Source: an uncultured Alphaproteobacteria bacterium
GTDB taxonomy: Bacteria; Pseudomonadota; Alphaproteobacteria; Rs-D84
Assembly: GCA_949082785.1 (NCBI GenBank)
Contig: CARVLU010000005.1
Span: 2,767 to 66,766, forward strand
Length of the DNA: 64,000 bases
Direction of reading: 5' to 3'
Below the pieces are notes generated by a model, which was not told where the DNA came from, did no database searches, and was given only the letters and a program-made list of their open reading frames with translations. Below are positions 1 through 64,000 of the stretch, piece by piece. The position numbers and the translations under genes are program-made. Position 1 is the stretch's first letter, and each line of letters begins with the position of its first letter.

Positions 1-43
1 CGCTGTATCAGAGCGGCATTCTAACCAACTGAACTACTGACCC
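1..43 (-). tRNA. tRNA-Ile(GAU), 5' portion only (rest lies beyond the window edge), in the 16S-23S spacer
   Basis: Reverse complement reads GGGTCAGTAGTTCAGTTGGTTAGAATGCCGCTCTGATACAGCG. This gives the acceptor 5' arm, D-arm, and anticodon stem CCGCT/AGCG with loop CTGATAC (anticodon GAT). Position just downstream of 16S is the canonical ITS location. Confidence 0.85.
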
Positions 44-128
44 AGCAGATTTATTACCCATATCAAAAAGAGATGTTCAGACAGTCGCATTCGGATTTGA
101 CCGTTTTCGTGGAAACGGTATTCTCTAT

Positions 129-1630
<1,502 letters not shown>

Positions 1631-1945
1631 TAAAAAACTTGGTGTTTAAGTCCTGTGCATAAAACAAAGCTGACATATAATATCAGTTCGTCTTTACATA
1701 TATATATTCGCAAGACAAGTTTTTAACGAGGTTTAATATGTAAACCTACTACCTGTCTAGGATATGCACATTTGACTTAGTCAAAGTTTGGATATTTCCA
1801 AATTCAACTGTCTGCACATCCCTTCTTGAATTTTGATGAGCTGCTTTTATTCACAATGTTGCGGACTTATCAGAGCTATCTGTAAACCGCGGAATTTCAG
1901 GGGTTGAGATCTTTTTTGTTTTGTTCTCAACTTGAAAGCCTGCAT

Positions 1946-1974
1946 AGTATGTGCTCAAACCTTTCAAAAGTCAA
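1946..1974 (-). promoter_or_regulatory. Candidate rRNA operon promoter (TTGACT-17 nt-CATACT) with AT-rich upstream block
   Basis: Minus strand reads AATCGCTTGACTtttgaaaggtttgagcaCATACT. It is preceded by AAAATTATTTTCCAAAAA. A second TTGACT lies about 50 nt further upstream. Hand-found only. Confidence 0.3.
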
Positions 1975-2112
1975 GCGATTTTTGGAAAATAATTTTAAGA
2001 AAGTTTCATTTTTACCCCAAGTCAATAGGAAAAAGGCCGGATTTCTGGGATTTTTTGGCCATAATTTTTTTTTAATTTTTTTTGTTTTTTTATGAAAAAA
2101 AGTCGTTTTTTC

Positions 2113-2330
2113 GATTCGGGACGGGCCAAAAACCGATTCAGTGACCCATTTTACCCCCCATTTTTGATAAAAGGCACCCCAATTATTCGACAATGATTCG
2201 GATTTCGCCCCCATGATTCGGTTTTTGGCACACGCCACCCCGCCCCAAACACCCCAAGTAATAGCGTTATATATATACGCGCGCGCGTGCGCGCATAGAA
2301 ACAGCCGGCATAAAATCACATTCGATTCGG
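2113..2330 (+). repeat. Cluster of same-orientation GATTCGG heptamers (4 exact, 2 variant)
   Basis: Exact copies at 2113-2119, 2195-2201, 2215-2221 and 2324-2330. Variants are GATTCAG at 2135 and TATTCGA at 2184. Two copies share the context ATGATTCGGnTTT spaced 20 bp apart. Confidence 0.6.
2268..2296. repeat. 29-nt perfectly alternating pyrimidine-purine tract (TA)5(CG)5TG(CG)2CAT
   Basis: Sequence tatatatatacgcgcgcgcgtgcgcgcat read directly. Every position alternates Y/R. Confidence 0.9.
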
Positions 2331-2387
2331 TTGCCAGTGCCCAAAACCGCAATTTTGTCTTTTCAATCGGGGCTTTTTTATGATATT

Positions 2388-3641
2388 ATGCGTATTATGA
2401 AATCAAAAATATCTGTTTTGGCGGCCTTGCTGTGTGTATGGGGGGCCGGCGCCGCACACGCGTCCGATTGTACGGGCGACGGGTGCATTATTGAACCAAT
2501 TAACCTGGGCGTGGTCCGGGAACCGACCGATTTGGCCCCGGCCGCGATGATTGCGGAATTTGCGGCGGTCGAATCGCCGACATATCTGACACCGGCGGTG
2601 GTGCAACCCACCCCCGTCATGTATCAGATGGTCGCGCCCGTCACCCCGCGCCCCATTGCCGTTGTCCCCGTCAGTCGGGACGCCCTGGGGACGCCATGGG
2701 ACGGTGTGCACGGCACATTCCGTCAACGTAAATATGACAAAACTGTTGATTGGCGCACCGGCGTGCCAATTTGGGACGATTCGATTTCCCATTACCGGGA
2801 CAAGGATTTTAGCGATTGGTACGACGAAATGGACATCGAATATGTCCCTGCCGCCGAAGAAAAGGTTGACGACGGCGATTGCAGTGCATCGCAACAGGTC
2901 GAAGCGTTATTGGCCCCCCGCCGCCCCAGCGGTGATTTATGGCTGAACAATCCGGAAAAGTACCAGGCCCAGGATTTGGGCTGCGCCGTGCGCGACGCAT
3001 TTAACGTCACCGTGACGGAAAACATGGCCGTGATTGAAAATCCGGACGGCTGCCCGTTTGAAAAGCCCGCCGAATGCGACATTTGGCGCCGCAAACCGAT
3101 GGTTCGCGAAACCGTCGCCCCGCGCAGTAAAAAAATCCGCGCGACAAATATCGATGCCTTTATTATCCAGGCAAAGTGCAGCCCCACCATCACCGCAAAC
3201 GAACCGGTGGCGGCGCCATTGCTGGACCGGTATAAAATGTTGATGAAATCGGCCCAGGCCTGTTGCACGGACGGCATGGTCTATGCGTTGAAAAATGCCG
3301 GCGCGACGGACGGTCTGATTTACAAATTTATGTCGGACGACGCGAACTTTTATAACCTGGGGGCGCGGTGCCTGATGACGACGGATGCGGAATTTGACAC
3401 CAAATATCCCAACACCGCGACGGCCGCCGTTGCGGCGGACGTGCGCAACGGATGTTTGTGCCGCGGACGCCAGTGGTTCACGGCCATGCTGGCCCCATTC
3501 CAAGAAGCATGGCGCGCCGCGCCGCAGTTTGCGGAATCCAAGTTCAATTATACATACACGGACGGCCTGCAACGCCAGGTAACGGTATCGGTCAACAACG
3601 ACGTTCGCAATGTGTTGAACCAATTGGCCCAGTGCCCATAA
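2388..3641 (+). CDS. Secreted Cys-rich protein, unknown family (carries the PRRPSGDLW motif)
   Basis: ORF-track frame 2331-3641, with the start moved to ATG 2388/2397. Signal peptide MKSKISVLAALLCVWGAGAAHA|SDC. Many Cys. A strong hairpin terminator follows directly. Confidence 0.8.
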   Translation: MRIMKSKISVLAALLCVWGAGAAHASDCTGDGCIIEPINLGVVREPTDLAPAAMIAEFAAVESPTYLTPAVVQPTPVMYQMVAPVTPRPIAVVPVSRDALGTPWDGVHGTFRQRKYDKTVDWRTGVPIWDDSISHYRDKDFSDWYDEMDIEYVPAAEEKVDDGDCSASQQVEALLAPRRPSGDLWLNNPEKYQAQDLGCAVRDAFNVTVTENMAVIENPDGCPFEKPAECDIWRRKPMVRETVAPRSKKIRATNIDAFIIQAKCSPTITANEPVAAPLLDRYKMLMKSAQACCTDGMVYALKNAGATDGLIYKFMSDDANFYNLGARCLMTTDAEFDTKYPNTATAAVAADVRNGCLCRGRQWFTAMLAPFQEAWRAAPQFAESKFNYTYTDGLQRQVTVSVNNDVRNVLNQLAQCP

Positions 3642-3669
3642 AAAAATCCCCCACCGGGGGATTTTTTTT
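3642..3669. terminator. Bidirectional intrinsic terminator AAAAAATCCCCC-ACCG-GGGGGATTTTTTTT
   Basis: Perfect GC-rich hairpin flanked by an A-tract and a T-tract, immediately after the stop at 3641. Confidence 0.85.
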
Positions 3670-3676
3670 ATCCCCG

Positions 3677-3840
3677 TTGTCATTGCGAGCCATCGGCGAA
3701 GCAATCCAGATAATAAGAAACAGACCACTATTCACTGGATTGCTTCACTGCGTTCGCAATGACAATGGTGTCTAATTTCCAGGAACTGCATCCCCTTTGT
3801 CATTGCGAGCAAGGCGGTACGCCGCCGCGTGGCAATCCAG
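3677..3840. repeat. Three palindromic R elements (TTGTCATTGCGAG-loop-GCAATCCAG and its inverse) with S2 and S1 spacers
   Basis: R at 3677-3709, inverted S2 (ataataagaaacagaccactattca), inverse R, S1 (tggtgtctaatttccaggaactgcatcccc), then R ending at 3840. Confidence 0.9.
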
Positions 3841-3844
3841 TAAT

Positions 3845-3865
3845 AAAATCCCCCATTCGGGGGAT
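3845..3865 (-). terminator. Terminator of cassette HTH gene copy 1
   Basis: Hairpin ATCCCCC-GAAT-GGGGGAT followed by TTTT on the minus strand, 4 nt after the stop codon. Confidence 0.75.
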
Positions 3866-3869
3866 GGCA

Positions 3870-4097
3870 TTACAAATTATCGCGGCTGCGCCGTATCACC
3901 AACATTGCAAACGCACCGTGGAAAAACCGGCGCAGTATGCCAATGTCAAACAACGCCTGGCCACGTTCACATTTTTTGTAATCTTTCTTGCTCATTTTCA
4001 ACAACGCGGCGGCATCGGCCACACTGATGCGCAGGTGTTGTCGCGCACACCGCATAATATTGCCGTAATAGTTTGCATCGATTAATAATTTTGCCAT
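3870..4097 (-). CDS. 75-aa XRE-family helix-turn-helix protein, cassette copy 1
   Basis: MAKLLIDANYYGNIMRCARQHLRISVADAAALLKMSKKDYKKCERGQALF... matches the HTH_3-type pattern (R..R....iS....A..L.......y...E.G). AAGGAG lies 9 nt before this ATG. The upstream in-frame ATG (4106) abuts the SD. This is 1 of 4 paralogs. Confidence 0.85.
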   Translation of the reverse strand: MAKLLIDANYYGNIMRCARQHLRISVADAAALLKMSKKDYKKCERGQALFDIGILRRFFHGAFAMLVIRRSRDNL

Positions 4098-4290
4098 TAT
4101 TTTCATCTCCTTTTAAGTTAATAAAACACCGCCCGTAAAAGCACAGGCGGTTGGAGGTTAATAGCTATTCGAAGAAATAGTGTGGCTTATTCGATATATT
4201 CGCCACCCTCCAACCAATGGTTGGAATGTTTTATGTCATTGCTGACATCTTCGAAACGGGCTATTAAACCCTACACCGGTTACCCAATGC
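4098..4290 (-). ncRNA. Candidate structured leader / cis-regulatory RNA, cassette copy 1
   Basis: Lies between the TATAAT box and the ORF. Contains the invariant GCATTGGGTAACCGGTGTAGGGT block. Helices H1-H5 are conserved with compensatory changes across the 4 copies. The terminator-like CCGCCTG-N8-CGGGCGG-TGTTTT lies at 4129-4150 in plus coordinates. Confidence 0.6.
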
Positions 4291-4296
4291 GTGTGA

Positions 4297-4325
4297 ATTA
4301 TATCGCACATAACGCGATTGTTCAA
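4297..4325 (-). promoter_or_regulatory. Cassette promoter copy 1: TTGAAC-17 nt-TATAAT with upstream AATAAATTTAAAT
   Basis: Minus strand reads CACACCAATAAATTTAAATTCCTTGAACaatcgcgttatgtgcgaTATAAT. The same arrangement occurs in all 4 copies. Confidence 0.7.
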
Positions 4326-4351
4326 GGAATTTAAATTTATTGGTGTGTTTT

Positions 4352-4711
4352 CTGGATTGCCACGCCACTGACGTGGCTCGCAATGACAAGGGTGTTTAAT
4401 TTCCCGGATACTTCATCCCCTTTGTCATTGCGAGTGCAGTGACGCAATCCAGTGAATAGTGGTCTGTTCCTTATTATCTGGATTGCCACGCCACTGACGT
4501 GGCTCGCAATGACAAGGGTGTTTAATTTCCCGGATACTTCATCCCCTTTGTCATTGCGAGTGCAGTGACGCAATCCAGTGAATAGTGGTCTGTTCCTTAT
4601 TATCTGGATTGCCACGCCACTGACGTGGCTCGCAATGACAAGGGTGTTTAATTTCCAGGAACTATATCTCCTTTGTCATTGCGAGGGAGCATCGCGACCG
4701 CGGCAATCCAG
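4352..4711. repeat. Array 1: 2.85 units of a 126-bp repeat (R1-S1-R2-S2)
   Basis: CTGGATTGCC recurs at 4352, 4478 and 4604. R1 is ctggattgccacgccactgacgtggctcgcaatgacaa. S1 is gggtgtttaatttcccggatacttcatcccc. R2 is tttgtcattgcgagtgcagtgacgcaatccag. S2 is tgaatagtggtctgttccttattat. Confidence 0.95.
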
Positions 4712-4735
4712 TAAATAATGTGCGCGCATGCACAA

Positions 4736-4760
4736 ACAAAAAATCCCGCCGGGGCGGGAT
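4736..4760 (-). terminator. fabZ terminator (ATCCCGCC-CCG-GCGGGAT + T-tract on minus strand)
   Basis: Hairpin plus T-run 3 nt after the fabZ stop. Confidence 0.8.
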
Positions 4761-4763
4761 GGA

Positions 4764-5204
4764 CTATTTATCCTTGGTATCCATGATGGCGGTAAAGGTT
4801 GCCTCTGCCACCTTTTTCCCGCCGACCATCGCGATGCCGTGGAATTTGTACAGACGCATCTTGGACATCAGCAATTCAACGTGCAATTCCAAAACGTCGC
4901 CCGGCATGACCATATGGGAAAACTTAATCTTTTCCATTGTCGTGAAATACCCCAGCGTGCTGCCATCGGTAATCCCCAGATTTTTCAGTGCGATAAAGCA
5001 TGCCGTTTGGGCCAATGCTTCGACCTGTAATACGCCGGGCATAATCGGTTTGCCCGGAAAATGGCCCGCACACCAAAATTCGTCATCACGGACATAGTGA
5101 ATCCCAACACCGCTGGATTCGTTAAATTCGCGGATTTCGTCAATCAGGCGCATATCGCCCCGATGCGGAATAATTTTTTCGATACCTGCTGCATCTACCA
5201 TCAT
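4764..5204 (-). CDS. fabZ: 3-hydroxyacyl-ACP dehydratase FabZ
   Basis: 146 aa. Contains IPHRGDMRLIDE and GHFPGKPIMPGVLQVEALAQ hot-dog motifs. Lies directly downstream of lpxD. Confidence 0.95.
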   Translation of the reverse strand: MMVDAAGIEKIIPHRGDMRLIDEIREFNESSGVGIHYVRDDEFWCAGHFPGKPIMPGVLQVEALAQTACFIALKNLGITDGSTLGYFTTMEKIKFSHMVMPGDVLELHVELLMSKMRLYKFHGIAMVGGKKVAEATFTAIMDTKDK

Positions 5205-5221
5205 GTGTTACCCCCTGTGGT

Positions 5222-6265
5222 TTATTGTTTACTGTGTTTGCGCAACCACGCATAGTGGCGCATAAATTCTGTGCCGGGTCCGGCCGGATATCCCATGTGC
5301 CGTTGGCCCGCGGGAACATCGCGGAAAACCCCGCTGTTGGCGCCAACTTCGGCATCGTCGCCGATGTGAACGCCATTGGCGACACCCACGTGTCCACCCA
5401 ACAATGCGCGGTCACCAACGACCGTCCCCCCCGCCAGGCCGCATCCAGACGCCAAGAAACATTCCGCCCCAACCACGACGCCATGCGCGATTTGGCACAA
5501 ATTATCAATCTTGGTCCCATCCCCGATGCGCGTGTCCGTCATCGCACCGCGGTCAATGCACGTGTTTGCGCCGACCGATACCCGGTTGCCCAATACCACG
5601 CGTCCCGTATGCGGGATAAATACGTTGTGGCCGTCCTGGCGGGTGTAACCAAACCCATCCTTGCCAATAATGGCGCCGGCGTTAATGACGCAATCCGCCC
5701 CGATGGTGGCGTTTTCAATATGTGCGCCGGTCTGGATAATCGTGCCCGCGCCAATGGTCACATTGCGCCCGATGTACGCCCCGGGATAAATTTTTACATC
5801 CGGTTCAATGACCGCGCCGCGTTCAACGGTCGCAAATTGCCCGATATAAACGGTCGATTTTTTCCGGAAAAATACCCCGCGTTCCACAACCGCGTTGGGC
5901 GACACGCCAAATCGCGGCGGTTCACGGTAAATTTCCCCCAAAATTTTAACGATGTTGCCGCGCGGGCTGTCGGTAATCAGCAATGTTGCACCCGCCGGGG
6001 CGTTTGCCACCTGTTCCGGTTGCAATAAAATCACACTGGCGCGGGTATTTTTCAAAACATCAATCGGCAAAATTTTAAACGCCGCACTGTTTTGTTCCGT
6101 GGAATAAAACGCCAATTGTCCGGGCCGCGCATCCGCGATGGGCGCAACACCACGCACCGGGGTCGCCGCATCACCACGCAGTTCCAATCCAAATTTTTCC
6201 GCCAATGCGCCGGCTGTTGTTTCTGTTCCCGCCGGCATAAACAGGGAACGTAAAAACGTAAACAT
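5222..6265 (-). CDS. lpxD: UDP-3-O-acylglucosamine N-acyltransferase LpxD
   Basis: 347 aa. Long run of hexapeptide (left-handed beta-helix) repeats after an LpxD-type N-domain. lpxD-fabZ adjacency. Confidence 0.92.
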   Translation of the reverse strand: MFTFLRSLFMPAGTETTAGALAEKFGLELRGDAATPVRGVAPIADARPGQLAFYSTEQNSAAFKILPIDVLKNTRASVILLQPEQVANAPAGATLLITDSPRGNIVKILGEIYREPPRFGVSPNAVVERGVFFRKKSTVYIGQFATVERGAVIEPDVKIYPGAYIGRNVTIGAGTIIQTGAHIENATIGADCVINAGAIIGKDGFGYTRQDGHNVFIPHTGRVVLGNRVSVGANTCIDRGAMTDTRIGDGTKIDNLCQIAHGVVVGAECFLASGCGLAGGTVVGDRALLGGHVGVANGVHIGDDAEVGANSGVFRDVPAGQRHMGYPAGPGTEFMRHYAWLRKHSKQ

Positions 6266-6339
6266 GGGCCGATTATACGCCGAAAAGATTCAAAATCAAA
6301 GCATAAAATCAAATCCCCCGCCGTGTGGCGTGGTTGGTA

Positions 6340-6527
6340 CTGGATTGCCGCGCCATACCGGCGCCCCGCAACGCCAAAGGGGACGCAGTGCCTGGAAATT
6401 AAATACCCCTGTCATTGCGAGTGTAACGAAGCAATCCAGTCAAATCATGAACTATTCCTTATTATTCCTGGATTGCCGCGGTCGTCCGTCTTCGCTGCGC
6501 TACGTCGCGACTCACTTGCAATGACAA
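6340..6527. repeat. R1(degenerate)-S1-R2-S2-R1 palindromic element group
   Basis: ctggattgccgcgccataccggcgccccgcaacgccaa ... tgtcattgcgagtgtaacgaagcaatccag ... ctggattgccgcggtcgtccgtcttcgctgcgctacgtcgcgactcacttgcaatgacaa. Confidence 0.9.
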
Positions 6528-6552
6528 CGGGGATGAATGCGGGGGCACAAAC

Positions 6553-6574
6553 AAAAAATCCCGCCGGGGCGGGA
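6553..6574 (-). terminator. Terminator of the 251-aa gene (TCCCGCC-CCG-GCGGGA + T-tract)
   Basis: Same hairpin type as the fabZ terminator, 6 nt after the stop at 6581. Confidence 0.75.
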
Positions 6575-6580
6575 CAGGAA

Positions 6581-7336
6581 TTATTTTGCCTGGGTGGCAC
6601 GCTGCTTATTCTGGTCATCTTCGATTTTGCGCATCACCTGGATATTCAAATCATACGCGCACGCATTGACCGCATCGCGATTGGTCGCAATTTTATTGCA
6701 CGTTGTCAATTCGCCGCCCTGGGGGGTGGTGTATTTGCCGGCCGCCCCCGAAATCGCGCCATACGATACGGCAAAGCCCAAATCTTTGTCCAATTGGCGT
6801 TTGGCGTCGCCAATATTGCCGCCCGCCACCGCGTTCAAGACAATGCGGATATTGTTTTGCAGACATTGCAGACCGGCCGTCGTACTGGTTTTCAGCAAAC
6901 AGTTTTCGGCCCCGCTTAACACTACGTTGCGGTCACCGGAACGGTATGACCCGGACGACCCGCCATTGTCATCGGTGGCACCGGCGGCCTGTAATTTGGT
7001 GGTCAAAATCGCCTTTTCCAACTGGGTGCGGAAACGGCGGATGGTCGCATCCAGATATTCATATTGTTTGTACATCTGTTGCGTCATGACGGTTGTTTTC
7101 AGCGCAACCACGTCCCGCATCAGCTGTTTGTCGGCATCACTTTCCGGATTTTGGACCAAACCGATATTATACGCATGCGTCGTGCACAGCGCCAATTCAG
7201 CCGAAATGCGGTCATTGTCTTCCCGGCTACAACCATTGTCGGCGGCGCGTACCGGCATCACCATGGCCGCACAAATGACCACGGTCGCCCCCAGCATTTT
7301 CATCCCGGCAAAGATTTTGTGTTCTGATATTTTCAT
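6581..7336 (-). CDS. Secreted protein, unknown family (paired Cys motifs)
   Basis: 251 aa. Signal peptide MKMLGATVVICAAMVMPVRA|ADNGC. The start overlaps the stop of the upstream gene (TAATG). Confidence 0.8.
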   Translation of the reverse strand: MKISEHKIFAGMKMLGATVVICAAMVMPVRAADNGCSREDNDRISAELALCTTHAYNIGLVQNPESDADKQLMRDVVALKTTVMTQQMYKQYEYLDATIRRFRTQLEKAILTTKLQAAGATDDNGGSSGSYRSGDRNVVLSGAENCLLKTSTTAGLQCLQNNIRIVLNAVAGGNIGDAKRQLDKDLGFAVSYGAISGAAGKYTTPQGGELTTCNKIATNRDAVNACAYDLNIQVMRKIEDDQNKQRATQAK

Positions 7337-9258
7337 TATTTTATAAATGTTTTTTGATATCCACGCATCAGGTTATAATCACATTGTTCCAACGCGCTTA
7401 ATTCCGACGCCCCACACCAACATTTGCCATCACGCCATGTGCCGTTGCGGTGTTCACAGCTGGATTTGTCCCAATTCAATTCAGTTGACGTCGAAACCGT
7501 TGTGCCTGTCAATGGTGATTTATTTTCCGATAATTTGAAATTCGATGTGACATACGCAAATTCGCATTGATTGTTAACCAATTTATAATTTTGCGGGCAA
7601 ACACACCCACCCCACCATGAACCACCAGAATTGCGGCATTTGCATTCATTGCTGTTGGCCCACATCGAACTGCTGCAATCCAAAATGGCCAGACCCGTCG
7701 CCGATGGCTGGGATACAGATGCGGCCTCGGTCACGGTGACGGCGCCGCCACCTTCCCAATCCGACACCAGCGTTTTATCCGCCACACACACCTTTTTCGG
7801 CAATTGTTTCAAACTGACCGATTTTTGCAATTCTTGCAGGCTTTCCGAATTCACCGCACAGAATTTCACACCGTCGGGATTGGGGTGCGTTGCCGTGCGC
7901 ATACGCGACGAACCGTATGTTGCCGGCGCGTCTTGTTCAATAATGCGTTGCAGGGTTTCAATATCAATTGTGGCCTGTTTCTTGCGCCCGCGGAACAGCA
8001 TGGAATTATCCAATGCTTCGGATGCGCAACCGACGCGCACTTCGCTGCGGACATTGTCATTGGAATCGACATTTTGTTCCGGATACAGCCAGTTTTGTTG
8101 AACTTCGTCATCACTGGTCAACATTTGAATCAATTGGCACCCGCCGTCCGACATCGGCACAACCTGGCCCACGGCGCAACGCGCCCCGCCACGGATATTG
8201 CCCGTCGCAACAGAACGGCCATCCTGGCAATTGGTGTTGGTGTAATGCATTACCTGGCCATCACTGCACAGATATTTTGCCCATGCGTTACATGTGCCGT
8301 TCAACATCATGTAAATATCGGTGATATCCACCCCAACGGATTGCGCCATAATCAGCGCGTCGTACAATTCGTCCAACACGTTTTCATACGGGTCAAAGAA
8401 ATTCAGTGCCTTTTGCTTGAACGTTTTCGCACGCTTGGGCCCGGTGCAATTGTTGCCCCGGTTGTCGCATCCGGCATACTGGAACGCATTTTCCATGGCG
8501 GCGCGTACTTCCTTTAACGATACGGCGGCATTGTCCAATTTGGTCATGATTTGGCCGGAAATCTGTTCACGGGCCAAAACATCCGCCGACACCCCGCGGG
8601 ATGCGGCATCCACCTGGGAATCGTTGGTCGTGCTGGTCTGGGCGGCGGTCGCCGCACTTACCGCGGCCGTTTGCGCCGCGGCGGCATCGGCAATCGCCTG
8701 GGCGGTTAATTGTTTCTGTTCTTCCAGTGCGGCCTGTAACTGGGCGGTGGCGGCTGCATTGGCGTTCGCCATTTCCGACTGCATCTGTTGCATCTGGGCC
8801 TGCATCTGTTGTAATTGCTGGGCGCTTTGCTGGGCGGCGGCCTGGGCCGCGGCATTTTGGGCGGCCGCCGCCTGGGCATTTGCCTTGGCCGTGGAATTAG
8901 CCACCAATTGCGCCGAAATATATTGAACCAGTTCGTCGCCGTATTGCTTGCACGCGTCGTTCGACATCACGCAACCGGACACAATCGGGGCCGCGATTTC
9001 CATCGTCGTGCATCCACCACTGGCACATTTGGGTTGCGCACAACGCAAAATCACAGAATTGCAATTTCCAAAATCCGCCGTGGCAGACGCCCCGCCGCGG
9101 GTGTTCATCATCTGGTTCCATGCGTTGTTATTCATGGCACCGGTATTGCCGTTAAATGCGGTTAAATTACTGCCCGCGGTGGTGGACACGGCGGCAATCG
9201 CCGGCGCGCACGGCACCAGTGTCAGGGCCAACAACAAAAATCTGGTTATGGATTTCAT
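7336..9258 (-). CDS. Large secreted Cys-rich protein with Ala/Gln coiled-coil segment and C-terminal CxC modules
   Basis: ORF-track frame 7336-9345, with the start moved to ATG 9258 (MKSITRFLLLALTLVPCAPAIAAVS signal peptide, GAGAG upstream). Contains AQAAAQQSAQQLQQMQAQMQQMQ. The C-terminus carries ECKCRNSGGSWWGGCVCPQNYKLVNNQC and SSCEHRNGTWRDGKCWCGASELSALEQC. Confidence 0.8.
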   Translation of the reverse strand: MKSITRFLLLALTLVPCAPAIAAVSTTAGSNLTAFNGNTGAMNNNAWNQMMNTRGGASATADFGNCNSVILRCAQPKCASGGCTTMEIAAPIVSGCVMSNDACKQYGDELVQYISAQLVANSTAKANAQAAAAQNAAAQAAAQQSAQQLQQMQAQMQQMQSEMANANAAATAQLQAALEEQKQLTAQAIADAAAAQTAAVSAATAAQTSTTNDSQVDAASRGVSADVLAREQISGQIMTKLDNAAVSLKEVRAAMENAFQYAGCDNRGNNCTGPKRAKTFKQKALNFFDPYENVLDELYDALIMAQSVGVDITDIYMMLNGTCNAWAKYLCSDGQVMHYTNTNCQDGRSVATGNIRGGARCAVGQVVPMSDGGCQLIQMLTSDDEVQQNWLYPEQNVDSNDNVRSEVRVGCASEALDNSMLFRGRKKQATIDIETLQRIIEQDAPATYGSSRMRTATHPNPDGVKFCAVNSESLQELQKSVSLKQLPKKVCVADKTLVSDWEGGGAVTVTEAASVSQPSATGLAILDCSSSMWANSNECKCRNSGGSWWGGCVCPQNYKLVNNQCEFAYVTSNFKLSENKSPLTGTTVSTSTELNWDKSSCEHRNGTWRDGKCWCGASELSALEQCDYNLMRGYQKTFIK

Positions 9259-9345
9259 ATTCTCTCGTCCCATTAATTTTACCATAAAAATGTCGGGGTG
9301 GAAAGACAAAAGTTCAAACAAAAAACCCGCCATGCGGCGGGTCAT

Positions 9346-10077
9346 TTATTTATTTGGCACCCATTCGCACACAATGGTCGCGTGTTCAACACCATCTGTC
9401 ATAATCCGATGCCGGCTGATGCAATCGCGACAGGCAACATCCACGATAACCTGGGGCTGGTCGGGACGAATTTCTTTCTTGAAATTCAGTTCGATGCGGC
9501 GCAGCTGATGCTGATTGCGGAATGGAAAGCCAACGCTTTCCGTTGCCCACACGGCATAGACGGCGTTGTTAATATGCTGATTCACATCGACATCGTCATA
9601 TCGGCACTTCATCACGTGTGATTTTTCCGGCACAAAATCCGGATGCCGGTCAAACGTGCGGTCCCATGCGCGTGCCGCCACCACATCCCAATGCGGCAAA
9701 TAATCCGCCAGACGCAGCGGCCGGCGCCGCGCCACATCAATCAAAATCCACTGTGACGTTGCCCGCACCATCAAACGCCCGTCCGCCCCGCGGATTTCAA
9801 AATCACGCGTCGCGCGCAGCGCATCTTGGACCGACGGCCACGTGGTGAACGTCAATTCTTCGGATTCGTTGGGCATTTCAATGATATCGACATAATAATG
9901 CGTCACGACCCAGGCCACATCATGGGCCAGACAGTACGACCGCCCCACCCCCAGAATTTCGGCATGATCATCGGCCAATGCCTGTAATTCATTCATCAAA
10001 ATCAGCGGCCGCACATGCCCGTATCGGTCACATTGATACGTCCGCAGGGCATGTGTGCGCGACAATTTTTCCGTCAT
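9346..10077 (-). CDS. Acyl-ACP thioesterase family protein
   Basis: 243 aa. Double hot-dog thioesterase-like sequence (YQCDRYGHVRPLILMNELQ ... DVAWVVTHYYVDI ... DVNQHINNAVY). Confidence 0.7.
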   Translation of the reverse strand: MTEKLSRTHALRTYQCDRYGHVRPLILMNELQALADDHAEILGVGRSYCLAHDVAWVVTHYYVDIIEMPNESEELTFTTWPSVQDALRATRDFEIRGADGRLMVRATSQWILIDVARRRPLRLADYLPHWDVVAARAWDRTFDRHPDFVPEKSHVMKCRYDDVDVNQHINNAVYAVWATESVGFPFRNQHQLRRIELNFKKEIRPDQPQVIVDVACRDCISRHRIMTDGVEHATIVCEWVPNK

Positions 10078-10083
10078 AATTGA

Positions 10084-12486
10084 TTACCCCTGAACATTTT
10101 GCGCAACGACAAAGTCAATTTCATCACCGGTCTGGATATCCATGGCGCGCGCCGCAGATTTAATCAGGCCATGCAACGCCGCCGGCGTCGCGGCCGGAAT
10201 GGTCAAACGTTCCAGCTTGGCGCCGTTGCCAACCTTGCGTTCTGTGCGCAGACCACGCACCGATTTCAAGATGTCCAGTGCGATTTGCATATCGGCCACA
10301 TCTGTGTTGTATTCGTCCATCACGCGCGGATACGCCGTCAGATGCAGTGTTTGGCCCCCTTCGAACGGCTGATAAATCTTTTGCCACAATTCTTCGGTGA
10401 TAAACGGGATGAACGGCGCGTACAGTCCCAAAATCGCGCGCAGAACCGTCCACAGCGTCCACTGGGCGGACAGCTTGGATTGCGCGCTGTATTTTTCCGG
10501 GGACCAGAACCGGTCCTTGATAAATTCCAGATACTGGTCGCAAAAGATATCGTAAAAGAACGTGTCAATCGCCGCGCGGGAATTATAATTATCGTATTTA
10601 TCCAAATTCCGACGAACGTCGGCCACCGCCCGATTTAATTCGGACAATACCCATCTGTCTTCGATAAAGCGGTCGGCAACCGCCACCGGCGCGGATGCGA
10701 CCGGGTCAAAGTCCGCCAAATTCATCAGAACGTATTTCGATGCATTCCACAGTTTCGTCAGCAGTTTTGAACCACGCTTTACTTCGTCATCACTGTAACG
10801 GATGTCGGTCCCAATCGGCGCGGTCGCAATCCAGTACCGCAACGCATCCGCACCGAATTTTTCCACCGTTTCCAGCGGGTCCGTGCCGTTACCCTTGGTC
10901 TTGGACATTTTTTGCCCCTTGCTGTCGCGGACCAGACCGTGGAAATTAACCGTGTGGAACGGGACATCGCCCATGATGTAAATCCCCATCATGACCATGC
11001 GTGCCACCCAGAAAAAGATGATATCCGGCCCCGTATATAGCAAATCCGTCGGGTAATATTTGGCCAGTTCCGGCGTCTGTTCCGGCCAACCCAATGTTGA
11101 AAACGGCCACATCCCGGATGAAAACCAGGTGTCCAAACACGATGTTTCACGTGTCAGCTGTTTGCCACCGGATTGTTTGATGGCGTCCGCTTCGGTTTCC
11201 GCGACATAGATGTTGCCGTCCGCATCGTACCATGCCGGGATTTGATGCCCCCACCACAGCTGGCGCGAAATGGACCATTCATGAATATCTTTCATCCATG
11301 CCATAAACAGGTTATAGCGGTGTTCGGGCATGAATTTGATTTTACCAGATTCCACCGCGGCAATGGCGGGTGCGGCCAATTTTTTGGCATCGACGAACCA
11401 TTCGTCGCGCACCATGTATTCAACAACCACCCCACCGCGTTCGGAATACGGGGTCGGAATAACCTTGTCTTCGATTTTAATCAACAGACCCGCCGCATCA
11501 ATATCCGCAATGATTTGCGCACGCGCGGCAAAGCGGTCCATCCCACGGTATTTTTCCGGCACCTGGGGAATCGCAGCCATCTTGGCATCGTTGGTCAAAA
11601 CGCATACCGCATCCAGATTGTGGCGCGCGCCAACCGCCCAGTCATCCTTGTCATGGGCGGGGGTGATTTTCACGGCGCCGGTCCCCTTGGCCGGGTCGGC
11701 ATGAATGTCGGCAATCACCGGGATTTCAATATCGGTCAGCGGGATAATCGCCGTGCGGCCAATCAAGTGTTTTAAATTTTCATTGTCCGGATGAACGGCA
11801 ATCGCCTGGTCCCCGAACAACGTTTCGGGCCGGGTGGTCGCGATTTCAATCACGCCGCCGTCTTTTAACGGATAATTGAAATAATAAAACTTTCCCTTTT
11901 CATCGCGGACATCAACTTCCAAATCGGAAATGGACGTCTGCTGTTTCGGGCACCAGTTAACCAAACGACGCGCCCGATAAATCAAACCGTCATTGTACAT
12001 CTTGACGAACATCTTAATCACGGCGCGCGACAGACCGTCGTCCATCGTGAACCGTTGGCGCGACCAGGCCGGCGTTGTGCCCAACGTATGCAGCTGGCCA
12101 ACTATCTGGCCACCTTTGTCCGCTTTGTACGCCCAGGCGGCGTCCAGCAATTGTTCATGGGTCAATGCGCGGGGATTAATGCCACGCTTGGACAAATCAC
12201 GTTCCACCATCAACTGCATCGCGATTGACGCATGGTCGGTCCCCGGTTGCCACAACACATCGTATCCATCCATGCGTTTGTACCGACAAATAATATCGGT
12301 CAACACATTATCCAACGCATGCCCCATATGCAGATTGCCCGTGACGTTCGGCGGCGGCATCATGATACAAAACGGTTTTTTATCCGATGTTACATCATTT
12401 TCCCAAAAACAATTTTTATCCCAGAATTCCTGAATCCGGGTTTCGATTTCACGCGCGTTGATATTTTTGCCAAGTTCGATATTCAT
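10084..12486 (-). CDS. valS: Valine--tRNA ligase
   Basis: 800 aa. Contains PPPNVTGNLHMGHAL (HIGH), KMSKTKGN (KMSKS) and a ValRS-type CP1/editing region (WCPKQQTSISDLEV). Confidence 0.93.
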   Translation of the reverse strand: MNIELGKNINAREIETRIQEFWDKNCFWENDVTSDKKPFCIMMPPPNVTGNLHMGHALDNVLTDIICRYKRMDGYDVLWQPGTDHASIAMQLMVERDLSKRGINPRALTHEQLLDAAWAYKADKGGQIVGQLHTLGTTPAWSRQRFTMDDGLSRAVIKMFVKMYNDGLIYRARRLVNWCPKQQTSISDLEVDVRDEKGKFYYFNYPLKDGGVIEIATTRPETLFGDQAIAVHPDNENLKHLIGRTAIIPLTDIEIPVIADIHADPAKGTGAVKITPAHDKDDWAVGARHNLDAVCVLTNDAKMAAIPQVPEKYRGMDRFAARAQIIADIDAAGLLIKIEDKVIPTPYSERGGVVVEYMVRDEWFVDAKKLAAPAIAAVESGKIKFMPEHRYNLFMAWMKDIHEWSISRQLWWGHQIPAWYDADGNIYVAETEADAIKQSGGKQLTRETSCLDTWFSSGMWPFSTLGWPEQTPELAKYYPTDLLYTGPDIIFFWVARMVMMGIYIMGDVPFHTVNFHGLVRDSKGQKMSKTKGNGTDPLETVEKFGADALRYWIATAPIGTDIRYSDDEVKRGSKLLTKLWNASKYVLMNLADFDPVASAPVAVADRFIEDRWVLSELNRAVADVRRNLDKYDNYNSRAAIDTFFYDIFCDQYLEFIKDRFWSPEKYSAQSKLSAQWTLWTVLRAILGLYAPFIPFITEELWQKIYQPFEGGQTLHLTAYPRVMDEYNTDVADMQIALDILKSVRGLRTERKVGNGAKLERLTIPAATPAALHGLIKSAARAMDIQTGDEIDFVVAQNVQG

Positions 12487-12489
12487 TTT

Positions 12490-13002
12490 TTATTTCCCCG
12501 TGGACGGCGTCCAGTTTTGTGTATTTAAATTCTGTAATTCGGCGGGCAATTTTTCCCCATCCAGCGGGCGCCAGGTTTGCGTCCGGCCAAACGGCCCGAT
12601 TTTCCCACGCACGTTCAGCGCCGCCCCATCGCGCCAGATAACGGACGAATAAACCTTGCCCGATTGGGGGTCCATGATTTTGCCATCCCCCCACCTGTTG
12701 TCATCGGCGTCCCATTGCATCCCCCAGATGATGTCCAACCCCACAAATTTGGGCGCACCGGTGACGTGCGACGCAACGCGTACGGGATTTTTCACCGTTT
12801 CGGCAATTGTCCCATCCGCCCCGTACAGCGCCACAATACGTCCCGCCAATTGGGCATCACCATATTCATACAGCGCGACAATGGATTTGGGTGTATTCGT
12901 TGCGTCATCAATGGTCTGGTACAATCCGGCATATGGCACCGCCCCAAATGCGGCGCCACCCACCATCATCATTCCCACCAGGGGTAAAAATTTAAAATTC
13001 AT
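12490..13002 (-). CDS. DUF2147-like periplasmic protein
   Basis: Start moved to ATG 13002 (MNFKFLPLVGMMMVGGAAFGA signal peptide). Contains W..GKIMDPQSGKVYSSVIW....LNVRGKIGPFGRTQTW, the DUF2147 signature as I remember it. Confidence 0.65.
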   Translation of the reverse strand: MNFKFLPLVGMMMVGGAAFGAVPYAGLYQTIDDATNTPKSIVALYEYGDAQLAGRIVALYGADGTIAETVKNPVRVASHVTGAPKFVGLDIIWGMQWDADDNRWGDGKIMDPQSGKVYSSVIWRDGAALNVRGKIGPFGRTQTWRPLDGEKLPAELQNLNTQNWTPSTGK

Positions 13003-13146
13003 TCTGTTTGCCTGTAATCTAACCCATAAATCGTACCAGAATAAAATCAAAATTCAAGATTCTTGTGCCAAATGCGGCCGCCTGCGCTTGAAAAAAACAA
13101 CAAAAGTGCTATTTTAAACACCACAATAAAACACAGGACGATTGAC

Positions 13147-13641
13147 ATGACAAAAGTACAGCGTATTAACCCAGACGTGAAAACAAATATCATTGACGCC
13201 ATTCATCACAGTGTTGTCATGGCGTACAACCCGGAAACCGCATCCATCAGCACGCGTATGCACATCGGTCCGGACGATGGAATTTATATCCAGTTGCGCC
13301 CGACCAGCATTCGCATCATTGATGAAAACACGTTACAGGCCGTGCGTATTTTGTCCGTCGCGCCACGCTTTGACACATTGAAACGCAGCGACATTCGTTT
13401 GTTAAAACAATACACCCCGACCACCAACCCGTTAAAGTACGGTTTGCGCGCGGTGCGTAAATTATTTAACAACGGGGCCATGACACGCCGTTATGCCGAC
13501 AACAGTGGCATTGCGCGCGATATTTATGGGCTGTATGCCATCGCACTGGGGCGCGTCGGGAAAAAGCACCCACGTGCCGAATTTAATCAGGCAGAAATCA
13601 TCCGCATTGCGGCATTTCTGCGGGGCGGACACGAACATTAA
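13147..13641 (+). CDS. Hypothetical protein (164 aa)
   Basis: ORF-track frame 13063-13641, with the start moved to ATG 13147 (MTKVQRINPD). No recognised motif. Confidence 0.55.
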   Translation: MTKVQRINPDVKTNIIDAIHHSVVMAYNPETASISTRMHIGPDDGIYIQLRPTSIRIIDENTLQAVRILSVAPRFDTLKRSDIRLLKQYTPTTNPLKYGLRAVRKLFNNGAMTRRYADNSGIARDIYGLYAIALGRVGKKHPRAEFNQAEIIRIAAFLRGGHEH

Positions 13642-14369
13642 ATCGCCCGCACCACACGACAGAATGTGACGCCATATACCGCCGATGCACCCGCCGCGAC
13701 CAAAACGCGGCGTAATTCACGAAACGTTGCGCCGGTTGTCATAACATCATCAACCAACAAAATCACACGGCCCCGAATGCGTTCGGGATGTGTCACGCGA
13801 AACACACCGCGAATATTTTCCGTACGTGCGGCGGCGTTCATATGTCCCATGTCGGGACGATATTTTCTGCGAACACTGGACGTGTCCATCCGTGCGCCCA
13901 AGACTTTGGCAATCGGACGCGCCAGCAGTGCCGCCTGATTATAACCGCGTTTGAACAATCTGCGCCACGCCAGTGGCACCGGCATCACAATATCCACATT
14001 TCCCGGAATCCCGTCCAGTGCGCCAATCATTGCGCGGGACATGATTTTTTGATATTTAATCCGACCGGCATGTTTGAACGGCAACATAATTGTGCGCGAC
14101 ACGTCGTCATAAACACACGCCGCCCGTAACCAGTCCAATTCGTTACGCCCCGCCGCACAGACCGGACACAGCGGCCGCGGTCCCAAATCCAAATCCGCCG
14201 GAAACGGATAACCGCAAATGTGACATTTGGGATTACTTATCCAGTTAAAGCATAACCAACAATCAAAGCACATCGTGCCATGTTCAGACACCGGCGCCCG
14301 GCAAATCGGACAGACGGGTGGGAACAGAAAATCAAGAATCTTGGACATATCAGAAAAAAGACCCGGCAT
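13638..14369 (-). CDS. comF: ComF family phosphoribosyltransferase-like protein
   Basis: 243 aa. N-terminal Cys4 cluster (CPICR...CFDCW...CHICG...CPVC) and PRTase motif ILLVDDVMTTGAT. Confidence 0.85.
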   Translation of the reverse strand: MPGLFSDMSKILDFLFPPVCPICRAPVSEHGTMCFDCWLCFNWISNPKCHICGYPFPADLDLGPRPLCPVCAAGRNELDWLRAACVYDDVSRTIMLPFKHAGRIKYQKIMSRAMIGALDGIPGNVDIVMPVPLAWRRLFKRGYNQAALLARPIAKVLGARMDTSSVRRKYRPDMGHMNAAARTENIRGVFRVTHPERIRGRVILLVDDVMTTGATFRELRRVLVAAGASAVYGVTFCRVVRAI

Positions 14370-14370
14370 A

Positions 14371-15780
14371 TTACCAGGTCATGTTTTTATATGTTTTTTT
14401 GCCAACGGTGTCGCCGAACATGTCACGCTTTTTCTGGGTCAGTGTTTCAAACTGATCACTGGAAATAATGCGCAAGACATAGGCATCTTCGTCCCGCTGG
14501 GCCAATACAGGCATGATACGCTGTTCCGACACGCCGGTATCACGCAAAACCTGTTCCACGATGGCCAAACGACGCGCGGCCAGTTTGCGGTCATCCATAT
14601 CACGTGTCACGCGTTCGGGGATGGACACCTGAATCGCGCGTTTGGGATTGCTGACCACAATGGACGCGTATTCGGACAACAAATTGTAATTTTCCCGCGA
14701 CAGCGACGAATCATCCCCGCGGAATCTGATTTTGATTTCCAGCGGACGCACCCCGCCCGCCTCGGACAGGTCACGCTTGGCGGTGAACCCTTCGACGGTG
14801 CTGGTCAAATCGCTGGCGACATCGAAACGGTCGTCGATTTGGAATGTGGACAGATGCTTGTTTTCCGACAGATATGTTTTCTTGAACGCCTTTTTCAATT
14901 CGGACGGCGACATGCGCGACAAATCATCACGAACGGCGGCAACGCGCGGTTCTTCGGAATGCGTCACCTGGCGAACAACGACATCCTGTTGCATGGGAAC
15001 GACCATGCGGCTGATGGTGATGTCATCGCTGTCGTCTGCAATATCTGCAACCGCGGGCGTGGGTTCGGATTTTTTCGCCACCTGCGCCGCGGGACGCGCC
15101 GTAATGCGCGTGGGGGCCGCGGGAATGTCGGCGGCCGCGATACGTGGGGCGACCGGTGCGCGACGCACGCTTTCGTCCGCCTTTTTCTGTAATTCGACCA
15201 GTTTTGCAATTTCCGCGTCCAACGCGCCACTGCGCGCCGATGCCATGGCCGCTTCATCGGATTTTTTTGGTGCAACCGTCACCGCCGGGGTGGCGACGCG
15301 CGCGGCGGCAACCCTGACCGGTTTTTTATCCAGGCTTTCTTCTGGTAACGCGTCATCGGAACGGATGACGGAAAATTCCTGGGGCTGGGGCAGACGCAAC
15401 GGACTGTCCATTTTGGCCCATAAATCACCACTGGGGCGGCGCGGGGATAAAATATCACCCGGGGCATTGTTGGCCGCAATTTCCGCACCAGTGTCAATGG
15501 ATGTGGTATTGGTGGTTGCGACCGGCGTCACCTTGGCCGGTTGGGACGCACGGGCGACAACCGTCTTTTTCTTTTTTTCGGGCGCAGATGATTCGGATTT
15601 TTTATCCGCACGCGCCAAAGGGGCAACCGTCACAGCCGGCGTCGATTTTACCGGCACATCACCGAACGCCGCACGCGCAGAAACCGCGCCCGCCGCGATA
15701 TTGACCACCGGCAAACGTGCATCGGCCAACGCCGGCACGCACGCAAGCATCGATAAAACAGAAGCTGTGACCAGTCGCAT
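14371..15780 (-). CDS. Secreted protein with divergent OmpA/MotB-like C-terminal domain and PRRPSGDLW motif
   Basis: 469 aa. Signal peptide MRLVTASVLSMLACVPALA. Repeated TPAVTVAP. The C-terminus LEIKIRFRGDDSSLSRENYNLLSEYA...RKLAARRLAIVEQVLRDTGVSEQRI resembles OmpA_C. Confidence 0.7.
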   Translation of the reverse strand: MRLVTASVLSMLACVPALADARLPVVNIAAGAVSARAAFGDVPVKSTPAVTVAPLARADKKSESSAPEKKKKTVVARASQPAKVTPVATTNTTSIDTGAEIAANNAPGDILSPRRPSGDLWAKMDSPLRLPQPQEFSVIRSDDALPEESLDKKPVRVAAARVATPAVTVAPKKSDEAAMASARSGALDAEIAKLVELQKKADESVRRAPVAPRIAAADIPAAPTRITARPAAQVAKKSEPTPAVADIADDSDDITISRMVVPMQQDVVVRQVTHSEEPRVAAVRDDLSRMSPSELKKAFKKTYLSENKHLSTFQIDDRFDVASDLTSTVEGFTAKRDLSEAGGVRPLEIKIRFRGDDSSLSRENYNLLSEYASIVVSNPKRAIQVSIPERVTRDMDDRKLAARRLAIVEQVLRDTGVSEQRIMPVLAQRDEDAYVLRIISSDQFETLTQKKRDMFGDTVGKKTYKNMTW

Positions 15781-15851
15781 AATTCCTTTCCTTCTGTCCT
15801 AATCATAGAACAAATGACGAATCACAGGCAAGCGGAAAAATCAGTCTGAAA

Positions 15852-16898
15852 TTATTTTGTTATTTCGGCGACAATTAATTCGACGGCATGGTTGGGCACG
15901 CATGCCTTTTGCGCCATTTTGACCAGACGTGACGGATTATCGAACAGTTCCGACAATGTCGCCGTCAACCATTTTGGCGTGAACTGCGTTTGGGGCACGG
16001 CAAACCCGCCGCCCAGTTTTGCGAACGCCGCTGCGTTGGCCGCCTGGTCTGGGTTAATGGCCAGTGGGACAAAAATCGCGGGCCGCCCAACGGTTTCCAA
16101 TTCCACAACCGTGCTGGCCCCGCTGCGTCCGATGACCAAATCGGCCCCGATGACCGCGCCCGCCATATCGTGGATAAAGGACAGGACATTCGCCTTTATC
16201 TTGTTATCGGCATAAAATTTTTGCAGACGCGCAACATTTTCCGGGCGCGTTTGATGGGTGATGAAAATCTTCTTGTTCTTTATCGCGGCGATGGCAACGG
16301 GGACGACATCATCCAAAATCTGGGCCCCCAGCGACCCGCCCGTCACCAGCAACCGCGACGCCCCCGGGATGGGTGATGCAGCGGCATTTAAAAATTCACG
16401 GCGCACCGGCAACCCGGTATAAACGACATTCGTCCGCCCCCCGGCCGGGATCCCCGCAACATCCGGGAAACTGGTCATCAGTGTCCGCACCCAGCGCAAC
16501 GCGAATTTATTCGCACGCCCAATTGCCGCGTTTTGTTCATGCAGCAATGTCGGCACACGCCACAGATGCGCGGCAAAGACCGCCGGCACCGACGCATACC
16601 CGCCAAAGGCCACCACCCGGTCGGGCCGCGCCACCATAAAGCGCAACGTCAACCCCATCGCTGACACCCCGATTTTAAACAGGGCCCACATCTGCTTTAC
16701 CTTGCTTTTTGCACCAACGCCCGACGCCCAGACATGCGCCATGCGCGCGCCCGCGGGGCGTCCCGCCGCCACCATCTGGCGCACGCGACCATCGCACGAA
16801 ATTGTAATCCGATGACCGCGGCGCGCCAATTCATCCGCCACACTTAACGCTGGGAACACATGCCCGCCGGTTCCACCTGTTGCAATCCAAATTTTCAT
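15852..16898 (-). CDS. murG: UDP-GlcNAc:lipid I N-acetylglucosaminyltransferase MurG
   Basis: 348 aa. Begins MKIWIATGGTGGHVFPALSVADEL. Lies downstream of ftsW. Confidence 0.93.
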   Translation of the reverse strand: MKIWIATGGTGGHVFPALSVADELARRGHRITISCDGRVRQMVAAGRPAGARMAHVWASGVGAKSKVKQMWALFKIGVSAMGLTLRFMVARPDRVVAFGGYASVPAVFAAHLWRVPTLLHEQNAAIGRANKFALRWVRTLMTSFPDVAGIPAGGRTNVVYTGLPVRREFLNAAASPIPGASRLLVTGGSLGAQILDDVVPVAIAAIKNKKIFITHQTRPENVARLQKFYADNKIKANVLSFIHDMAGAVIGADLVIGRSGASTVVELETVGRPAIFVPLAINPDQAANAAAFAKLGGGFAVPQTQFTPKWLTATLSELFDNPSRLVKMAQKACVPNHAVELIVAEITK

Positions 16899-16925
16899 GA
16901 ATACCCCACCCTTGGTTAAAAAACA

Positions 16926-18065
16926 CTATTTCCATTTATCTTCGCGGATAACGGCCAGAATCATACCGAACAGCAAACAGAACGACACAAACGAACTGCC
17001 CCCGTATGAAATGAATGGCAACGTCATTCCCTTTGGCGCGAACAGATGCAGCGCCGACATCATATTAATGCACACCTGGGTCCCGAACAGTGCGGCCGTC
17101 CCACTGGCGGCATAGAACACAAACGGGTCGCGCGCCGACAGTGCGTTTGTAAACAACCGCTTTAACACATACAGCAACGCGCACAGCAACGCGCACGCGA
17201 CGATGGCGCCGCTGTCTTCGGCGATGGCGGAAAAAACAAAGTCCGTATGCGCGTCGGGCAACGATTGTTTGACAAAGGCGTCGTCTCCACTGCCCAGCAA
17301 TCCCCCATGCTGAATGGATTGAATGGATTGGCGAATCTGGTAATCGTCGCCCGTCCCGGTAAAGAACGACATAATACGGTTATGCACGTGCGACATGGTA
17401 AAGAACGCGAACGTCCCGACCACCGCCACGCATCCGATTAACACCGGAATAATCACCAGCGGTAATCCCGCCATAAACAGCATCGATGACAGCACCAAGA
17501 AATACAGCATGGACGTCCCCAAATCGGGATGCGTCAGAATAATCAGGAACGCCGGCACAAACACCGCCAGATATGGCCACCAGCTGAGCCACCGCAAACG
17601 CCACGCTTCGCGGTTAAAGAAGATGTTGCCGCCAAACTTTTCCTTCATCGTGGCCAAGAACCACGCGGTAATCATGATAAATCCGGGCTTCATCATATCC
17701 GACGGCATGACGCTGACAAATCCCAAATCGACCCATCGGTTACTGCCCTTGACCGCGGCGGGCGCGACCAGCGTCACCAGCAACAGCAACAGACACGCCG
17801 CCACATCCATGGCCGACAACCGCAACACCCATTTTTTATTCAGACTGCTGGCCACGAACAGCGTCACCAACCCAATCCCGTAAAACGGCAAGGCCTTTAA
17901 TATAAAGAAATGCCACGGCATACCGATACGTTCGGCGGCCACACTGCCGGCGGACACCATGGCCCACATGCCGATAAAAATCAACCCCACCAGACACCAC
18001 ATCAGGCGCCGGTCGATTTCAAAATACCAGCTGGTCAGTTTGCTTTCTTCTGTTCGTTTTAACAT
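16926..18065 (-). CDS. ftsW: SEDS family peptidoglycan polymerase FtsW
   Basis: 379 aa polytopic protein. FtsW/RodA signature region (PDAHTDFVFSAIAEDSG ... TLPFISYGGSS). Lies between mraY and murG. Confidence 0.9.
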   Translation of the reverse strand: MLKRTEESKLTSWYFEIDRRLMWCLVGLIFIGMWAMVSAGSVAAERIGMPWHFFILKALPFYGIGLVTLFVASSLNKKWVLRLSAMDVAACLLLLLVTLVAPAAVKGSNRWVDLGFVSVMPSDMMKPGFIMITAWFLATMKEKFGGNIFFNREAWRLRWLSWWPYLAVFVPAFLIILTHPDLGTSMLYFLVLSSMLFMAGLPLVIIPVLIGCVAVVGTFAFFTMSHVHNRIMSFFTGTGDDYQIRQSIQSIQHGGLLGSGDDAFVKQSLPDAHTDFVFSAIAEDSGAIVACALLCALLYVLKRLFTNALSARDPFVFYAASGTAALFGTQVCINMMSALHLFAPKGMTLPFISYGGSSFVSFCLLFGMILAVIREDKWK

Positions 18066-18084
18066 ACCCCGGGCCCGTCGTTTA

Positions 18085-19173
18085 TTACGCGAATTTCAAC
18101 AATACCAACGCCAATCCCGAAAACAGAACCGACACAATGAAAAAGCGTTCAACAATCTTGGATTCGGTCCACCCCAGTTCTTCGAAATGGTGATGCAGGG
18201 GCGCGCGACGGAAAATCCGGCGACCGGTTCCCGTCATGCGGCGCGTGATTTTAAAGAACATTGTCTGCACGAACGACGACAACAGTATCAGCACCATCAT
18301 CCCCGCCGCAATACCCATAATGATTTCGGATTTCAACAGCATGGCGACCGTACCCATAAATCCGCCCAGCGCCAATGAACCCACATCCCCCATAAAGATG
18401 GACGCCGGTCGTGAATTGTACCATAAAAACCCCAGCACCGCGCCAAATGCCGCCCCCAGCACCGCGTACAAACCGCTGGCCGTTGGCAAAAACATGACCG
18501 TATCCATAAATCCGATACGCGTCGCCCCATACAGCGCAACCACCAGAACAATCAACACCGGCAAATACAGTTTCGCCAGCATGCCGTCCAGACCGTCTGT
18601 AATATTGGTGGCGTTGGCCGACCCACAGATAACGAAATACGCAAATACAAAGTAAAACAGCCCCAGCGGCAAAATGATTCCAAACGGCAGTGCCAGCGAC
18701 CATTCCGGAATATATGGGGGCATTGTGCGATTAATCAGATACGCCAAGGCGACGACGCACACCCCTTCCAGTGTTAACCGCATCAGCGGGGACAGACCAT
18801 TGGCGGCCTTTTTCGATTGGGACGTCACTTTTTTAAAATCATCGGCAAAACCGATTAACCCAAACAGCGCCAGCGCCAACAACGCAATCCATCCCGTCGG
18901 ATTGTGCATCGGCATGAACAAAATGCTGGGGATAATAATGGCAACCAACAGCAAAATCCCGCCCATGGTCGGGGTGCCGGCCTTTTTCAAATGTTGTGTT
19001 GGGACATTTTCACTGATGGGCTGTCCCTTTTTCTGCCAGGCGCGCATCGCGCGAATAAACGGCCGCCCAAATATCAGCATAATCAGAAACGACAACCCGA
19101 ACGCCGCCGCAAACTGCATCCAACCACTGGCGAAAAAAGTGTAACCATGACGTAATAAATAATCAGTCAGCAT
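18085..19173 (-). CDS. mraY: Phospho-N-acetylmuramoyl-pentapeptide transferase MraY
   Basis: 362 aa. Contains GTPTMGGILLL, NATNITDGLDGM, FMGDVGSLALGG and PLHHHFE motifs. Confidence 0.95.
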   Translation of the reverse strand: MLTDYLLRHGYTFFASGWMQFAAAFGLSFLIMLIFGRPFIRAMRAWQKKGQPISENVPTQHLKKAGTPTMGGILLLVAIIIPSILFMPMHNPTGWIALLALALFGLIGFADDFKKVTSQSKKAANGLSPLMRLTLEGVCVVALAYLINRTMPPYIPEWSLALPFGIILPLGLFYFVFAYFVICGSANATNITDGLDGMLAKLYLPVLIVLVVALYGATRIGFMDTVMFLPTASGLYAVLGAAFGAVLGFLWYNSRPASIFMGDVGSLALGGFMGTVAMLLKSEIIMGIAAGMMVLILLSSFVQTMFFKITRRMTGTGRRIFRRAPLHHHFEELGWTESKIVERFFIVSVLFSGLALVLLKFA

Positions 19174-19228
19174 AAAAATCCCCTTTCTATGCTGACCATT
19201 TTATCACAAAGAAATCGCAAAATAAATG

Positions 19229-19531
19229 TTATTTCGCGTCACAAACAAATGATTCTTCGTCATTTAAAAACATGGACCATTCGTCCCCCCGCCCCCACAA
19301 AGTAACGGTAATATCGTTCAATACACCCTGGTACCGGGCGCCCGATGCGGAAACCACGCGTTTCAGTGTCATGGCGTCCCCGTTAATATTGGCGTTCATC
19401 GTATCGCCGTCGTCCGCAAACGTCATTTCCACGCGGTATCCCCCGCATTGACGCACCAAAACATCATCCGCCGCCCGGTCACACGCGCCCAAGGCCGCCA
19501 GCACAAACATCCCCAACAAAAATTTTTTCAT
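19229..19531 (-). CDS. mliC: MliC-like lipoprotein (C-type lysozyme inhibitor family)
   Basis: Start moved to ATG 19531. Lipobox LAALGAC. Conserved SASGARY loop and flanking Cys pair, as in E. coli MliC. Confidence 0.75.
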   Translation of the reverse strand: MKKFLLGMFVLAALGACDRAADDVLVRQCGGYRVEMTFADDGDTMNANINGDAMTLKRVVSASGARYQGVLNDITVTLWGRGDEWSMFLNDEESFVCDAK

Positions 19532-19587
19532 AATAAATGGCCCCCCTTTGGGGACCATTATATCATATTGCGGATACAAAATTCACA

Positions 19588-21627
19588 TTAAAATATTCCG
19601 CCCATAACGGCGCCCGGACCGGCACTGGCCTTGGTCGGGGCGGGATTGGGGGATTGGCCGGCTTTGAACGCTTCCAATATAATAGTGCCGTTGGGGTCAT
19701 CTTTGGCGGCGGCGCCACTGCGGCGGTTCACGCGCATAAACGTCAGACCGTCCGGCACCGCAAAGGGCTGATTGGTGGTCCCCGCCAACGCGGCGGTCAT
19801 AAATTCGGCAAAAATCCGCGCAGCCATGTGGCTGCCGGCGCCCCGCCCCAGCGGCCGCGGCGTGTCATACCCCAGATAAACGCCCGCAATCAAATCCTTG
19901 GAAAAACCGACGAACCAAACATCTTTGACATCGTTGGTGGTGCCCGTTTTACCGGCAATGGTGTGACCGGCCACGCGCGCCTGTTTCCCGGTGCCGCGTT
20001 CGACGGCGCCCTGTAAAATCGAAACCATCTGATACAAGCTTTGCGCGTCGGACAACGGTTCGGATGTCGCCCCGGCTGCCGGCGGCAACAAATCGTCACG
20101 CCATTCAATTAATTCGGTCGCCGGACCATCGATAACGCGGCCATATCTGTCTTCGACATAATCGACCAGTTTGGGTTCGATGGCGCGCCCCCCATTGATG
20201 AACGCCGCGTACCCCAGCACCAGCTTTTCCAATGTGGTTTCGCCCGACCCCAACGCCATGGATAAATTCACATTGTTCAAATCCGCGGGGTAAACGCCGA
20301 AACGTTGGGCAACCTCTATCGCGTCGCGGGCACCGATTTGTTCGACCAGACGGACACTGGGGACATTGCGCGACGTTTCCAACGACAGCCGCAACGGCAC
20401 ATCGCCCAAAAATTTCTTGTCATAATTTTCCGGTTTCCACATTGTGTTGTTTTCGCGCCAACCGACGATGGGCGTATCCTGCAAGATGGCCTGGGGGCTG
20501 ATGCCGCGTTCCAACGCCGCCAGATACACAAACGGTTTGATGGTTGACCCGATTTGACGCATGGCCTGGGTTGCGCGGTTAAACGAACTTTCCGCGAACG
20601 ACCGGCCGCCCGCCATGGCCAAAATGCGCCCGGTGTGCGGGTTCATGGCGATGATGGCGCCCTGTAACTTTTCACTGCGCCCCGTGTTATACGCGTCCAG
20701 CGCGCGGTTCAGCGCCGCCGACGCCGCCCGCTGATATTCGGGGACGATGGTTGTTTTGATATACAGCCCCCCGTTATACAATGTTTCGCGTCCAATCCGC
20801 CCCAGCAATTGACGGCGCACATCTTCGGCAAAGTATTGGAAATCCGCTTCCATCTGGGCGGTAAAACCGCTGTTGATATTTAATTCTTCGGCGGCGGCGG
20901 CGTCCGCTTCGGCGCGGGTGATGTATCCTTCGTCCACCATGCGGCGCAATACATAATTTCGGCGTTCAACCGCGCGGTCGCGGTTATTCGGTGCCTTTGG
21001 CAGGGATGCCAGAAACGCGCATTCGGCCAGTGTCAATTCTGACACCGGTTTGTTAAAATACATCAGCGCGGCCGACCCCACACCATACGCACGCGCCCCC
21101 AAAAAGATTTGGTTCAGATACAGCGTCATCAAATGCTGCTTGGAAAACGCGCGTTCCAGTTTCAGCGCCAAAATCGCTTCCTTTATCTTGCGCGATAATG
21201 TGCGTTCGGACGTTAAAAAGAAATTTTTCGCCACCTGTTGCGTGATGGTGGACGCACCGGAAAAACCGACATTAAACCCGACCAGACGGGCCGCATTTCC
21301 CATCGCGGCGCGGGTAATCCCCTGGACATCGATACCGGGGTGGGTCCAGAAATTCTGATCTTCGGCGGCGACAAAGGCATTGACCAATTGCGGCGGCATA
21401 TCGACAAAATCGATAAAAACACGGCGTTCTTCGGCGTATTCAATCAACAGCGACCCGTCCGACGCATACAAACGCGTGGCCACCGGCGGTGCGTACGTCG
21501 CCAGTTTTTTGTAATCCGGCAAATCATTGCCATAGATTAAAACCAACGCCGCCAGCGCAGCAATCCCGGCGGTAAAGCACCAGAAAACAATGTTCAATAA
21601 AATGCGTAAAAACTTTTTAAATTTCAT
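19588..21627 (-). CDS. mrcA: Bifunctional class A penicillin-binding protein (PBP1A type)
   Basis: 679 aa. Glycosyltransferase motifs EDQNFWTHPGID and TITQQVAKN. Transpeptidase motifs STIKP, SRN and KTGTTND. Confidence 0.93.
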   Translation of the reverse strand: MKFKKFLRILLNIVFWCFTAGIAALAALVLIYGNDLPDYKKLATYAPPVATRLYASDGSLLIEYAEERRVFIDFVDMPPQLVNAFVAAEDQNFWTHPGIDVQGITRAAMGNAARLVGFNVGFSGASTITQQVAKNFFLTSERTLSRKIKEAILALKLERAFSKQHLMTLYLNQIFLGARAYGVGSAALMYFNKPVSELTLAECAFLASLPKAPNNRDRAVERRNYVLRRMVDEGYITRAEADAAAAEELNINSGFTAQMEADFQYFAEDVRRQLLGRIGRETLYNGGLYIKTTIVPEYQRAASAALNRALDAYNTGRSEKLQGAIIAMNPHTGRILAMAGGRSFAESSFNRATQAMRQIGSTIKPFVYLAALERGISPQAILQDTPIVGWRENNTMWKPENYDKKFLGDVPLRLSLETSRNVPSVRLVEQIGARDAIEVAQRFGVYPADLNNVNLSMALGSGETTLEKLVLGYAAFINGGRAIEPKLVDYVEDRYGRVIDGPATELIEWRDDLLPPAAGATSEPLSDAQSLYQMVSILQGAVERGTGKQARVAGHTIAGKTGTTNDVKDVWFVGFSKDLIAGVYLGYDTPRPLGRGAGSHMAARIFAEFMTAALAGTTNQPFAVPDGLTFMRVNRRSGAAAKDDPNGTIILEAFKAGQSPNPAPTKASAGPGAVMGGIF

Positions 21628-21675
21628 GTTCCATAGTATGGGATAAATATTTCATGAACGCAAGCGGGCGCTGAC

Positions 21676-22962
21676 TTATTTTTTGCGGATGATTTTCCAC
21701 CATTTCTGGGCGGTGGCGGACGACTTGGCCCACAGACCCGCGATATCTTTGCCGACCTGTCCGCCGAAACTGTCGTTGATGCTGCCGCCTATATCTTTGG
21801 CGAATTGTCCCGCCTTGGTCGCCAGATAGGCAACCAACACCCCAACCAACAGTGTCACAAAAAATCCGTCGTTTTCCAGACCCGGCACCGCCGCCGCCAA
21901 ATTGGAATCAATCACCCCCGACAGCAATGCCGCGCACAGCGCCACCACCGCCGCCAACGACACAAAGAAAATGGCCGCGTTGATAAATCGCTGAATCTGT
22001 TTATCCAGACTTTCCGCATTAAACAGGGATAAAAAACCGTTAAAGATGTCGCCAGCAATCCCCTTATACGTGGTTTTGCCAATCGTTTCCGCAATCGCGG
22101 TAAAGGGCAACAACAACACCGCCAGGAACAAATCCGCAATCACCCCCAGCGCCATCAGCGCGAATTTCCAAATGTTATAGATAAACAACACGACAAACGT
22201 AATGCCGACCGCAAACGTGAATGCGCTGTGCCCAATCCCGGCCAGCATCCATTTCCACCCGGCCGCCACCGCGGTATAGAAAAATCCCGACAGCCGCGTC
22301 GGCACACACAGCAAATCGGCCGCACTGCCCGCATCCATCAGCATGTTTGTCGGCGCGTTGGTCGCGACATAATTATGTATCGCGGCGCATGTATCGGGCA
22401 ACGCGGCGCCCGCCGCCCCCGACACCGCATTTAAAATCAAATCCGACAGATGTGTCCCGACACTGACAACCGGTCCCATAATCCACATAAACAACTGGGC
22501 GGGGCCCTGTTCCAGAATTAAAATCCAGATGGAAATCAACACACCCTTTTTCAATATATCCGACCACAGCTTTTGAACATTTTGGCCGTCGCGCATCATC
22601 TGGTACGCTTCGAACATGACCCAGAACGCGTACGCCACAATCAAAAATATCACCACAAACCGCACCAGTGAATTTTCCAAAACATCCCCAATCAGCGACA
22701 TCGCCCCCATAAAGGCCAGGCCGACCTTGGCTTCGACCGGAACATAGTTTTTGACCAAAACGTTTTGCTGGAAACTATCCTGGAACTGGGTCATGTCGCG
22801 CGTAATGTCGGTCGTGAACAATTCCAAATTATGCGCCGTGGTCCATGCGCCAAAATCCCCCACATCCCCGGCGGGCAAATTGGCGGCTGCGCCATGCGCC
22901 GCGCCACCCATCATGATGCACAGGCACAGCACCGATAAAAATTTCCGTATCCATGCGCGCAT
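21676..22962 (-). CDS. Polytopic membrane protein M1 (paralog family M1-M5; possibly TrbL/VirB6-like)
   Basis: 428 aa. Signal peptide, at least 6 hydrophobic spans, loop Cys pair (PDTCAAIH...LLCVPT), LLLPFTAIAE helix, C-terminus ...WWKIIRKK. The start overlaps the M2 stop (TAATG). Confidence 0.8.
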   Translation of the reverse strand: MRAWIRKFLSVLCLCIMMGGAAHGAAANLPAGDVGDFGAWTTAHNLELFTTDITRDMTQFQDSFQQNVLVKNYVPVEAKVGLAFMGAMSLIGDVLENSLVRFVVIFLIVAYAFWVMFEAYQMMRDGQNVQKLWSDILKKGVLISIWILILEQGPAQLFMWIMGPVVSVGTHLSDLILNAVSGAAGAALPDTCAAIHNYVATNAPTNMLMDAGSAADLLCVPTRLSGFFYTAVAAGWKWMLAGIGHSAFTFAVGITFVVLFIYNIWKFALMALGVIADLFLAVLLLPFTAIAETIGKTTYKGIAGDIFNGFLSLFNAESLDKQIQRFINAAIFFVSLAAVVALCAALLSGVIDSNLAAAVPGLENDGFFVTLLVGVLVAYLATKAGQFAKDIGGSINDSFGGQVGKDIAGLWAKSSATAQKWWKIIRKK

Positions 22963-24395
22963 TATTTTTTACCCCCCGCGGCGTTGGCGATTTTTTCAAA
23001 CAACATTTTCGGCGCATCCCACATACGCTGCCCCAGTTGCTTCATCCAACCGCCGAAATCAAATTTTTCCGCCCCGTCTTTGCCCAGCAATCCGTCGATT
23101 TTGGGATTAATGACATAGTAATACAGGAAAAACAGCCCGAACATCACCATCAAAAATTCCCATCCGTTGCCCATGAAATCAAATGCGCCCGGATACCGGC
23201 GTTCGACGGCTGCTCGGCTCGCGGTGAAACAATTCCGGAATTTATCCGCATCCATCTGGCCGTCGGTCAATCCCACCTGTTCGCACGTTTTGAAAACGTT
23301 AATCACCGACAGCGTCTGCGCATCCGGGTTTTCGGCGCGCGCCCCCATCAGCGGCGGCATAACCGCACTGTACCCGTCAACCGGCCCGGGGAACGTTGCA
23401 TCCGCCGCATAAGATATCGTGGCGTATAAAATCAAAACCTTTAACGTGATGGCGACAATACGCACCGCCGATTTGACCAGCATGTTTATCGCGCCGCGCA
23501 CAACACCGTCGGCGACGGCCCACACGCCTTCGAATGCGGCGGCCGCCAGAAACAGCGGCAAGAATATAATGATAAACACCAGTTTGAATACAACCGACAA
23601 CACCTGGAAAAACAAATCAAACCCGATAATCAGGAACAATATCACCAACGCCAATCCCGCCATCCATGTGAACGCGCCGCCCCCCATCCCCAGCCATGCG
23701 TAATTCATCATGGAAAATCCGCCGGACGCGCCCGCCAGCATCACCGAATTCAAATTCCCCATCACGCACATAAAAGGTTTCAGCACCGGGTTCAACACAT
23801 CGTCGGTTGTAATCGGCGCGCCGCAATGGGCACTGTCGTTGACGCCGGACGCGGCCATCGCCAATTCTGCCCCCACCAGCATCACCGGCGTCACCGTGAT
23901 ATTGGTCACCGTGCGCAATGCGGTCGTCCCGCCCATCCCCAGCGCCCCCAGCATCACGCCCACAATCATAATACGGGCGCCGGTGCGCCAAACCCGGTCA
24001 AACCAGGGTTGAAATTCCAGCTTTTTTTCCTTGTCATCCAACGTGGTTGTTTTGGACGCCGCGTCATACAGATATTTGGCCGTATGGATAAACAGAAAAA
24101 TCCCAAACCCAATCGCCATCACAATCCACAGATGGTCCACCATCACCGTCCAGAACTTTTCCGCGGACAAACCGATGGCGGCAAACAATTGCTGAATATA
24201 TCCGCACAGAAAGCATCCGTTGGCGTCACCAATATCGCCGCCGCCCGCCCCGATGGCGTTTAAAAATCCGGACACGCTGGTGTACGTCAAACTGGCCCCA
24301 CTGATGGATGACGACAGATACCATATCCCCACCCCCAGCGCAATGGCGCCCATAATCACACGCACGGCAATCATAATCAGTTTTGCTTTCAGCAT
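22962..24395 (-). CDS. Polytopic membrane protein M2 (paralog family M1-M5)
   Basis: 477 aa. Contains NGCFLCGYIQQLF, loop Cys pair (SAHCGAP...PFMCVMG) and IIFLPLFLAAAAFEG. C-terminus ...AAGGKK. The start abuts the M3 stop (TAAATG). Confidence 0.8.
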   Translation of the reverse strand: MLKAKLIMIAVRVIMGAIALGVGIWYLSSSISGASLTYTSVSGFLNAIGAGGGDIGDANGCFLCGYIQQLFAAIGLSAEKFWTVMVDHLWIVMAIGFGIFLFIHTAKYLYDAASKTTTLDDKEKKLEFQPWFDRVWRTGARIMIVGVMLGALGMGGTTALRTVTNITVTPVMLVGAELAMAASGVNDSAHCGAPITTDDVLNPVLKPFMCVMGNLNSVMLAGASGGFSMMNYAWLGMGGGAFTWMAGLALVILFLIIGFDLFFQVLSVVFKLVFIIIFLPLFLAAAAFEGVWAVADGVVRGAINMLVKSAVRIVAITLKVLILYATISYAADATFPGPVDGYSAVMPPLMGARAENPDAQTLSVINVFKTCEQVGLTDGQMDADKFRNCFTASRAAVERRYPGAFDFMGNGWEFLMVMFGLFFLYYYVINPKIDGLLGKDGAEKFDFGGWMKQLGQRMWDAPKMLFEKIANAAGGKK

Positions 24396-25598
24396 TTATT
24401 TCTTGTCCGTTTTGCCCGCGGCCGCCCCGTCGCCACCGTTGATAATGGTCTGGCCCACCTTTTTGGCGGTATCGACCACAACCTTGGTCAATTTTTCGGC
24501 ATCGGTCGCCAATTGTTCGCTTAACTGGTTTTCGGTGCCGACATCGAACGTATCCAGCACCATCTTGGTCACCTGGCCGCCAAGTCCCGTGATAAAATTC
24601 ACAACATAGACCAACACCACACACCCCATCAGCGTCAGTGCCGCCAGATTTTCATCCGACAAATCGGCCGCAAACACATCCCCATTTGTAATCAGGTGCA
24701 TTAATTGGGCGCCGTCCCCACCACTGGCGGTAAAAAATTTGGCAATAATGACCATCACAACCGTGTACGTCAGCACCCCAGACGCCAGCGCAACAATTGA
24801 TTTAATCACCCGTTTAAACTGGCCGACACCAACCGTTTTCCCCAGATTTTTCATCCACGACGGCGCGTCCCCCCCACGGAACACAAACATCACCAGTGAC
24901 AACGGAAAGAAAAACGCAAAGAACGTCATCGCCACAATAATATCCGCGAAATAGAAACAGAACCGCACGAACAACCGGAAAAAGCCATAAACCAGATACA
25001 GCCCCATAAAAAATATGATGATGTGTTTCAGCAATGCCCCCACCCCCAGCATGGCGCGCCATGTGAACGCACTGTCCATGACGGCGATGCCCAGTTTGAT
25101 ATAGGCCTGGAACTGGGTAATGGTTGTTTTCATCAGCATGATGATGGCATCGCGCAACTGGGGGCGATAAAATCCGGTATCCGACATCGGCATCGGCTGG
25201 TATGTGACGCGTTCTTCGATTGTGGCGGCGTCCATTTGCACAACGCTTTGCGTATATGTCAGGGCGATTTGCGCCACCGGTTCGAACGTCAGTGTTGTCA
25301 CAAACCGCGGCAACATCACGCCCATCCCCAGAAACGTTAACGCAAACAGTGAACTGATTATCGCGGGTTGCACAGATTTCTTGTACCAGGGGTCGGGGAC
25401 ATTATCCTTGATATTCTTCCACACGGCGTTCAAGACATAGAATGCAAACAGCACACAGAACAAAATCATGCAAAAGAACGCGAATTGTCCATATACCGCG
25501 CCGGCCGCCATCGACACCACCTGGAACAGGCGGTCAAACACCGGGCAGCCCCAACACTGCACCGCATTGTTTATCAAAGGATTCACAATCCCATTCAT
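24396..25598 (-). CDS. Polytopic membrane protein M3 (paralog family M1-M5)
   Basis: 400 aa. Contains VQCWGCPVFDRLF, LTFEPVAQIAL and FFFPLSLVMFVF. C-terminus ...GKTDKK. ATGA overlap with the M4 stop. Confidence 0.8.
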   Translation of the reverse strand: MNGIVNPLINNAVQCWGCPVFDRLFQVVSMAAGAVYGQFAFFCMILFCVLFAFYVLNAVWKNIKDNVPDPWYKKSVQPAIISSLFALTFLGMGVMLPRFVTTLTFEPVAQIALTYTQSVVQMDAATIEERVTYQPMPMSDTGFYRPQLRDAIIMLMKTTITQFQAYIKLGIAVMDSAFTWRAMLGVGALLKHIIIFFMGLYLVYGFFRLFVRFCFYFADIIVAMTFFAFFFPLSLVMFVFRGGDAPSWMKNLGKTVGVGQFKRVIKSIVALASGVLTYTVVMVIIAKFFTASGGDGAQLMHLITNGDVFAADLSDENLAALTLMGCVVLVYVVNFITGLGGQVTKMVLDTFDVGTENQLSEQLATDAEKLTKVVVDTAKKVGQTIINGGDGAAAGKTDKK

Positions 25599-26902
25599 TT
25601 CTTTTTAATCCACCCGGCGGCCCGGCCGATTTTTTTGCCCCAGTCGTTTGCGCCGCGCCACACGGACTTGGAATCACGGGTCACCTGGTTATACAGGCCA
25701 TCCATCCCGGACGCGTATTTCTTTAACTGGGCGCGTGTGCGTTCAAAAATTTGAATCATCAGATAAAAAGTCAGTATCGCCGACAGCCACAAAATCGAAT
25801 GCTGGCCAAATCCCATGGACGAATTGGCAATCTGGGGCACATTGGACATGGCGGCGCCACCGGCCGCGACATTGAACACCGACGTATTCCATTGGAACAG
25901 TGCGCGAATAATCGCGATATTGATGCACAGAATAAACGCGCACGCAATCATGGTGATGACCAATTGTTGCAATGCCTTTATAATACCGGAAAACACGGGC
26001 CAGATGTCGAACCATTTGCTGGCATCTTTGGGTTTTACCACCCAGACCAAGACCTGGAACGGGTACAAAATCAACGCCATACCGAAATTAAAGATGCCCT
26101 GGATAATCAGCAACGCCATAAATAAATTGCACCCGACAAAGGTCGATATCAGCAAGATGCCCGTGATTAAATTCAGAAAATCTTCGCCCCCATGCGGTAT
26201 CAGCGATAATAACCCGCGCAGCCCCCGGTTCACGAAATCAAATCCGCGCTTAATCACCTGATTATTTGCATGGGACAAATCCGACACCGGCTGGACCAGG
26301 AATGCGCAGCTTTCCGCGCTGATCCACCCCTGGACAACAACGTCGGGCGGGCATTCGATGCGCGGCGCCGCACTGCCCGGGACCGACACGGCATCACTGA
26401 TTTGTTCGGTATATATCGCCCCCAGTTGCAGGAACGGGTTCACCACCCATTCGGTGACATAGACCGGCTTAATCTGCAACAAAACCGTTGCGGCGATAAT
26501 GGCACGCAATGCGGGTTTGAACATATTTTCGGCAATGGTGGTGCCACTGGCCTTGCCATCCCACATTTCGCCGCCGCCCGAAAACCCGAAAAATGCCAAC
26601 CAATCCTTTGGGAAAAACATCTTGACCAGATACAGCCCCATGGTCAATCCCAAAAATCCCCAGATTAAAACATAGATAATCCCGCCGCCGCGCCCGACAA
26701 AGAAATCATACGCCCCCGTCGCCACCGCCATCAGCGCATCCAGCACCAGCGGCACAAACGGCGCCAGGTTCAGCGCGTCCACAATCCCACCCATCGCATG
26801 GGCCGGACCACACCACAGCGCCACCCCCGCCGCGACACAGGTCGCGCGGCCAATATAACGACAAAGCCGCGATACAAACAGACTCATTCCCCCAAATTTC
26901 AC
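25595..26902 (-). CDS. Polytopic membrane protein M4 (paralog family M1-M5)
   Basis: 435 aa. GTG start at 26902 or ATG at 26887. Signal-like N-terminus ...WCGPAHA. Contains VVNPFLQLGAI and loop Cys pair (RIECPP...AESCAF). C-terminus ...AAGWIKKK. Confidence 0.8.
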   Translation of the reverse strand: MKFGGMSLFVSRLCRYIGRATCVAAGVALWCGPAHAMGGIVDALNLAPFVPLVLDALMAVATGAYDFFVGRGGGIIYVLIWGFLGLTMGLYLVKMFFPKDWLAFFGFSGGGEMWDGKASGTTIAENMFKPALRAIIAATVLLQIKPVYVTEWVVNPFLQLGAIYTEQISDAVSVPGSAAPRIECPPDVVVQGWISAESCAFLVQPVSDLSHANNQVIKRGFDFVNRGLRGLLSLIPHGGEDFLNLITGILLISTFVGCNLFMALLIIQGIFNFGMALILYPFQVLVWVVKPKDASKWFDIWPVFSGIIKALQQLVITMIACAFILCINIAIIRALFQWNTSVFNVAAGGAAMSNVPQIANSSMGFGQHSILWLSAILTFYLMIQIFERTRAQLKKYASGMDGLYNQVTRDSKSVWRGANDWGKKIGRAAGWIKKK

Positions 26903-26952
26903 TTAATTGATTTCAATTATATCACATTTGGGACAAAATATGATATAGTTAA

Positions 26953-28248
26953 ATGGCAATGTGGCGCTTTAAAAAATTTTGGATTGTATTTTTATCCTTT
27001 CTGCCGTTTGGTGCGGGGGCGGTGGCGCCGTTTGTCGTGGGTGGTATTGCGGGTCTGGGGGTGATTGCGGGATTTTCCATTTATCGCACCGCCGCACCAG
27101 TCAACATGGCCGACGCGATGAATTTCTTTTCCACATGTTGGACGTGCCAGATGTTTTCCGACATTATGGCGACAATGTCGAATTTACTGCCGCGGGCGTA
27201 TCACGCCATCGGCACCGTGATAATTCCGTTTGCGGCGGTGTTGACCGCGATTTGGTTTGCCTGGCAATTGGTGTCGGGATATATGAATGCGCGCGTCGAT
27301 GACCCCTGGACCATCAGCAGTAATTTCGGCAAACACCTGATAAAGCTGACGTTTGTCATATCTTTGCTGGCGTTCCCGTTGCCGCGCCTGATAACAACGG
27401 TCGCCATTGAACCCATTTTTAATATCGGATTATCGCTGAACCGGATTGTGGCGGGCGACGACAAATTTGCCGAATGCGTTGTTGCAACCGCCATCGCCGA
27501 CCCGGTATCAATCGACAGTGAATCTGCCGCACGCGGCGCGTTTTCACCACGTCTGCGTCATAATTTGGCGTGCGAATTGGCCAACGTTCATCAAATGACG
27601 GGTCTGGGGATGACGGTGGGCTGGACAATGCTGAACATGGCGTTCAACGAAAAATACATGCACAAGATTATGTGGGACGTGCCGATTTTCCCAAATATAC
27701 CGGTGTTCTTTGCGGGGTTGCTGATTTTGGTGCTGTTCTTTTTTGCATTGCTGCCGGTGCCGCTGTATTTCTTGGACGTCTTTATCACATTGTCGATGGA
27801 TTTAATCATGTTGCCGCTGTTTCTGCTGGGCTGGCTGTTCAAGGGATGGTCGATTATCCCCGGCGGCGGCGGCAAATCGATTCAGGCGATTATTAACGAC
27901 GTCGTCAAATCGACGGTCGGGATTGCGATGGTGGGCGTCTTTATCACGTTTACGGTGATGTTCCTGAATTCTGTTTTTGGCAATTGGGATGGTGCATCCG
28001 CATTGGCTGCGGCGATGGCGTCGGGCGATTCGACAATTTTGATGGACGGCCTGATGATGCGCAACGACAGTTTGATTACAATTGTGCTGATGGGGCTGTT
28101 TATTGCGATGTTTATGTCAATGATTCCGGCCCTGGTCCAGACTTTGTTTAACATTGAAATATCCCAGACAACGTATGAAAAAACGAAAAAGAACCTGGAT
28201 ATCATGTGGCAAAACATCAAAAAATGGTACGCCGCGATAAAAAAATAA
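26953..28248 (+). CDS. Polytopic membrane protein M5 (paralog family M1-M5), divergent from M4
   Basis: 431 aa. Contains STCWTCQMFSDIM, VAIEPIFNIGL, loop Cys pair (FAECVV...LACELA) and IMLPLFLLGWLFKGW. C-terminus ...WYAAIKK. Only 50 bp separates it from the M4 start. Confidence 0.8.
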   Translation: MAMWRFKKFWIVFLSFLPFGAGAVAPFVVGGIAGLGVIAGFSIYRTAAPVNMADAMNFFSTCWTCQMFSDIMATMSNLLPRAYHAIGTVIIPFAAVLTAIWFAWQLVSGYMNARVDDPWTISSNFGKHLIKLTFVISLLAFPLPRLITTVAIEPIFNIGLSLNRIVAGDDKFAECVVATAIADPVSIDSESAARGAFSPRLRHNLACELANVHQMTGLGMTVGWTMLNMAFNEKYMHKIMWDVPIFPNIPVFFAGLLILVLFFFALLPVPLYFLDVFITLSMDLIMLPLFLLGWLFKGWSIIPGGGGKSIQAIINDVVKSTVGIAMVGVFITFTVMFLNSVFGNWDGASALAAAMASGDSTILMDGLMMRNDSLITIVLMGLFIAMFMSMIPALVQTLFNIEISQTTYEKTKKNLDIMWQNIKKWYAAIKK

Positions 28249-28316
28249 AAAATCAAGCGCTTTATTTAACACCCCCCACTTTTTTGTGCATTTGGTTTCT
28301 GATATAATTCACATTG

Positions 28317-28826
28317 ATGAAAACGTTTCCGATTCTTTATTGGCCCCGCCGGACAAAGGATGACGCCGATTATCAATTGGCGCGCAAAACCATTAATAAT
28401 GCGACGGGATTAATGCCGGAAATTATCACGGATGATTTGGATTTGGGGTCGCTGTTTGCGGCCAACCCGGATGCAACGGTTTATTTTCCGGTTTTTTGTG
28501 AATCGACCGGATGGTGGGGCGAATTGCTGGGGGCGGGCGCGGTTGTGACGGACAAAATGATAATATCGTCCGAATGCCAATTAATGGTAATACGCCACGA
28601 AGATCGGGCGCGTTCCCGCGGTGGGACCCAGTTGTTGGCGGCGGAAATCTATCCGGCCAGCGGATTTTTCAAGAAAATGAATTCCGGGATTGCGACGGTT
28701 GCCGACATGTTGGCGACGGATGCCGGGACGATATTGGCACTGTTTTCGGGCCGGAACCAGTCACAGTTTATCAACGTACTGGAATCGACGGGGAATTCAT
28801 ATTTGGGCTGTATTGGCCGGTATTAA
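28317..28826 (+). CDS. Hypothetical protein (169 aa)
   Basis: ORF-track frame 28314-28826, first ATG at 28317. An extended -10 (TGaTATAAT at 28300-28308) sits only about 8 nt upstream, so the mRNA may be leaderless. No recognised motif. Confidence 0.55.
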   Translation: MKTFPILYWPRRTKDDADYQLARKTINNATGLMPEIITDDLDLGSLFAANPDATVYFPVFCESTGWWGELLGAGAVVTDKMIISSECQLMVIRHEDRARSRGGTQLLAAEIYPASGFFKKMNSGIATVADMLATDAGTILALFSGRNQSQFINVLESTGNSYLGCIGRY

Positions 28827-28861
28827 ACAAATTGGGACGCGCGGCGGCCCTTTAATAATGC

Positions 28862-28889
28862 TTGATTTCCTGAAAATTAAGGGTATAAT
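28862..28889 (+). promoter_or_regulatory. rpmE promoter TTGATT-16 nt-TATAAT
   Basis: cTTGATTtcctgaaaattaagggTATAATtcgcggg, about 30 nt upstream of the rpmE ATG. Confidence 0.55.
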
Positions 28890-28920
28890 TCGCGGGCTAA
28901 AAAAATAAAAAGGGTAAGTT

Positions 28921-29133
28921 ATGAAACAAGGAATTCATCCCGAATATCATGAAATTAACGTCACCATGACGGATGGCAAGACTGTAAAAATGTATTCTTC
29001 GGTCAAAAAAGACCTGGTTTTGTCCACGGACAACCTGAATCATTCTGCCTGGACCGGTCAACGCAGCAATACCGGGGACAAGGGTCAGCGCGCAGCGGAA
29101 TTCAAATCCAAATTTGCCGGCTTTAATTTCTAA
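28921..29133 (+). CDS. rpmE: 50S ribosomal protein L31 (Cys-less type)
   Basis: 70 aa. MKQGIHPEYHEINVTMTDGKTV...HSAWTG matches alphaproteobacterial L31. Confidence 0.92.
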   Translation: MKQGIHPEYHEINVTMTDGKTVKMYSSVKKDLVLSTDNLNHSAWTGQRSNTGDKGQRAAEFKSKFAGFNF

Positions 29134-29163
29134 ATATCATCGGTCGGACGGGGGGATACGCAC

Positions 29164-29871
29164 ATGGATTTGTTGATCAAGGGTTCGTCGGAATTAAACA
29201 AAATGTTTGCGGCATTGCAACGGACTGCGTCCGGTTTGCGCCGCGATTTTGGCGAAGTGGAAAATTTACAACAATCCCTGCGCGGTGCCCGCGACTTCGT
29301 GGCCAAGGCCGCCAACCGCATCGAAGAAAGTATTTTAAACGACCTGTTGCTGGTGCGTCCGGCGGCGGGTTTGTTGACGCCGAACGTATCGCGTGACGGT
29401 GATGGCCGTGACGAATTTGTGCTGGCACTGTCGGGGGCGCCGAATTTTGTCCGCGCCAATCCGCACTTTGCAATTTCATTGGCACTGCGTTCGAACGACG
29501 AAACAAAAATCGCATTGATTTATTCACCGATTGACGAACGTCTGTATTACGCGGAACGCGGTGCGGGCGCATACGCATTTTCTGCATTTCATTCGGCAAA
29601 AATCCGTGTATCGAATTTGTCGAACCCGGCCGATTTGACGGTTGCATTTAATACCGCATCCCCGCGCCCGGGTATCATGGGCAACATCCGCATGACGGGA
29701 TGCCCGGCATTGGATTTGGCATGGGTTGCGGCGGGCCGTTTGGATGCATATGTATCTGACCCGTTGGATTATGCCGAAATCGCCGCCGGCGAACTGATTC
29801 TGGCCGAAGCGGGGGGTACCCTGGAAATGGGCGCCGATTTAATCGCCACCAATGGCCGGGTTGAATTATAA
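29164..29871 (+). CDS. Inositol monophosphatase/SuhB-fold protein with degenerate active site
   Basis: 235 aa. Aligns by eye to E. coli SuhB (PHFAISLAL, GCPALDLAWVAAGRLDAY, AAGELILAEAGG). However, WVIDPLDGTTNF is replaced by FVLALSGAPNF and ITEE by LTPN. Confidence 0.7.
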   Translation: MDLLIKGSSELNKMFAALQRTASGLRRDFGEVENLQQSLRGARDFVAKAANRIEESILNDLLLVRPAAGLLTPNVSRDGDGRDEFVLALSGAPNFVRANPHFAISLALRSNDETKIALIYSPIDERLYYAERGAGAYAFSAFHSAKIRVSNLSNPADLTVAFNTASPRPGIMGNIRMTGCPALDLAWVAAGRLDAYVSDPLDYAEIAAGELILAEAGGTLEMGADLIATNGRVEL

Positions 29872-29900
29872 AAATCCCCCCGTATGGGGGATTTTTTTTA
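29871..29900. terminator. Bidirectional terminator AAAAATCCCCC-CGTAT-GGGGGATTTTTTTT
   Basis: Starts within the suhB-like stop codon. Confidence 0.85.
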
Positions 29901-29906
29901 TCCCCG

Positions 29907-29945
29907 TTGTCATTGCGAGCAAGCGTAGCGCGCGCGGCAATCCAG
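29907..29945. repeat. Single R element
   Basis: ttgtcattgcgagcaagcgtagcgcgcgcggcaatccag, between two terminators. Confidence 0.9.
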
Positions 29946-29947
29946 TA

Positions 29948-29970
29948 ATAAAATCCCCCGTTCGGGGGAT
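29948..29970 (-). terminator. Terminator of cassette HTH gene copy 2
   Basis: ATCCCCC-GAAC-GGGGGAT + TTTT on the minus strand. Confidence 0.75.
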
Positions 29971-29974
29971 GGCA

Positions 29975-30202
29975 TTACAAATTATCGCGGCTGCGTTTTA
30001 TCACCAACAGTGCAAACGCACCGTGAAAGAAACGACGCAGCGTCCCTTCGGCGAACAGGTCGTGGCCACGTTCACATTTCTGATAATCTTTCTTGTTCAT
30101 TTTCAATAATTTTGCCGCGTCGGCAACACTGATTTTCAAATGTTGGCGCGCATGGCGCATAATATTGCCGTAATACTGGGCATCGATTAATAATTTTGCC
30201 AT
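29975..30202 (-). CDS. 75-aa XRE-family HTH protein, cassette copy 2
   Basis: MAKLLIDAQYYGNIMRHARQHLKISVADAAKLLKMNKKDYQKCERGHDLFAEGTL... AAGGAG lies 9 nt upstream. Confidence 0.88.
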   Translation of the reverse strand: MAKLLIDAQYYGNIMRHARQHLKISVADAAKLLKMNKKDYQKCERGHDLFAEGTLRRFFHGAFALLVIKRSRDNL

Positions 30203-30394
30203 AGTTTAAACTCCTTTTAAGTTATTAAAACACCGCCCGTAAAAGCACAGGCGGTTGGAGGTTCAAAGCTATTCACAGAAATAGTGTGGTTTATTCAATA
30301 TATTCACCACCCTCCAACCAATGGTTGGAATGTTTTTTGTCTTCGCAGACATCTGTGATATGGGCTTTGATACCCTACACCGGTTACCCAATGC
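30203..30394 (-). ncRNA. Candidate structured leader RNA, cassette copy 2
   Basis: Same block order as copy 1. H3 is GUGGU/ACCAC. Extra hairpin UGUCU-GCGA-AGACA. Confidence 0.6.
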
Positions 30395-30400
30395 GTGTGA

Positions 30401-30429
30401 ATTATATCGCATCACGCGCGAATGTTCAA
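30401..30429 (-). promoter_or_regulatory. Cassette promoter copy 2 (TTGAAC-17-TATAAT)
   Basis: Minus strand reads AATAAATTTAAATCCCTTGAACattcgcgcgtgatgcgaTATAAT. Confidence 0.7.
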
Positions 30430-30463
30430 GGGATTTAAATTTATTGGTGTGTGGGTTAATTTA

Positions 30464-30947
30464 CTGGATTGCCACGCGGCGGCGTACCGCCTTGCTCGCA
30501 ATGACAAGGGGGATGCAGTTCCTGGAAATTAGACACCGTTGTCATTGCGAGTGCAGTGACGCAATCCAGTGAATAGTGGTCTGTTCCTTATTATCTGGAT
30601 TGCCGCGCGCGCTACGCTTGCTCGCAATGACAAAGGAGATGCAGTGCCAAGCAATTCAACACCGTTGTCATTGCGAGTGTAACGAAGCAATCCAGTGAAT
30701 AGTGGTCTGTTCCTTATTATCTGGATTGCCACGCGCGCTACGCTTGCTCGCAATGACAAAGGGGATGCAGTTCCTGGAAATCAAACACTGTTGTCATTGC
30801 GAGTGTAACGAAGCAATCCAGTGAATGGTGGTCTGTTCCTTATTATCTGGATTGCCACGCGCGCTACGCTTACTCGCAATGACAAAGGAGATACAGTTCC
30901 TGGAAATTAAACACCGTTGTCATTGCGAGTGTAACGAAGCAATCCAG
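30464..30947. repeat. Array 2: 3.8 units (131/126/126 bp) of R1-S1-R2-S2
   Basis: CTGGATTGCC at 30464, 30595, 30721 and 30847. S1 is in the opposite orientation to array 1 (gggggatgcagttcctggaaattagacaccg), and an alternative S1 occurs (aggagatgcagtgccaagcaattcaacaccg). Confidence 0.95.
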
Positions 30948-30986
30948 TCGGTTATGCCGCGCGGATGCGCGTACCACCCACCCCCA

Positions 30987-31015
30987 TAAAAAATCCCCCA
31001 TTCGGGGGGATTTTA
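30987..31015. terminator. Bidirectional terminator AAAAAATCCCCC-ATTC-GGGGGGATTTT; overlaps the stop of the 31013 gene
   Basis: The hairpin and its 41-nt upstream flank (TCGGTTATGCCGCGCGGATGCGCGTACCACCCACCCCCAT) are repeated at 38472-38538. Confidence 0.8.
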
Positions 31016-31660
31016 TTTATTCGGGATGATTTTGATTTCCACGCGACGGTTCTGCTGGCGCCCGGCGGCGGTCGCATTCGACGCAATCGGATTCGACGGT
31101 CCCATGCCCATGATTTCAAACCGGGTGGATTTTACCCCCTGGCCCTGTAAATAGGCGGCCACGGCCGTCGCGCGTTGCTTTGACAATGTCATGTTATACG
31201 CGTCCGACCCCGTATTATCGGTAAAGCCCATAACCATCACGGTCGAATTGCTGTATTTATTCAAAACCTTGGCCACGGAATTCAGTGTCGCATAAAATCC
31301 AGCATTGATGTCTGCGGAATCTGTTTTAAATGTGATGTTGCCCGGCATAATTAAACGAATGCTGTCATCGGTGCGTTCAACGCTGACCCCGGTTGATGCC
31401 AGTTCCGCGCGCAGTTCGGCTTCTTGGACATCCAGATAGTATCCAACGCCGCCGCCAACCGCCGCCCCGGCCAGGCCACCCACAATGGCACCGGTGCCGC
31501 TTTTCTTGGCAACCAATGCGCCCGTCGCCGCACCGGTGGCCGCACCGATGGCGGTGCCCCAGACAGCCTTGGACGTTTGGGATTGGCCGGTATAAGGATT
31601 GGTTGTGGTGCACGCCGCCAACAATCCGGTCAGCGCACATAATGTGACAAATTTTTTCAT
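31013..31660 (-). CDS. OmpA-family lipoprotein with glycine-zipper segment
   Basis: Start moved to ATG 31660. Lipobox LLAACTT. Contains GTAIGAATGAATGALVA...GGLAGAAVGGGVGYY. OmpA_C motifs GFTDNTGSDAYNMTLSKQRATAVAAYL and NRRVEIKI. Confidence 0.88.
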   Translation of the reverse strand: MKKFVTLCALTGLLAACTTTNPYTGQSQTSKAVWGTAIGAATGAATGALVAKKSGTGAIVGGLAGAAVGGGVGYYLDVQEAELRAELASTGVSVERTDDSIRLIMPGNITFKTDSADINAGFYATLNSVAKVLNKYSNSTVMVMGFTDNTGSDAYNMTLSKQRATAVAAYLQGQGVKSTRFEIMGMGPSNPIASNATAAGRQQNRRVEIKIIPNK

Positions 31661-31730
31661 TTGTAATTCCCCCTTTTTCACAGGGGTATTTTACCCCATT
31701 TTTCCCAAAAACACAAAAAATAATAATGGG

Positions 31731-31786
31731 CAAAAAATAAATCGCCATAAATGGCGATTAAATCTTTGGTGGGTGTTGAGGGACTC
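31731..31786 (-). repeat. 56-nt duplicate of the tRNA-Val 3' end plus its terminator (att-like direct repeat)
   Basis: caaaaaataaatcgccataaatggcgattaaatctttggtgggtgttgagggactc is identical at 31731-31786 and 31898-31953. Confidence 0.9.
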
Positions 31787-31898
31787 CCTGGCGCGGGGCG
31801 CGGCGGGGCATTCGTTCCCGTCCGCGTTGCGGACTGCGCGCGCCCCAATGGCGCGCTGACTCATAGTCAAACCCCGGGTTTTCGTCCCCAACCCATAC

Positions 31899-31929
31899 AA
31901 AAAATAAATCGCCATAAATGGCGATTAAA
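31899..31929 (-). terminator. tRNA-Val terminator (AAATCGCCAT-TT-ATGGCGATTT + TTTTTT)
   Basis: Hairpin plus T-run on the minus strand, 4 nt after the CCA end. Confidence 0.75.
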
Positions 31930-31933
31930 TCTT

Positions 31934-32010
31934 TGGTGGGTGTTGAGGGACTCAAACCCCCGACCCTCTCGGTGTAAACGAGATGCTCTAATCAACTGAG
32001 CTAAACACCC
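31934..32010 (-). tRNA. tRNA-Val(UAC), CCA encoded
   Basis: Reverse complement is GGGTGTTTAGCTCAGTTGATTAGAGCATCTCGTTTACACCGAGAGGGTCGGGGGTTTGAGTCCCTCAACACCCACCA. Cloverleaf arms pair. The anticodon loop is TTTACAC. Confidence 0.92.
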
Positions 32011-32021
32011 AAAGCCCCACG

Positions 32022-32049
32022 ATTATAACAGAGTTTTTTCATATTGCAA
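32022..32049 (-). promoter_or_regulatory. tRNA-Val promoter TTGCAA-16 nt-TATAAT
   Basis: Minus strand reads TTGCAAtatgaaaaaactctgtTATAATcgtggggcttt, followed by the tRNA 5' end. Confidence 0.55.
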
Positions 32050-32053
32050 TATT

Positions 32054-32075
32054 AAAAAACGCCGCATCCGCGGCG
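32054..32075 (-). terminator. ybaB terminator
   Basis: CGCCGC-GGAT-GCGGCG + TTTTTT on the minus strand, just after the stop at 32081. Confidence 0.75.
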
Positions 32076-32080
32076 TATCT

Positions 32081-32380
32081 TTATTCCGGCATCGGCATTC
32101 CGGCGGTGGCTTCGCCCATGATGCGGTCGATGGTGGCATCGGCCTTGGCCTTGGCATCAATGAACGCCGTTTTCACCGCATCGACAACCGCGTCTGCGCC
32201 GCGCGACAAAATCGCGGGGTTAATCGTCAGATTCAACAAATCGTATTTGCCCGACATTTCAACGATGCAGTCGCCCGCACCGGCCAACCCTTTGACACTG
32301 GTTTTGCCCAACAAATCCTGGGCGGCGGCCACTTTGTCCTGTAATTCTTTGGCCTGTTGCATTAATGCGTCCATATCCAT
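32081..32380 (-). CDS. ybaB: Nucleoid-associated protein YbaB/EbfC
   Basis: Start moved to ATG 32380. MDMDALMQQAKELQDKVAAAQDLL...VEMSGKYDLLNLTINP is typical of the family. Confidence 0.88.
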   Translation of the reverse strand: MDMDALMQQAKELQDKVAAAQDLLGKTSVKGLAGAGDCIVEMSGKYDLLNLTINPAILSRGADAVVDAVKTAFIDAKAKADATIDRIMGEATAGMPMPE

Positions 32381-32448
32381 GGTGATTCCCCTGTGGTTAA
32401 TGATAAACAATGCGGGGACGCGGATATGCCCGCGCCCCCGGGTGGTTG

Positions 32449-34620
32449 TTACGCCTTTTTCACTTCGGCGCCGGTCTTTTGGTCAATACCGACCATCGAC
32501 AGACGAGTTTTGCCGCGTTTGTCCACGCCCAGGTATTTAACAAAGACTTTGTCGCCTTCTTTTAATTTGGCGTCTTCGATTTTGGCCAGACGTTCGCCGG
32601 TGATTTCAGAAATGTGAACCATCGATTCGAACCCGTTCATGATTTTTACGAACAGACCGAAATCTTTGACCCCGGACACCGTGCCGGCGTAAATCACGCC
32701 AACTTCGGGTTCGGCGACGATGTCTTTGATGCGCGCGATGGCGGCATCGGCATCTTCCTTGGACACGGCCATGATTTTAACCGTACCGTCATCCGACAAA
32801 TCAATCTGGGTGTTTGTTTCGCGGGTCAACGCCTGGATAACACTGCCACCCTTGCCGATGACTTCGCGGACCTTTTCCGGATTGATTTTCATGGTGTACG
32901 ACTGGGGCGCGAATTCGGACACTTTGTCACGCGGGGCCTTAATCGCCTTTTCAATCTTGCCCAAGATGTGCATACGGCCGTCTTTTGCCTGGGCCAATGC
33001 CTTTTCCATGATTTCAAATGTGATGGATGTGATTTTGATGTCCATCTGCAACGCTGTGATACCACGGTCGGTACCGGTCACCTTGAAATCCATGTCGCCC
33101 AGATGGTCTTCGTCACCCAGAATATCGGTCAAGATGGCGTAATCATCACCTTCCTTGATCAAACCCATGGCGATACCGGCAACCGGACGTGTCAACGGCA
33201 CACCGCCGTCCATCATCGCCAATGTGGCGCCGCATGTGGTCGCCATGGACGAAGAACCGTTGGATTCCAGAATATCGGACACAACGCGGATGACATAGTC
33301 AAACTGTTCGCGGGTCGGCACCATCGGGTGCAGCGCGCGCCACGCCAAATTCCCATGGCCCAGTTCGCGGCGCGACGGGGATTTCAGCCCCTTGCATTCG
33401 CCAACGGAATAACCCGGGAAATTATAGTTCAAGAAGAAATCTTTTTCTTCGGCCCCGTCCAGGGATTCGATGGGCAACGCGTCTTTGCCGCCACCCAGTG
33501 TCAGCGACACCAAAGCCTGAGTTTCGCCGCGTGTGAACAATGCGGAACCATGTGCGCGGGGCAAAACACCCAATTCGATTTCAATCGGACGCACAGTTTT
33601 GTTGTCGCGGCCGTCGATACGGGGACGCCCCGCCAAGATGTTGCCGCGCATAATGCGTGCGGTGATGTTTTCGACGATTTCGTCGGCCATCGATTCCAAT
33701 GTGGATGTGGCGACGGTTGTGTCGGGGAACAATTCGGCAATGCGCGCCTTGGCCGCGGCATGAATTTCGGACAGCGTGTCCAAACGCACCAATTTTTCTT
33801 TGATGGCCAATGCCGCTTCGATATCGCCGGCAAAGCGTTCAAAGTCCGATTCCATCGCGACATATTCCGCGGATTTCGCCGGGACCGCCCACGCGGCCTT
33901 GGCCGCCTGGGACGCCAATTCGTTAATCGCGTCAATAACCGCCTGTTGCGCGTCAAAACCGAATTTGACCGCGCCCAATGTTGTCGCTTCGTCCAGTTCG
34001 CCGATTTCGGATTCAACCATCAACACCCCATCGCGCGTTGCGGCAACAACCAAATCCATTTCGGAATCTTCGACGACTTTGCGTGACGGGTTCAAGATAT
34101 ATTGACCATCCATGTAACCAACGCGCGCGGCGCCAATGGGTCCCTGGAACGGAACGCCGGACAGTGCCAGCGCAGCACTGGACGCAATCATCGCCAAAAT
34201 ATCGGGCTGATTCTTTTTGTCATACGAAAAAACCTGGGCGATAATCTGCACCTTGTTCTTGAATGTTTCCGGGAACAGCGGGCGAATCGGGCGGTCAATC
34301 AAGCGCGCCGTCAATGTTTCGGCGGTCGATGCCTTGCCTTCGCGGCGGTCGCGGGAACCCGGGATACGGCCGGCGGATGCAAACTTTTCCTGATAATCCA
34401 CGGTCAAGGGAAAGAAATCCTGGCCTTCGACGGCGGATTTTTCCGCGCATACCGTGGCCAAGACCATTGTCCCACCCATTGTCGCCAAAACGGCACCGTT
34501 GGCCTGTTTCGCCATGCGGCCCGTTTCCAGTCGCAACGTTTCGTCCCCGTACGGGATTTCAACGGCGATTGGATTATTCAGATGTGTTTTATCATCCTTG
34601 TTAAATAAACCAAATAACAT
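32449..34620 (-). CDS. pnp: Polyribonucleotide nucleotidyltransferase (PNPase)
   Basis: 723 aa. Two RNase PH domains, then KH (VIGKGGSVIQ) and S1 (GTVSGVKDFGLFVKI) domains. Confidence 0.96.
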   Translation of the reverse strand: MLFGLFNKDDKTHLNNPIAVEIPYGDETLRLETGRMAKQANGAVLATMGGTMVLATVCAEKSAVEGQDFFPLTVDYQEKFASAGRIPGSRDRREGKASTAETLTARLIDRPIRPLFPETFKNKVQIIAQVFSYDKKNQPDILAMIASSAALALSGVPFQGPIGAARVGYMDGQYILNPSRKVVEDSEMDLVVAATRDGVLMVESEIGELDEATTLGAVKFGFDAQQAVIDAINELASQAAKAAWAVPAKSAEYVAMESDFERFAGDIEAALAIKEKLVRLDTLSEIHAAAKARIAELFPDTTVATSTLESMADEIVENITARIMRGNILAGRPRIDGRDNKTVRPIEIELGVLPRAHGSALFTRGETQALVSLTLGGGKDALPIESLDGAEEKDFFLNYNFPGYSVGECKGLKSPSRRELGHGNLAWRALHPMVPTREQFDYVIRVVSDILESNGSSSMATTCGATLAMMDGGVPLTRPVAGIAMGLIKEGDDYAILTDILGDEDHLGDMDFKVTGTDRGITALQMDIKITSITFEIMEKALAQAKDGRMHILGKIEKAIKAPRDKVSEFAPQSYTMKINPEKVREVIGKGGSVIQALTRETNTQIDLSDDGTVKIMAVSKEDADAAIARIKDIVAEPEVGVIYAGTVSGVKDFGLFVKIMNGFESMVHISEITGERLAKIEDAKLKEGDKVFVKYLGVDKRGKTRLSMVGIDQKTGAEVKKA

Positions 34621-34729
34621 CAGTTTTTACTCCATTTTATGTTAATCCGTGCGCCGCAGAAAAATTATTCGTTTCTGGGTTCTGGGCCGCCAAACACAGA
34701 AAAGAACAATTTCCCACGCGCACCCCATA

Positions 34730-34757
34730 ATTATAGAGTATAATCGCGCGTTTGCAA
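34730..34757 (-). promoter_or_regulatory. Candidate pnp promoter TTGCAA-16 nt-TATAAT
   Basis: Minus strand reads TTTGCAAacgcgcgattatactcTATAATtatgggg, about 110 nt upstream of the pnp ATG. Confidence 0.4.
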
Positions 34758-34772
34758 ATAATTTAATGTGGA

Positions 34773-36866
34773 TTATTTCGATATCTGGACAAATTGGCGG
34801 GCGACCTTTTTAATGCCGCGTTCGCGGAACGCAATGGTCAAGATGTCGCCATCAACTTCGATAATAACGCCGCGGCCCATTTCGGTATGCAAAACCAGTT
34901 TCCCGACCAGATTTTCCGACCGGGGTGCGCTGCGCCGTGGGGCGTTGCCGTACGATTGGGTAATACCGCGCGTGTTCAGTGTCCGCATCGCGCCCATGCC
35001 CACACCCTGGAACGTTAAAAATGCGGGGTCCATTTCGGATATAAACCGGCTGGGGGCGTTGTATTTGCGTTCGCCAAAGACCATGCGTGACATGGCATTG
35101 CTGATGACCACGCGCACCCGACCGCGCGTCACCGCAACATACGCCAGACGGCGTTCTTCTTCCAATGAACCATCGTTAATCGCCATTTCGTTCGGGAAAA
35201 TGCCATCTTCCCATCCGGGCAGAAATACCGTGTTGAATTCCAATCCCTTGGCCGCGTGGATGGTCATAATGCTGACGGCGTTGGTGTCGCTGGGGCTTTC
35301 CGTGTCGTTGTCATCGGTCATCATCAACGCCGCATGTTCCAAAAATTCGGCCATGGTGTCATATTTGGAAATAACGTTGGTTATTAATTCCCGGATATTT
35401 TCAATGCGTTCGGGGGCGTCCACATCACGGGAATCGCGCCACATTTTCATGTACCCCGATTGTTCCAGCAATGTCTGGGCCGCGTCCGCCGGGCGCATCG
35501 TGTCCCATGAAAAATCAAATGCCGCCAGAAATTCATCAGCCGCCACGCGCTGTTTGCCCGACAATGGCGCCGCGCGCAGCCCCGCCATCAAATTGGGGCC
35601 AAATCCGCGAATCTTGGCAATGGCGGACGGACCGAACCCCCGGCGCGGCTTTGCAATAACGCGCAGAAAAGATAAATCATCAAACGGATGGGCCAGCAAT
35701 CGCAGATACGCAATCGCGTCGCGGATTTCCATCCGGTCATAAAACTTGGTCGCACCGATTAAGCGGTACGGAATCCCGCGGGATGTGAATTCTTCTTCGA
35801 ACAGACGCGACAAACTGCCCGCGCGAATCAAAATGGCAAAATCGTTGTATTTGTTGTCGGCATTTCGGGTAATGGTGTCGGCAATCGCGCGCGCTTCGTC
35901 CCAGTCGGTCGGCACCGTCAAGACATAGACCGCTTCGCCTGCGTCCATGCCGGGGGCGGGGTGTAAATCCTTGCCCAGTCTGCCAGAATTGTGCCGTATC
36001 AGTGAATTGGCCGCGCCCAAAATGTTGGCCGTGGACCGGTAATTGGTTTCCAGACGAATAATCTGGGCGTTTTCGTACGTCTGGTCAAAATTCAGGATGT
36101 GTTTGATTTCCGCCCCGCGCCATGAATAAATCGATTGGTCATCATCGCCCACACAGCAAATGTTTTGCGCACCGCCCGCCGGGGTCAGCATCGTTAAAAA
36201 CTGCATCTGGGCACTGTTGGTATCCTGGAATTCGTCCACCAAGATATAATGAAACTGGCGCTGATAACGTTCCAGAACATCCGGCGCATTTTGAAACAAT
36301 TCCAAAACACGCAAAATAATATCCCCAAAATCGACGGCGTTTAACCGGGCCAGTTCCGCATTATACGCATCATAAATTTCGCCCATGCGCCCCCCCAAAT
36401 GGGCGGCGGCGTCCAATCCCTTGTCCTTTATCATGGAAATCTTTTCGACCCATGTGGCGGGGCTGTATTCCTTTGGGTCCAGGGCCATTTCGGCAAATAT
36501 GGATTTCAATACGGCCTTTTGATCATCTTCGCCAAAGACCAAAAAATCACGCCGCAGTCCCACCCGGTCACAATTGTATCGCAAAATCCGCAGACACACC
36601 GAATGGAACGTCCCGCACCAAATATCGGCGGCCGACCACGCGCCGCCCCCCATCTGCCCCAGACGGTTTTTCATTTCGTTGGCAGCCTTGTTCGTGAACG
36701 TCAGGGCCAAAATCTGCCACGGCGCGGCCAGCCCATTATTTAAAATATACGCGATGCGCGTGGTCAGCACGCGCGTTTTGCCCGTTCCCGCCCCAGACAA
36801 CACCAACAGCGGCCCATCGGTCGTTTCCACCGCCAGCCGCTGTTCGTTATTAAGATTTTCTAGCAT
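34773..36866 (-). CDS. uvrD: UvrD/PcrA/Rep-family ATP-dependent DNA helicase
   Basis: Start moved to ATG 36866. SF1 motifs GAGTGKT, DEFQDTN, GDDDQSIYSWRGA, TIHAAKGLEF and VAVTRGR. Confidence 0.9.
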   Translation of the reverse strand: MLENLNNEQRLAVETTDGPLLVLSGAGTGKTRVLTTRIAYILNNGLAAPWQILALTFTNKAANEMKNRLGQMGGGAWSAADIWCGTFHSVCLRILRYNCDRVGLRRDFLVFGEDDQKAVLKSIFAEMALDPKEYSPATWVEKISMIKDKGLDAAAHLGGRMGEIYDAYNAELARLNAVDFGDIILRVLELFQNAPDVLERYQRQFHYILVDEFQDTNSAQMQFLTMLTPAGGAQNICCVGDDDQSIYSWRGAEIKHILNFDQTYENAQIIRLETNYRSTANILGAANSLIRHNSGRLGKDLHPAPGMDAGEAVYVLTVPTDWDEARAIADTITRNADNKYNDFAILIRAGSLSRLFEEEFTSRGIPYRLIGATKFYDRMEIRDAIAYLRLLAHPFDDLSFLRVIAKPRRGFGPSAIAKIRGFGPNLMAGLRAAPLSGKQRVAADEFLAAFDFSWDTMRPADAAQTLLEQSGYMKMWRDSRDVDAPERIENIRELITNVISKYDTMAEFLEHAALMMTDDNDTESPSDTNAVSIMTIHAAKGLEFNTVFLPGWEDGIFPNEMAINDGSLEEERRLAYVAVTRGRVRVVISNAMSRMVFGERKYNAPSRFISEMDPAFLTFQGVGMGAMRTLNTRGITQSYGNAPRRSAPRSENLVGKLVLHTEMGRGVIIEVDGDILTIAFRERGIKKVARQFVQISK

Positions 36867-36938
36867 TAAATTCACGAAGTCATTATAATGCCAAAAACCA
36901 AACATAGCAAAAATTTATTTAGCCAACGGAACCGCACC

Positions 36939-37616
36939 ATGAATCGTATCATCTGCTTTGACATTGAAACAACCGGATTGGAATACAGCCGCGGTGACCG
37001 GTGCATTGAAATCGGCGCGGTCGAAGTGATTGACGGCAAAATCACGGATCGCACATTTCATGAATACATTAACCCAGACGGCAAAATCATCCCGCCCGAT
37101 TCGTACATGGTCCATAAAATTTCCAACGCATTTTTGGAAGACAAACCGAAATTCGCGGCCATTGCAAAACCGTTCCTGGATTTTATCGGCGACAGCCCCA
37201 TTGTCGCACACAACGGATTTGATTTTGACTTTCCGTTTATTAATTTTGAATTGGCCCAGTTGCGTCTGCCGCAAATTCCCCGCACCCAGCAACTGGATTC
37301 ACTGGTGATTGCGCGCAACCGTGTCTTTGGTCCCAAAACATATACGTTGGACGCGTTGGCCAAATGGTATGGCATCCCACTGACCGCCCGCGCAGAAGCG
37401 CACGGGGCCTTAATCGACGCGGAAATCCTGGCCAAGGTGTACCTGGAACTGGACAACACGGCGCCCGCCCCGGATATCAGTGAAATCATTGCCCAGCAAC
37501 ACGCGGCCCTGGAAAAGCAACAGCGTTTCGGTGCGAATTTCCCCCGCCGGTCGTTCCCGGTTCCCGACGCGGATTTGGCCGCACACCGGGCATTTATGGA
37601 AAAAATCACGGCATAA
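36939..37616 (+). CDS. dnaQ: DNA polymerase III epsilon subunit (3'-5' exonuclease)
   Basis: Start moved to ATG 36939. Exo motifs CFDIETTGL, VAHNGFDFDFPF and HGALIDAEILAKVY. Confidence 0.9.
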   Translation: MNRIICFDIETTGLEYSRGDRCIEIGAVEVIDGKITDRTFHEYINPDGKIIPPDSYMVHKISNAFLEDKPKFAAIAKPFLDFIGDSPIVAHNGFDFDFPFINFELAQLRLPQIPRTQQLDSLVIARNRVFGPKTYTLDALAKWYGIPLTARAEAHGALIDAEILAKVYLELDNTAPAPDISEIIAQQHAALEKQQRFGANFPRRSFPVPDADLAAHRAFMEKITA

Positions 37617-37636
37617 AAATCCCCCGTATGGGGGAC
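37616..37636. terminator. Shared convergent terminator (dnaQ / HTH copy 3)
   Basis: AAAAATCCCCC-GTAT-GGGGGA between the two stop codons. Confidence 0.75.
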
Positions 37637-37640
37637 AATG

Positions 37641-37868
37641 TTATAAATTGTCGCGGCTGCGTTTTATCACCAGCAGTGCAAATGCCCCGTGGAAAAACCG
37701 GCGCAATATGCCAATGTCAAACAGCGCCTGGCCCCGTTCACATTTCTGATAATCTTTCTTGTTCATTTTCAATAATTTTGCCGCGTCGGCCACACTGATT
37801 TTCAAATGTTCGCGCGCATGGCGCATGATATTGCCGTAATAATTGGCATCGATTAATAATTTTGCCAT
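37641..37868 (-). CDS. 75-aa XRE-family HTH protein, cassette copy 3
   Basis: MAKLLIDANYYGNIMRHAREHLKISVADAAKLLKMNKKDYQKCERGQALFDIGIL... Confidence 0.88.
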   Translation of the reverse strand: MAKLLIDANYYGNIMRHAREHLKISVADAAKLLKMNKKDYQKCERGQALFDIGILRRFFHGAFALLVIKRSRDNL

Positions 37869-38051
37869 AGTTTAAACTCCTTATGTTTTTTAAGCAAAAA
37901 AACACCGCCCGTAAAAGCACAGGCGGTTGGAGGTTAGTAACTACAAACAAGTATAGTGTCGCTTATTTAAGTATATCGCGACCCTCCAACCAATTGTCGG
38001 AGATTTTTTCTTACTTTTGGGTTACTACACCCTACACCGGTTACCCAATGC
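37869..38051 (-). ncRNA. Candidate structured leader RNA, cassette copy 3
   Basis: H3 is GUCGC/GCGAC. H4 is ACUAUA-N6-UGUAGU. It lacks the GNRA hairpin of copies 1 and 2. Confidence 0.6.
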
Positions 38052-38057
38052 GTGTGA

Positions 38058-38086
38058 ATTATATCGCATCCCACGCGAATGTTCAA
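38058..38086 (-). promoter_or_regulatory. Cassette promoter copy 3 (TTGAAC-17-TATAAT)
   Basis: Minus strand reads AATAAATTTAAATTCCTTGAACattcgcgtgggatgcgaTATAAT. Confidence 0.7.
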
Positions 38087-38120
38087 GGAATTTAAATTTA
38101 TTGGTGTGGGGGTTGATTTA

Positions 38121-38471
38121 CTGGATTGCCACGCGCGCTACGCTTGCTCGCAATGACAAAGGAGATGCAGTGCCAAGCAATTCAACACCATTGTCATTGC
38201 GAGTGCAACGAAGCAATCCAGTGAATGGTGGTCTGTTCCTTATTATCCGGATTGCCACGCCATACCGGCGCCCCGCAATGACAAAGGAGATACAGTGCCA
38301 AGCAATTCAACACCATTGTCATTGCGAGTGTAGTGACGCAATCCAGTGAATGGTGGTCTGTTCCTTATTATCTGGATTGCCGCGCCACTGACGTGGTTCG
38401 CAATGACAAAGGAGATACAGTGCCAAGCAATTCAACACCGTTGTCATTGCGAGTGCAGTGACGCAATCCAG
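38121..38471. repeat. Array 3: 2.8 units (126/125 bp) of R1-S1-R2-S2
   Basis: CTGGATTGCC-type starts at 38121, 38247 (ccggattgcc) and 38372. All S1 are of the gtgccaagcaattcaac type. Confidence 0.95.
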
Positions 38472-38511
38472 TCGGTTATGCCGCGCGGATGCGCGTACCA
38501 CCCACCCCCAT

Positions 38512-38538
38512 AAAAAATCCCCCGTGCGGGGGGATTTT
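38512..38538. terminator. Bidirectional terminator AAAAAATCCCCC-GTGC-GGGGGGATTTT; overlaps the stop of the 38537 gene
   Basis: Same sequence family and upstream flank as 30987-31015. Confidence 0.8.
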
Positions 38539-40813
38539 ACGTGTTATTTTTTTTGACGCATTTGCCGGAACTTTCTTCTGTGCCAACCGGGCATTGCGCG
38601 TAACATTGGTTGTTATACGGTTTGTACCCTTCGAAACACTGACAATGGTCGTTGACGTATCTGTTGACGCCGGCCGTCCCGGATGTCTGGGTGTAATTCG
38701 AATTATCGGGGCACAGCAACGACTGATAAAACATTTTGGAAATGCTTTCGATACATTGCTTTTCGCCATCCGCGCCATCGGTACAGGATTGCGGATCCTT
38801 TTCAAAAACGGCGTACGAACACGTCAGTGCGACATTCCGGCATGCACCGGTCATCACCTTGTAAATACTGTCAACACTGGCCACATTCGACCATGCGTTT
38901 ACCTGGGTTACCTGTTGGTTATAACATGTGGCGATTTCGGTCATACATGTGGACGCGTAATCGGAAATAATCTTGCGCTGGGCGGCCTGGATATTGACCA
39001 TGGCACGCTGGATATAATTCACGACAACATCGTTGTACGGCTGATAAGAATCGTTTTTGTATGTGTATTGCTGACACTTGTCCAACACCGCACGGCACAG
39101 CCCGTTGTCGGTCACCTTTTGACCGGTGCCGATTTTATCCATCAAATAACGCGCGATACATGCACCGTCGTTGCCGGTGCCCTTTTTGTCGGGGTTGGGC
39201 GCGGCCTTGCACATGTTGGTTGTTATCTGTTGCGACATGGCGTTACTTAAATATACACTGTCGATATTGGCATTGCTGTAATTGGTGGCATCCATAAACT
39301 GCTTGATATGCGTGATATTCTGCCCCAGAACGACATTGCCATTTTCGTCGATATATTTCTTGGTCGGGTCCAAACATTTCGTGTAATCTTCGCCGCAAAC
39401 CATTTCGTCGGTCATGCACGTGTTCAGCGCGGAAATACATCCCTTGGCATCGTATTGATTTTTATTTTGCAGAACGGCCAGTCGCGCCTTTTGCAGCATT
39501 AAATTCGCACTGCGCACATTGGATTTCAATGTGTCGTTCATTTTCGACAGACCCTGTTCGTATGCCAGGCAATCCTTGTCAATGGCCAAATCGTAATTGG
39601 CGGTAATTTGTTGGGATGTGGCGCCGACATCCTTGCACTGTTTCAAAATCGTGTTACAGCGCTTTTTGGCCGCGTTGTACAAATCGGCCCCGCGCATATT
39701 GGACAAACTGGATGAATTGTTACTTAAAAAATCCAGGCTGAACAAATCGCTGGAATCGGACGAAAAATCCAAATCCAGGTCCAATCCAGAAAAACTGTCG
39801 CCGGATGAATACGACGCGGAACTGGTCGGATCCTTAATCATGTCTTCGATTTGTTGCAACATGTTGCGGGATTCGGTCGTATCGCGTTTCCCCGACAGGG
39901 CTTCTTCGGCCTCGGTCGCGGACATAATGGCGCGGATTTCATCGGCCGACAAACCGATGTAACGGATACGCTGGGCAACTTCGTTCAATTGGGTGTTGGC
40001 GTCTTTGACGGCCGATTCCACCTTGGTATAACGCGACAAATTCGATGAACAGCTGCACCGTTTTTGATTGGCATCGATAACCGCACAGAACTGGTCCATG
40101 CAATCGTTGTATTGTTCCTGGCACGATTTGTTTAATTCCGCCGTCTGTTCCAGGCGTTCTTTGGCATCTGCAATGGTTTCACGGGTGGTGACTGTCGTGG
40201 CGGCGCGGGTTTGGACGGCGCGCACTTCGTTGCCAATATTCGACCCGGTTTGAACGCCGGTGCCGGCAATGGTGGCCCGGCCCCCAACTTCGGCCGTGCT
40301 GGGGCGCAGGGTGACGCCCGCGCGACGAACGGCGGCGGTGTTGTTAATGCTGGCCGCGCTGACGCGGGCATTACGACCAACCGTATTCACGGCGGCATCC
40401 AAATTATCACGGGCGGACGTCGCACCCGCCGGCGCGGCGGCGCGCGAATACGCGCCCGATTGACGCGCGGTCGCCCCATCACGGGTTGTGGGCGTGACAT
40501 CGGGCGTTGTCGAAACGGTGCGTGAAATGGTGGCCGAACGGGACGGTGTCACGTCCGACGCCGCCGCGCGCGCGGTAACGCCATCGGACGCGTCCATTGT
40601 TGTGGCGGCGGGTGCGGACGGGGTTGTTGCGACATCCCGCTTAATCGGGGTGCGGGTTGCAACCGCCGTGCGGGCCACGGTGGCGTCGGTATTGGCGGCG
40701 TTTGTATTTTGCGAATTTGATGTCGGCAGACTGCGCGACGGCGTCACGGCGGCGGCAAATTCACCGGACGCGCATAATGTCATTAAGAATAAACAGGTTG
40801 CAACCTTCTTCAT
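38537..40813 (-). CDS. Large secreted Cys-rich protein (758 aa), unknown family
   Basis: Signal peptide MKKVATCLFLMTLCASGEFAAA. Ala/Thr/Ser/Arg-rich N-terminal third. Then repeated C-x6/7-C-x4/5-C motifs (SCQEQYNDCMDQFC, GCISALNTCMTDEMVCGEDYTKC). C-terminus HCQCFEGYKPYNNQCYAQCPVGTEESSGKC. Confidence 0.8.
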   Translation of the reverse strand: MKKVATCLFLMTLCASGEFAAAVTPSRSLPTSNSQNTNAANTDATVARTAVATRTPIKRDVATTPSAPAATTMDASDGVTARAAASDVTPSRSATISRTVSTTPDVTPTTRDGATARQSGAYSRAAAPAGATSARDNLDAAVNTVGRNARVSAASINNTAAVRRAGVTLRPSTAEVGGRATIAGTGVQTGSNIGNEVRAVQTRAATTVTTRETIADAKERLEQTAELNKSCQEQYNDCMDQFCAVIDANQKRCSCSSNLSRYTKVESAVKDANTQLNEVAQRIRYIGLSADEIRAIMSATEAEEALSGKRDTTESRNMLQQIEDMIKDPTSSASYSSGDSFSGLDLDLDFSSDSSDLFSLDFLSNNSSSLSNMRGADLYNAAKKRCNTILKQCKDVGATSQQITANYDLAIDKDCLAYEQGLSKMNDTLKSNVRSANLMLQKARLAVLQNKNQYDAKGCISALNTCMTDEMVCGEDYTKCLDPTKKYIDENGNVVLGQNITHIKQFMDATNYSNANIDSVYLSNAMSQQITTNMCKAAPNPDKKGTGNDGACIARYLMDKIGTGQKVTDNGLCRAVLDKCQQYTYKNDSYQPYNDVVVNYIQRAMVNIQAAQRKIISDYASTCMTEIATCYNQQVTQVNAWSNVASVDSIYKVMTGACRNVALTCSYAVFEKDPQSCTDGADGEKQCIESISKMFYQSLLCPDNSNYTQTSGTAGVNRYVNDHCQCFEGYKPYNNQCYAQCPVGTEESSGKCVKKNNT

Positions 40814-41002
40814 TATGGATAAATTATATCACAACTTGTCGGCATGGGAAAGATGAAATTACGCGTGGCGCAAGAAATTACGTTTAAAAAACAGCCCCCA
40901 CATTCGCGACCAATCACACCGCCGGGCCGCGCATTCGTTTTAATTGTCCCCCCACGGATTGACGGTGGGGGTGATGCGTGAATAATGACCAATTCCTATT
41001 AC

Positions 41003-41103
41003 CTGGATTGCCGCGGTCGCGTTGCTCCCTCGCAATGACAAGGATGTTTAATTTCCAGGAACTTTATCTCCTTTGTCATTGCAGGTGTAACGAAGCAATC
41101 CAG
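41003..41103. repeat. R1-S1-R2 doublet (REPIN-like)
   Basis: ctggattgccgcggtcgcgttgctccctcgcaatgacaa / ggatgtttaatttccaggaactttatctcc / tttgtcattgcaggtgtaacgaagcaatccag. Confidence 0.9.
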
Positions 41104-41104
41104 T

Positions 41105-41131
41105 AAAAAATCCCCCGGGTGGGGGATTTTT
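41105..41131. terminator. Terminator AAAAAATCCCCC-GGGT-GGGGGATTTTT
   Basis: Ends 2 nt before the stop codon of the 41133 gene. Confidence 0.8.
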
Positions 41132-41132
41132 A

Positions 41133-44100
41133 TTAATCAACCGTTACGTTGATGATATCGCCATAGCTGCCGGCTTCGTCGCCACCGACATAGCATGTGA
41201 TGTGGTTACCAACACTGTTCATCCATGCTTCATAGGCCGCGCGTTGGTCCGCATTCAGGCTGGATTTCTGGATATCACCCGTCAGCTTGTTCAGCATGAT
41301 GCCCCCACCGACGCCACCAACAACCGTACCGATTGCCGTACCAATCCACTGGTTGTTCTTTTCAGCGTTAGCAGACTGTGCATCTTTTTCAACAGCCGAT
41401 TGACAGCTGGCTGATAATGCTGCAACAGCTTTATCCATACCATTTTCACCGTCTGTATATTTGACCGTGGTACCATCTATGGCTTTCAGTGCATTGATTC
41501 TGCCAGACATGTCAGCCAGACTCTTTTCATTCACCTTTGTCGCCATATCTTTCAGATAGACATAATTGCTTTTATAACTATTTTCGTCATAGATTTGACC
41601 GGCGATATAAGTGCAGTTCTGTTTCAATGTTTCAAACGATGTTTCGTTTTTGGCATTGGAATTCAGCCCCGTCAGTTTACCAAACACAGAACCGTTTTGG
41701 ATACCATTGCCCAGGTAAGCGCCACCGACACCGCCGCCAATCGCCCCCAACGCCGTCAACCAATTACGGGTTGTCTGTTGGGATTCGCGTTTGCCCGCAA
41801 CCGCTTCGTCGGCGACCGCGTTGGCGATGCTTTCCAGTGCACTGGCCGGAATCCAGCTGCCGCATGTAAATGTGTCACCGGTTGCAAAGTATGCAGTCGC
41901 CCAGTCTTTGCCTTCGCGCAGAACTTCCTGAATCCGTTTGTCGTCGGATTGGATGGTCACGCGCACGCGGCAGAACGAACCGTACAAATCATTGCTGGCC
42001 GTGAACTGGGTCGATTTTAACCCGTTGACCGAATAATTCTTGGGCACCTTGTTCGATTTCAGTTTCACCCACATGAATGTACTGCCCTGGTCACGATTCC
42101 CCATAACGCCACCGGCGTTGCCCGCCATACATGCGTTCTGTTCGCGTGTCAGTTTGGCGTTATATTTCGCCTGGGCTTCTTTTTCCAGGTCATAGACCAG
42201 GTCTTTGAACAATGACGACGCGGCCTGGCTTTCCACATATGTGGTGTAAGAGATATAGGCCGGTTTCGTGCACAGTTCGGTTCCGCACATGTCAACGTTA
42301 CAGCGGCCCGTGTCGAACCCGCCGGATTCGGCCGTGCACAACAGATTGCCGTTGGCGTCAATATCTTGGACCTGTTCGGTGGTGGCGGTCATCTTGGACG
42401 CGGAACCGGCATCAAACCAGCCATCGCGGACGGTGTTTGCCGAACCCCAAGACGATGCGGACGCATTGTTCGCCATTTTCAGTTTGTTGCGTTCAATCGC
42501 CAGATGTTCTTCGCACACGGACGCGTTTTTGACCGTATCCAGACACAGCCCCAGAACAATGGTGTAATCCAGTACACCGCCAACCTTGTTCATGGACTTG
42601 TCAAACGACGCGTCGCCGGTGTTGGTCAGCGAAGAATAGATATCCGTACGATTGCGATAGCAATTGACATAATCCGCCCCGCACAGGTTTTTCACGCACC
42701 CGCTGGCGACGGCCTGGCACTGGCGCTTCATATTGGCGATGGCGGCATCGCTGTAATTGTTGGCCAATGCGGCGTTCAAACTGGCAACCACGCCAATCGG
42801 GTCGTTTTCCGCCCCGTCATCAAATTCGGGGAACAATGTGTCGAACGCGTCATTATTAATATAGGCATAGTTATACGGGCCCGTTGCATCCGGGTTCGCC
42901 GCCGCATATTTACAATACGCATCGGTGTTGACAATCGACGCACATCCGGTTTTGATTTCATTATATGTCGCCGGGGCGTTGATGGATTTGTCGCGGGAAC
43001 CAAACACCTGGGAATAACAGGCGGCGCCACTGCCACTGCCGCATGTGCGCATGGCGCATGCCTTGATGGTTTCGGTGCACTTTTGCTTGGCCTTGGTATC
43101 GAATTTATCAACCAAATCGGCAATCTTGGCCTTCATCCCGGAATTCATGCGGGCGTTGTACGCTTCGTCATAAATTTCTTCTTGGTTGTCTTCGTCACGC
43201 AACTGGGAACTGGTCGGCATCGCGCCATTGCCCAGGAATGTCGCATAGCAATATTTGTTCGACCCAATGGTGTCCAGGCACGAATTTCTGATGTACGCAG
43301 AAATGCCGGCGCGGCTGATGGTGTCGGTTGCCACAGCATTTGCATCGCCCGCAACGGCTTCGTTGTTATTGATGGCTTCGACAATATTAACGACTGACTG
43401 CGCGCTGTTTTCATAGCATTTGTACGGATTTGTCGCGCACGCGTTCAAGATACACTGGTCCACCACCTTGTAACATGTTGACACCGCATTGACCGCGGCC
43501 AGGGCGGCGCCCTCGGTTATCATTTCGCCGATGCGGCTGGATGCGGCGGGCGTTGTGTTGGTGTTGTTCGACCCAAACAGTTCAATGACGCCATCGCTTT
43601 GGCAACGCGCCAGTGTGGAATCACAGAACACGCGCTGTTTTCTGAATTCTTTGTCGGTGGTGCACAATTCGAAATCGGCGCCACAGACGCTGTCCTTGCG
43701 CAGACAGGATGTGTACCGCTTGACACAGTTGGACGTGTCATATTTGTTGGAAATGGCCGCACCGATAATCAGCTGGCCCAGAACACTGCCGTCTGTGGGG
43801 TATGTATAATCCGTCACTTCGCCATAGCTGTTTTTTGTTGCGACATTGGACAATGCCGTGACGGTGGATGTCCCAAACAGGCTGGACACACCCGCGCCCG
43901 AACACTGGGCCAGTGTGGACAAACACTGCGGCATTTTGCCATGGAATAAAACCTTGGTCGTGCATTCTTCGAAATTGGAACCACAGGCATCACCACCCTT
44001 CATACACGATGTGTACGCATCAATACATTCCGCATTCGCCAACAGCGACGATGTCGTCGTCGATGTTGATGTGTTGGAACTGGTGATGTACGTTGACATT

Positions 44101-44216
44101 GTCGGCATCCGCGATGATGCGGCGCCAACAATGCTGGGGCGCGCAGTCAGGCCAAAAACCGACGGTGCGACCGCAAAAACAGCCATAAAACCAATTGTTT
44201 TGTTCAGAAAAGACAT
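41133..44216 (-). CDS. Very large secreted Cys-rich protein (1027 aa) with tandem N-terminal Cys modules and C-terminal glycine zippers
   Basis: Start moved to ATG 44216 (MSFLNKTIGFMAVFAVAPSVFG). Two ~55-aa modules: C..AYTSCMKGGDACGSNFEECTT...CLSTLAQC...LFG and C..RYTSCLRKDSVCGADFELCTT...CDSTLARC...LFG. Also WLTALGAIGGGVGGAYLGNGI and WIGTAIGTVVGGVGGGIML. Confidence 0.8.
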   Translation of the reverse strand: MSFLNKTIGFMAVFAVAPSVFGLTARPSIVGAASSRMPTMSTYITSSNTSTSTTTSSLLANAECIDAYTSCMKGGDACGSNFEECTTKVLFHGKMPQCLSTLAQCSGAGVSSLFGTSTVTALSNVATKNSYGEVTDYTYPTDGSVLGQLIIGAAISNKYDTSNCVKRYTSCLRKDSVCGADFELCTTDKEFRKQRVFCDSTLARCQSDGVIELFGSNNTNTTPAASSRIGEMITEGAALAAVNAVSTCYKVVDQCILNACATNPYKCYENSAQSVVNIVEAINNNEAVAGDANAVATDTISRAGISAYIRNSCLDTIGSNKYCYATFLGNGAMPTSSQLRDEDNQEEIYDEAYNARMNSGMKAKIADLVDKFDTKAKQKCTETIKACAMRTCGSGSGAACYSQVFGSRDKSINAPATYNEIKTGCASIVNTDAYCKYAAANPDATGPYNYAYINNDAFDTLFPEFDDGAENDPIGVVASLNAALANNYSDAAIANMKRQCQAVASGCVKNLCGADYVNCYRNRTDIYSSLTNTGDASFDKSMNKVGGVLDYTIVLGLCLDTVKNASVCEEHLAIERNKLKMANNASASSWGSANTVRDGWFDAGSASKMTATTEQVQDIDANGNLLCTAESGGFDTGRCNVDMCGTELCTKPAYISYTTYVESQAASSLFKDLVYDLEKEAQAKYNAKLTREQNACMAGNAGGVMGNRDQGSTFMWVKLKSNKVPKNYSVNGLKSTQFTASNDLYGSFCRVRVTIQSDDKRIQEVLREGKDWATAYFATGDTFTCGSWIPASALESIANAVADEAVAGKRESQQTTRNWLTALGAIGGGVGGAYLGNGIQNGSVFGKLTGLNSNAKNETSFETLKQNCTYIAGQIYDENSYKSNYVYLKDMATKVNEKSLADMSGRINALKAIDGTTVKYTDGENGMDKAVAALSASCQSAVEKDAQSANAEKNNQWIGTAIGTVVGGVGGGIMLNKLTGDIQKSSLNADQRAAYEAWMNSVGNHITCYVGGDEAGSYGDIINVTVD

Positions 44217-44289
44217 CCGACTCACTCCGTTATTAATTACTTTATTATAACACAAGCCAGCCGGATGACCAAGGAAAATATATAGATTT

Positions 44290-45264
44290 TTAAGCGTACT
44301 GGGCGTCGTCCAAAATAGCCTTTAATTCCTGCATGTCATCGGGCATACGGGATTTAAAACGCATGGGCGCGCCGGTGGTCGGATGGTTGAATTCCAAAAC
44401 TTCGGCATGCAACATCTGGCCGTCATGTGTTTTCAAAAATTCCAGCAATTCCGGATTGCGCACCGAACCCAATCGCGCCGCCCCCCGGCCATAGACCGGG
44501 TCGCACAGCACCGGGAACCCATGGACCGACAAATGAACGCGAATCTGGTGCGTGCGCCCCGTCAGCAACCGGCACCGCAACAACGATACCCGCGACCGGG
44601 ACCAGGTGTCGGCGACGGCCACCTCTGTATGTGCCGGTTTGCCCCCGGATTTGACCATGGTCATTTTCTGGCGGTTGCGCGACGACCGGGCGATGTTGCC
44701 GGTGATATCCGCACTTTCCCAATTGGGCAATCCCCACACAAATGTCACATATTTGCGCGTCAAATCGTGGGCCGCAAATGTTTTGACCAATTCGCGATAC
44801 GCCGCGTCCGATTTGGCAAAAACCATGACGCCACTGGTATCCTTGTCCAGGCGATGCACAACCCCCGGGCGCGTTTCCCCGCCCAGCGCCGACAAATGCG
44901 TGTGCGCCAAAATATTTTGCACCAACGTGCCCGTGTGATTGCCCGCCGACGGGTACATCACGACACCGCGCGGTTTGTTGATGACGATGATGTCATCATC
45001 TTCGTATAAAATATCCAATTCGAAATCGGGCGCGGGGGCGGCCACGGCGCATGACACGGCCGGCGCCGGAATTTCCACGCGGTACGCGTCGCCCGCGCGA
45101 ACGCGTTCGGACATCTTGGCCGCGGCGCCATCGGTGCGCGCAACCGTGAATTTTTGAATTTCACTGCGTGAATATTCGGGCATCTGGGCCGACAAAAATT
45201 TGTCCAGACGCACGCCTGCATCATCATCGTTTGCCGTGAAAATCCGTTCTTGTATTTCTGACAT
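44290..45264 (-). CDS. rluD: 23S rRNA pseudouridine synthase, RluD/RluA family
   Basis: 324 aa. S4-like N-terminus (RLDKFLS) and catalytic HRLDKDTSGV motif. The start overlaps the upstream stop (TAATG). Confidence 0.88.
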   Translation of the reverse strand: MSEIQERIFTANDDDAGVRLDKFLSAQMPEYSRSEIQKFTVARTDGAAAKMSERVRAGDAYRVEIPAPAVSCAVAAPAPDFELDILYEDDDIIVINKPRGVVMYPSAGNHTGTLVQNILAHTHLSALGGETRPGVVHRLDKDTSGVMVFAKSDAAYRELVKTFAAHDLTRKYVTFVWGLPNWESADITGNIARSSRNRQKMTMVKSGGKPAHTEVAVADTWSRSRVSLLRCRLLTGRTHQIRVHLSVHGFPVLCDPVYGRGAARLGSVRNPELLEFLKTHDGQMLHAEVLEFNHPTTGAPMRFKSRMPDDMQELKAILDDAQYA

Positions 45265-45755
45265 TATTTAAAATCATCCCAATTTTTGCCACGTACGCAT
45301 TTGGCCATATCGACCGTAAATTCCCGGTCGCCCGCAACCGGACATTCCAAAATGCCCGTGGTGGTTGTCTGGATGGCATCTTTCTTGGCGTGGCGCCATG
45401 CAAAATAAACCGTTTTGGGGGCATGCACGCACACCAGGCGCAGCCGGCCGTCCACCTGGCCGCGGGGCGAAATCCAGACGCGAACGCTGTCCGCTTCGCC
45501 GTAACAGGGAAAACTGTCCAAAAAGAACAGAACCAATCCCTGGGGGCCGATTAATTTTTTATCGGGGGAAAAGTTGCCTTCGTATTGGGCCCAGGGCAAA
45601 CCGGTGACGGCCGACCAATCGGTGCTGGTGGAAAAAATGCTGACCCGCGTCGGGGTCGGCGTGGGTTTATCACCAGGCTTGTCCGCATCGGCCGCAATTG
45701 CCGCCCCGCAGAACATCATTGCCATCAATCCCAAAATCATGCGTCGCATTTTCAT
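45264..45755 (-). CDS. Secreted hypothetical protein (163 aa)
   Basis: Signal peptide MKMRRMILGLMAMMFCGAAIAADA. 4 Cys. Operonic with the pilin-like genes and rluD. Confidence 0.65.
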   Translation of the reverse strand: MKMRRMILGLMAMMFCGAAIAADADKPGDKPTPTPTRVSIFSTSTDWSAVTGLPWAQYEGNFSPDKKLIGPQGLVLFFLDSFPCYGEADSVRVWISPRGQVDGRLRLVCVHAPKTVYFAWRHAKKDAIQTTTTGILECPVAGDREFTVDMAKCVRGKNWDDFK

Positions 45756-45764
45756 CCCCCCGCT

Positions 45765-46274
45765 TTATTCCGTCATGTCTTTTAATTCCAGTGTGATTTT
45801 TTTCACCCCGGCGGCCGGCGCCGACAGCGTGTGTGAAAACTGCGCCACGCCCCCCGCATCCAACAGCGTTGCCGACGGCATAAATTTCTGGCGGGCGACA
45901 ACATTGTCATTGGCATCGCGCGACACGACAATCAAATCCGGCACGCCCCAGATTTCATCCGACAGATTCCGGACAATGCCACTGACGACCAGATGGCCCA
46001 CCCCCGCGGCATCAACCACCGTGCGGATATCGGTAACCTGTGCGACCAGTGGTTGCTGGGCGCGGGCGGCCGCCTGGTGACGGGTGACCACGACCACGGC
46101 AAATATCACCGCCGACAACAACGCGCACAGCGCCGCCACAAAGACCAAAAATGTGTTTTTACGCGATGGCGCCGCCACCGTCCAGGTATGCCCGCACACC
46201 GCACACCGCACCGGCGCCGCCGGCGCGCGGTCCAGACTGTATTCCGTCTTGCAAAAATCGCACGTTATTTTCAT
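45765..46274 (-). CDS. ZitP-like protein: MJ0042-type zinc ribbon + TM + DUF3426-like domain
   Basis: N-terminus MKITCDFCKTEYSLDRAPAAPVRCAVCGHTW (CxxC-N17-CxxC). One TM (FLVFVAALCALLSAVIFAVVVV). C-terminal beta-rich domain as in DUF3426. Confidence 0.65.
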   Translation of the reverse strand: MKITCDFCKTEYSLDRAPAAPVRCAVCGHTWTVAAPSRKNTFLVFVAALCALLSAVIFAVVVVTRHQAAARAQQPLVAQVTDIRTVVDAAGVGHLVVSGIVRNLSDEIWGVPDLIVVSRDANDNVVARQKFMPSATLLDAGGVAQFSHTLSAPAAGVKKITLELKDMTE

Positions 46275-46293
46275 GATTGCTTTATACCATATA

Positions 46294-47616
46294 TTATTCC
46301 AAATTCAACTGGCGATATTTTATGCGGACGCGACGCTGGATTTCGGAAATCGCATTCATAAAATCGGCGGCGGTGGCGTTCTTGTTCGCGACGGTCGCCC
46401 CAAACAATTCGGTCGCCGCTGTCCCCGCCACGCGTTCACGCGCCGCAATCGTGGTCGCCATCTGCCCCAGTTCCATAAATGTCACATCCCGCAAATTTGC
46501 CGCCCCGCGATATGCGTCCCAATAATAATCCGGATTTATTGAATCTTCGATTAAATTGCGCACAAACAAACGCGGCGTTATCGACCCGGCAAAGGCCACA
46601 CTGGCAAACACCGCATCAATACGACCGGCCGTCATGTCCAAATTCTGGTTAATCTTTAAAATGGCGGGCCCCATATCAGTTCGAACCGACATCCCGCCCA
46701 GTGTTAAATTCGTGACCCACAAATCATCGGTGGTAAAACTGGAAAATTTCCCCAAATCGTTCAGGGTGAATGTATTTGCAATCTCCATCGAACGGGAATC
46801 CGATGATAACGCACCGGCGACCACCGCGGTTTGGGTTTCAAACTGGCGGTCAATTGTCGTGCGATTTTGGAATAAAACGGTGTCCGCAACGATTGTGTCG
46901 GCGGCCAAGACTTCGTCAAACTGGACCGCGGACGCGTCAAAGAATTTCGCGTTTGTGACGTCATGCCCCCCCAGATTCAGCGATGATTTCATCGTTGCAT
47001 CGGCCGCATTTTCAGACGGCAACCGCCACAGATATTTTGTATCTGCGCGCATCCGCGGGGTTAAATCGACAATACCCCCATTGGCATTAATCCCCAAATC
47101 AACCGCATCGGTGCGCCATGTACCGAACGCGCCGTATGCCCGATTATCTTCGACAAAGCCCATATTATCCCCGCCCAGGTTGATAATTTCACGCGTGCGT
47201 TTGGGCGAAATGTCGGCATCGGTAAAAACAATAATTCCCTGTAACGTTGGCTGGGCCGAATTGGACGCGGATTTCAAGACGCGCAATTGATACCGCGCGC
47301 CCTGGCCGTCGGCCATATCCTGGGGGACGCCATAATCGACCAAGTCCGCCAGATTTACCCGCGTGATATTTTTCCCAACCGGCGCCAGCAACGCATCCTG
47401 GTTATACATGATATAGCGTTCCAGGGACGCCTGGATTAATTCCATCTGCTGGGTCAGGGCGATGTTTTCCGCGCGCGTGACCGCATTTTGCTGATATCTG
47501 AAAACAAATGGGATAATGACCGCGGCCAATGCAACACTTAACATCAATTCGACCAACATCCCACCCCGCTGGGCGGCCGCATCGATTGGCTGTAAAAATT
47601 CTTTGATGTGTTTCAT
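46294..47616 (-). CDS. Large type IV pilin-like protein P3 (440 aa)
   Basis: N-terminus ...AAQRG|GMLVELMLSVALAAVIIPFVF (Gly -1, Glu +5, hydrophobic helix, PF). Beta-rich body carrying SLNLGGHDVTN. Confidence 0.7.
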   Translation of the reverse strand: MKHIKEFLQPIDAAAQRGGMLVELMLSVALAAVIIPFVFRYQQNAVTRAENIALTQQMELIQASLERYIMYNQDALLAPVGKNITRVNLADLVDYGVPQDMADGQGARYQLRVLKSASNSAQPTLQGIIVFTDADISPKRTREIINLGGDNMGFVEDNRAYGAFGTWRTDAVDLGINANGGIVDLTPRMRADTKYLWRLPSENAADATMKSSLNLGGHDVTNAKFFDASAVQFDEVLAADTIVADTVLFQNRTTIDRQFETQTAVVAGALSSDSRSMEIANTFTLNDLGKFSSFTTDDLWVTNLTLGGMSVRTDMGPAILKINQNLDMTAGRIDAVFASVAFAGSITPRLFVRNLIEDSINPDYYWDAYRGAANLRDVTFMELGQMATTIAARERVAGTAATELFGATVANKNATAADFMNAISEIQRRVRIKYRQLNLE

Positions 47617-47622
47617 TGTGTA

Positions 47623-48843
47623 TTATTTCCCCGCGGGTTGGATATCTTTCCATGATGACGACATCAACGCATCGAATTCACCACGCACGGGCGCCGCCGG
47701 AATCGTGGCGCGCGACAAATTAAATTCTTTGAACGACGGGGGCGTGGTTGACGGAAATGTCCACGAACCGATTTTCAGCGGCGGGTTCGTCGAATACAGC
47801 AATTCCCCAGACACCGTCAATCCGAAATTATCATAAAATATCATTTCCTGGGCCGACAGAAATGGTGTGTGCACGCCGTTGACACTGATGCCGTCAAATC
47901 CGCTGATGGTGCGCAGACTGTCCGATTTCAGTATTAAATCACGCCCCACATTAATGGAATTATTCACACTGGCGCGGTCGGTGATGATGCGCCCCGTTGT
48001 CGTGAATTTTTCCCCGTTCAGACGATCGGCGGTAATCGTACGAAACCCGGTCACGTCGCCCGTCACGCGCATGGACCCGACCGACGTCGCATTACCGTCC
48101 ATATTGGCCCCCGCGACAAAGAACACATTGCTGGCCGCCATGTCTTCGGCGGTGACAAAGACGGTGGACGCATCGACAACCTTGGCCGATTGGGCGCGCA
48201 CGGTCGATATGTCATATACATTAAACTGCCCCATGTCCAAATCGCGCATCATAACGTTCAAATCATCTTCGCCCGATGTCCCGCGGTGCAGATATTTCGA
48301 TTTGTCTTCGCCGGAAAAATCACGACTGATTCTGTACACCAAATCACCGGGCTGGAAATCCGGGGCCGCCACCGCCCAAGTATCGCCGTACGCCACGCCG
48401 TCGTCGCCAACCATCGCCGCGGCCGTGCCGATTTGGCGCACAATTTTCGACGTGCGCAAATCACTGTCGCCGCCGGCAAAGCCCAAATACACATCGGTCA
48501 CAGCCGCGCCCCGCACCATATATTTATCAATGAACCCGGCCGACGCCGCATCCGATATCGCCGCCAATTCATCGGGCGCCAATTTTATCTGGGCGTAATC
48601 CGGCCAGCGGTCCTGGTTCATGCGCACGAAATTCAGCGCCGCTTCGCGGACGGCAATAATATTGCGGGCGGCCGAAATATCTTGGATGTCGTGTGTGGTG
48701 TCTGTTATCTGCTTATACACGAACGGCGCCAGAAATGTCACCACCCCCAGGGCCAGTAACACTTCCAACATGCTGGCGCCGCGCATGTCGCGCGGATTTG
48801 CGTCGGCAAAGATGCGTGTTTTATTTACAATCACTGCGCCCAT
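47623..48843 (-). CDS. Large type IV pilin-like protein P2 (406 aa; alternative start 48786)
   Basis: N-terminus ...DMRG|ASMLEVLLALGVVTFLAPFVY (Gly -1, Glu +5). Contains RDLDMGQFNVYD. The ORF-track start overlaps the P1 end by 23 nt. Confidence 0.7.
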   Translation of the reverse strand: MGAVIVNKTRIFADANPRDMRGASMLEVLLALGVVTFLAPFVYKQITDTTHDIQDISAARNIIAVREAALNFVRMNQDRWPDYAQIKLAPDELAAISDAASAGFIDKYMVRGAAVTDVYLGFAGGDSDLRTSKIVRQIGTAAAMVGDDGVAYGDTWAVAAPDFQPGDLVYRISRDFSGEDKSKYLHRGTSGEDDLNVMMRDLDMGQFNVYDISTVRAQSAKVVDASTVFVTAEDMAASNVFFVAGANMDGNATSVGSMRVTGDVTGFRTITADRLNGEKFTTTGRIITDRASVNNSINVGRDLILKSDSLRTISGFDGISVNGVHTPFLSAQEMIFYDNFGLTVSGELLYSTNPPLKIGSWTFPSTTPPSFKEFNLSRATIPAAPVRGEFDALMSSSWKDIQPAGK

Positions 48844-50176
48844 CCATCATACATTTTTTGATATCAATGCGGTGTTCCAAACGTTGCCAGTAAACATATT
48901 GGCAAATCAAATACTGGGACAGCGACCGCTGATTATACACCTTGCCCAGGGAAGCAATAATCGACCGGCAATCGACCGTGTTGGATTCCGATGCGGCCGG
49001 ACGGGCCAAAATTTTGAACGCGCCGTTATCGACACCCGAAACCAGCGCATCGGGCAATATCGACGTATCGGCCGGACGCACATCGATAATCACGCGGCCC
49101 GACGCCCCGTCCAACAACGCGTCCGATGTTTGGTCGCGCAGCGTGATGTTGGAAATGGCCAGATTGTCCACCTCTATCCCACTGCGGGCGGCATATTCCA
49201 ATGTGTCGGGACTGATGTAAACATCCTGGCCGCGGGACGCGTTGATAAACGACGCAATTTCCAGCGTATCGACCGACAGATTGATTTTATCCGACACAAC
49301 GTTGCCGCGCACGTTCCATTGGGGCGGGCCATAAAAACTGGTGCGGCCGGCCGTCATGGAAAAGTCATAGACAGACGCCGCCCGCGACACGAAATTACCC
49401 GTGTCACCAAACCGCGAAATGGTTTTGGCATTCACACTGGACGCCGCCAACACCCCACGCGTCACCGTCAATGCGGCGGTGCCATCGGCACTTTGGAATG
49501 TGGTTTTGGTGGCGGATAAATTATCAATGTTGTTGCGGGATTTTCGGCCGTTTTCAACGCCCACAATGGACAACGTGTCCATCTGGCCAGATTCAAATTC
49601 CCCGTTGCGCGCAAACGCCGTGCCGATATTGTCCATCACGAAATTGCCCATATCCAAATCGGCCAGAAATCCGTTTTCATCCAGATTGGTTTCGTCGCGA
49701 CGCACAACGTCGGAAAATTCTTCGTCCAGCGGCACGGCCAAGACAACCGCATCATCGGCGGCGTGCGCATAAAATCCCAACCGGCGTGCCATTTCCGCGC
49801 GCTGTAACCCGGACAGTTTTCCACCCGACACGACCAGACGCGCGGTCACCAATTGCGGCGTCTTTTCAATTTCCAATGCGACATCCTGGCCCAGGGCCGT
49901 TCGCGCCACCGCCCCCAGCGGCAATCCATACGGTTCCAGCGTATCTGCAAACGCATTCCCTGCAATCACCGTCGTCCCATACGCCAACTGGCCCGCATTT
50001 TCCCGCACGAACAAACGCGCGGCGGTCTGGGCGGTTTCCAGTTGCTGGGTCACGGCAAACATTTGGGAATTTCTGTCACGGTCGGCCAATTTTTGCGCAA
50101 AAAAAGGCATAAAGGCAAATATCAACGTCACTGCCAACAAAGCCTGCAATAAAAAATTTCCGCTTTGGCGCGACAA
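48821..50176 (-). CDS. Large type IV pilin-like protein P1 (451 aa), Gln at +5
   Basis: N-terminus MSRQSG|NFLLQALLAVTLIFAFMPFF. Contains ADLDMGNFVMDN. Cys-containing C-terminus (CRSII...CQYVY...CMMDGRSDC). Confidence 0.7.
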   Translation of the reverse strand: MSRQSGNFLLQALLAVTLIFAFMPFFAQKLADRDRNSQMFAVTQQLETAQTAARLFVRENAGQLAYGTTVIAGNAFADTLEPYGLPLGAVARTALGQDVALEIEKTPQLVTARLVVSGGKLSGLQRAEMARRLGFYAHAADDAVVLAVPLDEEFSDVVRRDETNLDENGFLADLDMGNFVMDNIGTAFARNGEFESGQMDTLSIVGVENGRKSRNNIDNLSATKTTFQSADGTAALTVTRGVLAASSVNAKTISRFGDTGNFVSRAASVYDFSMTAGRTSFYGPPQWNVRGNVVSDKINLSVDTLEIASFINASRGQDVYISPDTLEYAARSGIEVDNLAISNITLRDQTSDALLDGASGRVIIDVRPADTSILPDALVSGVDNGAFKILARPAASESNTVDCRSIIASLGKVYNQRSLSQYLICQYVYWQRLEHRIDIKKCMMDGRSDCK

Positions 50177-50319
50177 AAGCCGACCCTCCTACGATGCGCA
50201 GGATAGCATTTGAAAAAAAATATTGCAAACAGTTTTCAGATGCTTTATTATCCCAACCGTTGCAGGAAAGCGGCAACAAATGCCGCGGAAAAATGTTCAC
50301 TTCCAAATAAAGAAAAAAT

Positions 50320-50613
50320 ATGCAAAACAAAAAAAGCCAGTCGTCTGTGGGTCAGATGATTCAACGTTGCCACAAATGGCGCCAGAAAAGAAAACAATAT
50401 ATGGACCAGGCACGCCAGACGGCGGACGAAATCGAACGCGAACGCTTGATGCAAACGGCCGAACATTACGGACGCATCGTGGCCGCAGAACAGGGAAAAA
50501 TCGATTCCACCCGCGACCCGCGTGACAAAACCCCGACCATCCCCGCCGACGATGCGATGACATCGGATGATGACGATGCGGGCTTTGCGGATTTTGTGTC
50601 GAATTTGAAATAA
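50320..50613 (+). CDS. Small charged protein, DUF4167-like
   Basis: 97 aa. KRKQYMDQARQTADEIERERLMQTAEHYGRIV resembles the alphaproteobacterial DUF4167 core (..QHAEHY.R). Acidic tail. Confidence 0.5.
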   Translation: MQNKKSQSSVGQMIQRCHKWRQKRKQYMDQARQTADEIERERLMQTAEHYGRIVAAEQGKIDSTRDPRDKTPTIPADDAMTSDDDDAGFADFVSNLK

Positions 50614-50681
50614 AACTTATCACTTTAATTGTTGAAATCTGACTTGGTTTTGCTATGCTTCTGCAAAAGGAAGTTTATAGC

Positions 50682-52310
50682 ATGGATACCAGTTACACCG
50701 TTTTGGCCCGCAAATATCGCAGCCAGGATTTTCAATCTTTAATCGGCCAGGATGTCTTGGTCAAAACACTGACGACCGCGATTAACACATCGCGTATTGC
50801 GCATGCCTATATCTTTACCGGTATCCGCGGGACGGGAAAAACCAGTACGGCCCGCATTCTGGCCAAGGCTTTGAATTGTCTGTCATCGGACCGCGCGACC
50901 GCGGCACCGTGCGGGACATGCGAAAACTGTCGCGCGATTGCCGCCGGCCAACATATCGACGTTTTGGAAATCGACGCCGCGTCACACACCGGGGTTGACA
51001 ACATGCGTGATATTTTGGATGCCGCGCAATACCGCCCGACCAATGGCCGGTACAAGGTTTATATTATCGACGAAGTCCACATGTTATCGACATCGGCGTT
51101 TAACGCGTTGCTGAAAACACTGGAAGAACCGCCGGCACACGTTATCTTTATCCTGGCGACCACCGAAATCAGAAAGGTGCCCGTCACCATTTTATCCCGA
51201 TGCCAACGATTTGACCTGGTGCGTGTGCCGGTCGAAACGTTAAAGAAACATTTTGCATGGATTGCGTCCCAGGAACAGGTGGAACTGTCCGACGGGGCAA
51301 ATGAATTATTGGCGCGCGCGGCCGACGGTTCGGTTCGCGACGGGCTGTCCCTGTTGGACCAGGCGATTGCCCAAACCGGCGGCCACGTGGACGAAGCGGC
51401 CGTCCTGGACATGTTAAAGCGTGCAGACCGCGGCGTCGTGGTTGATTTCATGCGCACATTGCTGTCGGGTAATGTTGCGGCGGCATTGGACCGCGCGGAC
51501 CAGATTTACACCAACGGTGCGGATTTGGCAATGCTGTTGACCGACATGATGGAATGGACGCACTGGGCGACGCGCATGCACCCGGCACTGCACGCGGGCG
51601 ACGCGACCAATTCGCCATACACCGCGGACCAGCGCGAACAAATCCGCGACATTAATAAAAACGTCAGTTTGAACACCCTGTCCCGTATATGGCAGGTGAT
51701 GGTGGCATCCGTTCCCGAAATGCAGGCGGCCGGCAATCAAAAACAATGCTTTGACATGTTGATTGTACGCTTGATGCACATTGCGGATATGCCGTCGGTC
51801 CCCGAATTGTTACGGCAACAGGCCGCCGCCCCGCGCCCCGCCAATGCGCGTGACGTCATGGCCGCCCGGAATGCGGCGCAGACCACCCCGCAAAGCGCAT
51901 CCGCGCCAACCATGCCATCGGCAATGACAACCGTGGCCGCGCCCCAACCGACTGATGCGCCCGCCGCCCCCACAATCACGATTACATCGGCGACGGAATT
52001 GGCAACCGCCCTGCAATCGGCCAAGGAAATTTTGCTGTATTCATATTACAGCAGCAATATCGAAATCGCCGATTTTGCAGATGGCAAAATGGTCTATTAC
52101 GATCGCAAGGGGGACGCCGATTTCCCGAAAAAGCTGGCCGTCTGGTTACAGGATAAAACGGGCCGCGCGTGGACACTGGAACGGTGCGAACAATCGCCCC
52201 ACAAACAAACCGTCACCGAACAAAAGAAAGAAGAACTGGTATCCGACCCATTGATTGCAAATGCGATGTCGCTGTTTGAAAATGCGGAAATCGTCGGCGT
52301 TTCAAAATAA
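50682..52310 (+). CDS. dnaX: DNA polymerase III subunit gamma/tau
   Basis: Start moved to ATG 50682. Contains YRSQDF..LIGQ, Walker A GIRGTGKTS, zinc module CGTCENC, DEVHMLS and SRCQRF. Confidence 0.94.
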   Translation: MDTSYTVLARKYRSQDFQSLIGQDVLVKTLTTAINTSRIAHAYIFTGIRGTGKTSTARILAKALNCLSSDRATAAPCGTCENCRAIAAGQHIDVLEIDAASHTGVDNMRDILDAAQYRPTNGRYKVYIIDEVHMLSTSAFNALLKTLEEPPAHVIFILATTEIRKVPVTILSRCQRFDLVRVPVETLKKHFAWIASQEQVELSDGANELLARAADGSVRDGLSLLDQAIAQTGGHVDEAAVLDMLKRADRGVVVDFMRTLLSGNVAAALDRADQIYTNGADLAMLLTDMMEWTHWATRMHPALHAGDATNSPYTADQREQIRDINKNVSLNTLSRIWQVMVASVPEMQAAGNQKQCFDMLIVRLMHIADMPSVPELLRQQAAAPRPANARDVMAARNAAQTTPQSASAPTMPSAMTTVAAPQPTDAPAAPTITITSATELATALQSAKEILLYSYYSSNIEIADFADGKMVYYDRKGDADFPKKLAVWLQDKTGRAWTLERCEQSPHKQTVTEQKKEELVSDPLIANAMSLFENAEIVGVSK

Positions 52311-52336
52311 GAAAATACAAAGGAAAGGATTTGCCC

Positions 52337-52795
52337 ATGAACCAACAATCTGGACGTTCGTTAATAGAAGTTATCGGTATCCTGGCCATATCGGCGATGA
52401 TGGCGGCCGGGGCGGTCACGATGTACGGAATGTTGCGCAATCGTCAAATCCGCACCATTGCGGTTTCCGAATTGGAACAAATTGCAAAAAACACGCGCCT
52501 GTTGATGGCGCCGCGTGGCGATTACACCGGCGTGTCCGTCGATTATCTGATAAAGGCGGGCGCCCTGGCCAATGCGAACGCGCCACTGGGGACGGACAAC
52601 TGGTCCGTCACGGCCACGGCCGACGGGGCGGCATTTTCAATCAATCTGATGGGGCTGTCGGCGGGGGAATGCAATTTCTTGGTTGCGTCCAAAACCGCAT
52701 GGGCGTCCCAGATGCGCGTCAACGGATATGAAACCACCGTCGATGATTATTGTCTGTCAACCGGTGACAACCAGGTTTCCTTTATCGTGGAATAA
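52337..52795 (+). CDS. Type IVa-like pilin (152 aa)
   Basis: MNQQSG|RSLIEVIGILAISAMMAAGAV (6-aa leader, Gly -1, Glu +5). C-terminal Cys pair (GECNFL...DDYC). AAGGAAAGGA SD lies 8 nt upstream. The ORF track starts at TTG 52331. Confidence 0.8.
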   Translation: MNQQSGRSLIEVIGILAISAMMAAGAVTMYGMLRNRQIRTIAVSELEQIAKNTRLLMAPRGDYTGVSVDYLIKAGALANANAPLGTDNWSVTATADGAAFSINLMGLSAGECNFLVASKTAWASQMRVNGYETTVDDYCLSTGDNQVSFIVE

Positions 52796-52804
52796 CACCA
52801 TTAA

Positions 52805-53479
52805 ATGATGCGGGGATTTGCGACGCTTTTGCTGATAATGATGACGATGACGTCATGCGTCACGTATCACAGTCCCGCGCGCCAAACATGGCCGACACTG
52901 TTGCGCGGCGCGTCCATGACCGACATGACAGAAATGTCACGCGTCGCCAAACGTCCGGTGTATCTGGGCGCGGGCGGACAACTGGTGACGGCAACCGAAA
53001 ATCCGGCCGCCGATTACGGGGATAAAATTGCCAACGAAAACGCCGCCGCGTTAAATTACATGGCCAAATTGGAATACGCACTGTACGACGCGCTGCGCAT
53101 GCCGGGCATATCGGTCCAACGGGCCGGCACGGACGTGGTGGTTATCATGGTGCGCGACGCACTGATGGAATTGGACGTGGCGGACATTTCACCCGACGGG
53201 GACCGCGCACTGAATATTATGGCCAAGATTTTGCGCCAATACGACGCGACATTTATCGAAATCGCCGGATATACCGACGCCATGCGCGACGGCGCCGCCG
53301 CGCGGTCATTGTCATTGGACATGGCGCAGCGGGTGGCCGTGTACCTGGCACAGCATAAAATCAACACCGCCCGCATGTTTATTGTCGGCCGTGGCGCAAC
53401 GCGCCCCATCGCCGCCCAGGATGATATCGGCCGTCTGACCAATCGGCGGGTGGAAATTCGCCTGGCACCGGCGCGGTAA
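52805..53479 (+). CDS. OmpA/MotB-domain lipoprotein
   Basis: 224 aa. Lipobox MMTMTSC. OmpA_C-like region GYTDAMRDGAAARSLSLDMAQRVAVYL...NRRVEIRL. Confidence 0.8.
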   Translation: MMRGFATLLLIMMTMTSCVTYHSPARQTWPTLLRGASMTDMTEMSRVAKRPVYLGAGGQLVTATENPAADYGDKIANENAAALNYMAKLEYALYDALRMPGISVQRAGTDVVVIMVRDALMELDVADISPDGDRALNIMAKILRQYDATFIEIAGYTDAMRDGAAARSLSLDMAQRVAVYLAQHKINTARMFIVGRGATRPIAAQDDIGRLTNRRVEIRLAPAR

Positions 53480-53559
53480 CGCGCGGTCGGGATAACTTTC
53501 CCTTTTCATTTCAAATTTTTGTTGCTATACTTTTTCCAACCAGACAAAAGGAAGGACAA

Positions 53560-54234
53560 ATGGCAAACAAAAACACATCTGCGACCGTCAACCCGGCCGC
53601 AAAAAACTATGCTAAAATCGGTATTATCGCCGCCATTGTTGTTGCGGTTGCGGCGGCGGGATTCTTTGCGGTACGCGCGATTAATCATCGTGGCGGCGCC
53701 AGTGTTGAACAATCGCTGGCGGCGGTATCCGCGGATGCGGCCAATGGCGCCGCGCTGCGCATTGCGGTTATCCGCATGGACGCCATCCAGGGCGAAGCGG
53801 CGGCACTGAAAGACCTGCGCAAGCAAAAGGAATCGTATGAATCCAAACTGCGCGATGAATTGACCCGTGACCAAAAGGCACTGGAAAAGGAAAAGGCGGA
53901 AATTGAAAAATCCCAGGATGTTTTGTCCCGTGACGCACTGCAACGCCGCGTTGTGGATTATCAAAACCGCGTGACGAAGTTACAGCGTGATTTGACCGAA
54001 CGCGCCCAAAGCATCGAAGTCGCGTTTCAAAACGCCCTGAACGAAGTCCAGGCCAAACATCTGGACCCGTTAATCGAAGGGATTATCGCAAAAAAGAATC
54101 TGTCGTTGGTTATCGACGGCCGCTTTGCCCGCGTTGGCAACGACGCCCAGAATCTGGACATCACCGACGAAGTGATTTCGGCCCTGAACAAGAAAGTGTC
54201 CAACGTCAAAATGGCCACCCCAAAGGGATTCTAA
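53560..54234 (+). CDS. skp: OmpH/Skp-family periplasmic chaperone
   Basis: 224 aa. N-terminal anchor or signal, then a long charged coiled coil (LRKQKESYESKLRDELTRDQKALEKEKAEIEKSQ) typical of Skp. Confidence 0.75.
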   Translation: MANKNTSATVNPAAKNYAKIGIIAAIVVAVAAAGFFAVRAINHRGGASVEQSLAAVSADAANGAALRIAVIRMDAIQGEAAALKDLRKQKESYESKLRDELTRDQKALEKEKAEIEKSQDVLSRDALQRRVVDYQNRVTKLQRDLTERAQSIEVAFQNALNEVQAKHLDPLIEGIIAKKNLSLVIDGRFARVGNDAQNLDITDEVISALNKKVSNVKMATPKGF

Positions 54235-54244
54235 GCCACACATG

Positions 54245-54270
54245 AAAAAACCCGCCATTGGCGGGTTTTT
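54245..54270. terminator. skp terminator AAAAAACCCGCC-ATTG-GCGGGTTTTT
   Basis: Hairpin plus T-run 10 nt after the stop. Confidence 0.8.
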
Positions 54271-54383
54271 CTTCGTTCCAAGGCAGAAAAAAGGCGCCGG
54301 ATAAAACCTGCGCCTTTTCTTTGATTGCGGATAGAGTAGATAAACGCCATCACGCAATGCCATGGACCAATCAAACCATGGGT

Positions 54384-55724
54384 TTATTGGTCAAATGGAT
54401 TATCCGCTTTTTTATACTCGATTACAACAGGCAAATGTTCCCAGTGTAATGCCGTGGCCAACCCGCGACGCAGATAACGGGTGTATGATTCCGGGATATC
54501 GGACGCGCCGCCCACATTAATCGTGATACGCATCGGATGGCGGCCCGTCTGGGATGCAAACTTGATTTTCATCGGCCGCTTTAAACGGGACAACGGCGGC
54601 TGGCGCTGTTCCACCAGCTTTTCAACGATGCGGTTCACCAGACTGGTCGGCGCCTGGGCATTGGATAAATCCCACTGTTCATAAATCCGCTTGAACATGT
54701 TTTGGACACCGGTTCCCTTTTCTGCGGAAATGGCCAGAATCATCGGCTTGATAATCTGATGAAATGAATTGGCAAACTGATGCTTTAACTTCAACAGTTT
54801 TTCATCGCGCAGCGCCGGTTCCACCAAATCCCATTTGTTCAGCGCGACGCACAAAATCTTGCCCGCGTCGTAAACACGCGCCGCAATCGACAGCGCCTGG
54901 TTTTCAATATCGCGCGTCGCATCAACCATTAAAATGACAACATTCGCCTTGCCCACCGCGTCCAGCGATTTTAACGCCGACAGTGTTTCCACGTCATCGG
55001 TAACGCCCGCCTTGCGGCGCAGACCCGCCGTATCCATCAAAACGATATCCCGCCCGTAAAAGCGTACGGGAATTTTCACCGTGTCACGCGTCACGCCCGG
55101 TTCGTCTTTGACAATCTGACGCTGTTGGCCCAAAACGCGGTTCACAAATGTGGATTTACCGACGTTTGGCTGGCCCATGACGGCAATTTTCAAACGCGCG
55201 TCGGTGTCCGCCGGGGCGGCATCCGTATCCGACCCAATTTTGTCCAAGAATTCATAAATCTGGGAAAATCCACGTTTGTGTTCCGCCGAAATCAGTTCCG
55301 GTTCCCCAAACCCCAGTTTGTAAAAATCATCCAGATTACCCAAACGGCGGTCCGATTCGGCCTTGTTCACCAGCAATAAAACCGGCGCACGGCTGTTACG
55401 ACGCACGGTACGGGCCCAATCCAAATCTTCGGGTAATAATCCCGCGCGGCCGTCCACCACGAACAAGATGGCGTCCGCCCCCTTAATCGCGTTCAGCGCC
55501 ATGTCGGTCGAATGCGCCGCAATCCCGGTTTTGGCGCGTTCCAACCCCGCCGTGTCAAAGATTTCCCATGCGCGCGCCACCATGACGCCGCCAATGACAT
55601 CGCGCGTCACGCCCGGCCGGTCATGGACCAGCGCATCACGCGTCCCGGTCAAACCGTTGAACAATGTTGATTTACCTGTGTTGGGTCGCCCCACAATTGC
55701 CAGTTTCTTCATAACTTTTTCCAT
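54384..55724 (-). CDS. der: Ribosome-associated GTPase Der/EngA
   Basis: 446 aa. Two GTPase domains (GRPNTGKST...DTAG; GQPNVGKST...DTAG...NKWD) plus a KH-like C-terminus. Confidence 0.94.
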   Translation of the reverse strand: MEKVMKKLAIVGRPNTGKSTLFNGLTGTRDALVHDRPGVTRDVIGGVMVARAWEIFDTAGLERAKTGIAAHSTDMALNAIKGADAILFVVDGRAGLLPEDLDWARTVRRNSRAPVLLLVNKAESDRRLGNLDDFYKLGFGEPELISAEHKRGFSQIYEFLDKIGSDTDAAPADTDARLKIAVMGQPNVGKSTFVNRVLGQQRQIVKDEPGVTRDTVKIPVRFYGRDIVLMDTAGLRRKAGVTDDVETLSALKSLDAVGKANVVILMVDATRDIENQALSIAARVYDAGKILCVALNKWDLVEPALRDEKLLKLKHQFANSFHQIIKPMILAISAEKGTGVQNMFKRIYEQWDLSNAQAPTSLVNRIVEKLVEQRQPPLSRLKRPMKIKFASQTGRHPMRITINVGGASDIPESYTRYLRRGLATALHWEHLPVVIEYKKADNPFDQ

Positions 55725-55776
55725 TGATTTTTTTCAATTATAAAGCAAAAATAGAAATAATCAAACGGAGTGTGCC

Positions 55777-56373
55777 ATGAAGCATAAAATTAAAAAGTGG
55801 GCGTCCAGTATCGTCAGCATTTTGACCCAGCCCAAGCGTTTTTTCACAAAAATTGTTGCGGATGGCAATCTGGAAGAATCGATGTTGCGGGCCTTTATGT
55901 ACGGCCTGTTGGGTGGCGGATTGGTGTTGTTGCTGCGCCTGGTCGGTGGGGCGACGATTACAATCGGCGCGGTATTCACGGCAATTATTGTTATCCCGGT
56001 GCTGGCGGTGGCGTTGCTGTTCGTGCTGGGCGGGCTGTTGATGCTGATGTCGGAAATCACGGGGGGCGAACGCGATTGGGAAATCGCGATAAAGGGATTG
56101 GCGTCCGTATTCTTTATCTATCCGGTGATTTTGGTGTTGAACGCACTGGCGTTTAATTGCACATCGCTGTGGGTAATCAGTTTGCTGGTTGACGGCTATA
56201 TCTTGTTCCTGTTTTATAACATCAGTGTTTATTGCATGCGGGGCAAGCGCCAGAACGTCCTGATTGTGATGGCGATTTTGGTATTGTTTATGGCAACGGT
56301 TTACGCAACCGATTACCGCATTGGCTGGTTTATGTTAAAAAATACCAGCGCAGCCCTGGCCTGTCTGTTATAA
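55777..56373 (+). CDS. Yip1-domain membrane protein
   Basis: 198 aa. N-terminal SILTQPKRFFTKI followed by 5 hydrophobic spans. Confidence 0.6.
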   Translation: MKHKIKKWASSIVSILTQPKRFFTKIVADGNLEESMLRAFMYGLLGGGLVLLLRLVGGATITIGAVFTAIIVIPVLAVALLFVLGGLLMLMSEITGGERDWEIAIKGLASVFFIYPVILVLNALAFNCTSLWVISLLVDGYILFLFYNISVYCMRGKRQNVLIVMAILVLFMATVYATDYRIGWFMLKNTSAALACLL

Positions 56374-56399
56374 AAATCCCCCCATGCGGGGGATTTTTT
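56372..56399. terminator. Terminator AAAAATCCCCCC-ATGC-GGGGGATTTTTT
   Basis: Begins within the stop codon of the Yip1-like gene. Confidence 0.85.
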
Positions 56400-56417
56400 G
56401 TTTTTATATTATATCCT

Positions 56418-56461
56418 TTGTCATTGCGAGCAAGGCGGTACGCCGCCGCGTGGCAATCCAG
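56418..56461. repeat. Single R element preceding cassette promoter copy 4
   Basis: ttgtcattgcgagcaaggcggtacgccgccgcgtggcaatccag, identical to the R at 3797-3840. Confidence 0.9.
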
Positions 56462-56495
56462 TAAATCAACCCCCACACCAATAAATTTAAATCCC

Positions 56496-56524
56496 TTGAA
56501 CATTCGCGTGGGATGCGATATAAT
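56496..56524 (+). promoter_or_regulatory. Cassette promoter copy 4 (TTGAAC-17-TATAAT)
   Basis: CACACCAATAAATTTAAATCCCTTGAACattcgcgtgggatgcgaTATAAT, read directly on the plus strand. Confidence 0.7.
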
Positions 56525-56530
56525 TCACAC

Positions 56531-56706
56531 GCATTGGGTAACCGGTGTAGGGTGTCAAGACCCGTAAACAAGAAAAAAATCTCCAACCCGGTTGGAGGGC
56601 TCGCGAATAACCAATAAGCGGCACTATACTTGTTTGTAGTCTTGAACCTCCAACCGCCCACAATAACGTCGGGCGGTGTTTTAATAACTTAAAAGGAGTT
56701 TAAACT
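56531..56706 (+). ncRNA. Candidate structured leader RNA, cassette copy 4
   Basis: GCATTGGGTAACCGGTGTAGGGT block. H2 CTCCAAC-CCG-GTTGGAG (56581-56597). CCTCCAACC (56647-56655). CCGCCC-N11-GGGCGG-TGTTTT (56654-56682). AAGGAG (56693-56698). Confidence 0.6.
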
Positions 56707-56934
56707 ATGGCAAAATTATTAATCGACGCCAATTACTATGGCAGTGTGATGCGCCATGCGCGCCAACATTTGAAAATCAGTGTGGCCGACGCGGCAAAAT
56801 TACTGAAAATGAACAAGAAAGATTATCAGAAATGTGAACGTGGCCACGACCTGTTCGCCGAAGGGACGCTGCGCCGGTTTTTCCACGGGGCATTTGCCAT
56901 GCTGGTGATAAAACGCAGCCGCGATAATTTGTAA
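56707..56934 (+). CDS. 75-aa XRE-family HTH protein, cassette copy 4
   Basis: MAKLLIDANYYGSVMRHARQHLKISVADAAKLLKMNKKDYQKCERGHDLFAEGTL... Confidence 0.88.
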   Translation: MAKLLIDANYYGSVMRHARQHLKISVADAAKLLKMNKKDYQKCERGHDLFAEGTLRRFFHGAFAMLVIKRSRDNL

Positions 56935-56935
56935 C

Positions 56936-56960
56936 ATTGTCCCCCGAATGGGGGATTTTA
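56936..56960 (+). terminator. Terminator of cassette HTH gene copy 4
   Basis: TCCCCC-GAAT-GGGGGA + TTTTATT, 3 nt after the stop. Confidence 0.75.
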
Positions 56961-56963
56961 TTA

Positions 56964-57146
56964 CTGGATTGCCACGCGGCGTCCGTCTTCGCTGCGCTAC
57001 GTCGCGACTTGCTCGCAATGACAAAGGAGATACAGCGCCAGCCACCGTTGTCATTGCGAACGCAGTGAAGCAATCCAGTAAATAATGAACATTGCCACTT
57101 CCCTGGATTGCCACGCGGCGGCATACCGCCTTGCTCGCAATGACAA
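56964..57146. repeat. R1-S1-R2-S2-R1 group downstream of cassette copy 4
   Basis: R1 at 56964-57024 (long loop gtccgtcttcgctgcgctacgtcgcgac, also seen at 6479-6510), R2 at 57048-57078, R1 at 57103-57146. Confidence 0.9.
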
Positions 57147-57168
57147 GAGAGAGTAAGTGCCCAGTCTT

Positions 57169-57197
57169 AAAAAAAATCCCCCATGCGGGGGATTTTT
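57169..57197. terminator. rpsO terminator AAAAAAAATCCCCC-ATGC-GGGGGATTTTT; overlaps the rpsO stop
   Basis: The hairpin T-tract contains the reverse-strand TAA at 57196-57198. Confidence 0.85.
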
Positions 57198-57468
57198 ATT
57201 TACGCAGACCCAATTTCTTAATCAGTTCTTCGTATTCGGAAACATTACGTTTCTTGATGTAGGCCAACAATTTCTTGCGGCGGTTCACCATCAGCAATAA
57301 ACCGCGTTTGGAATGCTGATCCTTGTGATTGGCCTTCATATGTTCGGTCAAATTGCGGATGCGTTCCGTCAAAACCGCAACCTGGGACGCGGCGCTGCCG
57401 CCGTTGTCTTTGTCTGTGGTTTTGTACGCGTTAATCAATTCAGTTTTTTTTGCTTTTGTAACGGACAT
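57196..57468 (-). CDS. rpsO: 30S ribosomal protein S15
   Basis: 90 aa. Contains [47 protein letters not shown]. Confidence 0.95.
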
Positions 57469-57488
57469 TATATTTCCTTTTGTTTATC

Positions 57489-58355
57489 TTATTTAATTGT
57501 TCGTTTGGGGCGCAGAATTCCGTCCGACACAACGCCAATACCGATTAACCCGGCATCATCGTACACACGCGCCAAACCGTCCGCATATGCCCCGCCGATA
57601 AAGCCGCCGTGTTTATAAAAATCCGCGTCTTTATCATTCAGATTCAGAACCGGAATGTCCCCCAGTCCAAAATCAATCGGTTGCAGATATTCCTGCAAAT
57701 CCCCGCCATTATGAAACAAATTTTCCAGAAAATCAAGTTTCACGGCATTTTTTATGTGCAACCCGTTCGTTTCCACGCGCCGTATCATGTCAACCGTCGC
57801 CAGTGCCCCGCACGCATTTGCGATATCGCGCCCCAGTGAACGCACATATGTCCCGGCGGTGCAACGCACCCGAAAATGGTATGACGCGCCCCGCGCCCCC
57901 AGAAATTCCAGTGCGTAAATATGAACCCGGCGTGGCGGGATATCAACGACGCGCCCCGCGCGGGCCAATTTGTGGGCGCGCACGCCGCCGACGTGCACCG
58001 CGCTGTACATCGGGGGCACCTGGTCGATATCACCGATAAATTGGGACAGCACCGCCGTCACCGCATCCGCGCCTGGGATAATGTCATTGCGTTTGGTAAT
58101 TGCGCCCGTGATATCCAGCGTGTCTGTTTCAAAACCAAATTGCATAGAAAACAGATATTCTTTGACGCATTCGGTCTGCATAAACGGAATAACCCGCGTT
58201 GCGGCCCCCAACGCAATCGGCAATAATCCCGACGCCATCGGGTCCAGTGTCCCGATATGCCCGAATGTCGGCGCATCAAACATGCGCATGCACCGCGCGC
58301 CACATGCGCGGCTGGATATATTTTCGGGCTTGTCCAAGATTATCCATCCGTCCAT
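57489..58355 (-). CDS. truB: tRNA pseudouridine-55 synthase TruB
   Basis: 288 aa. Contains GHIGTLDPMASGLLPI with the catalytic Asp. truB-rpsO adjacency. Confidence 0.92.
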   Translation of the reverse strand: MDGWIILDKPENISSRACGARCMRMFDAPTFGHIGTLDPMASGLLPIALGAATRVIPFMQTECVKEYLFSMQFGFETDTLDITGAITKRNDIIPGADAVTAVLSQFIGDIDQVPPMYSAVHVGGVRAHKLARAGRVVDIPPRRVHIYALEFLGARGASYHFRVRCTAGTYVRSLGRDIANACGALATVDMIRRVETNGLHIKNAVKLDFLENLFHNGGDLQEYLQPIDFGLGDIPVLNLNDKDADFYKHGGFIGGAYADGLARVYDDAGLIGIGVVSDGILRPKRTIK

Positions 58356-58361
58356 CTGCGT

Positions 58362-60953
58362 TTATCCAAACAGTGACAATTGCGGTGCCACATCCGATTG
58401 ATTGACGCGCCCCCGGGGTGCGGCGCGCGGCGTCGGTGCGGCCGGCGTTGTGGGCGCCGCAGATACAGGCGTGGTTATGGCGGCGGGCGCGCATTGCGCA
58501 CCACCGTGACGTGATTCCAGCGCACCCAACACAGATTCCGCGCGCGCAACAACCGACGCCGGCATGCCCGCCATTTTCGCCACATGAATCCCGTATGACC
58601 GATTGGCGACGCCCGGCACGATTTTGTGCATAAAGATGATTTCGTTGTTGTGTTCGCGCACATCAATGGTCAGACACGACACACCGTCCAACTGGTCGGG
58701 GGCATCCCCCACCAACGCGGTTAATTCATGATAGTGCGTTGCAAACAACGTGCGCGGCCCCAGGTTATTTAAAAATTCCAGCACCGCCTGGGCGATGGCC
58801 ATACCGTCATATGTCGCGGTGCCGCGCCCAATTTCGTCAAAGATAATAAACGACCGTTCCGTCGCACGGTTCAGGATGTTGGCAGTTTCAGTCATTTCCA
58901 CCATAAATGTGGATTGGCCCGCCGCCAAATTGTCCGACGCGCCAACGCGGCTGAACAATTGGTCGCAAATGCCGATGGTGGCGCTGGTTGCCGGAACAAA
59001 CGACCCCAGATGCGCCAACACGACCAGAATGGCATTCTGGCGCAGATATGTTGATTTACCCGCCATATTCGGCCCCGTCAGCAACGCGATGGACCGCGTA
59101 TCCAGGTTACAGTCATTTTTCACAAAATTATCCCCGCGCGCCCGCAAAACATATTCAATCACCGGATGGCGGCCGCCCCGGATATCCATGGCGCGGTCTT
59201 CGCTGATGGTGGGGCGCACCCATTGCCAGCGGCCCGCGCATTCGGCCAATGCATACCAAACGTCCGCATCCGCAATTAGTTCGGCCGTATTCATCAAATC
59301 GTCGGCAATTTCGCGGATTTTTTCGATAAAGCCGGTGACCAGTTCGGCTTCGATGGCGGCGGCCTTTTCCCCGGCGCTGCGCACGTCATTGTCCAAATCA
59401 ATTAACCGCGTCGTGGTAAAGCGCATATTACCCGCCATCGTCTGTCGATGGATAAATCCGCCGTCGGGTTGCATCATGACATCGGCGCGGGCGGATGGAA
59501 CTTCTATGAAATATCCCAGGATATTGTTGTACTTGATTTTCAGGGTATGGATACCGGTCTGGGCGGCGTATTCGGCCTGCAATGCGGCAATCGTTTCCTT
59601 GGCCCCGTGGGACAATCCCCGCATATGGTCCAGCGCCGCGTCAAACCCATCGCGGATAACCCCGCCATCGCGGAAAAATGTCGGCAATTCATCACTTAGC
59701 GCGAACTTCAATTCCCCGGCCAGTTTATCATGGCTGTTGATTTCGGCAAAGCGTGCGGCCATATCCGCATCCAACGAACGCCCGCGGGCACGCGCCCCGG
59801 GCAACGCCAACAGAAAATCCGACACAGACCGCATATCGCGCGGCGTCCCGCGCCCCGACAGCAAACGCGTCAAACTGCGCCCAACGTCGGGAATCGCCCC
59901 CAGCATTTGCGCCAATCCACCCATTGCATCCATATTCAGCAACAAATGGCCGATGTGTTCCTGGCGGCGGCGAATTTCACCAATATCCGCCGACAGCGTG
60001 CGCAGATACGACCGCAACCGGCGCGCACCCGCGGCCGTCTTGGTCTGGTCCAACACGTCCAGCAAACATGCCCCGCCGTCATTAATGGGGGCATCGATTT
60101 CCAGGCTTTTCCACGTGGCCGAATCAATCAGCAATTGGCGCCCGGATTTAAAGGCATATGGTGCGCGAAACGCCATCGGCGCATCACGCTGGGTATTAAA
60201 CAAATATCCCGCCAGCAATGCGACCACGCCGTTCGGCGCGTCGCCGCGAATAACGCATCCCGCGTCCGCCGCATCCACATTTTGCCCGAACACCCGCGAC
60301 ACAATTTGGCCGATATCGGTGCGGTTGTATAATTTTTCATAAACCGGCGTTGTCTTAAACACATCGCGCAGGGTTTGAACATACGCATCTTCGGCGGCGG
60401 ATTCTGGATAAATAACTTCGGCCGGGTTGATGCGCACCAAATCGTCCAGCGCATTGTCCGTGTGGCCGATAAAAAATTCGCCGGTTGAAATATCGCACCC
60501 GGCGATATCAAACATCCCACGTCCCCCCGATACCGGGACCACCGCGACCAAGAAATTGGAATTTTTCGGCGTCAACAGATTTTCATCCGTCAGCGTTCCC
60601 GGCGTCAACACGCGCACCACGCGGCGGTCAATGTATTTGTGGCCGCGGGCCTTGGCCTGGGCCGGGGTTTCCATTTGTTCGACCAAGGCCACGCTGTACC
60701 CCGCGCGCACCAGCCGTCCAAAATAGTTATCCGCCGCATGCCACGGAATACCGCACATCGGAATATCGTTTCCGGCGGCGTCTGTTCCGCGCTGGGTCAA
60801 TACCAGGGACAAAGTCGTACTGATTGTTTTGGCGTCTTCGAAAAACGCTTCGTAAAAATCGCCCAGACGAAACATCAACAACGCGTCGGGGTTTTCAGCC
60901 TTCATGTCAACATATTGTTGCATGACGGGTGTCAATTTGCTTTTTTCGGTCAC
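58362..60953 (-). CDS. mutS: DNA mismatch repair protein MutS
   Basis: 863 aa. N-terminal TPVMQQY...K......LMFRLGDFYE mismatch-binding motif. Walker A GPNMAGKST. Also FIIFDEIGRGT and ATHYHEL. Confidence 0.96.
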   Translation of the reverse strand: MTEKSKLTPVMQQYVDMKAENPDALLMFRLGDFYEAFFEDAKTISTTLSLVLTQRGTDAAGNDIPMCGIPWHAADNYFGRLVRAGYSVALVEQMETPAQAKARGHKYIDRRVVRVLTPGTLTDENLLTPKNSNFLVAVVPVSGGRGMFDIAGCDISTGEFFIGHTDNALDDLVRINPAEVIYPESAAEDAYVQTLRDVFKTTPVYEKLYNRTDIGQIVSRVFGQNVDAADAGCVIRGDAPNGVVALLAGYLFNTQRDAPMAFRAPYAFKSGRQLLIDSATWKSLEIDAPINDGGACLLDVLDQTKTAAGARRLRSYLRTLSADIGEIRRRQEHIGHLLLNMDAMGGLAQMLGAIPDVGRSLTRLLSGRGTPRDMRSVSDFLLALPGARARGRSLDADMAARFAEINSHDKLAGELKFALSDELPTFFRDGGVIRDGFDAALDHMRGLSHGAKETIAALQAEYAAQTGIHTLKIKYNNILGYFIEVPSARADVMMQPDGGFIHRQTMAGNMRFTTTRLIDLDNDVRSAGEKAAAIEAELVTGFIEKIREIADDLMNTAELIADADVWYALAECAGRWQWVRPTISEDRAMDIRGGRHPVIEYVLRARGDNFVKNDCNLDTRSIALLTGPNMAGKSTYLRQNAILVVLAHLGSFVPATSATIGICDQLFSRVGASDNLAAGQSTFMVEMTETANILNRATERSFIIFDEIGRGTATYDGMAIAQAVLEFLNNLGPRTLFATHYHELTALVGDAPDQLDGVSCLTIDVREHNNEIIFMHKIVPGVANRSYGIHVAKMAGMPASVVARAESVLGALESRHGGAQCAPAAITTPVSAAPTTPAAPTPRAAPRGRVNQSDVAPQLSLFG

Positions 60954-60983
60954 GATAATCCTCTTGTGACGATGATAAATAAA

Positions 60984-61190
60984 TTACTGTGCTGTGCCCA
61001 CTTTCAGTGTTTCGATTTTCAGTTCGGCTTCTTTTAACAATTGTTCGCAATACGCCTTTAACTTAATGCCCTGTTCGTATGCGGCAACCGACGCCGCCAG
61101 GGGCAATTCGCCCGATTCCATCTTCTTGACCAATTCGGTCAGTTGTTTGTACGCTTCTTCAAACGACAGCTTGTCCTGGTCCATAATCAA
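60984..61190 (-). CDS. xseB: Exodeoxyribonuclease VII small subunit
   Basis: 68 aa. Contains SFEEAYKQLTELVKKMESGELPLAASVAAYEQGIKL. Confidence 0.85.
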   Translation of the reverse strand: MIMDQDKLSFEEAYKQLTELVKKMESGELPLAASVAAYEQGIKLKAYCEQLLKEAELKIETLKVGTAQ

Positions 61191-61251
61191 TTCCTTTCGT
61201 TAACATGGACACGATACAAAAATAAATCGGGAAATGCAAATTAAACATATG

Positions 61252-61281
61252 AAAAAACGCCGCGTTTTGCGGCGCTTTTTT

Positions 61282-61283
<2 letters not shown>
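61252..61283. terminator. mreB terminator AAAAAACGCCGC-GTTTT-GCGGCGCTTTTTTTT; overlaps the mreB stop
   Basis: Hairpin with flanking A- and T-tracts. The reverse-strand TAA lies at 61282-61284. Confidence 0.8.
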
Positions 61284-62421
<1,138 letters not shown>

Positions 62422-62459
62422 TTATTTGATTATCGTGATATTTTGTTATTATAGGGGCC

Positions 62460-62813
62460 ATGCGTGATACAATAAAAAGACATGACGATTTTATAATGAC
62501 GGAAACGGACCTGTCGGCCCGGTGCGGTGCGTTTATTATCCGGGCGCGGACAACGCGATTCCCCGGGGATGCGCGATACGGGCTGGTGGCGACAAAAAAA
62601 ACATTCCGTCACGCGGTGGACCGCAACCGGGCGAAACGTGTTCTGCGCGTTTGGATTCGGGGCAACGAATCGTGGCTGGACGATGGGCGTGATTATGTGT
62701 TTATCGCCCGTCCGTCGATTTTGGCGTGGCAGCATACCGACGGCATGGTCGCCATGAAGAAGGCACTGCGTTACCTGCGCAAACAAAAGATTGATGGCGT
62801 CCCACAACAATAA
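62460..62813 (+). CDS. rnpA: Ribonuclease P protein component
   Basis: 117 aa. Contains [20 protein letters not shown] (RNR motif region). Confidence 0.85.
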
Positions 62814-63048
62814 ATCTTGTGCAATCGCCCCAACGTCGCGCGCGGCCATGTGGTGCATACGCGCGTATCAAATGTTCATTTCCCCATTGATTGGCGGGCG
62901 CGCCGCGTGCCGCTTTACCCCCAGTTGCAGCGAATATACCCGCACCGCCATCGCGCGGTATGGGCTGTGGCGTGGGGGGCTGATGGGATTGCGCCGAATT
63001 GGGCGATGCCGACCCGGTGGCGGGTGTGGGTATGACCCGGTGCCTTGA
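62794..63048 (+). CDS. yidD: Membrane protein insertion efficiency factor YidD
   Basis: Contains [34 protein letters not shown]...[14 protein letters not shown]. The start is uncertain (ATG 62794 or 62848). Confidence 0.88.
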
Positions 63049-63120
63049 CATCCGCGTTCATTGTGATAAAATTCGGTTCAACTGAAATAAACCAGTCAAA
63101 CAGATTAAAAAGGATATATA

Positions 63121-63573
63121 ATGTCATTTCGTGCAACTGTTGAATCCATGTCCAAAATTATGGACGAAATGGGTATTACGGAATTGGATTTGGAACGCCA
63201 GTTCTTGTTTGGTGTTTACCGCAAACACATTCATTTGTCCAAGCAACAGGCCGCCGCGGCCGTCATGCCCAGCTTTGCCGTTTCGGAAAACAAGCGGCCC
63301 GGTCTGGACGCGCCGGCGTCCGACGAACCGAAAATTTCGGGTCACGTGCTGAAATCCCCGATGGTGGGCGTTGCGTACCTGGCGCCGGAACCGGGTGCGA
63401 AACCGTTCGTGACGGTTGGCGCATCGGTCAAATCGGGTGACACGGTCGCCCTGGTCGAAGCGATGAAGACATTCAACCCGATTAAATCCGACAAAGACGG
63501 CGTCGTCAAAGAAATCTTGGTTTCCGACGGCCAGGCGGTTGAATTCGACCAAGCCTTGATTGTGATTGAATAA
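63121..63573 (+). CDS. accB: Biotin carboxyl carrier protein AccB
   Basis: 150 aa. Biotinyl-lysine motif [15 protein letters not shown] in a C-terminal lipoyl-like domain. Confidence 0.93.
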
Positions 63574-63587
63574 GAAAGCGAAAAGCC

Positions 63588-64000
63588 ATGCCACAAATTA
63601 AAAAAGTATTAATTGCCAACCGCGGGGAAATCGCCCTGCGCATTATCCGCGCGTGCCGCGATATGGGCATTCGTACGGTTGCGGTTTATTCCACGGTTGA
63701 TAAAAACGCAATGCACGTGCAATTGGCGGACGAATCCGTCTGTATCGGCCCCGGCCCATCCAAGGATTCTTATCTGAACGAATCCGCGATTTTGACGGCG
63801 GCGTTACTGACCAATTCCGACGCGATTCACCCGGGATATGGATTTTTGTCCGAACGCGCCGATTTCGTTCGCAAGGTGGAACAGCACGGTCTGATTTGGG
63901 TTGGGCCGACCGCCGCGATGATTGAAAAAATGGGGGACAAGGTTAATGCCAAACGCACCGCGATTGAATGCGGTTTGCCGGTTGTTCCCGGTTCCGACGG
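63588..64000 (+). CDS. accC: Biotin carboxylase AccC (5' part; runs off the window)
   Basis: My own translation from ATG 63588: [35 protein letters not shown]...HPGYGFLSE. It is not in the ORF track because there is no stop in the window. Confidence 0.9.

Follow-up and report, generated by a model that had tools for sequence, protein, structure and literature searches.

A covarying leader RNA of uncultured gut Alphaproteobacteria, a probable divergent relative of sRNA-Xcc1 and candidate terminator-based attenuator

The leader described here is, judged from its sequence, one of four copies of a structured RNA family of about 160–190 nt from uncultured gut Alphaproteobacteria in the analyzed window, i.e., the whole 64-kb stretch of DNA. 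Approximately 150 more copies, found in one MAG and many gut metagenomes, carry compensatory changes in every helix. On balance, it appears probable that this RNA represents a divergent, A/U-rich branch of an extended sRNA-Xcc1 superfamily and that it most likely works as a terminator-based attenuator that also yields a small RNA (sRNA). In the model proposed below, the RNA probably decides whether the small gene located behind it is transcribed. A published description of the motif was not found in a full-text literature search, and the leader gave no blastn match in phage and plasmid collections.

The original prediction described four leaders that share an invariant 5′ block, and GCATTGGGTAACCGGTGTAGGGT is indeed present as an exact match in all four, at 56531(+), 38051(−), 30394(−), and 4290(−), with none expected by chance. 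The block is invariant in these four copies, but it is itself a hairpin, P1, all seven pairs of which covary in relatives. The column identity across the four aligned leaders is 84%, and the alignment contains the other elements that had been claimed: H1 as GGGU-N6-RCCC; an extra GNRA-capped hairpin limited to copies 1 and 2; the YUCCRAC/GUUGGAG stem (H2 of the prediction); the H3 variants GUGGC/GCCAC, GUGGU/ACCAC, GUCGC/GCGAC, and UCGC/GCGG; the H4 variants CUAUU..AAUAG or ACUAUA..UGUAGU; H5 as CCGCC..GGGCGG followed by UGUUUU; and AAGGAG located 10–21 nt 3′ of the U-tract. Copies 1–3 are encoded on the minus strand, at 4117..4292 (cmsearch 146.4 bits; ORF 4097–3870), 30221..30396 (146.8 bits; ORF 30202–29975), and 37893..38053 (110 bits; ORF 37868–37641), respectively. 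A covariance-model search of the window revealed no further, more diverged copies at E ≤ 1. Copies 4 and 1 fold more stably than expected by chance, with MFE z-scores of −3.8 and −6.5, respectively. All four copies are preceded by the same sigma-70-like promoter, the terminator of copy 2 was found by a terminator scan, and each copy is predicted to have its own promoter and terminator.

Copy 4, on the plus strand, illustrates the arrangement of these elements. Its predicted sigma-70-type promoter, TTGAAC-17-TATAAT, occupies 56496..56524 (10/12 matches in the promoter scan), and the RNA probably starts at approximately 56530. The P1 hairpin of the MFE folds (GCAUUGG-GUAA-CCGGUGU, 56531..56548), whose pairs are changed on both sides in relatives, has a GNRA loop and is followed by H1 (GGGU..ACCC, 56550..56563; A6 alignment), the loop of which carries a segment named V1 (UCAAGAC, 56555–56561). 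Next come X (AAACAAG, 56566..56572), assigned as the partner of X′ from the MFE fold and within-copy complementarity, and segment a (CUCCAAC, 56581..56587), which is a near-copy of segment c and forms the 5′ arm of the a.b hairpin. Segment b (GGUUGGAGG, 56590..56598), the partner of either a or c, leads into the hairpin H3 (UCGC..GCGG, 56601..56621), with its conserved A/U-rich loop, and the hairpin H4 (ACUAUA..UGUAGU, 56623..56640), in which the loop and the loop-side 3′ arm constitute X′ (CUUGUUU, 56629–56635). V1′ (GUCUUGA, 56639..56645), the long-range partner of V1, and segment c (CCUCCAACC, 56647..56655) follow, and the final CC of c forms the base of the terminator stem. The intrinsic-terminator-like hairpin, CCGCCC..GGGCGG and then UGUUUU, was recognized in the sequence at 56654..56682, upstream of the AAGGAG ribosome-binding site (56693–56698) and the 75-aa XRE-type HTH ORF (56707–56934, stop included). 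The terminator scan placed a second terminator, CCCCC-GAAU-GGGGG-AUUUU, at the end of the cassette (56941..56959). There is no room upstream of the HTH ORF for a promoter of its own, and the order of promoter, leader, G+C hairpin with U-tract, and promoterless gene is the layout of an intrinsic-terminator attenuator. Family-wide, a ribosome-binding site is present 10–25 nt past the U-tract in 123/151 copies.

Four copies are too few for the analysis of covariation, so larger alignments were needed. The covariance model R1, which gives the window copies 102–147 bits, detects at least 34 copies in 246 kb of one MAG and matches 116 copies among the metagenome loci listed; more than 120 metagenome stretches among the matches listed carry the A/U-rich branch. 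Covariation was established with two alignments, of 43 and 116 sequences, in which 96.0% and 94.9% of the cells, respectively, are paired, versus 76.7% and 75.4% in shuffles. None of 500 shuffles equalled the observed pairing, and slid controls were only about 35–50% paired, so that the claim of a covariation-supported structured RNA is upheld against both types of control. A mutual-information scan that is blind to structure recovered the same helices and one extra pair between columns 44 and 268. Among the local helices, the H1 pair at A6 columns 39–57 is GC in 59, AU in 30, and GU in 21 sequences, with zero unpaired, and the H4 pair at columns 270–288 is UA in 69 and AU in 43. In H3, all four pairs are changed on both sides, an extra closing pair (columns 206–267) is GC in 92 and AU in 10 sequences, and the loop has the consensus GAAUAUAUUGAAUAA across the family. 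The terminator stem covaries as well (columns 312–356; AU:49, GC:43).

The strongest covariation was found in long-range helices that had been missed by the original prediction and that connect the loop and 3′ flank of H1 with the loop and 3′ flank of H4. V1, in the H1 loop, pairs with the 7 nt immediately 5′ of c (V1′), and X, located after H1, pairs with the H4 loop (X′). All seven V1.V1′ pairs can form in 117/125 copies but in only 7% of non-self combinations, and V1 itself occurs as 42 different sequences. All seven pairs covary, and they rank at the top of the structure-blind scan. The first MAFFT alignment (A3, 125 sequences) was too wide for model building and weak over X, and for this reason, X.X′ was tested by self versus non-self complementarity rather than by columns. 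The longest Watson–Crick run of X.X′ has a mean of 7.35 within a copy and 4.05 between copies (n = 125). The extra pair at columns 44–268 (UA:62, CG:37), also missed earlier, is an isolated tertiary Watson–Crick pair that joins the nucleotide following the 5′ arm of H1 to the single nucleotide separating H3 from H4. An optional hairpin, Hopt, can be inserted between X and a.b, and in the window copies it is followed by UAAAA. The MFE folds favour a.b together with a continuous V1.V1′/X.X′ rod, which competes with H1 and H4; H1 and H4 nevertheless covary. The fold may be either pseudoknotted or switching.

Segments a, b, and c form the centre of the proposed switch. It had been claimed that b pairs with either a or c and that both pairings are kept by compensatory change, and the larger alignments agree with this. 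GGUUGGAGG and CCUCCAACC are perfectly complementary in copy 4. Pairing of the a.b helix reaches 97.7% and 95.4% in the two alignments, with both-side changes in 5/8 and 4/8 pairs, and the b.c helix is 88% paired, with 6/10 pairs changed on both sides, in an alignment that was fitted to a.b and not to b.c. The variants of a, b, and c change in step (GGCAGGAGG/CCUCCUGCC/CUCCUGUC and GGUCAGGAGG/CCUCCUGACC/CUCCUGAACC, and also GGUCGGG/CCCGACC), and because the three segments vary together, both a.b and b.c are considered conserved. The b.c stem exceeds a.b by 1–2 bp, and beyond the reach of a, it shows changes such as GGAGU/ACUCC, GGAGAU/AUCUCC, and GGAAA/UUUCC. It closes a three-way junction around H3 and H4. 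The computed energies of the two conformers differ by 0–10 kcal/mol in the window copies. A leader peptide behind b, which resembles a ribosome-binding site, was also considered. Its candidate start codon, a GUG, is part of the covarying arm of H3 and is not conserved, and the idea was rejected for this reason.

The original prediction described the terminator and antiterminator pairings as mutually exclusive. The part of this claim that stands is that c overlaps the terminator, the arm of which begins with the CC that ends c. However, the overlap amounts to 2 nt, i.e., two basal G–C pairs, and since a 7-bp hairpin survives b.c pairing in the window copies, “mutually exclusive” is too strong for them. 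The window terminator has a computed energy of −14.3 kcal/mol, and a hairpin of −9.7 kcal/mol is kept when b.c is enforced. With such a strong terminator and 7 bp left, b.c may lower termination only modestly in these copies. Family-wide, the terminator hairpin has a median of −7.9 kcal/mol and falls to −3.1 kcal/mol without the two C residues shared with c, so that dropping the two shared pairs costs a median of 4.6 of the 7.9 kcal/mol.

The mechanism suggested by this arrangement would begin during transcription, when the adjacent a.b hairpin would form first and leave c free. With c free, the terminator would form, and an sRNA of about 170 nt would be released. Alternatively, c would displace its near-twin a from b. 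V1.V1′, X.X′, and the tertiary pair would lend additional stability to the resulting b.c stem, which would sequester the two G–C pairs at the terminator base, beside the U-tract. The terminator would then work less well, and transcription would continue into the downstream gene. The balance could be shifted by a protein or a ligand, by an RNA that sister copies supply in trans, or by the kinetics of transcription. Three successive, alternatively pairing segments, an intrinsic terminator, and a promoterless gene directly downstream are features shared with trp-type and riboswitch attenuators. In contrast to these classical attenuators, the overlap with the terminator is limited here to two basal pairs, there is no leader peptide, a ligand or factor is not part of the present picture, and the leader is far more elaborate, with long-range helices of the pseudoknot type. 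ORF-less tandem arrays of the RNA exist, and thus the RNA can occur with nothing to attenuate.

The relation to known RNAs also differs in part from what was first proposed, namely that no RNA family could be assigned. At the gathering threshold, Rfam returned only 16S rRNA and a tRNA for the whole window, and in this sense, the claim holds; there is, however, a known relative, sRNA-Xcc1 (RF02221), an integron-cassette sRNA of Xanthomonas campestris that has relatives in Xylella and in prophages. It is the only recurring Rfam near-hit, with 30–37 bits on seven copies against a threshold of 53 and always over the b..c domain. In E-value mode, the sRNA-Xcc1 model gives 33.9 bits for copy 4 and no hit for copy 1, and relatives reach 36.7, 32.5, 32.3, 31.1, and 30.4 bits, compared with 64–74 bits at genuine sRNA-Xcc1 loci. 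The Rfam alignment spans 56590–56663 and includes b.c, H3, and H4, in agreement with a shared three-way junction. R1, in turn, had no hit in genuine sRNA-Xcc1 loci. With R1 missing these loci and the Rfam model staying below threshold, homology rests on a shared architecture and not on a significant score.

This architecture is extensive. Genuine sRNA-Xcc1 loci have the same P1, GGAG-N-V1-UCC, X, decoy a, and b..c in the same order, with a 5′ domain that is not modelled by Rfam. In 7/7 of them, V1/V1′, X/X′, and a/b are complementary with locus-specific sequences, and the choice of C–G or U–A for the tertiary pair can also be read from their sequences. Both groups have a G/C-rich closing stem of 9–10 bp, two hairpins, a 3′ joiner of 6–8 nt of the UUUUGA type and then RCC, and an H3 loop of the type AAUA(A)-[optional hairpin]-AAUAA. 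Members of both groups occur in several copies or in tandem on accessory DNA, just ahead of small genes of the same orientation. In Xylella, sRNA-Xcc1 has multiple copies and tandem arrays (PMC12189769), and it was found upstream of symE and of an ORF6N gene. There are also differences. The window copies are A/U-rich and have GGUUGGAGG instead of GGCCGGGGG, their Hopt is followed by UAAAA and not by the U7 tract of sRNA-Xcc1, and a separate canonical terminator hairpin is present at their end. A third V1 copy, located 8–12 nt downstream in 4/7 genuine loci, is absent from the window copies. In Rfam and the located literature, sRNA-Xcc1 is a trans-acting sRNA of 87–88 nt without the 5′ domain, and in Xcc 8004, it accumulates as an 88-nt RNA with a 5′ end at the first base of b (PMC2996969).

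The genes behind the RNA are heterogeneous. The product of the HTH ORF at 56707–56934 reaches 21.6 bits with Pfam HTH_31, under the 27-bit cut-off; 35 close homologues were found, and divergent HTH relatives behind other RNA copies pass HTH_3/HTH_31. Elsewhere, the RNA is followed by genes for small XRE-type HTH proteins, by genes for varied secreted or Cys-rich proteins, or, in tandem arrays, by none, and the genes do not share a metabolic or transport pathway. The original prediction described the RNA as a cassette leader, but it is not specific to the HTH cassette, since many unrelated genes follow the RNA and ORF-less arrays occur. The HTH protein was considered as an obligate partner and rejected on account of these variable downstream genes: its ORF is confined to one GTDB species and close metagenome relatives, the RNA is distributed far more widely, and most copies precede genes other than the HTH ORF. 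It is therefore unlikely that this protein is the dedicated factor of the RNA.

The architecture can also be read in other ways, the most developed of which compares it with immunity-type RNAs. The RNA, terminated or processed and perhaps active through the b..c junction only, might act in trans on nascent transcripts of its own locus or sister copies, in the manner of C4 of phages P1/P7 and CI of P4. Through pairing of V1′/X′ with V1/X, a private address of 14–17 nt, or of b with a and c, it would bring about termination or a translational block, and the hypervariable V1 and X would prevent cross-talk among dozens of paralogues. This possibility is rather unlikely. The a–b–c order is the seqA–seqB–seqC order of P4, which speaks for it, as do the hypervariability of V1 and X beside conserved loops and a/b/c, the ORF-less arrays, and the third V1 copy and the 5′ end at b in sRNA-Xcc1. 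C4/CI (RF01695) is likewise a small folded RNA inside the leader of the genes it controls, in which it causes premature termination or a translational block of accessory or antirepressor-type genes; in both systems, one segment of the RNA is complementary to near-identical sequences on either side of it, here a and c, which covary with b, and KilA-N and ORF6N genes are found behind relatives of the present RNA. Two loci, L143 and L144, have a sequence matching X′ that extends over the ribosome-binding site of a KilA-N-type gene, which is the layout of P1 c4-icd-ant (PMC8201110) and a further point for a trans role. Such a target over the ribosome-binding site is restricted to some GC-rich sRNA-Xcc1 loci and is not seen in the A/U-rich family, where neither additional V1 or X sequences nor their complements were found past the terminator in 120 copies (self equals non-self); the variable helices, considered as guides against the downstream mRNA, likewise gave no signal in the same type of comparison, and this candidate was rejected. 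Moreover, V1.V1′ and X.X′ are able to form in cis in every copy, so that a trans role is not needed for their covariation. E-value-mode scans at E ≤ 10 and E ≤ 1 gave no Rfam C4 hit, and there is no sequence or covariance-model similarity between C4/CI and the present RNA. Unlike in C4/CI, b.c is the closing stem of the RNA itself, and a counterpart of the 5′ end made by RNase P is only suggested by the closing stem followed by RCC.

If the terminator is simply leaky, no switching would be required at all. The RNA could then be a constitutive structured sRNA gene or a stabilizing or insulating 5′ module, with a.b serving only as an intermediate or chaperone while the b.c junction folds and with genes expressed by fixed read-through. 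The survival of the window terminators under b.c pairing, the marginal terminators of the family as a whole, which could simply leak, and the gene-less arrays fit such a module. It is nevertheless improbable, because the triple covariation of a, b, and c indicates selection on both pairings, and in approximately 150 copies, c has kept its place precisely at the base of the terminator. Even less probable is a riboswitch or protein-binding leader, in which the pseudoknotted junction would recognize a dedicated protein or a small molecule and set termination through stabilization of b.c or a.b, with the conserved unpaired UAAAA, the H3 loop GAAUAUAUUGAAUAA, and the tertiary pair as binding elements. 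Such a leader would be in keeping with the tertiary architecture, which is complex and conserved and includes an isolated covarying pair, with the conserved loops and the two near-isoenergetic folds, and with an a/b/c arrangement that, together with the terminator, resembles an expression platform. However, no metabolic or transport theme unites the downstream genes (XRE, secreted or Cys-rich proteins, KilA-N, symE, and ORF6N in relatives, or none), dozens of copies per genome and tandem arrays are atypical for metabolite riboswitches, and the HTH protein is missing from most loci and so cannot be the general factor. The reading as an attenuator that also releases an sRNA remains the one we prefer.

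For more than ten years, sRNA-Xcc1 has been listed in Rfam as an 87-nt “trans-acting sRNA” with no mechanism attached to it. What is new here is an architecture of about 170 nt that combines a 5′ domain and two long-range helices with a tertiary pair and a decoy/antiterminator toggle and that is common to genuine sRNA-Xcc1 loci and a very large unannotated A/U-rich branch. It provides a specific mechanism that is open to testing, and it improves considerably the model available for annotation. A bolder and doubtful reading is that the whole superfamily, including sRNA-Xcc1, might be a self-addressed RNA regulator, in which the hypervariable V1/X duplex (14–17 bp) would serve as a private address and the a/b/c toggle would set termination or read-through. 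The active form would then be the pseudoknotted three-way junction, and each of the dozens of paralogues would recognize no leader other than its own or a selected one, whether in cis or in trans. If this were true, gut Alphaproteobacteria would run many surface-protein and regulator genes on an RNA-only logic similar to that of C4/CI, hitherto known from just a few phages. As the RNA is abundant ahead of genes for secreted or surface proteins and XRE regulators, it may be a main regulatory device for the variable accessory genes of uncultured gut Alphaproteobacteria.

The window contains exactly four copies of the 23-nt block GCATTGGGTAACCGGTGTAGGGT (56531 on the forward strand; 38051, 30394 and 4290 on the reverse strand), where none is expected by chance. 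All four cassettes share one layout, in which a TTGAAC-17-TATAAT promoter is followed by a leader of ~160–175 nt, a G+C hairpin with UGUUUU, AAGGAG, a 75-aa ORF and a second terminator. For copy 4, a promoter scan places the promoter at 56496–56524 (+), and the sequence layout gives an RNA from ~56530 to 56682 (+) and an ORF at 56707–56934 (+). The folding of the leaders beats that of shuffled sequence (z-scores of −3.8 and −6.5). In the promoter spacer (56504–56518), an imperfect palindrome of the form TCGC-N7-GCGA is conserved, its centre being variable; it lies in the same place in copies 1–3 and in the HTH-type copies of the MAG “Alphaproteobacteria bacterium SC0372_S2_6”. HTH-linked copies have this palindrome, copies followed by other genes lack it, and the 75-aa HTH protein might regulate its own gene through it as an operator.

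REP-like palindromic repeats (GTCATTGCGAGC ... GCTCGCAATGAC, terminal GGCAATCCAG) were counted 29 times in the window vs. 0.5 expected, at 3679–4686, 29909–30930, 38146–38454, 56420–56431 and 57011–57144. Nearly all flank the four cassettes, on both sides, with upstream arrays that have a period of ~126 nt. The HTH-type copies of the MAG begin directly after ...AATCCAG. The cassettes may be located within such elements or be mobilised together with them. The window also carries a complete bacterial 16S rRNA gene at 129–1630 (−), ~2.2 kb from the copy 1 cassette, and a tRNA-Val(TAC) at 31934–32010 (−).

The RNA family extends well beyond the window. A profile of the four leaders, applied to the HTH-ORF loci of the MAG, gave 31 RNA copies, ~14 of them diverged and without an HTH ORF behind. 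Metagenome contigs were scanned with a pattern built from segment b, the loop of hairpin H3 and segment c (b being the middle one of three successive segments, able to pair with a or c). At least 120 matching stretches were found in nominally human-gut and other metagenome contigs, and four viral contigs matched as well. The covariance model R1 recovers the four window copies at 102–147 bits and no further ones in the 64 kb; it finds at least 34 copies within 246 kb of the MAG and at least 116 in metagenome loci among the matches listed. At several loci (L051, 155–1006; L116, 5273–6025; L014, 16753–17807; L013, 2342–3331), three to four RNAs stand head to tail in arrays; every copy has a promoter and a terminator of its own, and the copies are not separated by ORFs.

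Covariation was judged on 43- and 116-sequence alignments with shuffled and slid controls. Compensatory change was seen in every modelled helix; 95–96% of cells were paired vs. 75–77% after shuffling (0/500 shuffles reached the observed value) and ~35–50% in slid controls. The covariation proposed in the original prediction was thus borne out, and every pairing it listed was found as described in the window copies. Its “invariant” 5′ block is indeed present in all four, but contains a 5′ hairpin, P1, in which 7/7 pairs changed on both sides. The same holds for 5/5 pairs of the optional hairpin Hopt, 4–5/8 of the a.b helix and 4/4 of H3. In three further helices, single pairs illustrate the change: H4 (UA:69, AU:43), H1 (GC:59, AU:30, GU:21, none unpaired) and the terminator stem (AU:49, GC:43).

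The strongest signal was absent from that description. V1 (7 nt, H1 loop) is complementary to V1′ (7 nt immediately 5′ of c), with 7/7 pairs in 117 of 125 copies vs. 7% of non-self combinations, across 42 distinct V1 sequences; these pairs also rank top in a structure-blind mutual-information scan. A second long-range helix joins X, the stretch after H1, to X′, which comprises the H4 loop and 2–3 nt of the H4 3′ arm (mean longest Watson–Crick run of 7.35 within copies vs. 4.05 between copies). Since the two helices are only 2 nt apart on each strand, they can stack as a single rod, and MFE folds show this rod. It overlaps H1 and H4 by 1–3 nt, and H1 and H4 covary too; the RNA would therefore form either interlocked pseudoknots or alternating folds. 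The scan also returned an isolated long-range pair that links the nucleotide following the 5′ arm of H1 with the lone nucleotide separating H3 from H4 (columns 44 and 268 of the 116-sequence alignment; UA:62, CG:37, other:11, with lineage effects possible), assigned by eye in copy 4 to U56553 and A56623 (+). It points to a putative defined tertiary fold, with the 5′ domain docked on the three-way junction.

Segment b (GGUUGGAGG) can pair with upstream a (CUCCAAC) or downstream c (CCUCCAACC). In diverged copies, the segments change jointly (GGCAGGAGG / CCUCCUGCC / CUCCUGUC; GGUCAGGAGG / CCUCCUGACC / CUCCUGAACC; GGUCGGG / CCCGACC), and b.c also varies outside the reach of a (GGAGU/ACUCC, GGAGAU/AUCUCC, GGAAA/UUUCC, GGGGG/CCCCC). 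Even with the alignment fitted to a.b, b.c remains 88% paired, and 6/10 of its pairs changed on both sides. Selection therefore acts on both helices, in keeping with the predicted alternative pairings of b. The terminator's basal pairs, which adjoin the U-tract, involve the final two C residues of c. Family-wide, this hairpin is marginal (by approximate parsing, median −7.9 kcal/mol, and −3.1 without the two c-derived pairs). In the window copies it is stronger, passing from −14.3 to −9.7 kcal/mol, and persists with b.c enforced, so the predicted overlap at the stem base stands but strict mutual exclusion does not. Two global conformers of the window copies lie 0–10 kcal/mol apart, one with a.b, the rod and the full terminator, the other with the b.c junction, H1, H4 and a shortened terminator.

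The cassette ORF is a weak XRE-type HTH protein (Pfam HTH_31, 21.6 bits, under the cut-off) with only 35 close homologues; within the GTDB species genomes it is confined to the above MAG, at 16 loci. One 75-aa homologue (P0015) bears the NCBI name ‘CRISPR-associated endonuclease Cas1’, almost certainly a misannotation. Across the family, an ORF with a ribosome-binding site begins ~10–170 nt from the RNA in 123 of 151 copies, usually 10–25 nt past the U-tract, which leaves no room for a separate promoter. These ORFs vary in kind: some encode small XRE/Cro-type HTH proteins, of which several are above Pfam thresholds; many encode secreted proteins (signal-peptide, Cys-rich or repeat-containing); and others encode proteins without any match. 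Among the ORFs downstream of the RNA in L107, L037, L095, L086 and L040, several secreted proteins have the N-terminal motif VVSASYVKGAYNDAI or similar and no Pfam match, while the GYxFxGW Listeria-Bacteroides repeat is found in others; together they resemble a family of variable surface proteins. Such heterogeneity indicates a general promoter-plus-leader module rather than an accessory of the HTH gene, and makes a metabolite riboswitch unlikely.

An Rfam scan gave the leaders no match above threshold, in line with the original remark that the RNA could not be assigned to a familiar family. The sole recurring near-match was sRNA-Xcc1 (RF02221), at 30–37 bits vs. a threshold of 53 and always on the b..c domain, so by Rfam's criterion the RNA falls outside that family. 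Genuine sRNA-Xcc1 loci from viral contigs score 64–74 bits, and R1 does not detect them. In published work sRNA-Xcc1 has been treated as an 88-nt sRNA (PMC2996969), and no published description of a 5′ domain was found in a literature search. Direct reading of seven genuine loci nevertheless revealed, upstream of Rfam's 87 nt and in 7/7 cases, the same organisation as in the present RNA: a GNRA-capped P1, GGAG-N-V1-UCC, X, a hairpin and a decoy a complementary to b (among these loci, on viral contigs, are L143 10100–10340, L144 4950–5180, L145 and L147). The tertiary pair is likewise C-G or U-A. V1/V1′ and X/X′ differ locus by locus, for example UCAAAAC/GUUUUGA with GUAACAAG/CUUGUUAC and UGAAGAC/GUCUUCA with CCGAGUACAG/CUGUGCUCGG. 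sRNA-Xcc1 is reportedly multicopy and tandem in Xylella, with five tandem genes in Xylella fastidiosa (PMC12189769), resembling the ORF-less arrays; in integron cassettes it precedes symE, and in APSE phages an ORF6N gene. Judged by architecture, the present RNA is taken to be a divergent branch of an extended sRNA-Xcc1 family.

The main rival explanation is a trans-acting immunity RNA like C4/CI, in which V1 and X would serve as a private address. It fits the hypervariability of V1/X and the GC-rich relatives. A third V1 copy lies 8–12 nt downstream of the modelled RNA in four of the seven sRNA-Xcc1 loci, and in L143 and L144 a match to X′ falls across the ribosome-binding site of the following gene (KilA-N-type in L143). 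The immunity organisation of phages P1 and P4 underlies the likening. The layout of L143 and L144 is like that of the P1 c4-icd-ant region (PMC8201110). Downstream targets in the present branch, however, give no support, as no copies or complements of the variable helices were found downstream of the terminator.

The leaders thus represent a real and abundant family of elaborately folded RNAs that each have a promoter and a terminator of their own, with conserved alternative pairings beside the latter. We infer a terminator-based attenuator, in which a.b would be the default state and b.c with the long-range contacts the read-through state, and which would also release an sRNA of ~170 nt.
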